From the NCBI GenBank assembly GCA_965200155.1, contig CBDATR010000024.1, forward strand, positions 64,001 through 128,000: a stretch of DNA of 64,000 nucleotides. Direction: 5' to 3'. Made by a program: the position numbers and the translations under genes. Under the pieces are notes generated by a model, which was not told where the DNA came from, made no database searches, and was given only the letters and a program-made list of their open reading frames with translations. This DNA comes from Nitrosopumilaceae archaeon (GTDB lineage Archaea; Thermoproteota; Nitrososphaeria; Nitrososphaerales; Nitrosopumilaceae). This document shows positions 1-64,000 of this stretch, piece by piece; positions within the stretch are counted from its first letter, which is position 1; each line of letters begins with the position of its first letter.

Positions 1-28
1 GTGGTATATACTCGCCGCAGCCTCTTCC

Positions 29-844
29 TTGCTAATAGTCTCGGCACTTGTGGTTATGCTGGATGTGCCATCCGTCCTTTCTTATGGATGGGTGCTTCCG
101 GGCATAGTGGTACTGGCCATCACTGCTAGCGTTCTGGCGTCTATGGTGGGGCTGGGGGGTGGATTGATAATTGTACCTGTTCTGGTATTTGTGGGGTTGC
201 CGCCACACGTTGCCGCTGCCAACAGCTTGATGGCTACCATGTCCAATGCCGCGGCCGCGTCTTTGGTATACTCTAAGGCTCGCAAGATAGACCATAGACA
301 CGCGTTACGTCTGGGTATTATGGCATCTCCAGGAAGTGTGCTGGGCGCCCTGGTAACTACAAACACGGATCATGGCCTGTTTGGTATTCTCCTGGCTCTA
401 GTACTGGTGATAGCTGCTGTATACATTTTTGTGCAGCCTAGAATGACACATCGGCCCATAGAATCGGACAATATGGTCTTGGTATTGACCGCCGTCGCCA
501 GTGTTGCGGCGGGTCTGGTGTCCTCATATTTTGGGATTGGTGGCGGCGTAGTATTTGTGCCGTATCTTGTAGTGATAGTTGGCATGAGCATGACGCGCGC
601 GGCGCCCACCTCCATGTTTGCGCTTTTGATAACATCCGTGGTTGGCATAACCACTCATACTATACTGGGTAATGCGGATATTCTGCTGGCATCACTGCTC
701 TCGGCCGGAGCATTGGTTGGCGGGATGGGTGGGGCACGCTTGGCGGCGTTGGTGAATGAGCGCTACCTGAGAGGTGGTGCCGCGATTGCCATGGTAACCA
801 TATCCGGGCAGCTATTATGGGATGCAGTGTATGGTGAATTATGA
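29..844 (+). CDS. Sulfite exporter TauE/SafE family membrane protein
   Basis: Hydrophobic 271 aa with duplicated GLGGG/GIGGG..VP motifs. Confidence 0.85.
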   Translation: MLIVSALVVMLDVPSVLSYGWVLPGIVVLAITASVLASMVGLGGGLIIVPVLVFVGLPPHVAAANSLMATMSNAAAASLVYSKARKIDHRHALRLGIMASPGSVLGALVTTNTDHGLFGILLALVLVIAAVYIFVQPRMTHRPIESDNMVLVLTAVASVAAGLVSSYFGIGGGVVFVPYLVVIVGMSMTRAAPTSMFALLITSVVGITTHTILGNADILLASLLSAGALVGGMGGARLAALVNERYLRGGAAIAMVTISGQLLWDAVYGEL

Positions 845-2608
845 GCGGGACTCATCTACACAAAAGATGACCTCGCCGGATCTTGTGGCCGCGCCCGATA
901 CCATGTAATCTAGTACGTGGACAATTTTATGGTCGTCCGGTTCCCTGCCGGACACTGAGCCGGGTAACACAGCAAATACCCTGACATCAGATTTCATAAC
1001 GTCGCTGAGCTCCTGGTTTATGGTTGTAACAAAGGGTCTTAGTGCTCCCCGGAATACCTCTACATGGGCTCTCTGAGAGCCGGATATCTTTTTGCCCTGT
1101 GGCAGATCCGGGCCCACTATAATTACGGACCCCCCAGCTCCGGCAAACTTGCGTGGATCCTTGGCCCCACCGGGAACAAAGTACTCCAAAGCCTGTTGCG
1201 TAACTAATGCTGGTATATTGATGAACTTGGACACCAGTTGATCCCATTGTTGCCGTTCTAGTCCTGTCAATGAATCTGTCTTTGGCAGGGCTCCGGTCAT
1301 GTGCATGACGCATGCTATCTGTCCCAGTTTTGCAGATGCCGTCTGTAGCCATCTCTGCAACTCTTCACTGTTAGATATGTTGGCTGTATGGGAGTGGAAC
1401 TGCCTCACCGGTTCTGCCAACTCCTCCGGGGTTTTATCTGATATTAGCACTACTACCTTGCCGCCACTACTTAGAATGTGTTCGGCCATGTGCACTGCTC
1501 TGTGGGAGTCCTGTATCGTGGTAGGATCAAACGTTATCACCACGCACTTGTCCTTGTAGGATGGTGTGGATGGCGGTGCAGTAGTCCCTACGTGCGGTCT
1601 TACAGGATAGAATACACGATCGCCGGGTATGACCTTACCATTTACTATATCTGATGTGGTGTCCTCGCACAGACTCAGAATTGTGTGGGCAACCTGCGTC
1701 TGGCTTAGAAACTGCTTGTCGGCTATCATGTGTGAAGTATTGCGCTGAACCTTCTCTGCAATAACCTGTATCTTTTCCAGTAGCCTGGCCAGCTTGTCCT
1801 GCGTTATGGAACTGTCGTTCATGTCGGCAGCCGCGGCGACTATGCCTTTTTCTACAACATCATCACTCTCGCCTAACAGCGGCAACAGCATGCCGCTGGC
1901 CTGTTCCACTTGGTGAGGGGTCATATCTTCAAAACCGCCTACCCTCATGAACTCCGCTGCGGCCTTGGGATATACGGTCTTGTATATACGATCCGAGTGT
2001 ACCGGTCCGGGGTTGGTCGCAATGGATGCAATGCCTCTGTCAACAAGATCCCAAGACATGGCTTCGGCCAGGCGATTCTTGGCTCCCTGTGAGGCAGTAT
2101 ATGGACCGCGGAATCTGTAGGGGCGCTGCTCCAGCGGCCTCTCCTCGGTGAAGAATGTTGATATGGTTATTATCTTGCCCCCTTTCTTCATGGATGCCAA
2201 TCCCGCGACCGAGACCCAGAAGGTGCCGCTCAAATGTATGGCCACAGTTCCCGCGAACTCGTCCATGGGCGCGTTGGGGAAACACGTTACCGGGCCGGAT
2301 ACACCGGCGTTATTAATTATGTAATCTACTGTAATATTCTCCTCTCTTAGTGTATGAAACATGTCATTTATGCCTGATTCATCACTAACATCCACGCCAG
2401 CAAATATCCTTACCTGTGCTCCCTGGGCTGCCATCGTTCTCAGATGTGCGGCAGCTTCCTCGAGGGGTTTCTGACGCCTGCCCAGTATTATGACGCTGGC
2501 CCCCTCCTTGATAAACTCGGTAGCTATGGCTTTTCCAATGCCAGTACCGCTACCTGTCACTAGGGCGGTCTTGCCTTCAAACCTCACGGTATTACTCATA
2601 TCATGCAT
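839..2608 (-). CDS. Tandem-domain SDR oxidoreductase (malonyl-CoA reductase-like candidate)
   Basis: TGxGxGIG Rossmann motif, NNAG, PGPV; second degenerate SDR fold at the C-terminus. Confidence 0.8.
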   Translation of the reverse strand: MHDMSNTVRFEGKTALVTGSGTGIGKAIATEFIKEGASVIILGRRQKPLEEAAAHLRTMAAQGAQVRIFAGVDVSDESGINDMFHTLREENITVDYIINNAGVSGPVTCFPNAPMDEFAGTVAIHLSGTFWVSVAGLASMKKGGKIITISTFFTEERPLEQRPYRFRGPYTASQGAKNRLAEAMSWDLVDRGIASIATNPGPVHSDRIYKTVYPKAAAEFMRVGGFEDMTPHQVEQASGMLLPLLGESDDVVEKGIVAAAADMNDSSITQDKLARLLEKIQVIAEKVQRNTSHMIADKQFLSQTQVAHTILSLCEDTTSDIVNGKVIPGDRVFYPVRPHVGTTAPPSTPSYKDKCVVITFDPTTIQDSHRAVHMAEHILSSGGKVVVLISDKTPEELAEPVRQFHSHTANISNSEELQRWLQTASAKLGQIACVMHMTGALPKTDSLTGLERQQWDQLVSKFINIPALVTQQALEYFVPGGAKDPRKFAGAGGSVIIVGPDLPQGKKISGSQRAHVEVFRGALRPFVTTINQELSDVMKSDVRVFAVLPGSVSGREPDDHKIVHVLDYMVSGAATRSGEVIFCVDESRS

Positions 2609-2992
2609 TATTTATTTTGTATTCCCTTCCGCATCGTAACCGTTTAGGTCGCGCCGAATTGAGGCGCGTTTTCATGGTACAAAATCCGGTAAGCAATAGC
2701 AAACTGGTAGGGAATGGTCCCGGTTGGTACTAACGTATGCTTTGCTGCCTTGCAGTGTATAGCGACCGCCCTAAGTCTCTTGGTAACAAATCATGCACTT
2801 GTGTCACATAATACACGATTTGTGTGTCACAGACTTGTGGAACTCGTTATGGTGGTATAGGACCGGTGACCTTGACGTACCGGTTCCCTCACCCTGCAGC
2901 AGTTTACAACGGGTCTGCTATAGCCACTGTATCACTCCGGTGCCAACTTGCCACAAAATCCGAATAATTTGGAAGTTTGCATGGGGAGAGCA

Positions 2993-3907
2993 TCAGAAGG
3001 CTTTCCATCCCCGGTCATGCAGTATGTTGCCGTCCACATAGACCCCCATTCCTGTACTGACATATCCTATAGTCATGATAGGCGTACCTGTTCTTTCGGC
3101 TATTCTGTTTACGAGTGGTAGTCGCAAGGGATTCACCGTAAACACTATTTCGTACTCCTCTCCGCCATTATACACCAAGTCACGCCAGTCCAGATCATTC
3201 TTGCTGGCAAAAACCTCGATGCCATCGGCGACCGGCGTACGCTTTATGTTCATCGTGACCCCACTAGAGTTGGCCATGGCATTTAGCGTAGTGGAGAGTC
3301 CGTCACTGGAGTCCATGGATGATGTAAAATGGCGGGCACATGCAAGTCCAAATTCCAGTCGGGGGACAGGCCGCATCACCGCGTCAATACCATTAGCCAC
3401 CGAGTATTTTGTATCATTCAGTGACATGTAAAGTCCTGCGGCGCTTAGTCCAAAGGGTCCGCTGACACATATTACGTCACCATTAACAGCTCCACTGCGC
3501 TTGGGCGTCCGGCCGCATATGCCCAGCAGGCATACAGATACGGAGAACTCCTCCCCCCTGTTGGTATCGCCGCCCCGTATGGCAAAGCCAAATTCTGCCG
3601 CGGCATCGGTCAACCCACTTGATACCTGCACCATATCCGCATCACTGTATGACTCAGGCAGAACCACTGATATGATGGCCCATCTGGGCCGTACGCCCTT
3701 GGACGCAAAATCACTGACGCATGCTACCACGCTCTTTCTCGCTGCGTCACAAAGTGTCATGCCCGGCGGTACATCGGTTCCATACACCAACGTGTCTATC
3801 TTTGCAGCCATGGTTATGCCGTCTGTACTTATGAGTTCTATATCATCTGATTCGGCCTCTATGCCAAAGTCCTTCTGAAACATGCGCACTACTTCATTCT
3901 CGTTCAT
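2993..3907 (-). CDS. thiL: Thiamine-monophosphate kinase
   Basis: SDFASKG, GGDTN, MDSSDGL and GGEEYE motifs; start set at MNENE. Confidence 0.9.
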   Translation of the reverse strand: MNENEVVRMFQKDFGIEAESDDIELISTDGITMAAKIDTLVYGTDVPPGMTLCDAARKSVVACVSDFASKGVRPRWAIISVVLPESYSDADMVQVSSGLTDAAAEFGFAIRGGDTNRGEEFSVSVCLLGICGRTPKRSGAVNGDVICVSGPFGLSAAGLYMSLNDTKYSVANGIDAVMRPVPRLEFGLACARHFTSSMDSSDGLSTTLNAMANSSGVTMNIKRTPVADGIEVFASKNDLDWRDLVYNGGEEYEIVFTVNPLRLPLVNRIAERTGTPIMTIGYVSTGMGVYVDGNILHDRGWKAF

Positions 3908-5162
3908 GATTACTAACCATATCTGATATCCATCTAACAATATACTGGGCTCTGTGCATATCGGGAGCTTCCGCAGACACTCTTATCACATCTTCGGTAT
4001 TAGACTCGCGTACCAGTACCCAGCTACTCTCATCCAGCATACCCCATGTGCCGTCTGAGTCATCGGTCTTGCGCGCGACATCTCTTATGCGTCGACCCAG
4101 ATAGTCTATTGTGCCCGTACCTGCATGTATCTTTGTACGTATTATGGAACTGCTAGTGGTCTCGCGCAATACGGATGGCGCGACACCCTCGGCTATGGTG
4201 AGTGCCGCCAGTCCTGCAGCGAGAATACCATCCCGACACCCGTTGAACGTATGCAGTATGAGCCCACCACTGCTACCCTCGCCACCTGTTCCTGTCTTGG
4301 TCCGAATCATCTCTTCTACCACATTTACCTCTCCCACCGGGGAGCGATACACCTCGCCACCCCGACGTTTCACGTATTCTTCCACCAGCATGCTGGTGTC
4401 CCGGCTCAGCACAAAAGTGTCTTCTCCGCGTCTCATCATGGCGGCTATCCCGAGCGCCAAAGTTGCATCCGGAGGCTGTATGGCGCCATTCATTGCCAGT
4501 ACCAACCGGTCACCGTCCATGTCAAATGCTGCACCCATATCATACTTGTGGGATGCTTGCAATAGTTCTTGCAATCCTCCGGTGGTAGGATCAGGACGTG
4601 TGGGTCCCTGAATCACATCCACGCTGCAACCTATGTCCCGAAGTATGGCAGGCGCCGCATGGGCCGCGGCTCCGCCCCCTGCATCTATCAGTACGGATAC
4701 GGGACGGGATATGCTGCAGACTATCTTACAAACGTCCTGTGCGTATGCGGATACGTGATCTGTACGGGTTCCATATGTGTCGGGAATTACTGCACGGGGC
4801 TCCTCCAATATCTTACTCATCTGGGTTTTTGATATGCCGCGCCCGTTCAAGACAAACTTTAAGCCGTTCCACTGCACCGGATTATGTGATGACGTCACCA
4901 CTATTCCTGCCCCAAACTTTTTTGATTCATAAAAGATCTCCGGGGTAGGGCTTATCTTCATGTCCAATACGTTTATGCCCCGAGACATCAAGGCCGCGGA
5001 GGCAGTTCTGGCAATCATGTCCCCTGACTGTCTTGTATCCCTGCCTAGAACACATTTGTTGTGCGGTATTATTGACGCAAAATTCTGACAAAGTTTCAGT
5101 ACTCTCTGCAACGACAGGTCTTTTCCTGCAACTCCTCTAATACCGGAGATTGTAGCTTTCAC
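3894..5162 (-). CDS. Phosphomannomutase/phosphoglucomutase family protein
   Basis: SGIRG, TSSHNP, DMDGDR, GEGSSGG, RESNTE motifs. Confidence 0.9.
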   Translation of the reverse strand: MKATISGIRGVAGKDLSLQRVLKLCQNFASIIPHNKCVLGRDTRQSGDMIARTASAALMSRGINVLDMKISPTPEIFYESKKFGAGIVVTSSHNPVQWNGLKFVLNGRGISKTQMSKILEEPRAVIPDTYGTRTDHVSAYAQDVCKIVCSISRPVSVLIDAGGGAAAHAAPAILRDIGCSVDVIQGPTRPDPTTGGLQELLQASHKYDMGAAFDMDGDRLVLAMNGAIQPPDATLALGIAAMMRRGEDTFVLSRDTSMLVEEYVKRRGGEVYRSPVGEVNVVEEMIRTKTGTGGEGSSGGLILHTFNGCRDGILAAGLAALTIAEGVAPSVLRETTSSSIIRTKIHAGTGTIDYLGRRIRDVARKTDDSDGTWGMLDESSWVLVRESNTEDVIRVSAEAPDMHRAQYIVRWISDMVSNHERE

Positions 5163-5181
5163 CGGTTATGATTCAAAAGGC

Positions 5182-5190
5182 TTTTTATAA
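5182..5190 (+). promoter_or_regulatory. Archaeal TATA box (TTTTTATAA) preceded by a purine-rich BRE-like stretch, upstream of the tRNA
   Basis: About 25 nt before the tRNA 5' end. Confidence 0.55.
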
Positions 5191-5214
5191 ACTCTGACGG
5201 CCAAACATCCCTGT

Positions 5215-5288
5215 GCCTCGGTAGCTCAGCCCGGTAGAGCGAACGCCTCGTAAGCGTTAGGTCGCGGGTTCAAAGCCCGTTCGAGGCT
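5215..5288 (+). tRNA. tRNA-Thr(CGT), intronless, CCA not encoded
   Basis: Cloverleaf: acceptor GCCTCGG/TCGAGGC, D arm GCTC/GAGC, anticodon arm AACGC-CTCGTAA-GCGTT, T arm GCGGG-TTCAAAG-CCCGT. Confidence 0.95.
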
Positions 5289-5706
5289 TCCCTATAATGG
5301 CAGTCCGGATGTGTTATACAAGCCACCGGTTCATGTTTTGGGAATCTCCCAAGGCTGCCTACGGTGTCTCTATATCCATCTCTAACTCATCAAGATCTTT
5401 CCACCACACTGGAATCCCGCCCATCGTTGCTATCCTTAGCTGTAGTGGTTTATAGATTGATCCATGATAGTGAATTCCACTCCTCGTACTCCTCTGGATC
5501 ACCGGGAGTGACTTAAACGGCGGAACCGCAACGATTACTGTCGCTATGACTATGCCGTAAAGTGGAAAAACTGTACGGGTTTGCGCGGACTCCTACAACC
5601 TGAATGCTTTCCTGTGATACACACCATGATGGGGTGGGGATTTAAGCGCGCCCCTGCATGGATTGTACTCTGAAGTATGATCTACCTGCGAATGGTTCTG
5701 GGAAGG

Positions 5707-6942
5707 CTATTTGGAGGGCGCCGCCAAGCCGGACTCGGGATTAGACTTTTGTTCCCTCTTGTAATCCATCTTGAGCCAGAGTGGTGTTACTATGGTGGTA
5801 ACTGCGACCATTACTACTATGGTTGAGTATATGTCTGGTGCCAACACCCCGGCAATAACTCCTTCTGCGGCCACAATTAGGCCCACCTCGCCTCTTGATA
5901 TCATGCCAATTCCCACCCTCATACCTCGGGTACGATTTCGCAGAAAAAGTATGGAGGGGAGACCACATCCAATTAGCTTTGTACCTATGGCCACTAATAT
6001 TATGACCCCACTTAACATCAATATGTTTAGATCCACCGATCTGAGATCCACCCCCGCTCCCACTATCGCAAAGAATAGCGGCGCAAAGAGGAGCGCAACC
6101 TTGTCCATATACAACCTTATCTTGCCAACCATTCTTGCAGTGGAGAGTCCCATACCTATGGCAAATGCGCCTACGATGGGGGAGAGTCCAAGTGTGCCAG
6201 CTATTGCAGCTAAAATGAATAGCGCCGCGGTGGCAAATACCTCGAGGCCCCCTTCTGCCTTCCAGAATCTCTGACTTGCCAGACGTGGCATCAGGAAAGC
6301 CGCGGCTACCAGCATGGCTCCAAAGTATCCTAGGGTAGTCAGTATGGTGAACACTACATCCTCTACCGCCAAGTTGTTTACGTCGCCGCCACCAATGGAC
6401 AGTACAACAGAGAGTACAGCTATGGCAAGTATGTCGTCTACCACGGCTGCGCCTATGATCAACCGTGCCTCCGGAGTCTTTAATTTTCCAAACTCGTTTA
6501 ATACTCGTATTGATATTGCAATACTTGTTGCGGTTAGCGCCGTTGCAACAAGCAGGGCTTGGTATGTATCAAATCCGAATGCCTGTAGTACCAGTAACCC
6601 GATAAAGAAAGGAACTACGACTCCCAACGTACCCACTATAAACGAGGCTTTGCCCCCTTTCAGGAATTCCTTGGGTGTCATTTCCAGACCTGCCATGAAT
6701 AGTATAATCAGAGCCCCTATCTTCCCTATGGCAAGCAGTTCTGGTGTTAGCTGAAGAAGGGGAACACCGTCCATGTCGGTCATGAACATGCCTAGCGCAA
6801 AAGGACTAACCACAATACCTGCTACCAGCTCTCCCAGTACAACAGGCAGGTTAAATCGCAGAAACAGCTCACCCATGAGCTTGGCGGCAAGTAATAGTAT
6901 CCCAACCCCTATTATGGTGGGGACTATCTCTGATCCTGCCAT
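5707..6942 (-). CDS. Cation:proton antiporter (CPA2/NapA-like)
   Basis: About 12 TM helices; ATSIAI, AAVVDD, MISRGEVGL motifs. Confidence 0.92.
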   Translation of the reverse strand: MAGSEIVPTIIGVGILLLAAKLMGELFLRFNLPVVLGELVAGIVVSPFALGMFMTDMDGVPLLQLTPELLAIGKIGALIILFMAGLEMTPKEFLKGGKASFIVGTLGVVVPFFIGLLVLQAFGFDTYQALLVATALTATSIAISIRVLNEFGKLKTPEARLIIGAAVVDDILAIAVLSVVLSIGGGDVNNLAVEDVVFTILTTLGYFGAMLVAAAFLMPRLASQRFWKAEGGLEVFATAALFILAAIAGTLGLSPIVGAFAIGMGLSTARMVGKIRLYMDKVALLFAPLFFAIVGAGVDLRSVDLNILMLSGVIILVAIGTKLIGCGLPSILFLRNRTRGMRVGIGMISRGEVGLIVAAEGVIAGVLAPDIYSTIVVMVAVTTIVTPLWLKMDYKREQKSNPESGLAAPSK

Positions 6943-7028
6943 TATTTAAAAACTAGAGTTCCTATATTTGGTGTTTACTAAAAACGTGCGCGTCACCGTA
7001 TGATCATCCCTGCGCACCCTGTTTTTCC

Positions 7029-7120
7029 GTATGAGTTCACGTCTTCCGGAATCTTGTGCACAAATCACATTAACTGTCGCGATCAGTTGTGCGTAAATTT
7101 AGACACAGGTGAACTTATAC
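7029..7120 (+). mobile_element. IS66-derived MITE (92 bp), copy 1
   Basis: TIR GTATGAGTTCAC...GTGAACTTATAC; 8-bp TSD GTTTTTCC. Confidence 0.95.
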
Positions 7121-7299
7121 GTTTTTCCTTGTTCTGCGTATACGGCGCCTTAGCAATTACCCCGGCAAACTTGTACCAAGACTTAAACGGTTACTAGTCA
7201 TTACAGACTCGAATCATACTCGCTATATGTGACACAAATCCGGGAAAGGCCAAACTTATGCCCATGCCATTCTTGTTTTTCGTGTAAACGCAGGTGATC

Positions 7300-8316
7300 T
7301 CATACAATCGTCCGAGACTTCACACGTACACCCTTCTTCCCTACAATCTGGCCTATGTTGTCTACCGGGATGCGATATTTTTTGAACGCCGATACTACCG
7401 TATCCTCTTCGTCCGGCGGAACTACAATGCATAACCCTATGCCCATATTGAAGGTCTTGTACATCTCCAGGCTATCCACCCCCTGTTCTTCTATAAGGCG
7501 CATTATTGGAGGAACTGTTGGCAGGGCGGTTATCTCAAAACCGACATCGCGCAGGCGAGTAAGTTTTGTAAATGATCCGCCAGTTATATGCGCCAGTCCG
7601 TGTACATCACTTACCTTCAGTATGTCAAGTACTGGCTTGGCATATATCCTTGTGGGTTCAAGGAGGGCCTCCCCTACTCTGCCCACTCCCCTAACATTGT
7701 CATGTATCGAGTATTTTGGAAAAAGCACCTTGCGTGCAAGAGTGTAACCGTTGGAGTGCAAACCGGTACTGTGGGCACCTAGTATGATATCACCTACGCG
7801 TATGTTATTGCCAAGTATGACGCGGTTCTCGTCCACTAATCCGGTCACGGTTCCTGCCAGATCAAACACAAATTCCTGGCTCCGCCCAAACAAATCCGGA
7901 AGTATGGCCGTCTCTCCTCCCACTATGGGGACTCCCGCTTCCCTGGCTCCATGCGCCAATCCTTGCACTATCTGTGTAAATATGTCCGAGTCGTTGCGGT
8001 TTGCAGCTATATAATCCACAAAGGATACGGGTGTTGCCCCCACGCATATTATGTCATTTACATTCATGGCCATACAGTCGATTCCAACTGTGTCGTACCT
8101 GTTCATGGCTCCGGCTATCATAACCTTGGTTCCAACGCCATCTGTATGAGTAGCTAGGAGTGTGCTTCCGTCTATTCTGACGAGCCCAGCGTAGTGACCA
8201 AATCCGTGAATGGTATCTGTGTCTGAATGAGTGGTCTTGATTACATTGCCTATGGAACTTTGGCTGTCCCTTATGGCAGAAACATCCACTCCAGCTTCCT
8301 TGTACGTATCGACCAT
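7300..8316 (-). CDS. purM: Phosphoribosylformylglycinamidine cyclo-ligase
   Basis: YKEAGVD, TDGVGTK, GGETA, GLHSNGYT, HITGG, TFNMGIG. Confidence 0.97.
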   Translation of the reverse strand: MVDTYKEAGVDVSAIRDSQSSIGNVIKTTHSDTDTIHGFGHYAGLVRIDGSTLLATHTDGVGTKVMIAGAMNRYDTVGIDCMAMNVNDIICVGATPVSFVDYIAANRNDSDIFTQIVQGLAHGAREAGVPIVGGETAILPDLFGRSQEFVFDLAGTVTGLVDENRVILGNNIRVGDIILGAHSTGLHSNGYTLARKVLFPKYSIHDNVRGVGRVGEALLEPTRIYAKPVLDILKVSDVHGLAHITGGSFTKLTRLRDVGFEITALPTVPPIMRLIEEQGVDSLEMYKTFNMGIGLCIVVPPDEEDTVVSAFKKYRIPVDNIGQIVGKKGVRVKSRTIV

Positions 8317-8586
8317 GTGAAATGGCTTAATCGTGACAAATAAAAGCTAAACACCGGTGCATATTCGGTCATTTCAAGCGAATCGCAACATCACCACGCG
8401 GCTGCTAGCCATGCATTCTATTAAAAAAGTCATAAAACCCGGGTCCAGCTATTGTTTACAGTGACGTCATCGTACATTCATGCGGTTTGCGGACATGTCC
8501 ATGATTGAAATGAGCCCAGATGCTAGCGGCACCGCATAACACATATCCTGACAAGATTAATTTAAAACCAATATGTCCATATTGAA

Positions 8587-9729
8587 ATGTCCAAGATAGT
8601 TGGAATAATTGGGGGCGGGCAGCTGGGCATGATGCTGACCGAGGCAGCCTTGGATATGCCAGATATATCCCGCGTAATAGTTCTTGATCCTACTGATAAC
8701 TGCCCCGCATCTCAGGCTGGTGCTGATCAGATAAAGGCTGATTTTAAAGACAGAGATGCAATAAGACTCCTGGCAAAAAAGTCCGATGTCATAACATATG
8801 AGATAGAGTCCGGTGACAGTGCGGTACTGGAGTCCCTCAGGAATACTGTGGAAATAAGTCCCTCCCCCAAGTCGTTGGGGATAATACAGGACAAGCTCTC
8901 TCAGAAAGAGTTCCTATCCGCACATGATATCTCGGTGCCGGACTTTCTCTCTGTGGCGTCTCCTGAGGATCTGCAAGACGGGCTGGATAAATTTGGATAC
9001 CCCGCCGTCCTCAAGGCGCGGACCGGTGGATATGATGGACGGGGCAACTACACCATACTGGATAAAAAAGACATACCTTTGGCATTGGAATACTTTGGTA
9101 ATGTGCCCCTGATGCTGGAGCGTTTTGTACCATACGTGATGGAGATATCCGTAGTGGTTGCACGAAGCACTACCGGCCAGACTGCATGCTATGCCCCTGC
9201 GGAGAACATTCACGACTCCGGAATATTACATCAGAGCATTTATCCCGCACGAGTCAATCCAGACATAGCTCAGGAGGCAGAACGTGTGGCACTTAGAACC
9301 ATACAGGTATTGGAGGGTGCTGGTGTGTTTGGCATCGAGATGTTTGTACTGGAGGGTCGTGTCATGATAAACGAGATTGCCCCCAGAGTGCACAACTCCG
9401 GGCATCACACATTACAATCATGTCACACAACACAGTTCCAGCAGCATCTGAGGGCCATACTGGGGATGGAACTGGGTAGCACAAGGTCGCGGGGACCGGC
9501 CATCATGTACAACATACTGGGACCGCCCGGCTACACCGGATCATACAATCCCCCAAAAATCAATCACCCACAAGTACATCTCAAAATGTATGGCAAGCGT
9601 ACATCAAAACCTAGAAGAAAGCTGGGCCATCTTAACATACTGGGCAATACGGACCAGACTATAGATGATATCACGGGCATATTGGAATCCATAAAGGATT
9701 ACGCTACCATATCGCCCAAGACTGTATAG
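8587..9729 (+). CDS. purK: N5-CAIR synthase
   Basis: GGGQLG, GYDGRG, NEIAPRVHNSGH, RKLGH. Confidence 0.96.
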   Translation: MSKIVGIIGGGQLGMMLTEAALDMPDISRVIVLDPTDNCPASQAGADQIKADFKDRDAIRLLAKKSDVITYEIESGDSAVLESLRNTVEISPSPKSLGIIQDKLSQKEFLSAHDISVPDFLSVASPEDLQDGLDKFGYPAVLKARTGGYDGRGNYTILDKKDIPLALEYFGNVPLMLERFVPYVMEISVVVARSTTGQTACYAPAENIHDSGILHQSIYPARVNPDIAQEAERVALRTIQVLEGAGVFGIEMFVLEGRVMINEIAPRVHNSGHHTLQSCHTTQFQQHLRAILGMELGSTRSRGPAIMYNILGPPGYTGSYNPPKINHPQVHLKMYGKRTSKPRRKLGHLNILGNTDQTIDDITGILESIKDYATISPKTV

Positions 9730-9857
9730 CCTGTCAACTATTATTTGGTCGCCCATTAAACACACGATTGAGCGCCACACAATGATGAGTTTTGCCCAAA
9801 ATTGTAACATAAGCTCATACTTCAAGTTTTTATCATGTAACATGTGATTTCTTCATA

Positions 9858-10502
9858 ATGGATGTAGCACAGGCCATGAAAGTACTGGAAGTGACTAACA
9901 GATCCACTCCGGATCAAATCAAGGCTGCATACAGGAGGCTTGTACTAAAGTACCACCCGGACAAGAACCACAATGATGGTGTACAGTTCAAAAAGGTTAC
10001 CGAGGCATATCGGACACTTACGGACGAGCCAACCACTGAAAGTCCCAAGACCACTACAAATACCCGTTCCCACTCCACACAGTCTAGGGCAAAGTGGGGC
10101 GCAGGACCCACTGATCGTCCGCCCGAGGAGGATTGGAGTCGGTACACGCAAGAGTATGAGCAGGACGAGAAATGGTGGAAAAAGTACGAGGAAAAGTTTT
10201 GGAAAGAGTACGAGTATCATGTGAGGGGCGGAAACGAGCGTAGCAAAGCGGATGAACCCGAAGAGCAACCCACTCTAAACGTGATGGTGGATCAGAGTCT
10301 GTGTATAGGGTGTTGCAGCTGCGAGACATTGGCCGCAGACGTATTTGAGATCAATCGTGATGCAAAATCTAACCCAAAGTCCAGAGTCAAGAACGCAAAG
10401 GGGGCCGGGGTGAATCTAATCATGAACGCCGCGGAGACGTGTCCTACAAAGGCCATAGTTGTAGATAATGCCCAGACTGGTCAGCGGTTATACCCCCTTT
10501 AG
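9858..10502 (+). CDS. DnaJ-ferredoxin fusion protein
   Basis: J domain with HPD; C-terminal CIGCCSC...CP ferredoxin motif. Confidence 0.92.
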   Translation: MDVAQAMKVLEVTNRSTPDQIKAAYRRLVLKYHPDKNHNDGVQFKKVTEAYRTLTDEPTTESPKTTTNTRSHSTQSRAKWGAGPTDRPPEEDWSRYTQEYEQDEKWWKKYEEKFWKEYEYHVRGGNERSKADEPEEQPTLNVMVDQSLCIGCCSCETLAADVFEINRDAKSNPKSRVKNAKGAGVNLIMNAAETCPTKAIVVDNAQTGQRLYPL

Positions 10503-10892
10503 TTTATGCAACATATCTGTGGCATCAAAGTCAAGATCCCTCTTTGGGAATATTGAATGTATTGGACCTGCTCCATCATCTTTGCCCCTGGGTACCAAAT
10601 GTATGTGAACATGGGGTATCTCCTGCCCCGCTTCGGGGCCGTTATGTATGGCCATTAGCGTAGATCCGCCTATGGAGTCAGTTCGCGATATGATTCTGAC
10701 CGCCAATCCAAAAACATCATCCCTCTCCTGATCACTCATCTCCTGTACCCTGCCGCAGTGACGTTTGGGTATGACCAGTGTATGGCCCGGTGCTAGGGGG
10801 AACGCGTCCATAAAGGCCAGTGAATGTTCTGTTTGGGCTATTATGTTTGCAGTGATATCTCCGGATACAATACGGCAGAATATGCAGCTCAT
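10488..10892 (-). CDS. HIT family nucleotide hydrolase
   Basis: CIFC N-terminus, GHTLVIPK, HVHIH triad. Confidence 0.93.
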   Translation of the reverse strand: MSCIFCRIVSGDITANIIAQTEHSLAFMDAFPLAPGHTLVIPKRHCGRVQEMSDQERDDVFGLAVRIISRTDSIGGSTLMAIHNGPEAGQEIPHVHIHLVPRGKDDGAGPIHSIFPKRDLDFDATDMLHKLKGV

Positions 10893-11170
10893 GGTTCCAC
10901 TATGTTTGCCCATGCCAGGCCTTGGCCGTATCTTATGGTTACTACATCGCCAGCTGACGCATTACAGTCGCTGATCTGCTTTGGTATGTTATCGGCAGTA
11001 TCTGCTGCACAAACGCCATCCTCGTTATACAGTATGGTAACTTCCTCATAGATATCCTCTCGAATTAAATTCCAGAACGGAAATACCGCCGTCGCGAGCA
11101 CAATCCCTGCCAAGGCGATTATCCCACCAAATATCAGACCATATTTTCGACCAAAAGACATCTCGTCCAT
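10889..11170 (-). CDS. Small membrane-anchored hypothetical protein
   Basis: Single N-terminal TM helix, Cys pair; ATGA overlap with the HIT gene. Confidence 0.7.
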   Translation of the reverse strand: MDEMSFGRKYGLIFGGIIALAGIVLATAVFPFWNLIREDIYEEVTILYNEDGVCAADTADNIPKQISDCNASAGDVVTIRYGQGLAWANIVEP

Positions 11171-11177
11171 GTCATGA

Positions 11178-11336
11178 TCACCAAGTGCCCCCGCCGGGGT
11201 CGTTGGGGTTCATCTTCTTTTCCGGTACGTTGCCATGGGCTTTGACGCAGTGGCGCTTTAATCTCTCTGGCGTGTGCAGCTCTAGTCCGCATTCCTTGCA
11301 TCGTGTTTGTTCCTTCTTTTTACCAAAGAAACCCAT
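11178..11336 (-). CDS. 52-aa C2H2 zinc-finger protein (not in ORF track)
   Basis: MGFFGKKKEQTRCKECGLELHTPERLKRHCVKAHG...: C-x2-C-x12-H-x4-H. Confidence 0.8.
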   Translation of the reverse strand: MGFFGKKKEQTRCKECGLELHTPERLKRHCVKAHGNVPEKKMNPNDPGGGTW

Positions 11337-11389
11337 GTTGTGTGTAAAACGGGTAATGTATTATAAAGGATACCGAGTTATGTGCCGTC

Positions 11390-12535
11390 ATGGACAAGGT
11401 ATCTGATGTCACTGTTCTTGGCTCTGGAGTCATGGGGCATGGAATAGCCCAGATAGCTGCGGCAGCGGGGTATGAGGTAATTCTTCGGGACATAAAGCAA
11501 GAGTTCCTGGACAAAGCCATGGAAAAGATACGCTGGAGTGTAGCCAAGATGGTCACAAAAAAGAGAATCACCGCCGAAGAGGAATCGGCAATCCTCTCCA
11601 GAATACGTCCCGTGGTTGACATTAATGAGGCTGTGGAGAAGGCGAATTTGGTTATAGAGGTAGTGCCGGAGAACATGGCCATCAAGCGTACCGTATACCA
11701 GGAGCTTGACAGTATGGCTGCCCCGGGCACAATATTTGCGTCCAATACGAGCACACTGCCCATAACGGAGATAGCTGACGTCACTGGCCGAAAGGATATG
11801 GTAATAGGTGTGCATTTCTTTAACCCACCCCAACTAATGAAACTGGTTGAGATAATACCGGGGTCTGTCACATCCCCGTCTACCACCGATTCCATGGTGC
11901 AGTTTGTAAAGAGTTTGGGCAAAACGCCGGTAATATGCCGCAAGGATGTACCGGGATTCATAATAAACAGACTGTTCATACCCATGGTACATGAAGCCCT
12001 CTACTCTATGGAGAGGCAAAAGTGCACAAAAGAGGAGATGGACTCTGTCATGCGCTTTGAGCTAGGCTTTCCCATGGGAATATTTGAGCTGGCTGATTTC
12101 ACTGGAATAGATGTGATACACAAGGCTAGTGAGGAGATGTACAGTCGGGACCAAAAGGTATTGTTACAGCACCACGAAGTGAGACGACTGTTTGAGGCGG
12201 GAAAATTGGGACAAAAGTCCGGTGAGGGATTTTACAAGTATGCGGATGAAAAGTATGAGCGGGTGCCCCTCTCCGAGGAACCGGCTAGCCGTTGTGACCC
12301 CGTTCAAATATTTGCCAACATACTGAATAACGCTGCATGGCTCATAACCAATAATGCCAGTGACAAAGATGAGATAGAAAAGGCTGCTATACTGGGGTTG
12401 GGCCTCAAAAAGCCGCTCTTTGAGACTGCAGAGCGAATAGGCATGGAAAAGATAGTGGCCGAGCTTGACTCGCTGGCAGCCACACACGGCCAGTTTTATG
12501 AACCGGATCCGCTCTTGCGAACTATGGTGAAATAA
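11390..12535 (+). CDS. 3-hydroxyacyl-CoA dehydrogenase (likely 3-hydroxybutyryl-CoA dehydrogenase of the 3HP/4HB cycle)
   Basis: GSGVMGHGIA, ASNTS, HFFNP, PGFIINR, PMG motifs. Confidence 0.9.
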   Translation: MDKVSDVTVLGSGVMGHGIAQIAAAAGYEVILRDIKQEFLDKAMEKIRWSVAKMVTKKRITAEEESAILSRIRPVVDINEAVEKANLVIEVVPENMAIKRTVYQELDSMAAPGTIFASNTSTLPITEIADVTGRKDMVIGVHFFNPPQLMKLVEIIPGSVTSPSTTDSMVQFVKSLGKTPVICRKDVPGFIINRLFIPMVHEALYSMERQKCTKEEMDSVMRFELGFPMGIFELADFTGIDVIHKASEEMYSRDQKVLLQHHEVRRLFEAGKLGQKSGEGFYKYADEKYERVPLSEEPASRCDPVQIFANILNNAAWLITNNASDKDEIEKAAILGLGLKKPLFETAERIGMEKIVAELDSLAATHGQFYEPDPLLRTMVK

Positions 12536-13028
12536 TCTCCAGTACTCTCTCTACGGCGGCCCGGGGAGAATCTGCACTCTCTATATTGATGCTTTGGCGG
12601 TGATCGAGGTACTGTCCTGCATATTTGTCCGCCATTCCGCCGGTACCCAGTATGGCTACCATGGGTTTTTCGTGCATGTATGCGGCGCACATCTCTGACA
12701 GTGTGCCTACCCCGCCTCCGATTATTATTATGCCTGCGGCGGCATAGACGTTCACAAAATTTCGCATAAACCCCAATCCGGTAGGTACGACCACCTCGGA
12801 GAAATTGTTAGCATGCGCCATGCCGTCCTGGGGTATTATGCCCAGTGTGGTTCCGCCTGACTCCTGCGCACCCCGGGCGGCAGCCTCCATGACGCCACCC
12901 ATCCCGCCGGTAACCAGTATGGCCCCCTTCTGGGCAACAAGTCTTCCGGTCTCATATGCGATGTCCTTGTGTGCCTGCGTGCACCCATTATCGTTGTGGC
13001 CTATAATCAGTATCTGACGTTTGACCAA
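12522..13028 (-). CDS. LOG/TIGR00725 family Rossmann-fold protein
   Basis: TGGMGGVMEAA, GGGVGTLSE. Confidence 0.88.
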   Translation of the reverse strand: MVKRQILIIGHNDNGCTQAHKDIAYETGRLVAQKGAILVTGGMGGVMEAAARGAQESGGTTLGIIPQDGMAHANNFSEVVVPTGLGFMRNFVNVYAAAGIIIIGGGVGTLSEMCAAYMHEKPMVAILGTGGMADKYAGQYLDHRQSINIESADSPRAAVERVLEIISP

Positions 13029-13609
13029 TAATGAGACCCCTGCCTGACCATGAATAATCTTTTCGGCGTATGGGATTCACATGTTTGCAAGACTAATGAC
13101 ATGAGTTTCATGACCACATGTTCAAATCATGCTGCCTGTCGCTGTGTATTGATTCCAGCACATTCATACCAAAAAACATGGTCATATATGTACAAAAATG
13201 GCGTCCTCTAGCGTTGTTTCAGGAGTTCCTCTACCGCTTGGCTAACATTTAGCATACCTCTGCTTTTGGCATATGCCACTAGCATTTCGTACTGGTTATT
13301 GGTGAGACAGAGAGGCATTGAATACTTTGACATACCATACGTTATGCATTCGTGTTAATATCTTTTCCGGAACCATACCGGGTAACAGTCTAAGTCATTC
13401 CGGGGAATCATATATGCATTTGAAGTGCTCTTCCATTCGTGGTCACAAGTTCAGAGACTAGCTTGAACACACCCCCAACGTTATGGTCCGTCAATGGCAC
13501 CATGCTCAGCGGTCTGCATCCCTTGGAGAAATCTTGACTGCCACTTTGGGCAACCACCCAATTCCCGCCTGACACAAGGAGTTAAATCTCCAGAGGCGTA
13601 TGTCTGAAT

Positions 13610-14020
13610 GTGCATCTGTTTGGTAGGAAGCCTGTACACTGTTCTGTATGTGGCGTTCTTCTGAAACACAAGAACAAGCCCAAGAGGGAGTGGGGCGTCA
13701 AGGGATACCTCTGTGGTGATTGTCACGTAACCAAATCAAAAGAGTTCTACGAAGCCAAGGTAGTGCAACCGTGCGTTACGTGTGGGGCCCGGCACAGAAT
13801 AGCTGACATGTGGGAACCCCGGTGGCAGTGGGATATGGACGGCCTGCTTTGTAAGAAATGCTTTGATGAAAAAGAAGACAGTCATACAAACAAAAAGTCA
13901 ACATGCGCGTCATGCGGGGGTCCACTCAAATTCATACGATACAACCCCAAACCCAAATGGAAGATGGATGGACAGCTCTGCCGCAAATGCTGGGATGATA
14001 CAAAGGCCAAGATGGGTTGA
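13610..14020 (+). CDS. Cys-rich hypothetical protein with three zinc-ribbon-like repeats
   Basis: Three CxxC...W-x2-[KD]G-x-LCxxC units. Confidence 0.75.
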   Translation: MHLFGRKPVHCSVCGVLLKHKNKPKREWGVKGYLCGDCHVTKSKEFYEAKVVQPCVTCGARHRIADMWEPRWQWDMDGLLCKKCFDEKEDSHTNKKSTCASCGGPLKFIRYNPKPKWKMDGQLCRKCWDDTKAKMG

Positions 14021-14182
14021 TTAAATGGCGCGTACAGTCTTTACAATCTTGGGGCGCATCTTTATGAATACCCGAAATCCGCATATGCACTTTATCTCCG
14101 GTAAGCGTACCAGCTCTTCATTGGATGTTATAGTTCCGCACTTTAAGCACGAATAAAATACTGAATTCTCGCTCTCCAACAT
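14021..14182 (-). CDS. rpo12: RNA polymerase subunit Rpo12 (P) (not in ORF track)
   Basis: 53 aa YSCLKCG...IKCICGFRVFIKMRP, directly downstream of rps10. Confidence 0.85.
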   Translation of the reverse strand: MLESENSVFYSCLKCGTITSNEELVRLPEIKCICGFRVFIKMRPKIVKTVRAI

Positions 14183-14190
14183 TTAATCAC

Positions 14191-14499
14191 CTATATTAGC
14201 AAAAGTTCGATGTAAACATCGTCCGGTATACGAAGTCTCATAAGCTGTCTGATGGTTTTGTCATCGGCATTTATGTCTATGACGCGCCTATGCATGCGCA
14301 TCTCCCATTTCTCATAGGTCTCAGTTCCGTTCCCGCACGGGGACTTGCGAGTAGCCACGTGTAGTCTTTTTACCGGAAGTGGAGTTGGCCCTTTAATGCG
14401 GACGCCAGTCTTGTGCCCTATGCCCATTATATCGGTACAAACACCATCCAATTTTGGTAAGCTAATACTTGTAAGCTTGACTCGAGCAGTCTGGGCCAT
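14191..14499 (-). CDS. rps10: 30S ribosomal protein S10 (uS10)
   Basis: GPTPLP, RKSPCGNG, EMRMHRRVIDI. Confidence 0.98.
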   Translation of the reverse strand: MAQTARVKLTSISLPKLDGVCTDIMGIGHKTGVRIKGPTPLPVKRLHVATRKSPCGNGTETYEKWEMRMHRRVIDINADDKTIRQLMRLRIPDDVYIELLLI

Positions 14500-14503
14500 T
14501 ATG

Positions 14504-15814
14504 TTACTTCTTTGAACTCGGGTTGTATTCTTCGACTATCTCTCTCACTACGCCCGCCGCAATGGTTGCTCCCATATCGCGCAGTGCAAACCTGCCCATT
14601 TCTGGGAACTCTTTGAAAGTTTCAAGTGGTGTTGGACGAGTTGGGCGTATCTTTACCATGGCTGAATCGCCAACCTTGAGGAACTTGGGGTTCTCCTCGT
14701 CGACGCCGCCGGTTGCGGGGTTTATCTTTTGCAAGAACTCGGTAATCGTAGCTGCGACCTGGGCTGTGTGGCAGTGCATTACCGGTGTGTAGCCTGGGGC
14801 GATTGCAGTGGGGTGGTGTATTACAATGATCTGGGCCTTAAACTCCCTGACCACTGTGGGTGGGTTTTCGACACCGCCCATTACATCCCCACGAGCAATG
14901 CTCTTTTTGTCTACTCCACGCAGATTAAATCCTATGTTGTCTCCAGCCTGGGCTGATGGCATGGGGGTGTGATGTGTTTCAATGGACTTGATCTCGCCTA
15001 CAGCACCTGATGGCATTACCATGATTTTATCACCAGGCTTCATAATACCTGTCTCTACACGGCCTACTGGAACAGTTCCTGCTCCGGTTATTGTATATAC
15101 ATCCTGAATTGGTACTCGTAGTGGCTTGTCTATAGGCTTGGATATCACCTTGAAGTCATCAAATGCCTGCAAGAGCGTCTTGCCCTTGTACCATGACATA
15201 TTTGATGAAGCCTTCACCAAGTTGTCGCCCTTCCATCCGGATACTGGTATGAATGGAACGTTGTCGACCTTGTAACCTACAGAGCGTACCAATTTCTGGC
15301 CTTTCTGCACTGCAGTCTTGAATCCTTCCTCTTTGTAATCTACTGCGTCCATCTTGTTTATGGCAACAATAAGCTGGCTCACGCCCAATGTCTTGAGCAG
15401 GAATGCATGCTCCCGTGCCTGACCGCCTGGCGCTATGGCCGTATCGGTTTCGCCTTCCTTGGCGGAGAGAACAAGGACCGCGCAGTCTGCTTCGGACGCG
15501 CCTGTAATCATATTTTTAATGAAATCACGGTGTCCCGGTGCATCAATCAGAGTAAAGAAGTACTTGTTCGTTTCAAATTTTTGGAACGCCAAATCTATGG
15601 TAATTCCTCTCTCCCTCTCGTCCTTTATGTTATCCATAACCCACGCGTACTTGAAAGTATCTCCCTTGCCTGTCTTCTCGGACTCTGCCGCGTGTGATGC
15701 AATTGTCCTTTCATCTACCACCCCCAAGTCCATGAGAAAGTGCCCCATTGTCGTGGACTTGCCGTTGTCTATGTGACCTGTTATTATCAGGTTCAGGTGG
15801 TCTTTTTCCGCCAT
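14504..15814 (-). CDS. tuf: Translation elongation factor 1-alpha
   Basis: GHIDNGKST, ERERGITID, DAPGHRDF, NKMD, GRFALRD. Confidence 0.99.
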   Translation of the reverse strand: MAEKDHLNLIITGHIDNGKSTTMGHFLMDLGVVDERTIASHAAESEKTGKGDTFKYAWVMDNIKDERERGITIDLAFQKFETNKYFFTLIDAPGHRDFIKNMITGASEADCAVLVLSAKEGETDTAIAPGGQAREHAFLLKTLGVSQLIVAINKMDAVDYKEEGFKTAVQKGQKLVRSVGYKVDNVPFIPVSGWKGDNLVKASSNMSWYKGKTLLQAFDDFKVISKPIDKPLRVPIQDVYTITGAGTVPVGRVETGIMKPGDKIMVMPSGAVGEIKSIETHHTPMPSAQAGDNIGFNLRGVDKKSIARGDVMGGVENPPTVVREFKAQIIVIHHPTAIAPGYTPVMHCHTAQVAATITEFLQKINPATGGVDEENPKFLKVGDSAMVKIRPTRPTPLETFKEFPEMGRFALRDMGATIAAGVVREIVEEYNPSSKK

Positions 15815-16106
15815 ATCAATTGCCACCTTAATTCAGCTTATAAACCTTACAATTTGCGATCGTGATTTCAGCTTGTGGAAGAAATGTAGAATTTATCTGG
15901 AATAAACTACTTTATGGTTGTATTTTTAATACAAATCACTCTTTTTACAGTTAATTTTTGTATTGAACAGAACTTTTGTTTTCATGATCTCTGATAATAA
16001 TTAACATTTTATGAAAGAAGTATTACACAAATTATTCCAAGACAGAAATAATACTGCATTATTTAATGAGGAAGAAATATACCAACGTATATCACTGAGG
16101 TGACGT

Positions 16107-16646
16107 ATGTCAAAAAACTATTGGCATGATCTAGATACTGGCAGCGACATGCCAGAGATAATCAACGTAGTGGTGGAGATTCCCAAAGGATCCATGAACA
16201 AGTACGAGTATGACAAAAAACATAATATGATGAGGCTGGATAGGGTACTATTCTCGCCCTTCCACTATCCTGGCGACTATGGTATAGTGCCACAGACACT
16301 ATCCGAAGATGGGGATCCCCTGGATGCGCTGGTATTGGTTACGAACCCAACATTTCCGGGTATACTAATAGAGGCACGTCCTATCGGACTACTACAGATG
16401 CTGGATGATGGTTTACTTGATGATAAAGTAGTGTGCGTGGCAACGCATGATCCACGGTACCTTCACACCACTGATATCACCAGTATGGAGGATCACTACA
16501 GATCAGAGATTGCGCATTTCTTTCAAGTATACAAGGACCTAGAAGGCAAGAAGGTGGTGATAGAGGGTTGGCAGTCTGCACAAGAGGCCAAAGAAGTGAT
16601 AGTGAGCTCCAGAAAGCGCTACATGAATACCTTGGGAAAAGTATGA
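16107..16646 (+). CDS. ppa: Inorganic pyrophosphatase (family I)
   Basis: EIPKGS, KYE, DGDPLD, DDK, FFQVYKDLE. Confidence 0.96.
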   Translation: MSKNYWHDLDTGSDMPEIINVVVEIPKGSMNKYEYDKKHNMMRLDRVLFSPFHYPGDYGIVPQTLSEDGDPLDALVLVTNPTFPGILIEARPIGLLQMLDDGLLDDKVVCVATHDPRYLHTTDITSMEDHYRSEIAHFFQVYKDLEGKKVVIEGWQSAQEAKEVIVSSRKRYMNTLGKV

Positions 16647-16773
16647 TATCACCGGCGACTTAATTCACACACTACCAATTTCAACTATTAGCGTACCGCG
16701 GGGTTGGCAAATACGTGAATTTATACCGGAAAAGTGTTACCCACATATAGGGATCTTCATTACAACATGAATT

Positions 16774-18522
16774 GTGTATACACAGGGGGAATGGAGACTA
16801 GGGGACATACTTGGCGAGGAAAGCTCCGGCGATATAGTGGACAAGCTCAAGCAGTCCTCTACATCTTTTGCAGAACTGAAAAGCACTCTAAGTCCGGATA
16901 TGTCACATGATCAGTTTTTGCACGTATTGAAATGCAAGGAGGAGATAGGCCGCGATGTATCCCGGGTAACAGGACATGTATCCCTCCAGTACGCTGAGAA
17001 TACACAATCCGAGGAGATTGCAGCTATGCGGACCAGCATGAATCAGCTGAGCACGGAGATTGCCAATCGTGCGCTATACTTTGATTTATGGTGGAAGGAT
17101 GCAGTGGATGATGCCAACGCCATGCGTCTGGCGGATTCTGCCGGAGATCTAAAAGAGTATCTTGTACACATGAGACGGCTGGCTAAACATGCGTTAAGTG
17201 AGGCCGAGGAAAAAATAATCAACACACTGGATGTGACAGGCGCCTTTGCCCTGATAAAGCTGTATGACACTATAACGAATGCCTACACCTATGCCATGAA
17301 AGTTGACGGAAAAGACAAAGTCCTGAATCGGGAGGAGCTAACCACGTATGTCCGCAGTCCTGTGGCTGAGTATCGTGAAATGGCGTACAATCTCCTGCTG
17401 AAGAAGTACAGAAACAGCCGTAACGTGCTCGGTGACATATATCATAATGTAGTCCTGAATCATAACAACGAGTTTGTCAAAATGAGGGGGTATGACTCAC
17501 CCATCTCTGTAATGAACGCGGCTAGCAACATAGACGATACTACCGTAAATGCATTACTTTCCGTGTGTAGGGAGGAGGCTACAACATTTCAGCAGTACTT
17601 TGGAAAGAAGGCGTCCCTGCTGGGCATGGATAAACTACGGCGGTATGATTTGTATGCGCCCTTGGAGCAATCCCAGCGCAAATACGAATATGACGTGGCC
17701 GTGCGTCTTGTATTAAACGCGCTGTCCGAGTTTAGCGATGAACTTGGCGGGTATGCAAGAAGGGTATTTGAAGAGGGGCATGTACATTCCACCTTGCAGC
17801 CGGGCAAGATCAGCGGGGCGTTTTGTAGCACCATATCTCCTGATATAACACCCTATGTACTTGTAAATTATACCGGTGAATCCCGGGATGTGTTCACACT
17901 TGCACACGAGTTAGGTCATGCAGTACATAGTGTGGCTGCCGGTACCAAATCCATACTGGTACAGCATGCGCCCCTGCCCTTGGCTGAGACCGCGTCCACT
18001 TTTTCAGAGATGCTCCTGTATGATTTCATGTCCACAGACATGGATGCCGCAGAAGAATCGGCGGTTTTGTCATCTAAGCTGGACGATCTGTATGCAACTA
18101 TCTCTAGGCAGGCATTTTTCACCATGTTTGAGATACAGGCGCATGATCTGCTCTCTGAGGGTGCCACGCCAGGACGCGTATCTGATGCATATCTGGAGAC
18201 ACTACAGGAGCAATTTGGGGATTCTATAAGCCTGTCCGAGGACTTTAAATCCGAATGGCTGGCCATACCTCATTTTTATCACTCTCCGTTCTACTGCTAT
18301 TCCTACTCCTTTGGGAACTTGTTGGCTGCCTCGTTATTCCAGCGATACAAGAAGGAAGGCGCCGGTCTTGCCAAGACATACGTAAGTATACTGGCCGCGG
18401 GCGGTTCACAAAAGCCTGAAAAATTGATGGAAGCCTGCGGTTTTGATATCGGCTCTTCTAATTTTTGGCGAGAGGGATTTGCATATGTTCGCTCACTGGT
18501 GGGGCGCCTCGAATCCCTGTGA
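16774..18522 (+). CDS. M3 family oligoendopeptidase F
   Basis: TLAHELGHAVH, AETAS, IPHFY. Confidence 0.93.
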   Translation: MYTQGEWRLGDILGEESSGDIVDKLKQSSTSFAELKSTLSPDMSHDQFLHVLKCKEEIGRDVSRVTGHVSLQYAENTQSEEIAAMRTSMNQLSTEIANRALYFDLWWKDAVDDANAMRLADSAGDLKEYLVHMRRLAKHALSEAEEKIINTLDVTGAFALIKLYDTITNAYTYAMKVDGKDKVLNREELTTYVRSPVAEYREMAYNLLLKKYRNSRNVLGDIYHNVVLNHNNEFVKMRGYDSPISVMNAASNIDDTTVNALLSVCREEATTFQQYFGKKASLLGMDKLRRYDLYAPLEQSQRKYEYDVAVRLVLNALSEFSDELGGYARRVFEEGHVHSTLQPGKISGAFCSTISPDITPYVLVNYTGESRDVFTLAHELGHAVHSVAAGTKSILVQHAPLPLAETASTFSEMLLYDFMSTDMDAAEESAVLSSKLDDLYATISRQAFFTMFEIQAHDLLSEGATPGRVSDAYLETLQEQFGDSISLSEDFKSEWLAIPHFYHSPFYCYSYSFGNLLAASLFQRYKKEGAGLAKTYVSILAAGGSQKPEKLMEACGFDIGSSNFWREGFAYVRSLVGRLESL

Positions 18523-18705
18523 TTACAACAAGATATTGTAATGCTGATTTCACCATAAAATTCATGACAAAGTTGACTGATTTTATTTAGATAAATGGGG
18601 CTGGCAACCACGCACTAGTTGCCAGCTTGTTCCCCGATCGGTTTGAATCGATGTCAAGATTTGTATCAAATTGCGCGTATTTATTTTTTTATCCGGTACA
18701 AATTG

Positions 18706-18843
18706 GTAACCGTTTAGGTCGCGTTAAAGATCAACACCTAGGTAGTAAATTCATGGGCATATGTGGAGCAACATGATAGAAAAAGCAAGAATGGACATAT
18801 GTGGTGTTTTGAACAGTTGCCCAGGGGTGATCTAAACGGTTAC
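18706..18843. mobile_element. Second MITE family (138 bp), TIR GTAACCGTTTAG
   Basis: Ends GTAACCGTTTAGGTC / GATCTAAACGGTTAC; flanking direct repeat TACAAATTG. Confidence 0.8.
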
Positions 18844-19069
18844 TACAAATTGTGACCATTCAGGTTACCACCGGCATGGCTCTGATCAACTAGGTGGCCA
18901 GAACCTAGGCTAACGTGTTCTAAAACCAAACAGTATGTAGTGGCCCCCGCAAACTCGTACCCAAACTTTTATGACATAAACTGTTATTGCACAAATTCAC
19001 TCATGACTGCAAGACCATTTTGTATGATTGATCTAGAGTCGTTCTTCCCAAAGTGCGCATTATGCATAT

Positions 19070-20815
19070 TTATTTGACTTTCTTTTGCTCCCGGTACAGT
19101 TTTACTATCTGTATTACGTTGGTGGCATCCTGGGGCATCTTGTCGTGACGTATGCGACCGGTAAATTTGGGAAAGCGTAATGCCAACCCTGCACCCTGGT
19201 GAATCACATCCATGGCCGTGGTATGCACCGGACTTATTGTTATCTCTGACGCAGTAACCTCTATGATCACGTCCGGAGCAAACCATACGTCTGCCTTCAT
19301 GCCGCTGTCTATCTGCGCATCGGGCTTTGGTATTATGTGAGCAGACAGAATTTGGTATAACATGTCCAGCATTTCATCGGTGAAACCGGTTCCCACTTTA
19401 CATATGCTTGTGAATATGTCCTGCTCCTCGTCATATGCGGCCAGCAGCAATGTGCCATATATGCCTGTACGCCTGCCCCGGCCGTGAAATGCCCCTATAA
19501 CAACCAAGTCCAGACTCTCCCCGGCCCCGTCCTTATACTCTCGTTTCAGCTTTAGCCACAGACTACCCCTGGATCCCGCTCTATACGGACTATCCGGTAA
19601 CTTGAGCATTAGTCCCTCGCCACCGGCGTTTATGCTGTTCTCCATGCAGTCCATCAACTGGCCCTCGTTTACTATGCGCGTCATGGGTACTAGCCTTGCC
19701 ATCCCTTTTACGATAATATTGTCCTGTAACCATTGGCGTCTGCGGGTATAGGGTGCATCCAGGTATGATGTTCCATCTGCGTATAATATGTCAAAAAAGT
19801 TTATCACTACCGGATAGTCCAGGACCGCCTGCTCTATGCTATGCTTTCGTCGGCGATGCATGAGTTCCTGGAAGGGGAGAAAATCTCCGGTGTCCCGATT
19901 TATTGCCACTGCCTCGGCCTCAAGTATGGCCTCCTTGGCCCGTACTTGGGTTGGTATATTCTCCGCTATGTCCGGGTACTGTCCTGTGATTCGCTCAAGA
20001 CGCCTGGAAAATACCTCTATCTTTTCGCCCATGTGTATTTGTACCCGTTCGCCATCAAGCTTGTACTCTGCAGCGAAATTCTGGGACATCTTTTCCAGGG
20101 CATCCGTTTCGTTGCGTACACGCTCAGCCAGCATGGGGCGAACCGGGCTATACATTTGAATACCAAAAGTCTCAATATTGTTTAATCCGTCTTTCGCGGC
20201 AGTCGCGGCCACTCTTCCCAAATCACTGCATACGTTGTATGCTTCCTCCAGCTTGGTCCTGTTGGATCTCTGGCCAGTGTACGCCTCTGCCAAGGCGTCT
20301 AGTATGGTATTCTCGGCTACGCCCAACCGTAGCGTTCCTAGCAGTATCTTTAGTATGAATTTGGATTCCAGGGGCGTTGCATCGTTGAGCATGCTGGATA
20401 TGTGCTTTATCTTTATGTCTTGGGAGCGGGACCCCTCTATGTGTGCCAGTTTGTATATTGTGTCATATACACGGCTTACACTTATCTCTTGGGTCAGGAA
20501 TGTAGTCTGGGTCTTTGTACTAAGTATGGATGATGCTACGGCGCCCAAGTCCCCCTGCTCCGCATACGCGCCCTCTATACTCTTTAGCGTCGCGCCTGAT
20601 GATTTTGCTATGGCGCGCATGACCATCTTGTCCGCCACTCTTGGCTCTATACCCTCGTAGTCCGGTCTCACCTTGCCCTGCAACAGGTACGTGGTCTGCC
20701 CTACCAGTTCTATTGGTGTCTGCTGGAATAACTCTACCAGATATGCGGTAAGATCCAATCTCTTGGTAGTATGCTCCATCTTCTCCAGATATCCTGCCAG
20801 TACGGAGAATTGCAT
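19070..20815 (-). CDS. lig: ATP-dependent DNA ligase
   Basis: EYKLDGER, EGLMLK, WLKLK, LRFP; start set at MQFS. Confidence 0.97.
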   Translation of the reverse strand: MQFSVLAGYLEKMEHTTKRLDLTAYLVELFQQTPIELVGQTTYLLQGKVRPDYEGIEPRVADKMVMRAIAKSSGATLKSIEGAYAEQGDLGAVASSILSTKTQTTFLTQEISVSRVYDTIYKLAHIEGSRSQDIKIKHISSMLNDATPLESKFILKILLGTLRLGVAENTILDALAEAYTGQRSNRTKLEEAYNVCSDLGRVAATAAKDGLNNIETFGIQMYSPVRPMLAERVRNETDALEKMSQNFAAEYKLDGERVQIHMGEKIEVFSRRLERITGQYPDIAENIPTQVRAKEAILEAEAVAINRDTGDFLPFQELMHRRRKHSIEQAVLDYPVVINFFDILYADGTSYLDAPYTRRRQWLQDNIIVKGMARLVPMTRIVNEGQLMDCMENSINAGGEGLMLKLPDSPYRAGSRGSLWLKLKREYKDGAGESLDLVVIGAFHGRGRRTGIYGTLLLAAYDEEQDIFTSICKVGTGFTDEMLDMLYQILSAHIIPKPDAQIDSGMKADVWFAPDVIIEVTASEITISPVHTTAMDVIHQGAGLALRFPKFTGRIRHDKMPQDATNVIQIVKLYREQKKVK

Positions 20816-20832
20816 AATCTGGTGTATAATAT

Positions 20833-21309
20833 TCAGATATAACGATATATGGTGGGCTTGTCGTCTTTTGCGTCTGAGACCAATGCAAAGTTGTGTAGTG
20901 GGTACCTCTCTTTGTGTTGTTTCATGTAGCTCCATGCCACATCATGATTCCTGAAACTCGTTCGCAGTCCATCTATGGTTGTCACCTGTCCGTATACATC
21001 GAATATTACTATCCTATAAGATCGCGGTCTGTATCTGGGCTTTGCGCGTAACAGCCACGCCATAGCAAATACAAAGACCGCACCAAGTATCACACTGCTA
21101 ATGGCAACCTTGAGAAAGCTCTGAAATACGCCGGGGACCGTATTCCCAAATACCATGAGTAATACGTTTGGGATTGTACTACCAAATATTACCAGAACCA
21201 CATTGGCAAAGGCTACTGTAGCTACCGCGGTTATCATGTACCCTTTCCATGACCATATGTGGGAAACAGTAGACAAAATGTTGCTCAATAACACATTACG
21301 GTGACTCAT
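20833..21309 (-). CDS. Hypothetical membrane protein
   Basis: Two TM segments plus soluble C-terminus; tight spacing to fbp and lig. Confidence 0.7.
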   Translation of the reverse strand: MSHRNVLLSNILSTVSHIWSWKGYMITAVATVAFANVVLVIFGSTIPNVLLMVFGNTVPGVFQSFLKVAISSVILGAVFVFAMAWLLRAKPRYRPRSYRIVIFDVYGQVTTIDGLRTSFRNHDVAWSYMKQHKERYPLHNFALVSDAKDDKPTIYRYI

Positions 21310-21310
21310 G

Positions 21311-22441
21311 TCAGTCCGGATCCTCATACTGTTCTTTACGAGTAATCTTGACAGAGTCACGCTCCTGCATCTTGTCCGAGAGACCTTTCATACGCGCCTT
21401 GTACCCTTCGGCATATTCCAGCTCACTGGGAACCAGCGTTGCCGGATGAACAAAGCCCTGGCTACGTATTGCTATTGCCCTTTCAGTAGCTATTCGCCTT
21501 ATTACATCCCAGTCCGGCGTGGAGAACCCATCAAAGGGGCCTGTGAACATGCCATTGTGCATACTAAATACGGCGGCCTCCACTATGGGTATGCAGAAGT
21601 TTATGGTGGCTGCAGAGTTCAGAGTAACGGGCATCAGTGGCATATTGTGACTCCCCCGTGTGTTTCCTGCTACTAGGTGGGGGTTATTGAATACGCTACC
21701 CGCTTCCTCGGTGGCGGGGAATCTCTTTTGTGTCCGGACTATGCATATGGGATCATCCTTGCCCACATATGTCCCCGCTATATTGTGCAGACGATCTGTA
21801 GATGCCGCAAGTATGGGCTCGTCATCTTTTGTGGTCACTGACTCTATTACGTATCGGCCCGGATACATCAGGGCCGCCTCGAGTAGTGGTTTGTCCCCCC
21901 ACAGGTCGAGGGACGCAACCCTGCCCTCCTCTACGTCCATAATGTTGAATCGTACGCCTTCTGCCAGTGAATTATTGACTATAAGACCGGTGTTGCTTAT
22001 TGCATCCACAAATAGTCGGTACATGGGATAATTGAACGCTCCCGGTTCTGTCTTGTCCGCGGCGAACACAACAAACGCCTCGTTTGCCCTTTCCTCGAAT
22101 TCCATCTCCGCGGCTCCGGGCCCCATACCCTTTACGTTTCCAGAGAAGGAGTCGCTGAGCAGATCCTGGCCTGCACCATACAGACCCTGATTCCTGGCCG
22201 CTTGTGTACCTGCCATAAACGCGTCCCATACCAAGCCGTGTATGTCCTGATTATCCGTTCCCTTGGTATGACTCATTATGATATGGACATCATCGCCACA
22301 GTATCCTATGTAGTAATCTAGGAGTATGTCCTTTGAATCCTGTACGGTATCCCGAACAGCATTGAGTAATCTGTCGCTGGGTCTGGTATGGCCACCGATT
22401 CCTCCCACGTCTGCCTTTATGGCCGAGACCGTTATTTTCAT
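21311..22441 (-). CDS. fbp: Fructose-1,6-bisphosphate aldolase/phosphatase (class V)
   Basis: KADVGG, GLYGAGQDLL, DKTEPGAFN, YVGKDDP, RGSH. Confidence 0.97.
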   Translation of the reverse strand: MKITVSAIKADVGGIGGHTRPSDRLLNAVRDTVQDSKDILLDYYIGYCGDDVHIIMSHTKGTDNQDIHGLVWDAFMAGTQAARNQGLYGAGQDLLSDSFSGNVKGMGPGAAEMEFEERANEAFVVFAADKTEPGAFNYPMYRLFVDAISNTGLIVNNSLAEGVRFNIMDVEEGRVASLDLWGDKPLLEAALMYPGRYVIESVTTKDDEPILAASTDRLHNIAGTYVGKDDPICIVRTQKRFPATEEAGSVFNNPHLVAGNTRGSHNMPLMPVTLNSAATINFCIPIVEAAVFSMHNGMFTGPFDGFSTPDWDVIRRIATERAIAIRSQGFVHPATLVPSELEYAEGYKARMKGLSDKMQERDSVKITRKEQYEDPD

Positions 22442-22606
22442 TGTATTGTTTTGCCATATACTTTGATTTATTTGTTGAATTTTGGGACTCTGCTCCGCGT
22501 ATACTGTATGGCTATGCTGGGCATCCCATACCTGCTTGGCGGTTCTCTGATGATGTGGCGAACGCACTTGCCGCGCGTAACATTGTCCGGGATTTATGCC
22601 ATGAAT

Positions 22607-22876
22607 CTAGCGCATCATGTGCTCCACTAGTCCCCGCACAAACCCCTCAAACTCCGAGTCATCAAAGCGTATGGTGGTGTGATTGGCACCGGCTTGCTGT
22701 TTTAAGTGATTGCAAGAATGGTTTGGATCAAAGTAGTATCCGAGACATGAACAGTAACTTGTATCGGGATCCAGCCAGTACTCATCTTCCCGGCCCACCA
22801 CAGTCCACAACCGCCTACCACTGGGCTCAAAGATGTGAAGCTTTACTCTCCTTGGGGCGTCATGGCTCATTGTCAT
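22607..22876 (-). CDS. SWIM-type zinc-finger small protein
   Basis: YCSC...CNH motif. Confidence 0.7.
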   Translation of the reverse strand: MTMSHDAPRRVKLHIFEPSGRRLWTVVGREDEYWLDPDTSYCSCLGYYFDPNHSCNHLKQQAGANHTTIRFDDSEFEGFVRGLVEHMMR

Positions 22877-22991
22877 ATGGGAATAAGACATTCTAGTAAA
22901 ATTTTGTGTGGCGCATTGCTACATGGGTTCACGCATATGCACTACTGGAATTAGCCCGTACTCAAGAACAAATACGTGACCTGTATTGTTC

Positions 22992-25900
22992 CTATATTTC
23001 GTAGGGCCTGATGGAGTCTCGGGTAGTCTTGTTTGTTCTCATCCATTCTAGCGTATTGATGAAAGCGTCCGCCAACTCCACCGTAGTAAGAACGGGTATG
23101 CCCAGTTCCAGTGCCTTCCGGCGAATCTGGTATTCGTCCTCCAGCATACCCACATACTTTTCCAGCGTACTGGTACTGGGTATGTTTATGATAAAGTCTA
23201 CCTCGCCTTTATACAACAGATCCGCGATATTTGGCTGCCGATCAGGCTCAGATATCTTGTGCACCACCTTGATGGCGCCCAGTTTCTCCTCGAAGAATTC
23301 TGCGGTATGCTCTGTGGCCAGTATGTTGAATCCCATGGGTATGAGTTTGGCTATGCTGGGCAGCAACACTTCCTTATTCCGCAGGCCTCCTGCAGTTACA
23401 AGAACCGTACCATTTGTGGGCAGGTTATACCCCACTGCAATCAACCCTTTTGTGAGCGCGTCATAAAAGCTCTCTCCAAAACATGCAGCCTCGCCGGTTG
23501 AATGCATCTCCACACCTAACGTTAGATCCGCGCCCTCCAGCTGCATAAACGAGAATTGTGGTACCTTTATTCCAAAGTTGTCGAGATGCCGCCATTTCTC
23601 CACGGGAATGTCCGAGAGGGCCTCACCCATTATGGCCTTGGATGCCAGCGTTATCAGGTTCATCCGTATCAGTTTCGACACAAAAGGCATGGAGCGTGAT
23701 GCCCTGACGTTCAATTCTATTACGTATGCAAGATCGTCATGTATCAAAAATTGTAGGTTAAATGGTCCCCGTATGTTAAACGTTCTGGCTATCTTGGTGG
23801 AATACTCGGTTATTGTCTGGATGATCCTGTTACTCAGCCTCCATGGCGGTATGCACATCATTGCATCTCCGGAATGCACGCCAGCACTGTCTATGTGCTC
23901 CACTATGGCACCTATGATGACATTATTCCCGTCTGATATGCCATCTACATCCACCTCCAGCGAGTCCATCATGAACTTGGATATCACAACAGGGTGATCT
24001 GGCGATACGTTGGTTGCTTTCTGGGCGTATGTCTTTAGCTCCTCGGCAGACCAGACCACTTTCATTGCCGCTCCTGAGAGTACGTATGAGGGTCGCACTA
24101 GTACTGGAAATCCTACCTCCTGTGCGAACGCGCGCGCCTCTGTTATCTTGGAGAATGCCTGCCAGGATGGTTGCCGAATGTGAAGCTTGTCCATCTCTGC
24201 ACTAAACTTGGAACGATCTTCTGCGCGATCAATATCTGTGGCCGAGGTGCCCAGTATGCGTATGCCCGCGGCGGCCAATCCCGGAGTGAGGTTGTTGGCT
24301 GTCTGCCCGCCCACGCACGTAATTACTCCCTGGGGGTTCTCAAATTCGGCGATATCTCTTATGCGTTCGTGGGTGAGTTCCTCAAAGTACAGCCTGTTGC
24401 ATATGTCATAATCTGTGGATACCGTCTCCGGATTGCAGTTGACCACCACCGCGGGCGTATTGTTCTGTGCGCGTATACCCCAGACCATATTTACCGTGCC
24501 CCAATCAAACTCCACACTACTGCCTATGCGGTATGGACCGGCACCTACCACTATCACTGCACGCTCCTGCGGCTTTGGGATATCGTGGTCTATTCCGCCA
24601 TATGTCATGTATAGATAGTTCGTGGTAGCGGGCCATTCCGCGGCAAGGGAGTCTATCTGCTTGATGTATGGTTGTATGCCCATGCTTTGGCGCAACTGCC
24701 GTACGTATTCCTGATCCTGGGATATGGCACGTCCTATCTGGGAATCGGAGAATCCAGCCTTTTTGGCCTCCTCCATTAGGGAAGTATCCGGAATGCCCTC
24801 TCTCAGGCGGCCTGACACCTCCACTATGTGGCGGAGCTTCTCGACAAACCATGGGTTTATGGACGATAGTTTGGCTATGCGTTTGGTGTCAAATCCGTGC
24901 ATTATGGCGGCGCACACCAAGAATAGTATGCTATCATCAAAGTGGGTCAGCCTGTACTCTAGGTCCTCTTCGGTATACTTTGCCATATTCTGGCGGTTCA
25001 GCACCAGTCCGTCGGCCCCAATATCCAGCATACGTACCGCCTTTTGTACTGACTCCTCGAACGTATGGCCTATGCCCATCACCTCGCCCACCGACTTCAT
25101 GGTGGGTCCAAGCTTTCGCTCTACCAAGTCAAACTTTGCAAAGTCCCACCGGGGATGCTTGCACACTATATAGTCCAGGGATGGCTCAAAACAGGCCGTC
25201 GTCTTCTTGGTTATGGCATTGCTCATCTCGTGCAGACTGTAGCCAAGGCCTATCTTTGCAGACATGTATGCTAGGGGGTACCCTGTAGCCTTGCTTGCCA
25301 GTGCTGATGAGCGTGAAAGCCTGGGGTTGACCTCTATGGCTACATACTTTTCAGAATCAGGATCCAACGCAAACTGTATGTTACACTCTCCCACTATGCC
25401 TATATGATCCGCCGCCCGGAGGCCCGCGGATCTCAGCATGTGGTACTCCCGGTTGTTGAGTGTCTGGGATGGGGCCACGACTATATTGTCTCCTGTATGC
25501 GCCCTCATGGATAACACATTCTCCATGTTACATACAATTACACCGTTTCCTGTGGCGTCACGCATTATTTCGTACTCAATCTGTTTCCAGTCGCCTATGT
25601 ATTCCTCTATCAGTACCTGGCCTACCATGCTGGCCTTTATGCCTCGTTCCACTATTTCGTGCAGCTCCAATTCGTTGTGGGCTACCCCGCCGCCCTTGCC
25701 GCCCAGTGTATATGCCACTCGTATTATAACCGGGTATCCAAGCGCCTCTGCCACGCGTTTTGCGTCATCAAATCCCGTGACTGTCTCGCTGGGGAGCACT
25801 GGTACGCCACACTGTATCATGGCATCTTTGAATCGTTGTCTGTCTTCGGTCATCTGTATGCCGCTTATCTCTGTCCCCAACACTCTTACACCATATTTCT

Positions 25901-26248
25901 CAAGAATGCCATCCTCGTACAGCTTGACACCGCAGTTAAGGGCGGTCTGGCCCCCGTATGAGAGCATTATGGCATCGGGCCTCTCCTGCTCTATCACTGA
26001 TTCAACGTACTGGGGCGTAACAGGTAACAGATACACCTTGTCCACGAACCGGGTATCTGTTTGGATGGTAGCGATGTTTGGGTTTATCAGTATGCTTCGA
26101 ATTCCATCTTCCTGTATGGCCTTGAGACATTGACTACCGGAGTAGTCGAATTGGCGGCCGCTTAAAGGCGACTTTCGCCGGCTTCTCCGATCTTTATTGC
26201 CCCACTGCCTAATACCAGTATGCTATTCAGTGTATCATCTTTGGGCAG
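22992..26248 (-). CDS. carB: Carbamoyl-phosphate synthase large subunit, two exons (26248-26174 and 26150-22992), 1077 aa if spliced
   Basis: Exon 1 (CTG)PKDDTLNSILVLGSGAIKIGEAGE joins exon 2 FDYSGSQCLKA... in frame once 23 nt are removed; both ATP-grasp halves and the MGS domain are intact. Confidence 0.93.
26151..26173 (-). other. Putative bulge-helix-bulge/loop pre-mRNA intron (23 nt) in carB
   Basis: GGCG-AA^A-GUCGC-CUUUAA-GCGGC-CGCC-AA^U; 4-bp central helix, 3-nt bulge, 5-bp intron stem; carries an in-frame UAA. Confidence 0.85.
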
Positions 26249-27356
26249 TGCTTCCCTCCATCATTTTTTGCAGCTCCGCAAAGACAAACTCGCAGTCATA
26301 CGGACCAGGGGATGCTTCGGGATGAAACTGTACCGCTATGCACGGCTTCTCCTTGTGTCGTATACCTTCTACGGTGTTGTCATCGGTGTTTATGAACCAT
26401 AAGTCAAACTCCGAATCGGCCAGCGAATCGGTGTCTATCGCGTAACCATGATTCTGGCTGGTTACGTATACCTGGCCATCGGCCACATTCAGGCAGGACT
26501 TGTTCTGGCCTCGGTGGCCGTACTTTAGCTTGTATGTCTGTGCCCGTCCAGCCAGGCCAATTATCTGGGCGCCTAGACATATTCCCAACGTTGGGATGCC
26601 ATTATGTATCAGATTTTTGGCGGTGTTTATGGTATCCGGGCAATGTTGTGGATCGCCGGGTCCATTACTCAGTATGACACCAACAGGATCATGTGATAGT
26701 ATTTCCTCAATGGGTGTGTTATATGGCACCCTTACTGCCTTGTATCCCATTTTTACAACATTCCGGAGTATTGCATTCTTGATTCCCGCATCTATGACTA
26801 CAATGCTGCGCCCTTTACCATACTCCACTGCCTTGTCCACCGATACCTTCTCTACCAGCCTCTCCATTCCATATCTGGGCGCCTTATCCAGCTGGCTTTT
26901 GAGCTTCTCAACATCAATGGGATCCTCAGATACCGCCAAGGCAGCCATACGTACCCCGCTAATGCGAAGAGACTTTGTCAGTGAACGGGTATCAATACCG
27001 GATATTCCCGGAATCTTTTGGGAGTGCAACCACTGGTCCAGGGTCATTTCAAGACTCCAGTGACTGGCCGTCTCAGATATGCTTTGTACAACCAGCCCCC
27101 GTACCTGTATGCGGTCAGACTCAAAGTATTCAGTAATCCCGCTCTCGCTTACCTGATCAGGATTGGGAATCCCGTAGTTGCCCACCAGCGGATATGTTAT
27201 GGCCAGTATTTGTCCCCCGTATGAGGGATCAGTTAGTGTCTCTGTATAACCAACCATTCCAGTGTTGAATACGGCCTCGCCAAATACTGTCGTTGGATAC
27301 CCAAAACCCTGGCCCTCAAGCACTGTACCGTCATCCAGTATCATGCAACCGTGCAT
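26235..27356 (-). CDS. carA: Carbamoyl-phosphate synthase small subunit
   Basis: FNTGMVGY, SNGPGDP, GICLG, SQNHGY, QFHPE. Confidence 0.97.
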   Translation of the reverse strand: MHGCMILDDGTVLEGQGFGYPTTVFGEAVFNTGMVGYTETLTDPSYGGQILAITYPLVGNYGIPNPDQVSESGITEYFESDRIQVRGLVVQSISETASHWSLEMTLDQWLHSQKIPGISGIDTRSLTKSLRISGVRMAALAVSEDPIDVEKLKSQLDKAPRYGMERLVEKVSVDKAVEYGKGRSIVVIDAGIKNAILRNVVKMGYKAVRVPYNTPIEEILSHDPVGVILSNGPGDPQHCPDTINTAKNLIHNGIPTLGICLGAQIIGLAGRAQTYKLKYGHRGQNKSCLNVADGQVYVTSQNHGYAIDTDSLADSEFDLWFINTDDNTVEGIRHKEKPCIAVQFHPEASPGPYDCEFVFAELQKMMEGSTAQR

Positions 27357-27714
27357 ATTCGTGTAAGTGGACTTTTTTGTGGTTATTTTAAACCCTCATG
27401 AAGTACAAGGAACTAGAAATTTAAACGTAACAACCCTTGGCTCACTCCATATTGTGGACGCGTTCATGCATTGGATATTTGGTGAAATGCGCACAATTTG
27501 TTGACAAGATTTGGTCTGTAGTCTGAATTTGTCACTATATTATACCGGAATAGATCTACCGAGAATGTTTCATACACCGCAAGTGTCTGATAATCACGGG
27601 ATTTGACGAAATACTGATTTTGTATCTTGTGCGCCTAGCCGGTATCATGATAGCCTAAAGTGTGTTCTGAGTGCCATATACTGGCATCTTGGCAGATTTC
27701 TATGCGCCAATAAC

Positions 27715-29014
27715 TAGTTTGCTGCATAACTCCAAACAAGTTAGATTAGAAATATGTGAGGAATGGTTTGAGTATTTTCGTTCATTCTGTCAGTGATTAC
27801 TAGATTGGATCCAAGCATTAATAGCTGAGATTTTTTAAACAAACTTGATGGTATTCACCGACAATGCCAAGTACGTCCAGCGGAAGGCTATTTGGCTTTG
27901 ATCATGTATGGGATTGAAAAGGCCAACCATAAAGGAGGGTGCTCCCTGCCAGTATGCAGTGGGCATATTACATGACACTGAGAACGGCATTAGGTATGAG
28001 ATACAGGCAGGTATCCGGATTCCTTGCAGGACTACTGGAAAGGCACCAAACCCCGTACTACTCCACTATACAGACGCGGAAGAGATTGGCATAGACAAGG
28101 GGAATGACATGATTATTGGCACAGACAAAAAGCTGACTAGAACCATGATTGTGGACTCGACCGGCCTTGAATCGTGGTGAGTGGATAAGAGCCAAATGGA
28201 AAAAGAGGCGCGGATTCATCAGTGCTCGCGGACTGGGAGAGCATATGCATTTACGGTTACCGGCGAGTGGGTTGGGGATACGCGCATGTTAAACAATGCA
28301 GTACTGGGCTCGTATGCAGAAGAGCCACAACTGGACAGGGAGCACACCCTGGAATTGGAAAGTTCCGGACCCATTGCAACAGTTGCCATTTCTGGCAGGA
28401 TCAACAGATAAGCCACCACCCGGAAACGCGCTGACTAACGGTGTGTCCCCCTTATCTAATAATGATGAAAAGCGCGCATTTAATCTGGAATTACTTGTGG
28501 ATGACACATACGCATCCAGGGATAACATGAAATTGTGCAGTCATAATCGAATCCGGACAACCATTCCACTTCAGCTAAATTCCACCAAAGGAAAGGCAAC
28601 TCATGGGGACTTGCAGTCTTGGAGGAAGTCCGGAATCGCCCATTTTCCATGTGAGTTCACCTGTGTCTAAATTTACGCACAACTGATCGCGACAGTTAAT
28701 GTGATTTGTGCATAAGATTCCGGAAGACGTGAACTCATACCATTTTCCGCCTTTCTGATGAGGAAAAGGTTGAAAACAAGCAGTACTGGAAGGCGGCAAA
28801 AGGATACAACAGGCGATGGATAATTGAGATGATCAGAGTCGATTCCCGTTCAAACGATTATTCGGGCACGGATTAATGGAGAGGAAATGTGATAACATAG
28901 TACAGGAAATCACAATGAGGGTAGCCAAGTACAACGAGTGGGTGGACGCGGCAGCAACGTAGATCACGACATGGGGAACCTGTATTCTGTCAAAGTCAGT
29001 TATGCAACAAACTC
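27715..29014 (+). mobile_element. Degenerate IS5-family (IS903-like) element with pseudogenised transposase
   Basis: TIRs AGTTTGCTGCATAACT / AGTTATGCAACAAACT; fragments IVDSTGL, DDTYAS...IP; many stops and frameshifts. Confidence 0.75.
28649..28740 (-). mobile_element. IS66-derived MITE (92 bp), copy 2
   Basis: TSD CATTTTCC; lies inside the IS5 remnant. Confidence 0.93.
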
Positions 29015-29021
29015 CAAATAA

Positions 29022-30063
29022 TCAATAGTACGAAAAGTAAGTCCGCTTAGGATCCGGCGTACAGTAGCTGACTATTTCAGATTGCACAAGCCAGATGGTA
29101 AAGAGAATAACAGAGGAATCAAGACAGTACATCATAAGACAACGCAAAAGAGGCGTTGCCGCCACCAAAATAGCTCAAGACCGGAACATCAGTTCAAGAC
29201 ATGTACGAAGATTGTGAACCAGAGAACGGGAACGACTCGAGTAAAGATGGGCAGGCCTATTATACCAATCACCGCCACCCAGATACGAATGGTAACTGAA
29301 GCATATCACAAGGATCCCGCCGGAGTAGTATGTATTGCAAAGAGGCTTAGACAGAATTACAATATATCATATCGCGCAGTATATCGCATAATGAAAAAGA
29401 ACGGTACGGCAGGATCATCACCTGCAAAGTCAAGAAGACGAAAGTGGGTACGCTATGAGCGTAAATATTCCAATGCAATGTGGCACGTAGACTGGCATGT
29501 CATGAAAGATGAGCGCTTCAAGGGACTGAATCTCATCACATACCTTGATGATGCATCTAGGTGCATCGTCGGAGCGGCACTATTTGAGCATGCAACCTCA
29601 GAGAACGCCGTTCTATTACTGAGACTGGCGATAAAGAGATTCGGCGCCCCTGCATCCATACTATCGGATAACGGCGCGTGTTTCGTAGGACAGAATAGTC
29701 ACAAAAAGGGCAAAAAGAACTGGAAACCCACACTATTCGAGGAAGAACTGCTGGATCAAGACATCATACTAATCAATTCCAGGCCATACCACCCGCAGAC
29801 AAATGGCAAACTGGAGCGCTTCCATAGAACGATTGAGGACGAGGGGACTCTTATTTAAGAGTCCAATGAGATATGGTATTATGACAGTCTCCGGGATTAT
29901 GTGGACTACTACAATGAGAGAAGATTGCACTTCTCACTGGATATAGATAACGGCGAAACGCCGCTTCAGGAATAAAAAGGCGACCCAGACAATTAGGGCA
30001 AATGATGCAAAATGGATGGAGCGGGATACCAATGACTAGCGGACCGACTTTTCATACATTACA
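29022..30063 (+). mobile_element. IS481-family element, frameshifted transposase (ORF 29082-29858)
   Basis: WHVD, YLDDASR, LSDNG, PQTNGKLERFHRT; imperfect TIRs; 15-bp flanking direct repeat ACAAACTCCAAATAA. Confidence 0.88.
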
Positions 30064-30115
30064 ACAAACTCCAAATAACACAAACTCTATAATGCTTGAG
30101 ATATTTTGTCATGTC

Positions 30116-30460
30116 ATGGAAGAGAAACGTGGGTACATTAGTCGCGCCCTAAGTGGGACAGACAAGATTATACGTGAAAGCGTAGCTGCCGCGGATCATG
30201 TCATAGAGGGGGCCGTAGAAACGGGCCGTCCCGTAGCTGAGGAAGTGGGCAAAATCGGTGATCAAATAGGCAGAGATGTTACTAGCGCCTCCAAGTCCGG
30301 CGCCAAAATGGTAATGAATGGCGTGGGCGGTGTAACCGGATCAGTAAAGGGTAACGATGCAGTTGAAACGCTGGAGCGGCTGGGGTACCTGTGGAAGGAA
30401 GGCCTGATTACGGATCAGGAATTCCAAGATGTGAAACGTAGATTATTGGCGCGGATATGA
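30116..30460 (+). CDS. SHOCT-domain protein
   Basis: C-terminal LERLGYLWKEGLITDQEFQDVKRRLL. Confidence 0.75.
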   Translation: MEEKRGYISRALSGTDKIIRESVAAADHVIEGAVETGRPVAEEVGKIGDQIGRDVTSASKSGAKMVMNGVGGVTGSVKGNDAVETLERLGYLWKEGLITDQEFQDVKRRLLARI

Positions 30461-30464
30461 TTTT

Positions 30465-30914
30465 ATGGGAAAGTCTAATATCTTCGGCGCTGATGAGCAA
30501 AGAGAGGTAAATCCTAACTGGTTCACCGATAGAGTCTGGATGAAAGTGTTATCTAATAAAATAGGTGCAGACAAGCAAGATGTCTATCATGTTCACTTTC
30601 CGGGTGGCGCACGCACAAAGATTCACAAACACAATGGATCCCAATTACTTATAGTCACAGAAGGACGCGGGAGTCTGGAAATGTACAAGACAGATGGAAC
30701 AGGGGATGCCTTCGACATAGAGAAACTAGAGGATATACCATTGCTCACCGGAGATGTGGTGCATATACCACAAGATACACTGCACACTCATGGCTCAACT
30801 GATGAATCCAAAATTTTCTCCCATATTGCGATAAATAACAGGCCCTGCGGTGTGGGCGAATATGTAACTCAATGGTACGAGTCCACCGGAAACCAGGTTA
30901 CCGCCAGAATATGA
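30465..30914 (+). CDS. Cupin-domain protein
   Basis: HKH...Q...EG and GDVVHIP...HTHG cupin motifs. Confidence 0.85.
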   Translation: MGKSNIFGADEQREVNPNWFTDRVWMKVLSNKIGADKQDVYHVHFPGGARTKIHKHNGSQLLIVTEGRGSLEMYKTDGTGDAFDIEKLEDIPLLTGDVVHIPQDTLHTHGSTDESKIFSHIAINNRPCGVGEYVTQWYESTGNQVTARI

Positions 30915-31021
30915 TACATGTTATGGCCTTTTTTAACTAATTTTAATAGATTGGATGTATCTGAATCAAAGAATCATATTAAAAACGCGGAAATGTATTT
31001 GATATTTTGTGGTACATTTGG

Positions 31022-31113
31022 GTATGAGTTCACGTCTTCCGGAATCTTGTGCACAAATCACATTAACTGTCGCGATCAGTTGTGCGTAAATTTAGACACA
31101 GGTGAACTCATAC
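31022..31113 (+). mobile_element. IS66-derived MITE (92 bp), copy 3
   Basis: Perfect TIRs, no local TSD; left flank ACATTTGG recurs at 33886-33893. Confidence 0.93.
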
Positions 31114-31268
31114 AGATATTTTTCAAAAATTTCTTGTACCTGGTATGCTTGTGCATAATGTGTAAATTATGCAACCCGGATACTACGAGATCTTCCCGGA
31201 ATTCCTCACGACTGCCATCATATACCTGACTTAATTTACGATATACCTTTAGCATTCGAATTACATGC

Positions 31269-32969
31269 GTATGAGTTCACGTGTTTTGATCATTCACTAA
31301 GATATAGATTGGTATGGCAATATTTTACTTAAATACCAAATTTGCAATAAGAATCTAATGAGAAGACGCCGGTCCTATAAGGAATTGGAACTGGAAAATA
31401 AACTTCTTCAGGATACCCTTGCGTCTATCAAGAAAGATATTGAGGATTACAAGAAAGATCTTGCACATTACAAGGAACGTGTGAGAGTATTGGAAGCATA
31501 TATGTCACACACCATAAAAGAAATACGAAATCTCACACAAGATTTCCAAATTATTAGAAATTATGTAAGTGAATTAAAAGAGGAATTAGTAGAAAAAGAC
31601 AGGAAAATTGTGGTACTCACAACGCGACTTAAATATTATGAGAATGCTCACTCGCCACCATCCCTTCAATCCCTCCAGTACAAGAAGCGAAAACAGGAGG
31701 AGCAGAAGCGAAAACAGGGAGATAATAAGCAACAGAAAGAAGCCAGTACGAAATCAGCCAAAAAGGCTGGCGCTCAAAAGGGACACAAGGGGGTTTCCCG
31801 TTCCCACAACCCCGGCAGAGTAGTGCATCACACCTTTGAGTACACACCAATATGTGAGTGCGGCAATATAATGACAAAAATTGGTTGGAAACAACGACAC
31901 ATAACGGAATTAATACCAGCCAAAATAGAGGAGACCCTTCATGTGATAGAAATGGCTGCATGCAAGTGCGGCAAAAAACAACTGGCCCCAGCAGCTGGCG
32001 TCCCAAAGAGTGGTAGTTTTGGGGTTCAATTATGCGGTGCCATCACTGCATTGCGTGCGGAAAAGATTCCAATAAAACGCATACCTGTAATTTCGAAGGA
32101 TCTCTTCGGCCTAAATATATCGGTGGGTGCAGTAAACAACATAATTGCCAGGGCCGCCGATGCATGTGAATCATTTATGGAAACAATTCATGAGAATATA
32201 ATAAAATCACCCAGCATTCATGTGGACGAAACTGGTATATCACTGGCGGGTAGGCGTGGTTGGGTATGGGGGATGCGGGCCGAAGAGTGGATGATGTCCA
32301 TATATGACAAAAGTAGGAGTTCAAATGTAGTGAACAAATACCTTAACGGTTACCAGGGAGCGATAGTAACGGACAGGTACGTTGTGTACCGCCGGTTTGA
32401 TGACGGTGGGAAGCACCAGTTGTGTTGGGCGCATTTATTGCGCGATACCCAGGCATTACATGCAGGATTCTATATTGATCCCGGTGCTCAGGACACCCGG
32501 ATCAAACTTGACAACGACCTGAAAGGATTGTTCCGGAGCGCACGGGAATCCCTGAATCACTGCGGGCCGTCCGCGCAATTACGACACTCATTTGAGACAG
32601 GAGCAGAATCCATTCTGCATCAGTACTGTGATGTTGATGATACTGAACTACAAAAGAAGGTAAAAGGATTGAATAAGGCCATACCATGCATGTTCGTATT
32701 CTTAGAATATGACAGTGTAGAGCCCACCAACAATCCAGCGGAGCAGTGGAACCGGTTCTGATACGCAGTGGTATTCCGCAAGATTGGTGGCCAGATAAAG
32801 GGTGGCGAAAGGGCCATGCGCCGCATGTCCACATTCGTATCATGCGTTCAGACATGGAGGGCTCAAGGCCTTTCTGTAATGAACGAGGTTGCTGCCAGAA
32901 TGCAGTTATAATTAAAAAAACTGGGACGCATTCTATCTTATTATGTGATCAAAACACGTGAACTCATAC
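31269..32969 (+). mobile_element. IS66-family (single-ORF, ISBst12-like) element
   Basis: TIR GTATGAGTTCACGTGTTTTGATCA; 8-bp TSD TTACATGC. Confidence 0.95.
31358..32911 (+). pseudogene. IS66 transposase with in-frame TGA at 32759-32761
   Basis: Coiled coil, GAQKGH, HVDETG, TDRY, CWAHLLR, PTNNPAE; C-terminal YAVVFRKI...QTW continues in frame after the stop. Confidence 0.9.
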
Positions 32970-33091
32970 TTACATGCTCAATTAATATGCGCCTTTTTGA
33001 TACAGTTTGGTTGTATTTCCTTTCAGTTTTAGTGAGTGATTCCGCACCCCTGTATGGAATTATGACCTTTGCACCGGATAGGAAACTTTTC

Positions 33092-33507
33092 GTATGAGTT
33101 CACGTGTTTTGATCATTAACTAAGATATAGATTGGTATGACAATATTTTGCTTAAATACCAAATTTGCAATAAGAATCTAATGAGAAGACGCCTGTCCTA
33201 TAAGGAATTGGAACTAAAAAATAAGCTTCTTTAGGATACCCTTGCGTCTACCAAGAAAGAACTTGCACATTACAAGGAGAATGAGTGAGAGATAAAACGT
33301 GGAGACATAATACTTGCGTTTACCAAGAAAGAACTTGCACATTACAAGGCAGAGGCCATGGGCCGCCTTGTCCTACGTCTTGCGGCCACCGAGAAAGATC
33401 TTGCACATTACAAGGAACGTGTGAGAGTATTGGAAACACATATGTCACGCATCACAGAAGAAATACAAAATCTCACACAAGATTTCCAAATTATTAGGAA
33501 TTATGTA
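33092..33507 (+). mobile_element. Truncated IS66 left end with degenerate 5' transposase and three 37-bp repeats
   Basis: Matches 31269-31567 with stops and local duplications. Confidence 0.85.
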
Positions 33508-33885
33508 GTATGAGTTCACGTGTTTTGATCATATGATATGATAGAATGCATCCGAGTTTTTTTAATTATAACTGCATTCTTATAGCAACCTCATGCTTGT
33601 ACTGGAGGGATGGTGGAGAGTGAGCATTCTCATATAAGCCGAGCCATGATTACCGCAATTTTCCCTTGTTTTCCTTCCAATTCATTTACATAATTTCTAA
33701 ACGCATTTTTTCTATGTTATGTCTGCTTCTTACACGTTCCTTGTAGTGTGCAAGATCTCTCTTGGTAGACGCAAGGGTATCCGGAGATTTGCAGTTCCTC
33801 ATGGCCGGCGTCTGCTCATACTACAATTTAACCAAATATTGTCATATCAAGTTTCATCGTATGATCAAAACACGTGAACTCATAC
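33508..33885 (-). mobile_element. Internally deleted IS66 derivative (378 bp)
   Basis: Both TIRs present; internal mosaic of IS66 right end and 5' coding region. Confidence 0.88.
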
Positions 33886-34149
33886 ACATTTGGTTCATAT
33901 CCCTGATTACGTGATTGCCATCGTGTTTGATATTGCGTAACACGCATGCTTTTTGCGTATCTCGCTCTGGGAATACAATACGTGATTAGACCGTATGCGC
34001 AGAATCACTTCTCCCACCCTGCACGTCTAAACCAAGTTGTTAGATACGAACAATTGACCTAGTATCATGGGTTTTCCCACAGACTCATGTGAAACAGAAA
34101 AGTTAAGACCTAATTTTGTAATACCAGGTATGCTAAAAGCAGAAGAACT

Positions 34150-34241
34150 GTATGAGTTCACGTCTTCCGGAATCTTATGCACAAATCACATTAACTGTCG
34201 CGATCAGTTATGCGTAAATTTAGACACAGGTGAACTCATAC
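34150..34241 (+). mobile_element. IS66-derived MITE (92 bp), copy 4
   Basis: TSD GAAGAACT; inserted in codon 7 of the ISL2-like transposase. Confidence 0.95.
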
Positions 34242-35375
34242 GAAGAACTCACCAGGGAGCAGTTAGTCACAGAGCACTACCGGCTACGCACCAGGTCCGA
34301 GGCCGAAGTAACAAACCTGCGTGGAAAAAATGACAGTTTGTGTGGAAAAGTTGACAGTCTGCACGCTAAACTTGAAGCTCAAACAAAGAATGCCCTCGTT
34401 TCAAATCTCGATGACATCATAGAACGCAAGGATCAGCTTCATTCCCTGACCGGATGCACCCCGGAAGAGTTCAAATGGATACTAACCAGATTCACAGAAT
34501 ACGTAGAGTCCCTGGAAGGCGATGATGCACGGCGATTCTTAGAACTTACAAATGATCGCGGCCATGTGAACAAATTTCCGGTCAGGCATGTACTCTTAGT
34601 TACACTGATACGCCTGCGCTGCAACACAAAGCAGGAGCTTCTTGCTGCAATACTCAAGATAAACCAGTCAAACATATGCCGTTACATCCAGTTTACAAAG
34701 CAGGGACTGATCAAGATACTCCCAACGGCCGATACCGTTGCAAAAGCAATATCGCAAATCAAGTCAGCATCGGACTTTAAGGAAATTGTTCCCGGTCGAG
34801 CCGGAGGGGAGATAAAGACTGACGGTACACATGTACGCGTACAACGTCCTGAAAAAAATCAGGAGGCAATGTACTCTGGTAAACAAAAAACCCACACGTA
34901 TAACGTACAGATAACATCAAACAAGAAAAGACTGATAATTCACATCAGTGGAGTATATGAGGGAAAAAGACACGATTATGGCATATTCAAGAATGATATT
35001 CCCCTTGGAGGCAAATGGGGCAAGTCCCTAAAAGAATCAACCACGCCACCATCCGATAAGATAACAGTAATAGCAGATGCAGGATACCAGGGTATGAAAG
35101 ACTTCCTACCCGGCGCAAAGGTCATAATTCCATCCAGGGGTAGGGAATCACTCACTAAAACTGAAAGGAAATACAACCAATATGTATCAAAAAGGCGCAT
35201 ATTAATCGAGCATATAATTCGAATGCTAAAGGTATATCGTAGATTAAGTCAGGTATATGATGGTAGTCGTGAGGAATTCCGGGAAGATCTACTCGTAGTA
35301 TCCGGGTTGCATAATTTACACATTATGCACAAGCATACCAGGTACAAGAAATTCTTGAAAAATATCTGTCCATAA
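34230..35375 (+). CDS. ISL2-like DDE transposase (native ATG at 34130 cut off by the MITE; GTG supplied by the MITE TIR)
   Basis: HTH region, KTDGTH, IADAGYQG, RILIEHIIRMLK. Confidence 0.8.
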   Translation: MNSYEELTREQLVTEHYRLRTRSEAEVTNLRGKNDSLCGKVDSLHAKLEAQTKNALVSNLDDIIERKDQLHSLTGCTPEEFKWILTRFTEYVESLEGDDARRFLELTNDRGHVNKFPVRHVLLVTLIRLRCNTKQELLAAILKINQSNICRYIQFTKQGLIKILPTADTVAKAISQIKSASDFKEIVPGRAGGEIKTDGTHVRVQRPEKNQEAMYSGKQKTHTYNVQITSNKKRLIIHISGVYEGKRHDYGIFKNDIPLGGKWGKSLKESTTPPSDKITVIADAGYQGMKDFLPGAKVIIPSRGRESLTKTERKYNQYVSKRRILIEHIIRMLKVYRRLSQVYDGSREEFREDLLVVSGLHNLHIMHKHTRYKKFLKNICP

Positions 35376-35685
35376 TTTCCGTGTTATTATAATTCGAATA
35401 TTACTCATCAGAAAATCCACTAAATTAATGGGTTTTGTGGTAACCATTTAGCTCACTCATGATATCCGTCATCAAGATCCAGTCGCCCCACTACACGACA
35501 TTTGCAATCACGGCATACGTTAGTGCTGGCAGGTGCCATTAACATTGTTCATGCTTGACTGATTGTGTGCCATAAAATACACCCCAGTTTGAAGCAACAT
35601 GGACTATTCCTGTCAATCATGCGCATAAGGTCTATTGAACTTACCATGTACTATTTTATCGCCAGTGTGCTAAGTTTAGCAATAC

Positions 35686-36248
35686 TGGAGTGGGCCCTGC
35701 GCTTGAGAATGTTTTTTGTAATTTTCTAGGCACAGCTATTTACCTACATTTTGGACGATGTGTTGCCCTTTTTGCTTCTTTCGGAGAACTCCACGGGAGG
35801 GACATATCCTAGTGCTAAGTGTATCCGGGAGTGATTGCAGTCGTTTTTATCATCGTTCTCTTGTAACATCTTTTTCATTTCAGAATTTTGGGATCTTGGG
35901 TTTCTGTCCAATTCCTCAGAACAGGCCTTTGGGAATCTCGCCCTCCACGTGTATAGTGTGCGGGGCGATATGTTGTTCCGCCTGCAGATCTCTGCGGTGA
36001 CTGCTGTCGAGTCTAAGGTTTCCAATGGTATGAGTTCATCTGTGTCTAAATTTACGCATAACTGATGGAACAGGTTGTTCTAGTTAATGTGATTTGTGCA
36101 CAAGATTCCGGAAGACGTGAACTCATACTTCCAATGACCTTCTCCTCCCGACTCCATTGGTGTTTTTTGTCAACCATGGCACACTCCCCCTCTTGAATCC
36201 AAAAAGTGTGAGTTGATATCTATTCTCAATGTCATGGGGCACCGGCCA
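35686..36248 (-). mobile_element. Internally deleted IS3-family element
   Basis: TG...CA imperfect TIRs sharing TTGAGAAT; 4-bp TSD ATAC; orfA-like HTH fused to an orfB tail (NHSRIHLALGYVPPVEF). Confidence 0.78.
36028..36128 (-). mobile_element. IS66-derived MITE, 101-bp variant, copy 5
   Basis: TSD TTCCAATG. Confidence 0.94.
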
Positions 36249-36332
36249 ATACGACTGTGGCAGTCTGCCTCATTATACCAAAAACAGGATGGTATCGGCA
36301 GAATATATTAGATAGTTAGTGATGATAGGTGC

Positions 36333-36878
36333 GTGACAAGCTGTACTGATGTCTTGGTGGGGATAATCATGGGTTCCACCTCAGATATGCGCGTTATGAG
36401 CGGTGCTGCAAGGGCACTGGATAAGTTAGACATCAGGCATGAAGAACAAATAGTATCTGCGCACCGTACCCCCTCCAGACTGTCTGAATACGCGAAACAT
36501 GCACTGGAATCGGGGTTTCGCGTAATAATAGCGGGGGCTGGCGGAGCAGCACACCTGCCCGGGATGATATCTTCGTACACCACAATACCGGTAGTGGGGG
36601 TGCCTATTCTCACGTATGCGGACAAGGGTCCCGGGGGCAGATTCTCGGCTTTTGGCGGCATGGATGCATTGCTGTCCATATCTGAGATGCCAACAGGCTC
36701 GCCAGTGGGCACCATGGGTGTAAACAAGGCCGAAAGCGCTGGTATATACGCCGCCATGATACTGGGTAATGAATTTGAGGACATACGGATAGCCCTCACC
36801 AAGTACAAGGAGAAACGTTATCGTGACGTGACACAGGAATCCGAAGAATTGCGTAGAAACGGATTGGCGAACATGTAA
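36333..36878 (+). CDS. purE: N5-CAIR mutase
   Basis: MGSTSD, SAHRTP, AGAGGAAHLPG, PVVGVP. Confidence 0.96.
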   Translation: MTSCTDVLVGIIMGSTSDMRVMSGAARALDKLDIRHEEQIVSAHRTPSRLSEYAKHALESGFRVIIAGAGGAAHLPGMISSYTTIPVVGVPILTYADKGPGGRFSAFGGMDALLSISEMPTGSPVGTMGVNKAESAGIYAAMILGNEFEDIRIALTKYKEKRYRDVTQESEELRRNGLANM

Positions 36879-38081
36879 CTATGTCAGAATGCGAAAGTCT
36901 ACATCCTTTGCCTGTAGCGCATGTATGAGGGCCGTGGTGTTGACCTCGCCTTCTGTCTCTATGCTTATGGTGACTGATACATGCCCCGCGCCCACATCGG
37001 AACTAAGCCTATCGTGAGTCATTTCCACAAGGTTGGCGTTTGCCGCGGCTATCTCGTCCATTATCTCCTTGAAGACTCCTGGCCTGTCTGGAAATAACAT
37101 CTTTATCTTGATCAAGCGACCCATGGATGCGAGTCCTCGATACACTATTTGGCCAAGCAAGTACATGTCTATGTTGCCACCTCCCATTATGCATACCACC
37201 TTCTTGCCCGGTGATGGCCGCTTTGCTATAACATATGCCAGGGCTGCCACTCCTGCTGGCTCCACGACAAATTTGGTCCTCTCCATAAGCAAGAACATGG
37301 CCCTTATGATGTCTGTCTCCTCCACCAACACTATGTCGTCTATCTGGTTCTTGATTATTGAGAACGTCAGTTCACCGGGAACCCTTACTGCAATGCCATC
37401 TGCTATGGTGGCCGAGCCGCCTACTCCCTGCACATGGCCGCCTTTCCAAGATTTTTGCATCGCAGGAAACGAGGATGTTTGTACGCCTATCACCTTGGTA
37501 TGCGGACTTCTTGTCTTGACGGCTGTCAATACACCTGCCGCCAATCCGCCCCCTCCCATGGGCACGTATATTTCGTCCACGTCCGGCATCTCATCTAATA
37601 TTTCAAGCCCGATAACGCCCTGACCAGCTATAATGTGGGGATCATCAAATGCATGTATTATCTTGGCATCACATTCTGTGGCCATCCGGGCTGCCCACTT
37701 GCCTGCCTCCTCATAGTCGGCACCGTGCAAAATTACGTTGGCACCATATCCACGTGTGGCCGCTATCTTGGCCGGTGATGCACTCTTGGGCATAACAATA
37801 GTGCAGGGTATTCCTGCCTTCTGTGATGCATATGCTACACCCTGCGCATGATTGCCCGCCGAGGCGGCCACAACGCCTTTCTGCCGTGTCTCGGGCGTGA
37901 GCATGCTTATTGTATAGTGGGCCCCGCGTATCTTAAAGGAGCCGGTTTTCTGTCGGAATTCTGCTTTGAGATATACCTGTGAGCCGCTTATGGTGCTAAA
38001 TGTAGATGAGTAAATCAGTGGCGTTACGCGTACTTCACCACGCGTATTGGCCGCCTGTATTATATTGTCATATAAATTCAT
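36879..38081 (-). CDS. ilvA: Threonine ammonia-lyase with ACT domain
   Basis: TGSFKIRGA, SAGNHAQG, GGGGL, DRPG. Confidence 0.93.
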   Translation of the reverse strand: MNLYDNIIQAANTRGEVRVTPLIYSSTFSTISGSQVYLKAEFRQKTGSFKIRGAHYTISMLTPETRQKGVVAASAGNHAQGVAYASQKAGIPCTIVMPKSASPAKIAATRGYGANVILHGADYEEAGKWAARMATECDAKIIHAFDDPHIIAGQGVIGLEILDEMPDVDEIYVPMGGGGLAAGVLTAVKTRSPHTKVIGVQTSSFPAMQKSWKGGHVQGVGGSATIADGIAVRVPGELTFSIIKNQIDDIVLVEETDIIRAMFLLMERTKFVVEPAGVAALAYVIAKRPSPGKKVVCIMGGGNIDMYLLGQIVYRGLASMGRLIKIKMLFPDRPGVFKEIMDEIAAANANLVEMTHDRLSSDVGAGHVSVTISIETEGEVNTTALIHALQAKDVDFRILT

Positions 38082-38336
38082 GAAATTTTTAAATACACTG
38101 TCTTATTTGTTCCTTGTGTATTTCCCTGCGTGCATACACTAACAAATCTTAGGTCTGCGCATTATGGATTTGTGACAAATAAAAGACGGTTTGGTCACAA
38201 TTAAACACCGTACTAGGTGCGCTCTTTGTATATTTTTGTCCTGTCACAAATGTACACAATTAAAATAATTCTAATTATATTTAACGTGTAAAGAATAATT
38301 TAATAGAACATAAATATCAAAAACAGGATATTATTC

Positions 38337-38437
38337 GTATGAGTTCACCTGTGTCTAAATTTACGCATAACTGATGGAACAGGTTGTTCTAGTTAATGTG
38401 ATTTGTGCACAAGATTCCGGAAGACGTGAACACATAC
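38337..38437 (-). mobile_element. IS66-derived MITE, 101-bp variant, copy 6
   Basis: TSD TATTATTC. Confidence 0.94.
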
Positions 38438-38474
38438 TATTATTCCTCTACATTTAAAATAAAATTTGACTCAT

Positions 38475-39653
38475 CTAACCGTGATCGTGGTCATGATCAT
38501 CATGTCCATCGGCTTTATCGTCCTCGACGGTTATTGTTATTGACGTCTCTATGGGCTCACCGCCCCAGTAATATGGTGCATGGTCGTTGGTGTACAGACT
38601 AAGTGTGACTGTATGAGTTCCTGGCTCCAGAGCATTCAGATGATGCCGTGCCTCATAGATGCGGGTTGTATATTCGCCATTTATGGCCATGACTATGTAT
38701 CCTTCTCCGAGTGTGTGTGCCTGTCCTACATTCTGCGGTGATAGAACAAAGTCTTCTGTGGTCATCTCTAAATTATTGCCACCGCCACGGGTATCAACAT
38801 ATGACTCTGCCGAGATCATCATGGATGAAGTGCCAGTAACTGGTTCTGTGGATATGGGTTGTTCATTAGATTCTGGAACTATTACCATCATGGTTGCTTC
38901 TGCCGGGAAACCATTTACATATACATCCTCATGGGAATTCATGTTTAACGTTACACGAATGTGATGACTTCCTGGATCTAGCTCTCCCAGATAGTAGTTG
39001 GGTCCATACATGCGATTAATCTTTACACCATCTGCGTATATGTGAGCATGACCCTCTCCGTCAATATTGTCTTGATTCACGTTTTCCGGTGTCCATGTCC
39101 AACCTTGTGTTGTGGCACTAACGATCACGCCTCCATGTTCGTCAATACTGACAGAGATATCTATGCCCAATGGTAGGAGTGTTTCTACATTAGAATGCAT
39201 ATGGTCTCTTTCCATGTAGCCGTCTTCCATCGCCATGTTATCTTCCATGGCATCATCACCGTGATCATGTGAGTGTCCATCGTCGTGATCATGACCACTG
39301 ACTACAATCGTGCCTGTCATCCATGAGAATGACTCTACACTAAACGTGTATTCTCCGGAATCCGGGAATCGAAGAGAATATGTCTGACCAGGACCAATCA
39401 CTCCGGAATCGATGGGATTTTCGTCGGTCCCGCCTATCACTCTGATTGTTACGGTTCCATCATTGGACCATATTATCTCACCGTTAGGATCCAGCGATGT
39501 GGTGGATGGGTTAACACATGACTCTACCGGGGTACACTTTTCCATAGTATCCGGTGTCAGACTGATGGTAACCTGTGCATGATCAGCATAAGCAGATACA
39601 GAAATAACTCCAAACAGCATCATTGCTGTTACAATTGCTAATTTCATTACCAC
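38475..39653 (-). CDS. Secreted His-rich protein with degenerate cupredoxin-like domain
   Basis: Signal peptide; plastocyanin-like SG.I.PG.TYS..F...GEY...WMTG; His/Asp tracts; two GH(A)H-type repeat domains. Confidence 0.8.
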   Translation of the reverse strand: MVMKLAIVTAMMLFGVISVSAYADHAQVTISLTPDTMEKCTPVESCVNPSTTSLDPNGEIIWSNDGTVTIRVIGGTDENPIDSGVIGPGQTYSLRFPDSGEYTFSVESFSWMTGTIVVSGHDHDDGHSHDHGDDAMEDNMAMEDGYMERDHMHSNVETLLPLGIDISVSIDEHGGVIVSATTQGWTWTPENVNQDNIDGEGHAHIYADGVKINRMYGPNYYLGELDPGSHHIRVTLNMNSHEDVYVNGFPAEATMMVIVPESNEQPISTEPVTGTSSMMISAESYVDTRGGGNNLEMTTEDFVLSPQNVGQAHTLGEGYIVMAINGEYTTRIYEARHHLNALEPGTHTVTLSLYTNDHAPYYWGGEPIETSITITVEDDKADGHDDHDHDHG

Positions 39654-40008
39654 ATATACGACAGTATTGTTTATTAATTATACGATTAATTATTTTTCAT
39701 AAATTTTACCAATATTAAATTCTTGTATAGCAGTCACCATAAGTCTTGGCGGTGATTTTCCATAAAATATCACAACAGGGATGGCAGACAGACTAAATCA
39801 GCAGATGCAAGTAATAGACCTTATGCGCATGATTGACAGTAACATCCCATATTGCTTCAAACCGGGGTGTATTTTATGGCACACAATCAGTCAAGCATGA
39901 ACAATGTGAGTGGGCACCTGTCAGCACTAACGTATGCCGTGATTACAAATGTCGTGTAGTGGGGTGACCGGATCTTGATGACGTATATCATGAGTGAGCT
40001 AAATGGTT

Positions 40009-40100
40009 GTATGAGTTCACCTGTGTCTAAATTTACGCACAACTGATCGCGACAGTTAATGTGATTTGTGCACAAGATTCCGGAAGACGTGAACTCATAC
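40009..40100 (-). mobile_element. IS66-derived MITE (92 bp), copy 7
   Basis: TSD AAATGGTT. Confidence 0.95.
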
Positions 40101-40319
40101 AAATGGTTACCGCAAAACCCATTAATTTAGTGGATTTTCTGATGAGTAATATTCAAATTATAATATCACGGAAATTATGCATAGATATTTTTCAAAAATT
40201 TCTTGTACCTGATATGCTTGTGCATAATGTGCAAATTATGCAACCCGGATACTACGAGTAGATCCCGGAATTCCTCACGACTGCCATCATATACCTGACT
40301 TAATCTACGATATACCTTT

Positions 40320-40411
40320 GTATGAGTTCACGTCTTCCGGAATCTTGTGCACAAATCACATTAACTGTCGCGATCAGTTGTGCGTAAATTTAGACACAGG
40401 TGAACTCATAC
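40320..40411 (+). mobile_element. IS66-derived MITE (92 bp), copy 8
   Basis: Perfect TIRs, no TSD; sits at a rearrangement junction. Confidence 0.93.
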
Positions 40412-40625
40412 CACTCATGATATACGTCATCAAGATCCGGTCACCCCACTACACGACATTTGTAATCACGGCATACGTTAGTGCTAGCAGGTGTCCACTC
40501 ACATTGTTCATGCTTGACTGATTGTGTGCCATAAAATACACCCCAGTTTGAAACAATATGGGATGTTACTGTCAATCATGAGCATAAGGTCTAATAAACA
40601 AAATACATACAAGCTCTACAGATGG

Positions 40626-40826
40626 TCAAATCTCTGTAGCTGGTTTACTATCGTCTCTAAGTTTTTTGCGGTACATAATTACTGCTATGGCTATTCCCAC
40701 ACATGCCAAGAATACAGGCCAGCGTAGCTCGCTCTCTCGCAGCCCCAAGAACGCGTATATAGTACCCCCCACAGCTGCAAAGCCAATAATTTCCAGTATT
40801 TTTATCATGTATGAAATGCAATACAT
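40626..40826 (-). CDS. Small two-TM hypothetical protein
   Basis: Two hydrophobic helices followed by a basic tail; start uncertain. Confidence 0.5.
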   Translation of the reverse strand: MYCISYMIKILEIIGFAAVGGTIYAFLGLRESELRWPVFLACVGIAIAVIMYRKKLRDDSKPATEI

Positions 40827-40886
40827 TATCGATATAACTTATTATGCTGCTTCGTAACGAGGCCACACCACAGACACTCTTGCAGT

Positions 40887-40994
40887 AACCATTTAGGTTA
40901 CTCCATTGAAGGATAGCTCAATTTGGTGAGCCGCTTCACTCCATACCGGATCACCCAAAACCGTTTAGGTTACTCCATTGAAGGATAGCTCAAT
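40887..40994. repeat. 36-bp direct repeat pair separated by 36 bp
   Basis: AACC(A/G)TTTAGGTTACTCCATTGAAGGATAGCTCAAT at 40887 and 40959. Confidence 0.85.
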
Positions 40995-41096
40995 AGTACG
41001 AAAAGTCCGCTTAGGATCCGGCGTACAGTAGTTCAGATTGCACAAGCCACGAAAGGCTATGGTAAAGGGAATAACAGAGGAATCAAGACAAAAGAG
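40990..41096 (+). mobile_element. IS481 left-end fragment truncated by a MITE
   Basis: Matches 29022 to about 29153. Confidence 0.8.
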
Positions 41097-41188
41097 GTAT
41101 GAGTTCACGTCTTCCGGAATCTTATGCACAAATCACATTAACTGTCGCGATCAGTTATGCGTAAATTTAGACACAGGTGAACTCATAC
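41097..41188 (+). mobile_element. IS66-derived MITE (92 bp), copy 9
   Basis: Perfect TIRs, no TSD. Confidence 0.93.
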
Positions 41189-41367
41189 TGACAGATGTCA
41201 TTTTAAGCTGCTGAAACGTGGACAGAACCAAGACTGCACACATGCATCTTGTTGTCAAACCGGGCACTCGTTGTTGTATGGGTGTGTATCTCGATGGGGA
41301 TTCTGTGCTAGGCGACCACAAATTCCAATAGAAACGATTTTAGTATGTGTGTATTAGGAATCACAAC

Positions 41368-43185
41368 ATGGAACGCCTCCGAAGAGTGGTGGTGGACACC
41401 AGTGTCGTTATAAACGGACAACTGGAAAGTCTCATTAGTGTAGGAGAGTTACGCGGTTGTGAGATCGTAATCCCCCAGGCCGTTATAGACGAGTTGTATG
41501 ATCAGGCCGCAATGCATCACCAATACGGCCGGGACGGGTTAGACATGCTGGCAAGATTATACAAGAATGCCAAGGAAGATGGAACGAATATAACAATACA
41601 CGGAAACCATGCGGCCGAGAATCCCGATGTTGCAAGTCCTGTACGCGTAGGCTCCATAGTAAATGACGCGGCCAAGCGACTGCGGGCTACATTGTATACA
41701 TCAGACAGATTGCAACATGCAGTAGCCCAGGCACAGGGAATCGAGACCACATTATTGTCTACAGAGATCAAGGCCGAGGAGTTGGAATTCCACCAGTACT
41801 TCGATGAAGACACCATGAGTGTACACCTCAAAGAGGGATTGCCGCCCGCGGCCAAGCGCGGTGGGCCTGGCTCGTTCATAATGGTAACGCTAGAAGAGAA
41901 AGCCCTGGAATATCAATACATGGATCATATGGTTTCAAAGATAATGGATGCCGCCCACAGTGCCAGGGGAATGATAGAGATTGAGAAGCCGGGTGCTACA
42001 GTAATACAGTATGGCAATTATCGCATAGTCATAACACGCCCACCCTTCTCAGAATCCACAGAGATAACTATAGTGCGCCCCATGGTAAAGATGTCTTTGG
42101 ATGATTACGATCTCTCCGAGGAACTTATGGAGCGATTCTCCAAGCGAGCCGAGGGCATAGTCGTATCCGGCCCCCCAGGATCCGGCAAGTCTACCTTGGC
42201 ATCCAGTCTTGCAGACTTTTACAATGAACGGGGACGCATAGTCAAGACATTCGAGTCTCCAAGAGATCTACAGGTGACCCCGGGCATAACGCAGTATACA
42301 AAATTGGACGGCAGTTTCGAGAACTCCGCGGATGTTCTCTTGCTGGTACGCCCTGATTACACCATATTCGACGAGGTACGGCGCCGAGAAGATTTTGACA
42401 TATTTGCGGATCTGAGACTGGCAGGTGTTGGAATGATAGGCGTAGTTCACGCCAACTCACCAATAGACAGCATACAGCGATTCATAGGAAAGATAGAGTT
42501 GGGCATAATTCCCAGCGTATTAGATACGGTAGTATTCGTAAAGGATGGAGGCATAGAGAAGGTATACGAGTTGGAACTGAAGGTAAAGATGCCGTCAGGT
42601 ATGTCCGAGGCAGACCTGGCACGGCCAGTTATCGAGGTGCGGGACTTTGCATCCAAGACCCTGGAGCACGAAATCTATACCTTTGGTCAGGAGAATGTCA
42701 TAGTCCCCGTAGCCGGTACTGTAAGCAGTAGTGTGAATGGCATAGCAGAGGACAGTATACGAAGAGTGTTTGAGCGGTATGACCCCAACGTTGAAGTGGA
42801 GATACTCTCAGAGAACAAGGTGCTGATACGCGTGGCCAAGCAGTCCATATCCAGCATAATAGGGCGACGGGGCTCAAACATTAGCGACCTGGAACGCAAA
42901 CTTGGTATATCCATCGATGTGGAGGAGCGTAACGGGGAACAGGTACCAACAGGTCAGGATGTACCAGTCCGCATGTCCGAGTCAAAGAATGTGCTCATAT
43001 TTGATGTTGGCAAGGAGTACTCATCCATGCAGGCAGCAATATTTGTCGGCGACACGTATCTGACATCTAGGCGCGTAGGCCACAAAGGACAGGTGAGACT
43101 GCCAAAGCGCTCAGACGCGGCCAATCGCCTCATAGACCTGGCATCCTCTGAGAGCGATGTTCGAGTCACTATTCGAGATGGGTAA
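41368..43185 (+). CDS. PINA-type PIN-domain/ATPase/KH protein
   Basis: VVDTS PIN motif, GPPGSGKST Walker A, FDEVR, KH domain IIGRRG. Confidence 0.92.
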   Translation: MERLRRVVVDTSVVINGQLESLISVGELRGCEIVIPQAVIDELYDQAAMHHQYGRDGLDMLARLYKNAKEDGTNITIHGNHAAENPDVASPVRVGSIVNDAAKRLRATLYTSDRLQHAVAQAQGIETTLLSTEIKAEELEFHQYFDEDTMSVHLKEGLPPAAKRGGPGSFIMVTLEEKALEYQYMDHMVSKIMDAAHSARGMIEIEKPGATVIQYGNYRIVITRPPFSESTEITIVRPMVKMSLDDYDLSEELMERFSKRAEGIVVSGPPGSGKSTLASSLADFYNERGRIVKTFESPRDLQVTPGITQYTKLDGSFENSADVLLLVRPDYTIFDEVRRREDFDIFADLRLAGVGMIGVVHANSPIDSIQRFIGKIELGIIPSVLDTVVFVKDGGIEKVYELELKVKMPSGMSEADLARPVIEVRDFASKTLEHEIYTFGQENVIVPVAGTVSSSVNGIAEDSIRRVFERYDPNVEVEILSENKVLIRVAKQSISSIIGRRGSNISDLERKLGISIDVEERNGEQVPTGQDVPVRMSESKNVLIFDVGKEYSSMQAAIFVGDTYLTSRRVGHKGQVRLPKRSDAANRLIDLASSESDVRVTIRDG

Positions 43186-43630
43186 ACTTCTCGATGATAT
43201 GCGGGTTCGCCTTCAAGTATGTTACAAACTTTCGCAGCTGTGCCATTGTTTGCGGATCCAAATGATGTTCCACCCCCTCCGCGTCCCGATTGGCAGTATC
43301 TCCTGTTATACCCAATAGTTCAAAGAATTCCAGCAGTGTCCCGTGTCGTTGACGAATGGACTGGGCCACGTCACTGCCCTTCTTTGTCAGATGTATGCCG
43401 TGATACCGCTCATATTCCAGAAAGCCACCATCATCCAGTCTCCGGAGCATCTTTGTAACGCTAGGTGCACTTACACTCATGTATCTGGAGATATCCAGCG
43501 TGGTAGCATAGCCCTTAAGCTCTACCAGCTCGGCTATTACCTCCAGATAGTCTTCAGTTCTTGTACTGTATGGGTTTTTGTCCGCATCATGTGCCGCCCG
43601 AATGGATTCCAGTCTGCTATCCTTTTTCAT
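43169..43630 (-). CDS. DtxR/MntR family metal-dependent regulator
   Basis: EDYLE, VSAPSVTKML, RHGTLLEF, AEGVEHH. Confidence 0.93.
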   Translation of the reverse strand: MKKDSRLESIRAAHDADKNPYSTRTEDYLEVIAELVELKGYATTLDISRYMSVSAPSVTKMLRRLDDGGFLEYERYHGIHLTKKGSDVAQSIRQRHGTLLEFFELLGITGDTANRDAEGVEHHLDPQTMAQLRKFVTYLKANPHIIEKFTHLE

Positions 43631-43681
43631 AAGAATAAATGAGTCACGCGCATTAAAAAATGATTGAACCCATTACTAGCA

Positions 43682-45160
43682 TCATACAACCCGGACCGGT
43701 ACGCCCAATACACCACCCATGCGCGTACAGGCACGCTGGAGTATGGTGTGGGGAATAGATCTCACGGGATTGAGTATATGCATCTTTATTACCCCATCCT
43801 GTATATTCATATCCACACCAGCCTCGGCAGTCATGATCAATTCGCACAAGGCCAGAATGGGAGCCAGTTTGACCATGATCTTTTGGTCACCAGGACACAA
43901 TATGCCGGAATATCTGTCCAAAAGCAGCACAGTGCGCTTTGGTTTTTTAGAATATGATAATGAAAGGGCGACCAGCAGTTGTACACGGTGCGAAAGCATG
44001 CTAGGCTGATCAATTGCCCTGTACACAAAGTCGTCAGCATCACGAAAAGTCTGCAATGACTCTATGTTTGTAGCCGCAGCCAACAGCATACGAAACTCCT
44101 CGTGACTCAGCAGGCGTGATGAACTAATGAAATGAACCACGTCAGAGGCGCCCGCGGGTATTCGCTTCCTGCTGCGGGGCGGTCGCACAAGCTCCCGCAC
44201 ATGGTAATCGGATATGAAATTGTGATTAAACGCAGGGTACCTAGATGCCAGTGCCAGTACACCCTCCCGGAGACCCACGGAACTCACTGTAATCTCTTTG
44301 GAACTATACATGGAGACTATTTCCGATATAACGATGGCGCCGGCTTTTATGATATCTGCCCTACCCCGGCCTACCTCGTACATATCTGCCAACTCTGATC
44401 TGTCAATAGACAGCAGGGTCTCAGTCGTATCATGTATGGCAGATGGTTCTATTGTATAGTTGTGGAGTTTTTTCAGGGGATAGTCGGCGTGATTTTGAAT
44501 ATATCTTGCCAGTGTTCGCATGGCACCGCCTACCCCCACCAATGTGGCCTGATTCCTCCGGGAATCCAATATGCGAGGATCTGGAAGGATATCACGCAGA
44601 TATTCACGCAGGCGCTTTACAGACTGTTCGTTAAAGTCCGAGTCCCCGGCAAATTTTCGTGTCAGAACCAAGGCTCCCAAAGGGAGAGACAGGGTCTTCA
44701 GTATGGTATGATTCCGGGACGAGACAAATTCTAGTGATCCGCCACCAAGATCAAACATTATGGATGAGGGGATATTCAACTGGGTGGCCGCACCGGCATA
44801 TGAACACAGTGCCTCTTCCACACCGGATATCACAACAAAATCAAAACCTGACTCGCGGCTTATGGTATCCAATAATGATCCCCGATTGGCCGCATCGCGC
44901 ACTGCGCTGGTGGCCACGGCGCACACCTTGGAGACACCCTCATACTGCAGTATGTTCCTATACATGATAAGCGTGGGTATGAGTTCACTCAGTGCATCCT
45001 CATTTATCACCTTACTACCGTACTCGTCCAGACGCATCTTTTTAGACTCCCGACGATACGGGCGATAGACACCCGTACGATCCTTCTCATAGCAGACCAT
45101 CTTTAGCGAGTTAGAACCAAGATCAACCACGGCAATGGATTTTGAGCGCATACGAGTCAT
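43682..45160 (-). CDS. ppx: Ppx/GppA exopolyphosphatase
   Basis: DLGSNS, ATSAVRDA, GVEEA, DLGGGSLE, GLREG. Confidence 0.92.
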   Translation of the reverse strand: MTRMRSKSIAVVDLGSNSLKMVCYEKDRTGVYRPYRRESKKMRLDEYGSKVINEDALSELIPTLIMYRNILQYEGVSKVCAVATSAVRDAANRGSLLDTISRESGFDFVVISGVEEALCSYAGAATQLNIPSSIMFDLGGGSLEFVSSRNHTILKTLSLPLGALVLTRKFAGDSDFNEQSVKRLREYLRDILPDPRILDSRRNQATLVGVGGAMRTLARYIQNHADYPLKKLHNYTIEPSAIHDTTETLLSIDRSELADMYEVGRGRADIIKAGAIVISEIVSMYSSKEITVSSVGLREGVLALASRYPAFNHNFISDYHVRELVRPPRSRKRIPAGASDVVHFISSSRLLSHEEFRMLLAAATNIESLQTFRDADDFVYRAIDQPSMLSHRVQLLVALSLSYSKKPKRTVLLLDRYSGILCPGDQKIMVKLAPILALCELIMTAEAGVDMNIQDGVIKMHILNPVRSIPHTILQRACTRMGGVLGVPVRVV

Positions 45161-45633
45161 GTCATCATCACCATCTGTTTTGGGGTCAGCATGTACCTAA
45201 TTATCCCAGCACCGGACGGCATTATATTCACACATACCAGTCCGCCCTTCTTTATGGACAGAGATACCGCACTATCGCATACCATACTGGAAACCATACC
45301 CGAAAGATGCGGCTCGTGGCCAACTAGCATCACCGAGTCCACACCGGCAGCAAGTACGGATTTTGTAGTCACCTCCGGAATTATCTCCGGTTTTAACTCT
45401 TCCCAAGTAACAACGTCGCATTTGACATGGCCGGACACTATGGAGGCGGTCTGCATTGCCCGTACAAGAGGACTAGACGCCAATATATCCGGTCGTATAC
45501 CCATCTTTTTGATCACACTACCTATCTTTTCTATTTGTCGGCGGCCGGATATTGTCAAGGACCTCTGGTAGTCACTGGGCACCATTTGGGATGGCCGTGC
45601 AGCCTTGCCATGTCTTAGGAGAAATATATTCAT
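45157..45633 (-). CDS. sixA: SixA-like histidine phosphatase
   Basis: LLRHGKA, SSPLVRA, VGHEP. Confidence 0.88.
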   Translation of the reverse strand: MNIFLLRHGKAARPSQMVPSDYQRSLTISGRRQIEKIGSVIKKMGIRPDILASSPLVRAMQTASIVSGHVKCDVVTWEELKPEIIPEVTTKSVLAAGVDSVMLVGHEPHLSGMVSSMVCDSAVSLSIKKGGLVCVNIMPSGAGIIRYMLTPKQMVMMT

Positions 45634-45761
45634 GTAATGGTGTATCTGTTTATGAATATAGGATTTTTTATACGATAGATATATTGTTATATATACTATA
45701 AGACATTGTTATACTGGTAATAAGCGTCAATATTTTAACTGTGTAATTGCCACCATAACCA

Positions 45762-46079
45762 ATGTATGCACATGTGATAAAAGACAACGCCAGGCAGGCC
45801 GTCAGGATAATAGAGGACATGGCAAGCGCCGAAAGCGAGGGAGGCCCATACCAGCGCCGAATCATAACGGCCAAGGTAGAGGAACTAGAGCCCATACTTA
45901 GTGAGATAGCCGATGCCGCCAGGGCCAGTTCCCTCTCCAACGGCGAGGAGTTGGCGGCAGATATGGAGTCAATGTACAGGGAAGCGGGAAGCATAGTGAG
46001 TGGCACCAGTGGCAGCGAGTTCTATGATGATTGGAAGAGCAGGCTGGAGAGTGTTATACTGGACGCTTTCCGTCTCTAA
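45762..46079 (+). CDS. Hypothetical helical protein
   Basis: 105-aa ORF filling the gap after an AT-rich promoter region. Confidence 0.65.
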   Translation: MYAHVIKDNARQAVRIIEDMASAESEGGPYQRRIITAKVEELEPILSEIADAARASSLSNGEELAADMESMYREAGSIVSGTSGSEFYDDWKSRLESVILDAFRL

Positions 46080-46879
46080 AGTATATGGTGCAAGACTTCC
46101 ATGGAGCCGGCCACCGTATGTACAGGTGCCACCGTATGTGTTATCCGCGCCTTCCTGAGTTCCGCAGCGGTGAAGGGTCCAATGGACACCACCGGAATCA
46201 GGTTAAGTTTGTCGGCTACGTTATACTTGGAGGTGCGACCCATTATTTCCATAAATGCCCGTACCGATGATACGCTGGTAAATATAATGCCATGAATATC
46301 CCCGCGCTCCAGCATAGTGACAAATTCCAGCCATATGTCCCCGCCTTGATGGGGTTGTACATCATACGTGTACAATTCCCGTACATCAAACCCTATCTTT
46401 TTGAGTAGATTCCCAAGAAATGGTGTTGATGCACCACTGCGGGGCACCAGTACCCGGTTACGCGCCCGGTCCAGTCCGCTAAAGACCTCCCCTATACCCA
46501 CCGATGAGTACACTGATTTTGGCATTGAGTTGACTTGTATTCCATATCGCTCCAGCATTGCAGATGTCTTTGGTCCAACAGAGACGACGTTTGCATTGGC
46601 TGTGATAAAACGCGTCTGGTCTAAGGTGCCCTGGCGAGCAGCATCCTCAAAGAGTAGTGCCACTGCCCTGGAACTCATAAAGACGATGTGATCCGGTTTG
46701 TACTCGTTACACTCCCGCACGTATCCACCGGAGATATCATGGCCGCGCCCAACCAATTGTATGGTAGGAAGCGCCAGTACCCGGCCCCCCTCAGACTCTA
46801 CCATACCAATGAAATCCGCGGCATCCTTGGCTCCCCTAGTAATTGCTATATTTTTCCCGGAGAGGCTGCTCATATCCAA
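46076..46879 (-). CDS. hemD: Uroporphyrinogen-III synthase
   Basis: IAITR, VGPKT, FTS.SSV, SIGPFT; hem operon context. Confidence 0.9.
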   Translation of the reverse strand: MDMSSLSGKNIAITRGAKDAADFIGMVESEGGRVLALPTIQLVGRGHDISGGYVRECNEYKPDHIVFMSSRAVALLFEDAARQGTLDQTRFITANANVVSVGPKTSAMLERYGIQVNSMPKSVYSSVGIGEVFSGLDRARNRVLVPRSGASTPFLGNLLKKIGFDVRELYTYDVQPHQGGDIWLEFVTMLERGDIHGIIFTSVSSVRAFMEIMGRTSKYNVADKLNLIPVVSIGPFTAAELRKARITHTVAPVHTVAGSMEVLHHIL

Positions 46880-47610
46880 GATAGATCCTCGTGCAAATCC
46901 ACCACCTCGCCCACTATTATAACCACCGGCGGGCGCATTGTACTTGCCATGGCAGGCAGAGTGGATAGTGTACCAAACTTGATACTACTTTTCGCTGTTG
47001 TGCCACGATGTATGGCCACCGCGGGTGTGTCCGGGTTCATCCCCCCACTTACTAGATCATCAAATATGGAGCGCATCCTGTAGAGACCCATCATTATCAC
47101 TATCGTATCGACAGATTTGGCCAGACTCTTCCAGTCCACCGAGGGCTTGTCCTTGTCTGGATCTTCATGGCCTGTTACAAATGCTACCGAGGAGGAGTAT
47201 CTCCGGTGTGTGAGCGGTATGCCGGCATAAGTGGCCGAGGCATGTCCAGATGTTATACCGGGGATAATTTCAAAGGGAACAGAGTGTGCGCGCAGAAACT
47301 CCGCTTCCTCACCGCCCCGGCCGAACATGGTGGGATCTCCGCCCTTTAGCCTAACCACATGACTATATTTCTGCGCGGATTCCAGCATTATTTGATTGGT
47401 CGCATCCTGATGTGTGGTTTCATCACCGGGAGCGCGTCCTACACATATGAGAGATTTTGAGGAGTCGACAGTTTTCATGATAGCGTCACTAACAAGCCGG
47501 TCATACAGTATTATGTCAGCCTGACTGATTAGTTGTGTTGCCCTTACCGTAAGTAGTCCTGGATCCCCGGGTCCGGCGCCCACCAGGTATACGATACCCA
47601 TCTTATCCAT
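46870..47610 (-). CDS. cobA: Uroporphyrinogen-III C-methyltransferase
   Basis: VGAGPGDP, LYDRLV, RLKGGDP, PGITS. Confidence 0.95.
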   Translation of the reverse strand: MDKMGIVYLVGAGPGDPGLLTVRATQLISQADIILYDRLVSDAIMKTVDSSKSLICVGRAPGDETTHQDATNQIMLESAQKYSHVVRLKGGDPTMFGRGGEEAEFLRAHSVPFEIIPGITSGHASATYAGIPLTHRRYSSSVAFVTGHEDPDKDKPSVDWKSLAKSVDTIVIMMGLYRMRSIFDDLVSGGMNPDTPAVAIHRGTTAKSSIKFGTLSTLPAMASTMRPPVVIIVGEVVDLHEDLSWI

Positions 47611-47616
47611 GTATAA

Positions 47617-48534
47617 TCAACTGCCCCACTCCGACATGGTATGGCGCCATTTTAAACCAAGCTCGCCAGCACCCATATCCAAAAGGAGATTGCCGGCTTC
47701 CCGTCCAACTGATACGGGGTCTGTCCCGGCTGCACGAGCCACCATGGGAGCGGCTCCGTCCGGCAGGTATGCTGCTGCTGTGATACACACTATTTCATTA
47801 TCCGGGTACGCATAGACACCCACAGGAAAGCGGCATCCGGATCCTATGATATCAGACACAACACGCTCAGCCTCTGCGCATTTGCGGGAGGACTCGTCCT
47901 GAATGGATCTTAGTAGGGGCAATATGTCAGTATTATCGGCGCGAGCCACTATTGCCAGGGCACCCTGACCGGGAGAGGGAACGAACTTTTCCGTATCCAG
48001 TACATCATATGAGACATCCAGACCCAGTCGCCGGAGTCCTGCCTGTGCCAGTACAACAAAGTCAAAGTCCCCACCCACACGGGATACTCTGGTGTCAACG
48101 TTCCCCCGTATGGGCCGGATTGTTACATCAGGAAATTCCAGCCTTATCTGTGCCATCCGCCGTACGCTGCTGGTTCCTATGACATCACCGCGCGCAGGCA
48201 GACTTGCACCATTACGGCGTATCAGGACATCATTTGGCGGAAGACGGCGGGGCACGCATGCTATACCAAGTTCATCTGGAATGTCGGTAGGAACGTCCTT
48301 CATGCTGTGTACCGCAAAATCCGCGCGGCCACTGGTTACTGCAGCGTCCACCTCTCTCTCAAATATGCCGCGTCGCTCCATGCTGAAGAGCGGCCTCCGG
48401 TCCCTGTCGCCTTGTGTGGTGACCCGTAATATCTCAAATGTATCACTATGAGAGACTGCCTGCAGTTCCTGTATCACATGACCGGTCTGTGCCAGGGAGA
48501 GTTTGCTCCCCCTAGTGGCCACAGCATACCTCAT
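47617..48534 (-). CDS. hemC: Hydroxymethylbilane synthase
   Basis: TRGSKL, VHSMKD, GTSSVRR, RGNVDTR, GQGAL. Confidence 0.96.
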   Translation of the reverse strand: MRYAVATRGSKLSLAQTGHVIQELQAVSHSDTFEILRVTTQGDRDRRPLFSMERRGIFEREVDAAVTSGRADFAVHSMKDVPTDIPDELGIACVPRRLPPNDVLIRRNGASLPARGDVIGTSSVRRMAQIRLEFPDVTIRPIRGNVDTRVSRVGGDFDFVVLAQAGLRRLGLDVSYDVLDTEKFVPSPGQGALAIVARADNTDILPLLRSIQDESSRKCAEAERVVSDIIGSGCRFPVGVYAYPDNEIVCITAAAYLPDGAAPMVARAAGTDPVSVGREAGNLLLDMGAGELGLKWRHTMSEWGS

Positions 48535-49808
48535 GTCCTCATGCTCTCAAGGGACGTTTGGTATGACTCACATATCTTGTCTATATCGTCTGATGTCATG
48601 GCGCCGGACAAAAATACCGTCTCATACTGGGAGGGGGCAACAAATACTCCCTTTGCCAGAAGCAGATCAAACAGTGTCCGGAATCGCGCAGTGTCGGACT
48701 TTTTGGCAGTAACATAATCCTGAACCGCATGATCCGTAAAGAATACCTGCAGCATTGAAGAGATATTATTCACCTGACACAATATTCGATTATCCGCCGC
48801 GACATCCCGTATGGTCTTGGCTACCATGTCACAGTATCGCTCCAGTCTGGGATACAGATGAGCAGCAGTACGGTTTATCGTATTAATAGAAGATATAGCC
48901 GCGGCCGCAGCTATGGGATTTCCCCCAAAAGTGCTGGCCTGGTATGCAGGACCGCCAGGCGCAAGATCTTCCATTATGGCACGCTTCCCGCCTATGGCCG
49001 CCACTGCAAACCCATTCCCCAGAGCCTTTGCCAGGGTAGTCATATCGGGAGTTACAGAGTAGTATGATTGGGATCCCCCCGGAGACATACGGAATCCGGT
49101 AACTACTTCGTCAAATATCAGGGGCACACCCTGTTGCATAGTCATGTGGCGAACCTGTTGCAGAAAGTCATTACCAGGAGGTACAAGTCCCATATTCGCC
49201 ATTACAGGCTCCATTATAACACCGGCCACATCTTGGCGCGTCTCCAGAATATCTGCCAGTCCCGAGATATCATTGTATTTGGCCATGATTGTATGCCGGG
49301 ATATATCCGGCAGTACGCCCGCTGACGATGATATACCCATGTGTGCCGAACCGCTACCAGCCTTTGCCAGGACAGAGTCGTGGGCCCCATGGTAGCCTCC
49401 CTCAAACATCACTATCTTGGGGTTGCCCGTGTATGATCGCGCCAAGCGTATGGCAGCCATGGTAGCCTCCCCCCCGCTGTTCACCATACGGGCCATATCC
49501 ACGGAAGGATAATTGTGACATAACAGCTCAGAGACATACACTTCCAGCTCTGTGGGAATGCAAAAGAGCGTACCTTTCTCCATCTGCTCTATAACGGCCC
49601 GGATCACTGCGGGATGCCGATGACCCAGTAGTAGTGCCCCATAACCGTTACACATGTCAATCAATTCCTGGCCGTCCGCGTCCCATATTCGGGAACCCTC
49701 AGAGCGCCTTACAAAGAACGGGTACGGATCATAATGACGAACAGGGCTATTTACACCATGAGGTATACACTCCCTAGCCCTTCGGCTCAGAATGCGCGAT
49801 ACAGACAT
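48531..49808 (-). CDS. hemL: Glutamate-1-semialdehyde 2,1-aminomutase
   Basis: GVNSPVR, YHGAHD, FDEVVTGFR, TFGGNP, PSQYE. Confidence 0.96.
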   Translation of the reverse strand: MSVSRILSRRARECIPHGVNSPVRHYDPYPFFVRRSEGSRIWDADGQELIDMCNGYGALLLGHRHPAVIRAVIEQMEKGTLFCIPTELEVYVSELLCHNYPSVDMARMVNSGGEATMAAIRLARSYTGNPKIVMFEGGYHGAHDSVLAKAGSGSAHMGISSSAGVLPDISRHTIMAKYNDISGLADILETRQDVAGVIMEPVMANMGLVPPGNDFLQQVRHMTMQQGVPLIFDEVVTGFRMSPGGSQSYYSVTPDMTTLAKALGNGFAVAAIGGKRAIMEDLAPGGPAYQASTFGGNPIAAAAAISSINTINRTAAHLYPRLERYCDMVAKTIRDVAADNRILCQVNNISSMLQVFFTDHAVQDYVTAKKSDTARFRTLFDLLLAKGVFVAPSQYETVFLSGAMTSDDIDKICESYQTSLESMRT

Positions 49809-49861
49809 ATCGTTTCAAAATTACAACTGCCCATTTAAAATATGATACCGGTGATTTGGTA

Positions 49862-49977
49862 GTAACAGTATGGGTCGTGTAAAATATCGGGCATCCCCAT
49901 AACATATGCAAGACATTACAAGAAAGCATGTTCGCGGTGTATTTTGAACGGTTGCTCAGGGTGACCTAAACGATTAC
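49862..49977. mobile_element. Degenerate copy of the second (GTAAC) MITE family
   Basis: Both ends resemble those of 18706-18843; no TSD. Confidence 0.65.
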
Positions 49978-50020
49978 TAGAGAATGCTTAAACGGGTTAA
50001 ATCGCATCTTAAGACATTAA

Positions 50021-50281
50021 ATGCCAATAATTATAGCCGTGTTGTCTGCGACAATAGTAGTGTCTGTAATTGGTGGCGTTTACGGAAATCAAGCTGAGAT
50101 ATTCCATAGTATGCATGTGTCAACATCTGCCGCAGATGATGTCCGGATAAGGGATATTACAGATCCATTGACAGTAGTAACTAATGGTACTGGTGGTTTT
50201 ACAAATCTGGAGGGAGTATAGAGTATCAAGCTGCTCGACATGGATGACAAGGCATATGCCCTGATGTCAGTATATACAGAG
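50021..50281 (+). pseudogene. Remnant of a secreted LVIVD-repeat-like protein, truncated by IS481
   Basis: Signal-like N-terminus, VRIRDITDP...GFTNLEG, in-frame TAG, then KAYALMS. Confidence 0.55.
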
Positions 50282-51236
50282 TGTAATGTATGAAAAGTCG
50301 GTCCGCTAGTCATTGGCATCCTGCTCCATCCATTTTGCATCATTTACCCTAATTGTCTGGATCGCCTTTTTATTCCTGGAGTGGTGTTTCGCCGTTATCT
50401 ATATCCAGTGAGAAGTGCAATCTTCTCTCATTGTAGTAGTCGATATAATCCCGGAGACTGTCATGATGTCATATCTCATTGGACTCTTAAATAAGAGTCC
50501 CCTCGTCCTCAATCATTCCATGGAAGCGCTCCAGTTTGCCATTTGTCTGCGGGTGGTATGGTCTGGAATTGATTAGTATGATATCTTGATCCAGCAGTTC
50601 TTCCTAGAATAGTGTGGTTTTCCAGCTTTTCTTGCCCTTTTATTGTCCTACGAGACACGCGCCGTTATCCGAGATGCAAGGGCGCCGAATCGTTTCATTA
50701 CCAGTCTCAGTAGAGCGGCGTTCTCTGAGGTTGCATGCTCAAATAGTGCCGCTCCGACTATACACCTGGATGCATCAACTATGAGATTCAGTCCCTTGAA
50801 GCGCTAATCTTTCATGACATGCCAGTGCCACATTGCATTAGAATATTTACGCTCATAGCGTATCCACTCTGACTTTGCAAGTGATGAGCCTGCCGTACCG
50901 TTCTTTTTCATTATGCGATATACTGCGCGATATGTATCATGTCTAAGCCTCTTTGCAATACGTACTACTCCGGCGGGATCCTTGTGATATGCTTCAGTTA
51001 CCATTCGTATCTGGGTGGCGGTGATTGGTATCATAGGCCTGCCCGTCTTTACTCGAGTCGTTCCCGTTCTCTGGTTCACAATCTTCGTACGTGTCTTGTT
51101 TCAGGTCTTGAGCTATGTTGGTGGTGGCAACGCCTCTTTTGTCTTGATTCCTCTGTTATTCTCTTTACCATCTGACTTGTGCAATCTGAACTACTGTACA
51201 CCGGATCCTAAGCGGACTTACTTTTTGTACTATTGA
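50282..51236 (-). mobile_element. Degenerate IS481-family copy
   Basis: Reverse-complement match to 29022-30063 with many indels; no TSD. Confidence 0.88.
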
Positions 51237-51300
51237 ATTTACCCGGCCAAGACTTATGAGCGGCGCTATATTATCCATTGCCGCCAAGGCAGGGGCAATA

Positions 51301-54111
51301 TCACGTTATGAACAGGGCGGGCTTGAATGGACGGGCTGTGTGTGCCTTGTTGCCAGGGTCGTCCGGAGACTCTACATTATCATACACTACTACCTCGGCG
51401 CCCTGGAATGTCGTGTTAACAACATCCTGTAGGTGATTCTCCAGCAGATTCCGCTCATCAAAGGATACATCATTCAGCCGGTAACGCCGCATATCCACAG
51501 GCTCAGAGAGTATATCCTTGAGGCACCGCGTGATCTCCTTTGGTCTTCGGCGCAGGTCCGCCGTTTTGGGATTATCCCCCAGGGCAGCCATGACATCCCG
51601 CATACGCGTGTGCCCCGCGTCCACGCACCGCAGAACTTCGAGGTATATGTGATGCCAGTCTGCCACGTATACCATTATGCGGCGTGGAGTGATCTTGGAT
51701 ATACTCACGATATGGGATATATCGGCCAATATGCTCCGCAGAAGGTGTTCAGCCTGTAGAACTGAGTCATCGGTACCGGTACCGGTAGGCCAGGAAGCCT
51801 CCGCGACCAGTCCGGAGTTACCAAGAGCGAGCCACATCTCTTCGGCGGCATGTGGAGCAAAGGGTGAGAGGAGTGCCGCGCGCGTACTGCATATCATGTG
51901 TTTTATGCCCGGTGGCGGAGCAGCGCCAGCCAATCTTTGCCGGTACCACTGCATGTCAGACTCCAGGCCGTACAATATATCGTGTAGCGCCTCCCGCATG
52001 CGCATACGCTCCATATTGCCCGTGACACGCTCCACCAACGCATGCACACGAGCCAGTAGCCACCGCTCTGGCATTCCCGTGTTCTCCGAGGATCCCCTCT
52101 CAAGACCGGAACACTCACGTATAATTCGCTCCAATCGCTGCCCCATACCTGAGACCGAGTCCAGGTTTATGTCCGCATCCTGTAGCAGTTCTGCAGATAT
52201 GGTTATTCCCAAACGTATGGGGTCCGCCCCGTACTTTTCAATGGCCCGCCGAAGGGGTATGATATTTCCCATGCTCTTGGACATCTTCTTGCCACCCATG
52301 AGAACTGAGCCGTTCACCACTATCTGACGGGGCCAGAGATTTCGCGGAAAGATTGCCACATGATTCATTACATAGAACGTCAGGTGGTTGGGAACGAGAT
52401 CCCGCCCCGAGTGACGGGTATCCACAGGATAAAAGTACAGGAACTCCCGGCGTATCTCATCTATGTTGGGTATGTCCGGTCGCGGACCCATACCCAAAAA
52501 GACATAATCAAAGAACTTCTCGTCCATCATGTCTGCCGACAGGGACTTGTCGGTAACGAATTTCATTATAATGTAAAATGCTGAATATATAGTAGAATCA
52601 GAGAGGCTCTCCACTATCCAGTTATCATCCCAGGGAAGCTTGGTACCCATCCCGTGTTGCCTGGCGCATGCTCGTTCCCGAAGCCAGTCCACCACATTCC
52701 CAAACTCCGGACGTATCTCCGGCGGCAGTATATCCATCTCCCCCATGCAGTCCCGGGTATCCTGTTTCCAGTCATCGGAACCGTAATTCAGAAACCACTG
52801 ATTGGAGAGTATCTTTACCACGCATATGGTACCACACCTACAGCGAACATCATCGGCCATCTCCAAGAACTCGCCCCCGTGATTATTCTCCAGTAGCCAG
52901 TCCCGTATGGCGTCCTTGCATTCTGATACGCGCATACCGGAGAACTTGCCGCAGGACTCCAGAAGTGTACCCGTATAGAACTCCTTGTTGTATATATCCG
53001 AGGTGACCTCGTCCAGTTTTGGGTCATGCTGGTTCTTTATGCCATGGGCTTGGCATGCCTCTTGTGCCGGTACCTTGCCGTATCCGGGTACATCAATAAC
53101 GGGTATGGCTCGTATACCCTGCGCCTCTTGCAGTGTATCGGAGATATCCTGCAGGGCCATATAATCAAAGGGGGCATGAGCTGGTACTGACATTACAAGA
53201 CCGGTACCCGTATTGGGATCCGCAAACCCTGCCGGAAGCATGGGCACATCCACGTTTAATGGTGTTTGAATACGCTTGCCAACCATCTGGGCACCCTTCA
53301 GTGTACCCAGCTTCTCTGCTTTGATATCCTGGAATGACAACTTGTAAGTGCACTGGGGTGAGACTATCCATTCTTCATCATCCACCCGCACTATATCATA
53401 TGTGACATCCGGGTTTATCCAGACGTTGGTCACACCAAATATTGTCTCAGGACGCAGGGTGGCAGCTACAATGGTATAGCGACCCCACCTAAACTTTACC
53501 AGTACATATTCGGTGAACTCCGGCTCCACATCACCCAGCGTATCATGCTGTGACACAGGATTCTGATCCCTGGGACACCAGCCGACGGGGTGAGATCCCT
53601 GTATTATTAGGCCCCTCTCCCGCAGGAAATTTACCTGCCACTCTACAAACCGCCTGTAAGGCTCATCTATGGTTGTGAATTCCCGGCGCCAGTCTATGGA
53701 ATAGCCCATCTCCATCATGCCCGTCTTTATCTCCGTCCGAAAGTAGTTGGCAATATTCAGTGGCTTCACAAAGCTCTCTATGACATGAGGCGGAACGCCA
53801 AACATGTCCCGCAGACCGGATAACAATTCCTCATCCCTCGCTTGTACACGTCGGGCCATACCCAGAATGGGAGTACCCGTATAATGGAAGCCCATGGGAA
53901 ATAGTACGTTATACCCGCGCATGCGCCAGAAACGCGCGTTTATGTCAGCCAGTGTATATGTGCGGCCGTGCCCCATGTGCTGGGGCGAGTTTGGATAGGG
54001 GTACGCTACCGTTATGGTCTTTTTGGGGCGGTCATCGGGTTTGGGCCGGAATAGGCCCCTCTCATCCCACCGGTGTTGCCACTTTTTTTCCACATCTTGC
54101 CAGTATGTCAT
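51301..54111 (-). CDS. leuS: Leucine-tRNA ligase
   Basis: AYPYPN..HMGH, TLRPET, KMSKS. Confidence 0.97.
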   Translation of the reverse strand: MTYWQDVEKKWQHRWDERGLFRPKPDDRPKKTITVAYPYPNSPQHMGHGRTYTLADINARFWRMRGYNVLFPMGFHYTGTPILGMARRVQARDEELLSGLRDMFGVPPHVIESFVKPLNIANYFRTEIKTGMMEMGYSIDWRREFTTIDEPYRRFVEWQVNFLRERGLIIQGSHPVGWCPRDQNPVSQHDTLGDVEPEFTEYVLVKFRWGRYTIVAATLRPETIFGVTNVWINPDVTYDIVRVDDEEWIVSPQCTYKLSFQDIKAEKLGTLKGAQMVGKRIQTPLNVDVPMLPAGFADPNTGTGLVMSVPAHAPFDYMALQDISDTLQEAQGIRAIPVIDVPGYGKVPAQEACQAHGIKNQHDPKLDEVTSDIYNKEFYTGTLLESCGKFSGMRVSECKDAIRDWLLENNHGGEFLEMADDVRCRCGTICVVKILSNQWFLNYGSDDWKQDTRDCMGEMDILPPEIRPEFGNVVDWLRERACARQHGMGTKLPWDDNWIVESLSDSTIYSAFYIIMKFVTDKSLSADMMDEKFFDYVFLGMGPRPDIPNIDEIRREFLYFYPVDTRHSGRDLVPNHLTFYVMNHVAIFPRNLWPRQIVVNGSVLMGGKKMSKSMGNIIPLRRAIEKYGADPIRLGITISAELLQDADINLDSVSGMGQRLERIIRECSGLERGSSENTGMPERWLLARVHALVERVTGNMERMRMREALHDILYGLESDMQWYRQRLAGAAPPPGIKHMICSTRAALLSPFAPHAAEEMWLALGNSGLVAEASWPTGTGTDDSVLQAEHLLRSILADISHIVSISKITPRRIMVYVADWHHIYLEVLRCVDAGHTRMRDVMAALGDNPKTADLRRRPKEITRCLKDILSEPVDMRRYRLNDVSFDERNLLENHLQDVVNTTFQGAEVVVYDNVESPDDPGNKAHTARPFKPALFIT

Positions 54112-56717
54112 GGTATCAGCTCCGACCGCGCCCAAGATACAGCCTGTTCCACATGCGTGTCTTTCCGACCACCCCCCTGAGCAAAGAAGTTATCTCCCAC
54201 CGCGCGGCCACCTAGTATGTCCGATATGACTTGTGCTATATGTATGGCACTGTGAAGGGACTGAGAGCCGCAATATACCATTACTCGTATGGCCGGACCG
54301 CTGTGAAATATGCCGCAATATGTCAGATGAGTGTCGCCTTTTATCAGCCTCTTGCCCATCTTTGTATGGAACTTTTGGTCATACTCGTCATGGTATACCA
54401 CACAGGATCCACCGCCAAATACTGCACCATACTCTGAGCCTTCCCCCCGGGGAACCACATCTAGTAGTCGTTCCATAGCATCAGAGTGCGATTTTCTTGG
54501 TTCTTGCTTTTTTGGCGCGTCTGTCATGACAGGAGTGTTAGCGGCCTGCGGTCCTGAAACGAATTCCAGTCGCACCACCCCGTCCTGTATGCGTTTGGAG
54601 CGTGTTATCCGAATTTGCCCAACTTTACCGGTACTGGATACGTGCGTACCCCCACAGGCCTCTATATCCTCGTTCCCTATGGATACTATACGCACAGCCT
54701 TAACTGGCACTACACCCCCCTGATATATGCTGAAACCGTACATCTTCTCTGCGCTTCCCCTGTCCATATATTGTACGGAGACGGGCAGATCCCGTTTTAT
54801 CATATTATTGGCCTCCCGCTCTATGCGGGATACTGCATCCTTGTCCAGGGCAGAATGGTGGGTAATATCCAGTCGTGCATGATCCTCGTCCTTGTACGCG
54901 GAGTGTTGCCAAACCCAAGAACCCAGTACACGACGGGACGATGCATTGAGTATGTGTGTGGCAGTATGATTTGAGGTTATTCTGTCACGGCGAGTTCTGT
55001 CTATACTACATCTTACCGTATCACCGATCTCCGGCGCCTTGCCGCGTATGTAGTGCACTATAACATTACCGTGCTTCTGCACATCCACCACCGGACACAT
55101 TTCAATTGTACCCGTATCCGGTTCCTGACCCCCACCCCGGGGATAGAAGGATGTCCTGTCAAGGATTACGGTGTCTTCCCCGGATTTCAGTACACTGGAA
55201 GTAAAGGTGGTAGGATCCTCCTCATAGTATAGAGGCACCGTATCAGGCATGTTATCCAGATTGGGTGTATCTATATGCTTTGGGCGCTGCTTTTGGTGTA
55301 ATTCGGCCAACCGCGGATAAAATTCAGCCGGTACCTGCTCCATTGCCCCCATTTCCACCAGGTAATCGGGCGTTATCCCATCGGACTCGTACAGTGTTAT
55401 TAATTGGGAGACTGTAGGGGGCGTTCTCTGGTTCCGTATTCTGTCAGATATACCCGACATCCTGGTCTTGGATGCAGCATATCTTGCCAGCTCTATATCC
55501 AGGATATCATGTACGTCCTGCCGTCGCGCATCCAGCTCTTTGTATGTACCGGACAGGTAGTCTATATGGGAATCCACAATGTTATGAATGTTCATCGGCC
55601 CCAGGGAGCCCGCCACCCGGCGTAGCATCATGCGTAGGTTGTAGCCACCGCCCACATTGCTGGGAAGCGATCCATCACATATGGCAAATATCAGGGTACG
55701 TATGTGATCCGCCACCATGTATACGGACTCCAATGGCAGTATCATGCTCTTCAGTGTCTGCTCAGAGAGACCCGCTACCTCAATTGCGTGTTTGCGTAGC
55801 TGGTTTATATCGCGTATGGTATCCAGGCTCTTTGCCACGGCAGTATAATATGACTTGAGAGCATCAGGTTTGGGGTCCACCCCGCATGATGTAATCATCT
55901 CTTGCAGTACCGGTCCAAAGCAGCAGTCATACGCGGTGGGAGTGCCCATGGTAATCCATGCAAAACGCTCCAGTCCCGCGCCCATATCAATAACTCGCCT
56001 GTCCAGTGGACTGTAATTGTCCAGGGTTCCCTGAAACTCGGTAAAGACTGCATTTCCCAGCTCCAGACCGCATACAAAGTACTCCAGCGAGGGTCCAAAG
56101 GAACCCCCTCCGGCCCAGACATCCTCCACGAATGTGATCTCCTTGGGAAATATGCCAAATATACGAGTCAGCAAGTCATAGTCCAGCTGTATGCACTGAT
56201 CCTTCCAGTAACCCCCCGTATCGGGAATGCTGTGCTGGCCCACCATGCAGAAACTGGAAAAGTGTCTGCCACTAACCCCCACATTATCAATATCCTTGAA
56301 TCTGAGACATGGCTGGGGCACCACAAGGGGGTTAGCTGGAAATTCAAAGGTGATCTTGGAACCGGCCACCCTCTGAAAGTCCACTATGGAGGCTATTGTG
56401 TAATAGAGATCATCGCGCCATCTGCACACCACCGGATAGCGCGGTGTGGAGACGTGATTCATGGACACAAAGAAGGACTCCATCTGTCGCCAGGATTCGG
56501 CATAATCAAATCTTTTGTCAGTTGGAGGGTTGCCTATGAACGAGTAAGTGTCAGGACCGTCATCCGGGCACATATCCCGTTCCGGATCAAGCGTCCAGAA
56601 GAAGCGGCCGCACCTAGAGCAGGCACGGCGCTCAAAACCCAGATCCGAGAAGAGATGTACAGCGTAATGCCTATCAGGCTCCTTGGAGAAGTGTGCCAGT
56701 ATCTCGGATTTGTTCAT
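54108..56717 (-). CDS. alaS: Alanine-tRNA ligase
   Basis: IDMGAGLER, DHIRT, HTATH and EACGGTH editing motifs, AQGGG. Confidence 0.97.
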   Translation of the reverse strand: MNKSEILAHFSKEPDRHYAVHLFSDLGFERRACSRCGRFFWTLDPERDMCPDDGPDTYSFIGNPPTDKRFDYAESWRQMESFFVSMNHVSTPRYPVVCRWRDDLYYTIASIVDFQRVAGSKITFEFPANPLVVPQPCLRFKDIDNVGVSGRHFSSFCMVGQHSIPDTGGYWKDQCIQLDYDLLTRIFGIFPKEITFVEDVWAGGGSFGPSLEYFVCGLELGNAVFTEFQGTLDNYSPLDRRVIDMGAGLERFAWITMGTPTAYDCCFGPVLQEMITSCGVDPKPDALKSYYTAVAKSLDTIRDINQLRKHAIEVAGLSEQTLKSMILPLESVYMVADHIRTLIFAICDGSLPSNVGGGYNLRMMLRRVAGSLGPMNIHNIVDSHIDYLSGTYKELDARRQDVHDILDIELARYAASKTRMSGISDRIRNQRTPPTVSQLITLYESDGITPDYLVEMGAMEQVPAEFYPRLAELHQKQRPKHIDTPNLDNMPDTVPLYYEEDPTTFTSSVLKSGEDTVILDRTSFYPRGGGQEPDTGTIEMCPVVDVQKHGNVIVHYIRGKAPEIGDTVRCSIDRTRRDRITSNHTATHILNASSRRVLGSWVWQHSAYKDEDHARLDITHHSALDKDAVSRIEREANNMIKRDLPVSVQYMDRGSAEKMYGFSIYQGGVVPVKAVRIVSIGNEDIEACGGTHVSSTGKVGQIRITRSKRIQDGVVRLEFVSGPQAANTPVMTDAPKKQEPRKSHSDAMERLLDVVPRGEGSEYGAVFGGGSCVVYHDEYDQKFHTKMGKRLIKGDTHLTYCGIFHSGPAIRVMVYCGSQSLHSAIHIAQVISDILGGRAVGDNFFAQGGGRKDTHVEQAVSWARSELIP

Positions 56718-56985
56718 GTAACAGTACTGAAACTTAATGGCATTATGAGTATTTAGAGTCGGGCACATTATGGCTAGGCATGGCATTCCGGCTAATCACT
56801 GGATACCAGACTTGTGAAAATCAGGCTGCCGCCAAGTTACAGAATAAAACTCCGAGATGTGTTACCGGGGTTTTTCTGCCAGTAAAATATTGGCAGCGCG
56901 TATGGTCGAATTTATGCACGAATCATGGCTCATGCAAGTTACGGGAAATCATTCCCTCGCTCACTAAAACATGAAAAAGATTTAC

Positions 56986-58518
56986 TTACTGGCTAGTATC
57001 AGTACATGAACCGCCGTCCACGGTATTGTAATCAATTACAATCAGCATACCGTTTATTGGTGGTATGGTGCCATCAATTCTAAGATTCGCATTATTGAAG
57101 GATATTGGGTATGACACATCTCGTAGTACACCGTCATCGCCCAGATCTATTGTAACATCAGGGGAATTGTCCCTATCACCATCAAGAACTGTTAGCCGCA
57201 TCTCTGCAAAGCCGGTCAACGCTGTATTCCATGTTCCCACTGCCTGGACATCGATGTCGGTGATCTCCACAGGATCATCATTGCAGTCTAGGGTATTAGA
57301 GAAGGTACTCAGTATTCCTGTATCAGAGGATATGTTGGCGCTCAACAGTAGTGAGTCCGAGTCGCTGAGCGTGCTGCTGCTACCCAGTCCCGTATTCAAT
57401 ACACAAGTGGTATCTCGACTGCCCAGATACTCCACAACAATACTGTACCTGAAGCCAGAACTGTCACGGGTGGATTCCGATACTGCTCGCCCTGTGTCGT
57501 CCTGCTGGCTGACAAACGTTAGCGGTGTGCCAGCGGGAAGGGACTGCAGGTTAAAGGATGAGCCCCTGTTAAGAGTGGTGTATGAGCCTGAGGAGACCTC
57601 AAACTTGCTGTTGTACAGATCCTGGTTATCTACACGAAGATAGTTCTCCGGTGTTATGCCGGTAGGATTCGGTGGCAATACGGTTTGGCCAACGCCCACC
57701 GTGCGTATTTGATCCAGATTCACAACCTTATCACACGAGAACGTCATCTCAAGTGTATAGGTGTTACCGCTCCTTGTGCCAGCATTATTGTATGTATAAG
57801 CAGTGATATCCTGTCTCAGGGTGTTCTTTGACAGTGTAGTAGGCAGGGAAGGACTAGTTTGCGAGGGCTGCTCAAGTTTGCTCTCCAAGGCGGTCAGCCT
57901 GTCCTCTACACCACTCAACTTTGTGTTTATATCGGAGTTTAGCCTGTTGACAGAATTGGACAGAAAGTCCAAGCTGGATACCACATCATCGTTGTTATTG
58001 TCATCAGAACCCATGGAAGCCTGTATGGATATCAGGGTGCTCTCTATATCCGTCAGCCTGTCCTCTATACTTCCAAGCGAGATATTGTTGGCCGTTATGG
58101 TGGCGGCAAGGTTGTCAAAGTTTGAGATTGCCGATTCTATAGTGCTCACACTGGTGCTTATGCGATTAACATTGCTCGTTAGGCCAGTAACAGAGTTCTG
58201 CAAACCGTCAAGGTTCGCCAATTGCTCGCTCACGGCATTCACTGCACCATTCACATCATCCACACTGCTTCTGGTCTCGATTATCTGTAGCTGAGTCTCG
58301 GTGACCTGATCACTTACCCTATCCACTTGGTGGCCTATGCCATTTATAGTACTGTTCAAGCCGGATATCTGCTGAATCATTTCCAGTACATCAGATATGG
58401 AATCCATCATGCTAACCACATTATCATCAATGTTTGTTAGACGCTCTGTATTGCTTTGAGCATACGCTGGTACCACACTGATTGCTATTCCTAAAAGAAG
58501 TACAATTATAATTTTCAT
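56986..58518 (-). CDS. Secreted coiled-coil protein with two Cys-paired beta-rich domains
   Basis: Signal peptide, long heptad repeat region, Ser/Thr/Asp-rich C-terminal half. Confidence 0.75.
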   Translation of the reverse strand: MKIIIVLLLGIAISVVPAYAQSNTERLTNIDDNVVSMMDSISDVLEMIQQISGLNSTINGIGHQVDRVSDQVTETQLQIIETRSSVDDVNGAVNAVSEQLANLDGLQNSVTGLTSNVNRISTSVSTIESAISNFDNLAATITANNISLGSIEDRLTDIESTLISIQASMGSDDNNNDDVVSSLDFLSNSVNRLNSDINTKLSGVEDRLTALESKLEQPSQTSPSLPTTLSKNTLRQDITAYTYNNAGTRSGNTYTLEMTFSCDKVVNLDQIRTVGVGQTVLPPNPTGITPENYLRVDNQDLYNSKFEVSSGSYTTLNRGSSFNLQSLPAGTPLTFVSQQDDTGRAVSESTRDSSGFRYSIVVEYLGSRDTTCVLNTGLGSSSTLSDSDSLLLSANISSDTGILSTFSNTLDCNDDPVEITDIDVQAVGTWNTALTGFAEMRLTVLDGDRDNSPDVTIDLGDDGVLRDVSYPISFNNANLRIDGTIPPINGMLIVIDYNTVDGGSCTDTSQ

Positions 58519-58636
58519 TTGTCACTAATTTACAATTTGGTATATAGCCACGGTGTCAAAAAAAAGTATACATATTGTCAAATATTTTTACACCGCTACA
58601 AAGGCCGGAACGTCAAGTTGCCAGACACTCATCCAA

Positions 58637-59944
58637 TCATAATCCAGATCGCATGTGATCCACTATCTTGCCGGGGTTAAGCAGATTGTAGGGATCAAGG
58701 AGATTCTTTAGCTCCACAAATAGCGAGTAGTTCTTTTCGCCATACTGGTATTGTATTAGAGGAGTCCTAGCTATCCCGTCCCCGTGCTCTGCAGTTATTG
58801 TTCCGTTCATGCTCACCACGCTCATCAAGTATTGGGTAGCTGCCTCGCCGTGGGCATCCGCGCCTACCCTGAGGTGGATGTTGCCATTCCCCGCGTGTCC
58901 GTAATAGTACACTTTTGCGCCAAGTTGCGAGCCCATGTGCGCCATAGACTCAAAGAGTTTGGGCAGTTTATCCAGGGGTACGGCGGCATCCTCCACCATG
59001 CTGGGCCGGTTTCCCACCGAACGCATAGACAGCGACAGCGAGGAGTTGCGTTTGTCCCACCATGCCTGGGCCCGGTCCCCGGTAGCTATATCCACCACAT
59101 GATTGCGTATGTGCGCCCCTATTGCACTATCCCACCGATTATACTCGAATTCGGCAAACAGAAAGCACTGACACCCATCCAGTATGCCGGGGCCCACCAC
59201 TTCCAATGAGGCGGGATCGCATTCTATTATAGCGTCGCAATCCCGTATCGCATCCTTTTCATCAGCATATCGCAGAACTACCAGAACTCGATATGGCGGT
59301 ATAGGCAGCGTGCGTAGCCGGGCGGAGACTATTATTCCCAAGGTACCCTCAGAAGCCGCCAGTACCCGGTGGGTTTCCCGCTCACTTCCCACAGCATCCA
59401 GCCGGTAACCGCAGGAGTTTTTGGATGTGCATGGGTATGATGAAAGAGAGACCCGGTTGCAGATATCATATATCTGCCGGGAGTACTTTTGGTTATTGGG
59501 GAGTGTGACTATATTCCCCCGCCCGTCCACAAAGGTGACTTCCAGCAAGTTGTCCAGAGTACTGCCATACTTCAGGGAACGACTCCCACTGGCATTATTA
59601 CCTATCATGCCACCTATCCGGCAGTAGGGTCCCACCGACGGATTTGGGCCAAGGAAATGCCCACTCCTGGACAGAGTCTGGTTTAGTGCGCCTAGGGAGA
59701 CTCCGGCCTGTACGGATACAGAATCGCGGTACGCGCGTATCTTGTTCATATGACACATGTCCAGTATGATGCCAGAGTTTAGGGCACCGCCCACAAGTCC
59801 CGTTCCTGCCCCCCTAGGGGTAATCGAGAGACCGCGCTCCCGGGCCATGTGTACTATATCTGCAACATCACCGATGCTACGAGGAAAGGTAACTCCCGCG
59901 GGGCGTATACTGTAGGTACTAGAATCGACTGAGTAGTATTGCAA
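58637..59944 (-). CDS. FAD-binding oxidoreductase (GlcD/D-lactate dehydrogenase family)
   Basis: RGAGTGL, GGMIGNNASG, SEGTLG, GHAGNGNIH, AEHGDG, NPGK; start uncertain. Confidence 0.9.
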   Translation of the reverse strand: MQYYSVDSSTYSIRPAGVTFPRSIGDVADIVHMARERGLSITPRGAGTGLVGGALNSGIILDMCHMNKIRAYRDSVSVQAGVSLGALNQTLSRSGHFLGPNPSVGPYCRIGGMIGNNASGSRSLKYGSTLDNLLEVTFVDGRGNIVTLPNNQKYSRQIYDICNRVSLSSYPCTSKNSCGYRLDAVGSERETHRVLAASEGTLGIIVSARLRTLPIPPYRVLVVLRYADEKDAIRDCDAIIECDPASLEVVGPGILDGCQCFLFAEFEYNRWDSAIGAHIRNHVVDIATGDRAQAWWDKRNSSLSLSMRSVGNRPSMVEDAAVPLDKLPKLFESMAHMGSQLGAKVYYYGHAGNGNIHLRVGADAHGEAATQYLMSVVSMNGTITAEHGDGIARTPLIQYQYGEKNYSLFVELKNLLDPYNLLNPGKIVDHMRSGL

Positions 59945-59966
59945 TAGGTGATCAGACTGGCATATG

Positions 59967-61268
59967 CTAGAGCCGGATTCGATAATAATCCCACCTCTCA
60001 GGATCGCACTTTTCTATAAACTCGGCCTTCTCCTTCTCTATACGAGACTGAATTACATCCCGCAAGGCAAAGCTTGTAAGGAATTGATACCGCTTTGAGT
60101 ACGACTGCATGATAAAGAGGTGTCGCATCTTGCGGCCACCCCGCAGTCCCCAGTACCCCATTCTAAGTGCAAGAGGCTCAAGGAATACCGTATTGTGGAG
60201 GCCGTAGTTTTTGTCCCGCACCTGTGATGCAAAACGGTAATCCTCCAAGGGCCCCCCTTTGGCAAACCCTATGATGTCTCCTGTGTAGGTGTTCAGTCTC
60301 AGTGTATTTAGGATCGTAGAGGGATCCTTTATTGACTCCCGGAAGCTGTCTTGTCCAAACTGTAGCGGTAATGGAAGTTCCTTGAATATTTCCATGAGGG
60401 AGTCAATGAAACCGGGATCGTTGCGCGTAGCCATGGTATCTATTGTGGGCACAAAGCGCAGGTTGTCATAGGTATGCTTGGCCTGCACAGTGATCTCCTG
60501 TGTCCGCAGTTTCATAAACGAGAGTACCGTGTCAAAAAAATTCTTTCTCATTTCACGTGGGAGTGATTTCATTACATCCCGGCATATGGCGGACTCGTTG
60601 TTCAGTAAATACTCAAAGTATGCCACTGATCGCTGCACTATAAGCGAGGGCGCCCATGCCAGTGCATGTGCATTCATCTTGGCCATATCCATGGAGTGTG
60701 AAAAGTCTCCCAGGGCATATCCCCCTATGCGATCTGCAACCGACAGATACCACCCCCACCTCATGTAATGCTCCTGTTTAGCCTTGTCATTTCCCACAAA
60801 ATTTGATTGCTTCAAGTACGAGATAGCTTGCTGTACAAGATTGGGATCATCTTTCCAAGGGTAGGTCGTCCGCAGTATCAGGGCCTTGACTATATCCAAA
60901 TCCAGGTCCGCAGCATCTATCATGGACCGTATGTTGGAGTCGTTGTTGATGAATTTCACGACTTGTTTCTCGTGGGGTTTGTCGTTGGTTTTGGTGGGAT
61001 CAAAGTCGTGTAATAGTGCAGCGGCATACATATGTCGCATGTCGTACTCGGATATCTTGTCCTGCTTCTTCTTGGCAGACAAGGACACCAGAATCACATA
61101 TGTGACTGCCAGTTCGTGATCTATGTTATGATACCCATAGTAGTCTCTTCCCAGCCCTCGGCTCTCAAACAACTCTATGATATAGTCCAGAAGCTGTAGC
61201 AGAGGAGCGTCAGATATACCCGCATCCAAAAGCGCCCTGGCAACAAGGCCCCGCGTTACCCTTTGCAT
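59967..61268 (-). CDS. HD-domain protein
   Basis: YHNIDH, AALLHD, HE, AD motifs. Confidence 0.8.
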   Translation of the reverse strand: MQRVTRGLVARALLDAGISDAPLLQLLDYIIELFESRGLGRDYYGYHNIDHELAVTYVILVSLSAKKKQDKISEYDMRHMYAAALLHDFDPTKTNDKPHEKQVVKFINNDSNIRSMIDAADLDLDIVKALILRTTYPWKDDPNLVQQAISYLKQSNFVGNDKAKQEHYMRWGWYLSVADRIGGYALGDFSHSMDMAKMNAHALAWAPSLIVQRSVAYFEYLLNNESAICRDVMKSLPREMRKNFFDTVLSFMKLRTQEITVQAKHTYDNLRFVPTIDTMATRNDPGFIDSLMEIFKELPLPLQFGQDSFRESIKDPSTILNTLRLNTYTGDIIGFAKGGPLEDYRFASQVRDKNYGLHNTVFLEPLALRMGYWGLRGGRKMRHLFIMQSYSKRYQFLTSFALRDVIQSRIEKEKAEFIEKCDPERWDYYRIRL

Positions 61269-61484
61269 TGACGCGCGGCACCCGTAACATCTTTTAAATT
61301 ATTCCCAGAGCAGTTCGCCAAGGTTATAGCTGGATACGCATAACCCACGACAGGTAGTCCTACAGAATATGGCAGGGGCAACCTTGCAACACCCACATAC
61401 TTATACAGTTTGCACTACCAATCACAGGATATGACAGGCGCCCATGTTAATACAGATTAAAGGGAAAACCACTACCATGATATA

Positions 61485-62072
61485 ATGAACCGCGTACATT
61501 GCAATTCCCAAGGGGTCGCGCAGGCAGCCCAAATTATAAGCGAGGGGGGCACGGCAGTATTTCCCACAGATACCGTGTATGGTATTGGGTGCGATCCATA
61601 CAACAGGGACGCGGTGCGGCGCATATACAGCATCAAGCACAGGAATACATCCAAGGCACTCCCCGTCTTGGCATACTCCACAGACATGATATGGCAGATA
61701 GCAGAAGAGAGCCATACAGCCCATACACTGGCCACAAAATTCTGGCCAGGGGCGCTTACAATGATATTGGACGTAAAGGATAGCCTACTCGAGGAGAGTC
61801 TGAATCTGGATGGCAGAATAGCCCTAAGAGTGCCCGCAGGCAGATGCATACGCGCCCTGCTGCGCAAGTGTGGTATGGTGGTAGGCACCAGCGCCAACCA
61901 GTCCGGGGCCCCGTCACCGGTGAACCCGGATTGCATATCTGTATCATGTGACATAATGCTGGATGGTGGCACTATATCCGGTGGACAGGAATCCACAATA
62001 GTCAGTGTCACAAGAGAGCGCATGACCATAGTGCGGGAAGGGGCAATATCCCGGGAGACACTTGGTGCATGA
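61485..62072 (+). CDS. tsaC: L-threonylcarbamoyladenylate synthase (TsaC/Sua5, YrdC domain only)
   Basis: FPTDTVYG, KHR, WPGALT, TSAN, STIV. Confidence 0.93.
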   Translation: MNRVHCNSQGVAQAAQIISEGGTAVFPTDTVYGIGCDPYNRDAVRRIYSIKHRNTSKALPVLAYSTDMIWQIAEESHTAHTLATKFWPGALTMILDVKDSLLEESLNLDGRIALRVPAGRCIRALLRKCGMVVGTSANQSGAPSPVNPDCISVSCDIMLDGGTISGGQESTIVSVTRERMTIVREGAISRETLGA

Positions 62073-62593
62073 ATCTTATCATAACGTGTCCCCGGCGCAT
62101 GGAACACGATGCCAGAGAAGAGGCAGCCACACTACTACAAGAGATGGGCGACTCGCAATGTGTTCTGGAACTGACGGAGATATCCGGTATAATATATGGA
62201 ACTACTGAACTGAATCCCCATACCCTATCTAGGGAATTAACAGATATGGTATTGCAGGAGCCCTGGCGTATAAGATACATACGAAGAGTTATACCCATAG
62301 AGAGGACGGCGCTCACATCCATAGCCCACATAAAAGACCTCATACTGCCCCTTATACCCGGAATATCCAAGGAACAGACGTACCGCATAACCGTAGAGAA
62401 GCGTAACTCCGGCATATCCAGCGCGGACATAATAAACACAGTAGCCGGAATCATACCCAACAGGGTATGCCTGGAGAACCCGGACGTAATAGTTCAGATA
62501 GAGATAATGGGTGGAATTACAGGAGTATCCCTGATAAGACCGGGAGATATATTCAGTCTGGACATTGTGAAACGTAGTATATCAGAGGATTGA
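62069..62593 (+). CDS. THUMP-domain protein
   Basis: TYRITVEKR, VCLENPD..VQIE. Confidence 0.88.
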   Translation: MNLIITCPRRMEHDAREEAATLLQEMGDSQCVLELTEISGIIYGTTELNPHTLSRELTDMVLQEPWRIRYIRRVIPIERTALTSIAHIKDLILPLIPGISKEQTYRITVEKRNSGISSADIINTVAGIIPNRVCLENPDVIVQIEIMGGITGVSLIRPGDIFSLDIVKRSISED

Positions 62594-63310
62594 GGCGCGC
62601 TCAACTAGGAGATCCTCCAAGGCATGACCGGCATCCAGCGCGGCCTTGTTAAACTGCCCCATCAGGAACTGGTCGTTATCTGAGGGAAAGGGCTCAGTCA
62701 CATCAGCCAGCGATTCGGCCAGTCTCACAATATATGATTCAGGACCGATTGCCATCACCACGGCAGGCATTCCCGGAACCACGCCGGTCATGCGTATGGC
62801 CTGTGCTATTTGGGTAGTACCAGCCAATCTTAGCAGAATGTCCGACTCTAGGCTTTTTGCTATCATGATACCGCGGCGCCGGGATTCCAGAGATACCTCC
62901 AGTATGCGGCGCAGATGGGATAGACCCAGAACATGCCTAGAGGAGACCGCCTGTATATGTGCATGTGGAAATCTCTGGCGCAGTGCATCAAGATCTACAG
63001 ATGACACACACAGGGCAGATACGACAGTATCCAGTATTTCAAACCGCACAGCTTGGCCCCCGTGTATTACTGGTATTATGGATACGCGATCATTGTCATG
63101 CAGTATAGCCGAGAGTCCGCCCAGAGATGATGAGTCGGCGCCATTTACAGCCACCAGTATATTCTTGGTATCCAGGGAGGGTGTGTCAGGGGGTTTTGCG
63201 CGGATAAGCATATGTAGCATATCAGATATGGTCATATTCTCACACTCCAGCGTAATACGACCTGACGGAAACGACTTTTTTGCACCACCCAGGAACTCTA
63301 TCGCAACCAT
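62582..63310 (-). CDS. Ubiquitin-like (MoaD/ThiS/SAMP) - KEOPS Cgi121 fusion
   Basis: N-terminal beta-grasp ending VIHGG; C-terminal ILLRLAGTTQIAQAI Cgi121 motif. Confidence 0.85.
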   Translation of the reverse strand: MVAIEFLGGAKKSFPSGRITLECENMTISDMLHMLIRAKPPDTPSLDTKNILVAVNGADSSSLGGLSAILHDNDRVSIIPVIHGGQAVRFEILDTVVSALCVSSVDLDALRQRFPHAHIQAVSSRHVLGLSHLRRILEVSLESRRRGIMIAKSLESDILLRLAGTTQIAQAIRMTGVVPGMPAVVMAIGPESYIVRLAESLADVTEPFPSDNDQFLMGQFNKAALDAGHALEDLLVERASIL

Positions 63311-63369
63311 ATGACACAGGAAAATCTGTACGGATAAAAATTATTTCTGGCAGGAATCAAGACTGGTAA

Positions 63370-63717
63370 TTACTCGTTCTTGTCGTTTATGTCATATACG
63401 ACACCGTCAGGCGCGTTCTCAGAGTCGTCCTGGGAGTCCTCGTCGGTCGCCTCATTAGGTATCTCCGTAGTTTCCTGATCCGTCTCGGCATCTTCGGATT
63501 CCTGTTCCCGTGCCAGCCTATCCTCTTCACGCTTGTGTTTCTCGCGAATCTCTCTTTTTATGGTCTTTGTTATCAAGCCTGCAATCTCGTTCTTTAGTTC
63601 CTTGGAAGTTATTGTTGCCAATTCCCCTAGGGTGCGCTTGTTGTCATCGAAATCTGGACCGAATCTATCCCCATAGGTCTCCAATATCTCCGTTGAGAGT
63701 CGCCTTACCCTATTCAC
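63370..63717 (-). CDS. rps17e: 30S ribosomal protein S17e with acidic tail
   Basis: F..DFDDNK, SKELKNEIAGLIT. Confidence 0.9.
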   Translation of the reverse strand: MNRVRRLSTEILETYGDRFGPDFDDNKRTLGELATITSKELKNEIAGLITKTIKREIREKHKREEDRLAREQESEDAETDQETTEIPNEATDEDSQDDSENAPDGVVYDINDKNE

Positions 63718-63748
63718 TGCCCTCTTGCATGTAGAGGACTAATTATAT

Positions 63749-64000
63749 CTATACGTGAAGAAATGATAGCGTGTTTTGTTCCAGTAATCCTGCGGCATCC
63801 CCATAGGACAGTTTCAGGGTATCTGCTACGCATAACACCACACTAGGAAGGAATGCAGGAGTGGCGTTCATATTCCCAAAGCATCGCCCAAAGGAGACAG
63901 GTCCGTCGGTTTCCACCAGTATTTTGTCAGGACGGCTTATGGATAACAGGCGTCGCTTGTCTGCGGCATATACTGCCAAAGGCCCATAGGACACATACAT
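63749..64000 (-). CDS. TatD family hydrolase, 3' part (runs off the window)
   Basis: ILVETDGP motif. Confidence 0.8.
   Translation of the reverse strand: MYVSYGPLAVYAADKRRLLSISRPDKILVETDGPVSFGRCFGNMNATPAFLPSVVLCVADTLKLSYGDAAGLLEQNTLSFLHV

Follow-up and report, generated by a model that had tools for sequence, protein, structure and literature searches.

The window, a stretch of 64,000 nt from the draft genome of a Nitrosopumilaceae archaeon (contig CBDATR010000024.1 of assembly GCA_965200155.1), carries on its minus strand the neighboring genes carA and carB, the latter being interrupted by 23 nt near its 5′ end (Table 1). On the mRNA, exon 1 ends with ...AUC GGA GAA GCC GGC GAA, the last base of which is 26174 and which encodes ..ILVLGSGAIKIGEAGE, and exon 2 begins with UUC GAC UAC UCC GG at position 26150; the insert is thus located between the codons of GEAGE and those of FDYSG. 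The fourth codon past exon 1, inside AGUCGCCUUUAAGCGGCCGCCAA, is an in-frame UAA, and at 26150 the carB frame returns two bases out of register. Once the 23 nt are taken out, 25 and 1052 codons are joined into a frame of 1077 codons with the junction peptide ..IGEAGEFDYSGSQCLK. A preliminary description of this DNA had noted a break of carB by a 23-nt insert with an in-frame UAA and had interpreted the insert as a bulge-helix-bulge (BHB) intron of the pre-mRNA; the sequence agrees with the description at 26151-26173, and the stop-containing interruption is confirmed as real.

The 1077-aa CarB given in the same description is correct as arithmetic, but it needs a CTG start, which had been overlooked. 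The frame has no ATG, GTG or TTG from the upstream stop (26263-26261) down to the intron, so that the count of 1077 codons presumes initiation at the CTG at 26248, 11 nt downstream of which the TGA stop of carA is located. The lack of a canonical start codon before exon 1 counts against the intron reading. The exon 1 peptide is conserved in all of the 30 loci compared, namely that of the source genome itself (G000) and those of 29 relatives. When exon 2 was used as a query, no second carB was found in the draft genome (51 contigs, 87.6% complete), in line with the expectation that no other intact copy exists there, and the only other match was a distant ATP-grasp protein of 490 aa.

Table 1 Features of the carA-carB locus and of the predicted splicing motif. 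Positions are those of the window; the arrow marks the predicted cut.
Feature	Position	Strand	Remarks
carA (glutamine amidotransferase subunit)	26235..27356	-	Pfam CPSase_sm_chain + GATase; directly upstream of carB
carB	22992..26248	-	interrupted by 23 nt at 26151-26173
carB exon 1	26174..26248	-	25 codons LPKDDTLNSILVLGSGAIKIGEAGE; CTG, the presumed start codon, where relatives have Met
Outer helix, exon 1 strand (CGGAG.AG C)	26181..26189	-	pairs with 26138-26147
Central 4-bp helix, 5′ strand GGCG (exon)	26176..26179	-	pairs with 26153-26156
5′ bulge AAA	26173..26175	-	predicted cut after the second nucleotide; unpaired in single and consensus fold; A-R-A in 96/96 junctions
Putative carB intron, 23 nt AGUCGCCUUUAAGCGGCCGCCAA	26151..26173	-	in-frame UAA and NotI site; absent from RNA contigs X6/X7, present in DNA contigs X1/X3
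Intron hairpin, arms GUCGC/GCGGC, loop CUUUAA	26157..26172	-	5/6 aligned pairs change on both sides
Central helix, 3′ strand CGCC (intron)	26153..26156	-	seen in single fold, pair counts and consensus fold
3′ splice-site loop AA↓UUC, 5 nt	26148..26152	-	unpaired in consensus fold
carB exon 2	22992..26150	-	1052 codons + stop (22992-22994); starts FDYSGSQCLK
Outer helix, exon 2 strand (G.CU.CUCCG)	26138..26147	-	seen in pair counts and consensus fold

The stretch was found in nine public runs from three studies, and Logan contigs were compared with the window over positions 25700-26600. These contigs came from X6 and X7, which are metatranscriptome runs of one study, from X1, a DNA run of the same study and possibly of the source sample of the assembly, and from X3, a DNA run of another study. 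Both RNA contigs (3936 nt in X6 and 4361 nt in X7) span the whole of the compared region, including the 3′ end of carA, the carA-carB junction and the 5′ end of carB. They lack 23 letters at 26151 and show otherwise 0 differences over 901 nt, being identical to the window across 878 aligned nt, and the DNA contigs of X1 (depth 48.8) and X3 (depth 36.7) have 0 gaps and keep the insert. Since the RNA contigs are gapped and the DNA contigs are not, the dominant RNA form in nature lacks exactly the 23 nt whose removal, joining GGC GAA to UUC GAC, had been predicted; as contigs and not reads, these sequences do not reveal the spliced-to-unspliced ratio, the RNA ends or the strand. Because exon 1 and the intron both end with AA, three placements of the gap (with the cut up to 1-2 nt further 5′ on the mRNA) are equivalent and give the same product.

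The same difference would be observed if the RNA contigs originated from a co-resident strain, or from carried-over DNA, with an insert-less carB, the gap then being a DNA polymorphism. RNA libraries can hold DNA, contigs drop rare variants, intron-less alleles occur in related species, and one further run, X5, which was guessed to be DNA and is not among the DNA contigs compared, has a word share of 0.98 like the RNA runs. We nevertheless regard this explanation as highly improbable, given that the RNA contigs are identical to the window outside the gap, that only the insert-bearing form is present in the DNA contigs, one of which comes from the same study, and that the insert was found in all nine other species searched of the source genus.

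The insert is not confined to this genus. In 23 of the 30 loci mentioned above an insert of 20-26 nt is located exactly between GE and FDYSG, and in the other seven the motif is uninterrupted. A pattern consisting of Ala-Gly-Glu codons, AG, 10-40 nt, C NNN A N and Phe-Asp-Tyr-Ser-Gly codons was found in 213 of the 401 sampled genomes of the order (211 of 399 without the unpublished G273 and G284, both of which are positive), and the reversed control pattern in none. A carB N-terminus (E <= 1e-25) was detectable in 352 of the 401 genomes, and many negatives are incomplete or lack it, so the following counts mean "found in" and not "absent from": 71/112 genomes for family f1, which includes loci of Nitrosopumilus, Nitrosopelagicus, Nitrosarchaeum and Nitrosotenuis, 1/1 for f2, 1/1 for f3, 9/9 for f4, 40/97 for f10, 2/4 for f13, 88/111 for f15 and 0/65 for 13 other families. 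In the large genus g14 the insert is present in 11 of 46 genomes only.

A set of 96 distinct junctions was composed of the relatives' loci, the pattern matches and 40 regions picked for diversity from the list of those matches, and is not a random sample. The inserts in this set are 18-32 nt long with a mode of 21, all of them begin with AG, and they end with AA (66), AG (20) or AT (10). A length of 21 nt was found in relatives named Nitrosarchaeum and Nitrosotenuis, and one of 26 nt in large single-contig genomes of family f15. The length is not a multiple of three in 46 cases, and the remaining 50 inserts all contain an in-frame stop, which means that every one of the 96 inserts blocks translation.

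The presence of an in-frame stop, the missing canonical start codon and the nature of the source, a metagenome-assembled draft in 51 contigs, are also what would be seen if carB were a decaying pseudogene or if the insert were an assembly error. There is next to no likelihood of either: exon 2 is an intact frame of 1052 codons, the insert occurs in independent DNA assemblies and in genomes of the order that consist of a single contig, and the RNA contigs run across the carA-carB junction.

Two candidates were rejected in the course of these searches. A looser pattern gave one match outside the order (G458, among 401 genomes of the phylum), which is a chance match in uninterrupted coding sequence; the phylum-wide pattern needs the Ala-Gly-Glu codons, so lineages with other residues at these sites are missed. 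A second interruption seemed to be present in carB of G016, but it is an in-frame TGA at the site of a conserved Arg and not an intron. The spliced junction with the codon signature of the intron-bearing lineage was also searched for in metagenome contigs, which resulted in 27 matches, most of them bacterial-looking by best match and residues. Seven of the 27 contigs (L218, L222, L224, L233, L236, L237 and L242) are ammonia-oxidiser-like and lack the insert, and in these cDNA and intron-less DNA are indistinguishable; L236 is broken soon past the junction, and none of the seven is near-identical to a compared intron-bearing genome.

The minimum-energy fold of 76 nt contains the GGCG/CGCC helix, the AAA bulge and the GUCGC/GCGGC hairpin, as had been proposed in the preliminary description. 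Its z value is -1.84 and 11 of 200 shuffles fold equally well. Taken by itself, the single-sequence fold is thus weak evidence, and its being only marginally better than shuffles counts against the intron reading. The pairs of the proposed structure were counted in a MAFFT alignment of the 96 junctions with 36 nt of each exon. Standard pairs occupy 93.2% of cells versus 86.4% in column shuffles, none of 500 of which reaches the observed value, although this control keeps relatedness and the value is thus not a probability; with the partner slid by 1-3 columns, pairing falls to 18-57%. In the intron hairpin, double-sided changes recur across families and with different base pairs, for instance at pair 39-62, where 52 sequences have CG, 36 have UA and 8 have UG. 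In the central 4-bp helix, pairing amounts to 96.1% of cells. At pair 33-65 of this helix, 93 rows have CG, two have UA and one has UG, the exon partner changing via synonymous GGC -> GGU. Compensatory base changes in inserts at the same site, looked for on the basis of the preliminary description, are thereby found in relatives, and it is these comparative data, not the single fold, that argue against a chance insert.

RNAalifold, which was not given the structure, returns the same fold, namely an outer helix, a 1 x 5 internal loop with the 3′ cut (A-N↓U-U-Y), the 4-bp helix, a 3-nt bulge A-R↓A and the hairpin. All 96 junctions have in common the A-R-A bulge on the 5′ side and, after it, a covarying hairpin with 4-7 bp. 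Part of the outer exon stem as first drawn also holds, with CGGAG/CUCCG paired in 98.8% of cells, but its innermost pair C30-G73 is formed in only 45 of 96 sequences, and RNAalifold pairs the invariant C29 with G73 instead. This helix shows one-sided changes only (GC -> GU) and is broken in both sequences of family f13; its lack of a double-sided compensatory change counts against the intron reading. On the 3′ side, the consensus places the cut in a loop of 5 nt opposite 1 nt, as the bulge-helix-loop form suggested beforehand would have it, and not in the 3-nt bulge of the strict hBHBh′ class, which assigns the carB intron to the relaxed bulge-helix-loop class. The departure of the 3′ site from the canonical 3-nt bulge likewise counts against the intron reading.

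The exon strands of the motif code for invariant residues, and covariation is for this reason hardly possible there; synonymous sites are informative instead. The Gly of IGE is encoded by GGA at 91/96 intron-bearing junctions and at 1/13 intron-less loci of the same order, the last Gly by GGC at 93/96 and 1/13, Asp by GAC at 92/96 and 2/13, and Tyr by TAC at 94/96 and 3/13, respectively, a contrast that is inflated by relatedness and was obtained with a search pattern leaving the four codon sites free or outside. At the same four codon sites, 66 intron-less junctions including bacteria vary freely. Loci for this intron-less control were supplied by a relatives search with an intron-less query, one pattern of which spans the junction and the matches of which were mostly intron-less or bacterial. 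The direction of the contrast is as structural constraint on the exons predicts.

By the canonical rule, EndA cuts each strand past its second unpaired nucleotide. Ten of the 96 introns end with AT, and in these the invariant Glu codon would become Asp if both cuts were moved 1 nt in the 5′ direction, so only the cut after the second unpaired nucleotide would keep GE↓F in all 96 junctions. The exact cut positions are thus predicted from protein conservation.

Short structured inserts with a stop soon past the take-off site resemble the elements passed by ribosome bypassing (hopping), which is known at phage T4 gene 60, and it could be supposed that the 23 nt are kept in the carB mRNA and overcome by such bypassing or by programmed frameshifting. 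This is extremely improbable, as the dominant RNA form is already devoid of the 23 nt, and inserts 18-32 nt in length, whose BHB-like fold covaries and whose cut sites are fixed relative to this fold, point to an endonuclease substrate.

The genome encodes the enzymes expected for the splicing of such a substrate, a heteromeric EndA and RtcB, as the preliminary description had assumed for the host. There are two genes with the endonuclease domain PF01974, coding for proteins of 185 aa and 195 aa. The former aligns end to end with the crenarchaeal EndA chains 3p1z_B, 3ajv_B, 2cv8_A and 2zyz_B (E 3e-41 to 2e-33), and the best match of the latter is to residues 10-120, that is, the N-terminal half, of the fused Methanopyrus (M. 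kandleri) enzyme 5x89, the entry of which is described as "EndA-like protein, tRNA-splicing endonuclease". Judging by these matches and by a reading of the catalytic residues, from which the putative alpha and beta subunits were assigned, the pair fits an (alpha-beta)2 EndA. One PF01139 gene, located on the window's contig but just beyond the window itself, encodes RtcB. PMC5829648 reports the (alpha-beta)2 EndA for Thaumarchaeota as accepting relaxed motifs and describes the relaxed bulge-helix-loop class as cleavable only by (alpha-beta)2 and epsilon2 enzymes.

ARAGORN detected 29 tRNAs in the genome, three of them with introns. The precursor of tRNA-Tyr(GUA) (G000:C10:530106-530227) consists of the anticodon stem, an AAA bulge, the 4-bp helix CUGU/ACAG, a 5′ bulge and an intron helix. 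It shares with carB the succession of outer helix, 3′ bulge, 4-bp helix, 5′ bulge and intron helix with predicted cuts past the second bulge nucleotide, but has a strict 3-nt 3′ bulge beside the anticodon stem, whereas in carB a 5-nt loop is found and the outer helix is made of coding sequence.

Taken together, the evidence makes it very likely that the 23 nt are an archaeal intron of the relaxed (bulge-helix-loop) BHB type in the carB pre-mRNA, cut by EndA and joined by RtcB, and the splicing interpretation of the preliminary description is supported. The GGCG of exon 1 would pair with CGCC at the 3′ end of the intron to form the 4-bp helix, with the A-A-A bulge and the intron hairpin on one side of it and, on the other, the 5-nt loop AA↓UUC closed by the helix between exon 1 and exon 2. 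EndA alpha/beta would then cut both the bulge and the loop past their second nucleotide, and RtcB would join GGC GAA to UUC GAC, by which the GEAGE-FDYSG motif and the 1077-codon frame would be restored. On unspliced carB RNA, translation would stop after 28 codons.

It is EndA and RtcB that we infer to act on the carB intron. Another endonuclease and ligase pair, or self-cleavage, might remove the same 23 nt, as the role of EndA on the carB substrate is a prediction from the motif and the genes and the 3′ site departs from the canonical bulge. This is very unlikely, since the 4-bp helix, the 3-nt bulge 3′ of the helix segment of each strand and cuts past the second unpaired nucleotide are hallmarks of EndA, and the motif matches that of tRNA-Tyr of the same genome. 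Self-cleavage has further points against it: a group I or II ribozyme would not fit into inserts of 18-32 nt, and an Rfam scan of 25900-26400 matched no family.

Work by Watanabe (2002) and Yoshinari (2006) reportedly deals with a BHB intron in the cbf5 pre-mRNA. In PMC2738675 (Yokobori 2009), this intron is described in the pseudouridine synthase gene of Desulfurococcales and Sulfolobales. The cbf5 and carB introns are alike in being short, situated inside a coding frame and of a relaxed motif, in having hosts with hetero-oligomeric EndA and in their patchy distribution with gain and loss among relatives. They differ in that carB encodes a core metabolic enzyme and cbf5 an RNA-modification enzyme, as well as in lineage, Table 1 of PMC2738675 giving 0 cbf5 introns for Cenarchaeum and Nitrosopumilus. 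In the source genome, cbf5 has no intron and is uninterrupted over the TruB_N domain. The carB case, moreover, comprises 96 distinct junctions with covariation, and its splicing was seen in environmental RNA, compared with RT-PCR for cbf5.

A further BHB intron is described by PMC7714728 in the 5′ UTR of the HVO_1309 mRNA of Haloferax volcanii, for which cleavage by EndA was shown in vitro. As proposed for carB, an mRNA is the substrate of the tRNA splicing endonuclease there, but the HVO_1309 intron is located in the untranslated leader of a euryarchaeon and was cut in vitro, whereas the carB intron breaks a reading frame and the role of EndA is predicted. That paper (2020) names the cbf5 mRNA as the only further reported BHB intron besides its own 5′-UTR case, and in the reference lists of PMC5829648 (2018) and PMC12397907 (2025) the pre-mRNA citations are three cbf5 papers only. 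Archaea figure in a 2026 review of non-canonical splicing with respect to tRNA only. No report of an intron in carB or in any Thaumarchaeota protein gene was found in the full-text literature, with subscription journals largely outside this search. As far as the literature searched goes, carB is hence the second protein-coding gene with a tRNA-type intron, after cbf5.

On this reading, roughly half of the genomes sampled from the order, to which the ammonia-oxidising archaea belong, would depend on the tRNA-splicing machinery for a core enzyme of arginine and pyrimidine synthesis. These archaea rank with the most abundant microbes of soils and oceans. Gene callers will label the interrupted carB as truncated, frameshifted or pseudogenic, and metabolic reconstructions may then contain false auxotrophy calls. 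As natural variants, the 96 junctions constitute a ready mutational series for the reading of relaxed motifs by (alpha-beta)2 EndA. Small stop-containing inserts in other conserved archaeal genes merit the same check. A scan of the whole source genome for a 4-bp helix, a 3-nt bulge and a hairpin whose removal joins open frames gave 24,020 instances and 2,045 candidates, the motif alone being far too unspecific.

With regard to its history, the intron appears to be old in Nitrososphaerales. In a quick CarB tree (quick method, midpoint root, with the false-positive row L186 included), three intron-less f1 rows are interspersed with intron-bearing ones at forks of weak support, the families f5, f7, f14 and f16, which lack the intron, lie near the base, and the starred branches force only 2 changes. 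The simplest, not proven, reading is one old gain within the order and then several precise losses, notably in a Nitrosopumilus-like genus. A search for LAGLIDADG_3 (PF14528), the single endonuclease family searched, found none in the source genome and none near carB in 41 relatives, six genomes having matches, the nearest of which (G033) is about 53 kb from carB. Apparently, the intron was passed on vertically, with no homing endonuclease involved, and several lineages lost it precisely.

The idea, already present in the preliminary description, that splicing is a regulatory switch for CarB is speculation. One elaboration, which we consider unlikely, would regard GE↓FDYSG as an ancient recurrent landing site of mini-introns, with the intron persisting in ammonia oxidisers over hundreds of millions of years because it acts as a kinetic gate: only transcripts on which EndA and RtcB arrive before the exon-borne half of the motif is unwound by ribosomes would yield CarB, and the unusual, weak starts of the intron-bearing carB (CUG, possibly AUA, AUU or AUC) and the overlap with carA would be part of the timing device. 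Cultured intron-bearing strains could show whether splicing limits or regulates the synthesis of CarB. Among 16 inspected loci, carA abuts or overlaps carB in 15, which are those with a readable carA C-terminus.

In the window's carB no canonical start codon is present (26235-26263, minus strand), and the position occupied by Met in relatives is a CTG, which is preceded by a GGAGG motif and followed 11 nt downstream by the carA stop codon TGA. The codon at this position was compared among loci L003-L046 and L187-L215, which are related and come in part from the same genomes: CTG was found in 24 of 75 carB loci, all 24 of them intron-bearing. ATG or TTG occurs in 12 of the 15 loci that lack the intron, versus only 5 of the 60 that carry it. 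In one genus the position is filled by CTA, AAA or CAA, followed by an Ile codon, and CTG is also seen there in L222, a metagenome contig without the intron. The pattern suggests that carB translation may begin by near-cognate initiation or by termination-reinitiation coupled to carA.

A different arrangement is found in family f10 (carB loci L030, L117, L120 and L122), where a TGA lies in the carB frame two codons ahead of the conserved N-terminus. The first in-frame carB start in this family is a GTG overlapping the carA stop codon (GTGA), from which exon 1 comprises only about 19 codons.

Six metagenome contigs (L218, L222, L224, L233, L237 and L242) carry an ammonia-oxidiser-like carB which lacks the insert and keeps the codon signature of the intron-bearing genes, GGA..GGC..GAC TAC TCY. 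Their sequences were either assembled from cDNA or come from genes that have recently lost the intron precisely.

The carB of another relative, L021 from the single-contig genome G016, contains an in-frame TGA in place of an Arg conserved in the other sequences (..DYDICD*LYFEEL), some 1752 nt past the FDYSG codons in the downstream direction. The frame runs on unchanged after the TGA. The break is not an intron; possible causes are a nonsense mutation, a sequencing error and codon recoding.

On contig C10 of the source draft genome (G000), an intron-bearing tRNA-Tyr gene and an EndA alpha-like gene are located about 1.6 kb apart. ARAGORN detected only 29 tRNAs in this draft, including three that contain introns. 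The draft may therefore hold additional tRNAs whose introns are non-canonical and which escaped detection.

Upstream of carA (within 27357-32761), no ORF reaches 120 aa over a stretch of about 1.7 kb, whose short ORFs gave no Pfam match. The two genes listed downstream of carB are ordinary.

Coordinates of genes near carA-carB (window positions) and on contig C10 of the source genome
Feature	Coordinates	Location
Intron-bearing tRNA-Tyr gene	G000:C10:530106-530227	
EndA alpha-like gene	G000:C10:531862-532419	
rve-type integrase gene	29082-29858	beyond the ORF-poor stretch upstream of carA
IS66-family transposase gene	31358-32761	upstream of carA
Class V-type fructose-1,6-bisphosphatase gene (FBPase_3)	within 19070-22567	downstream of carB
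ATP-dependent DNA ligase gene	within 19070-22567	downstream of carB
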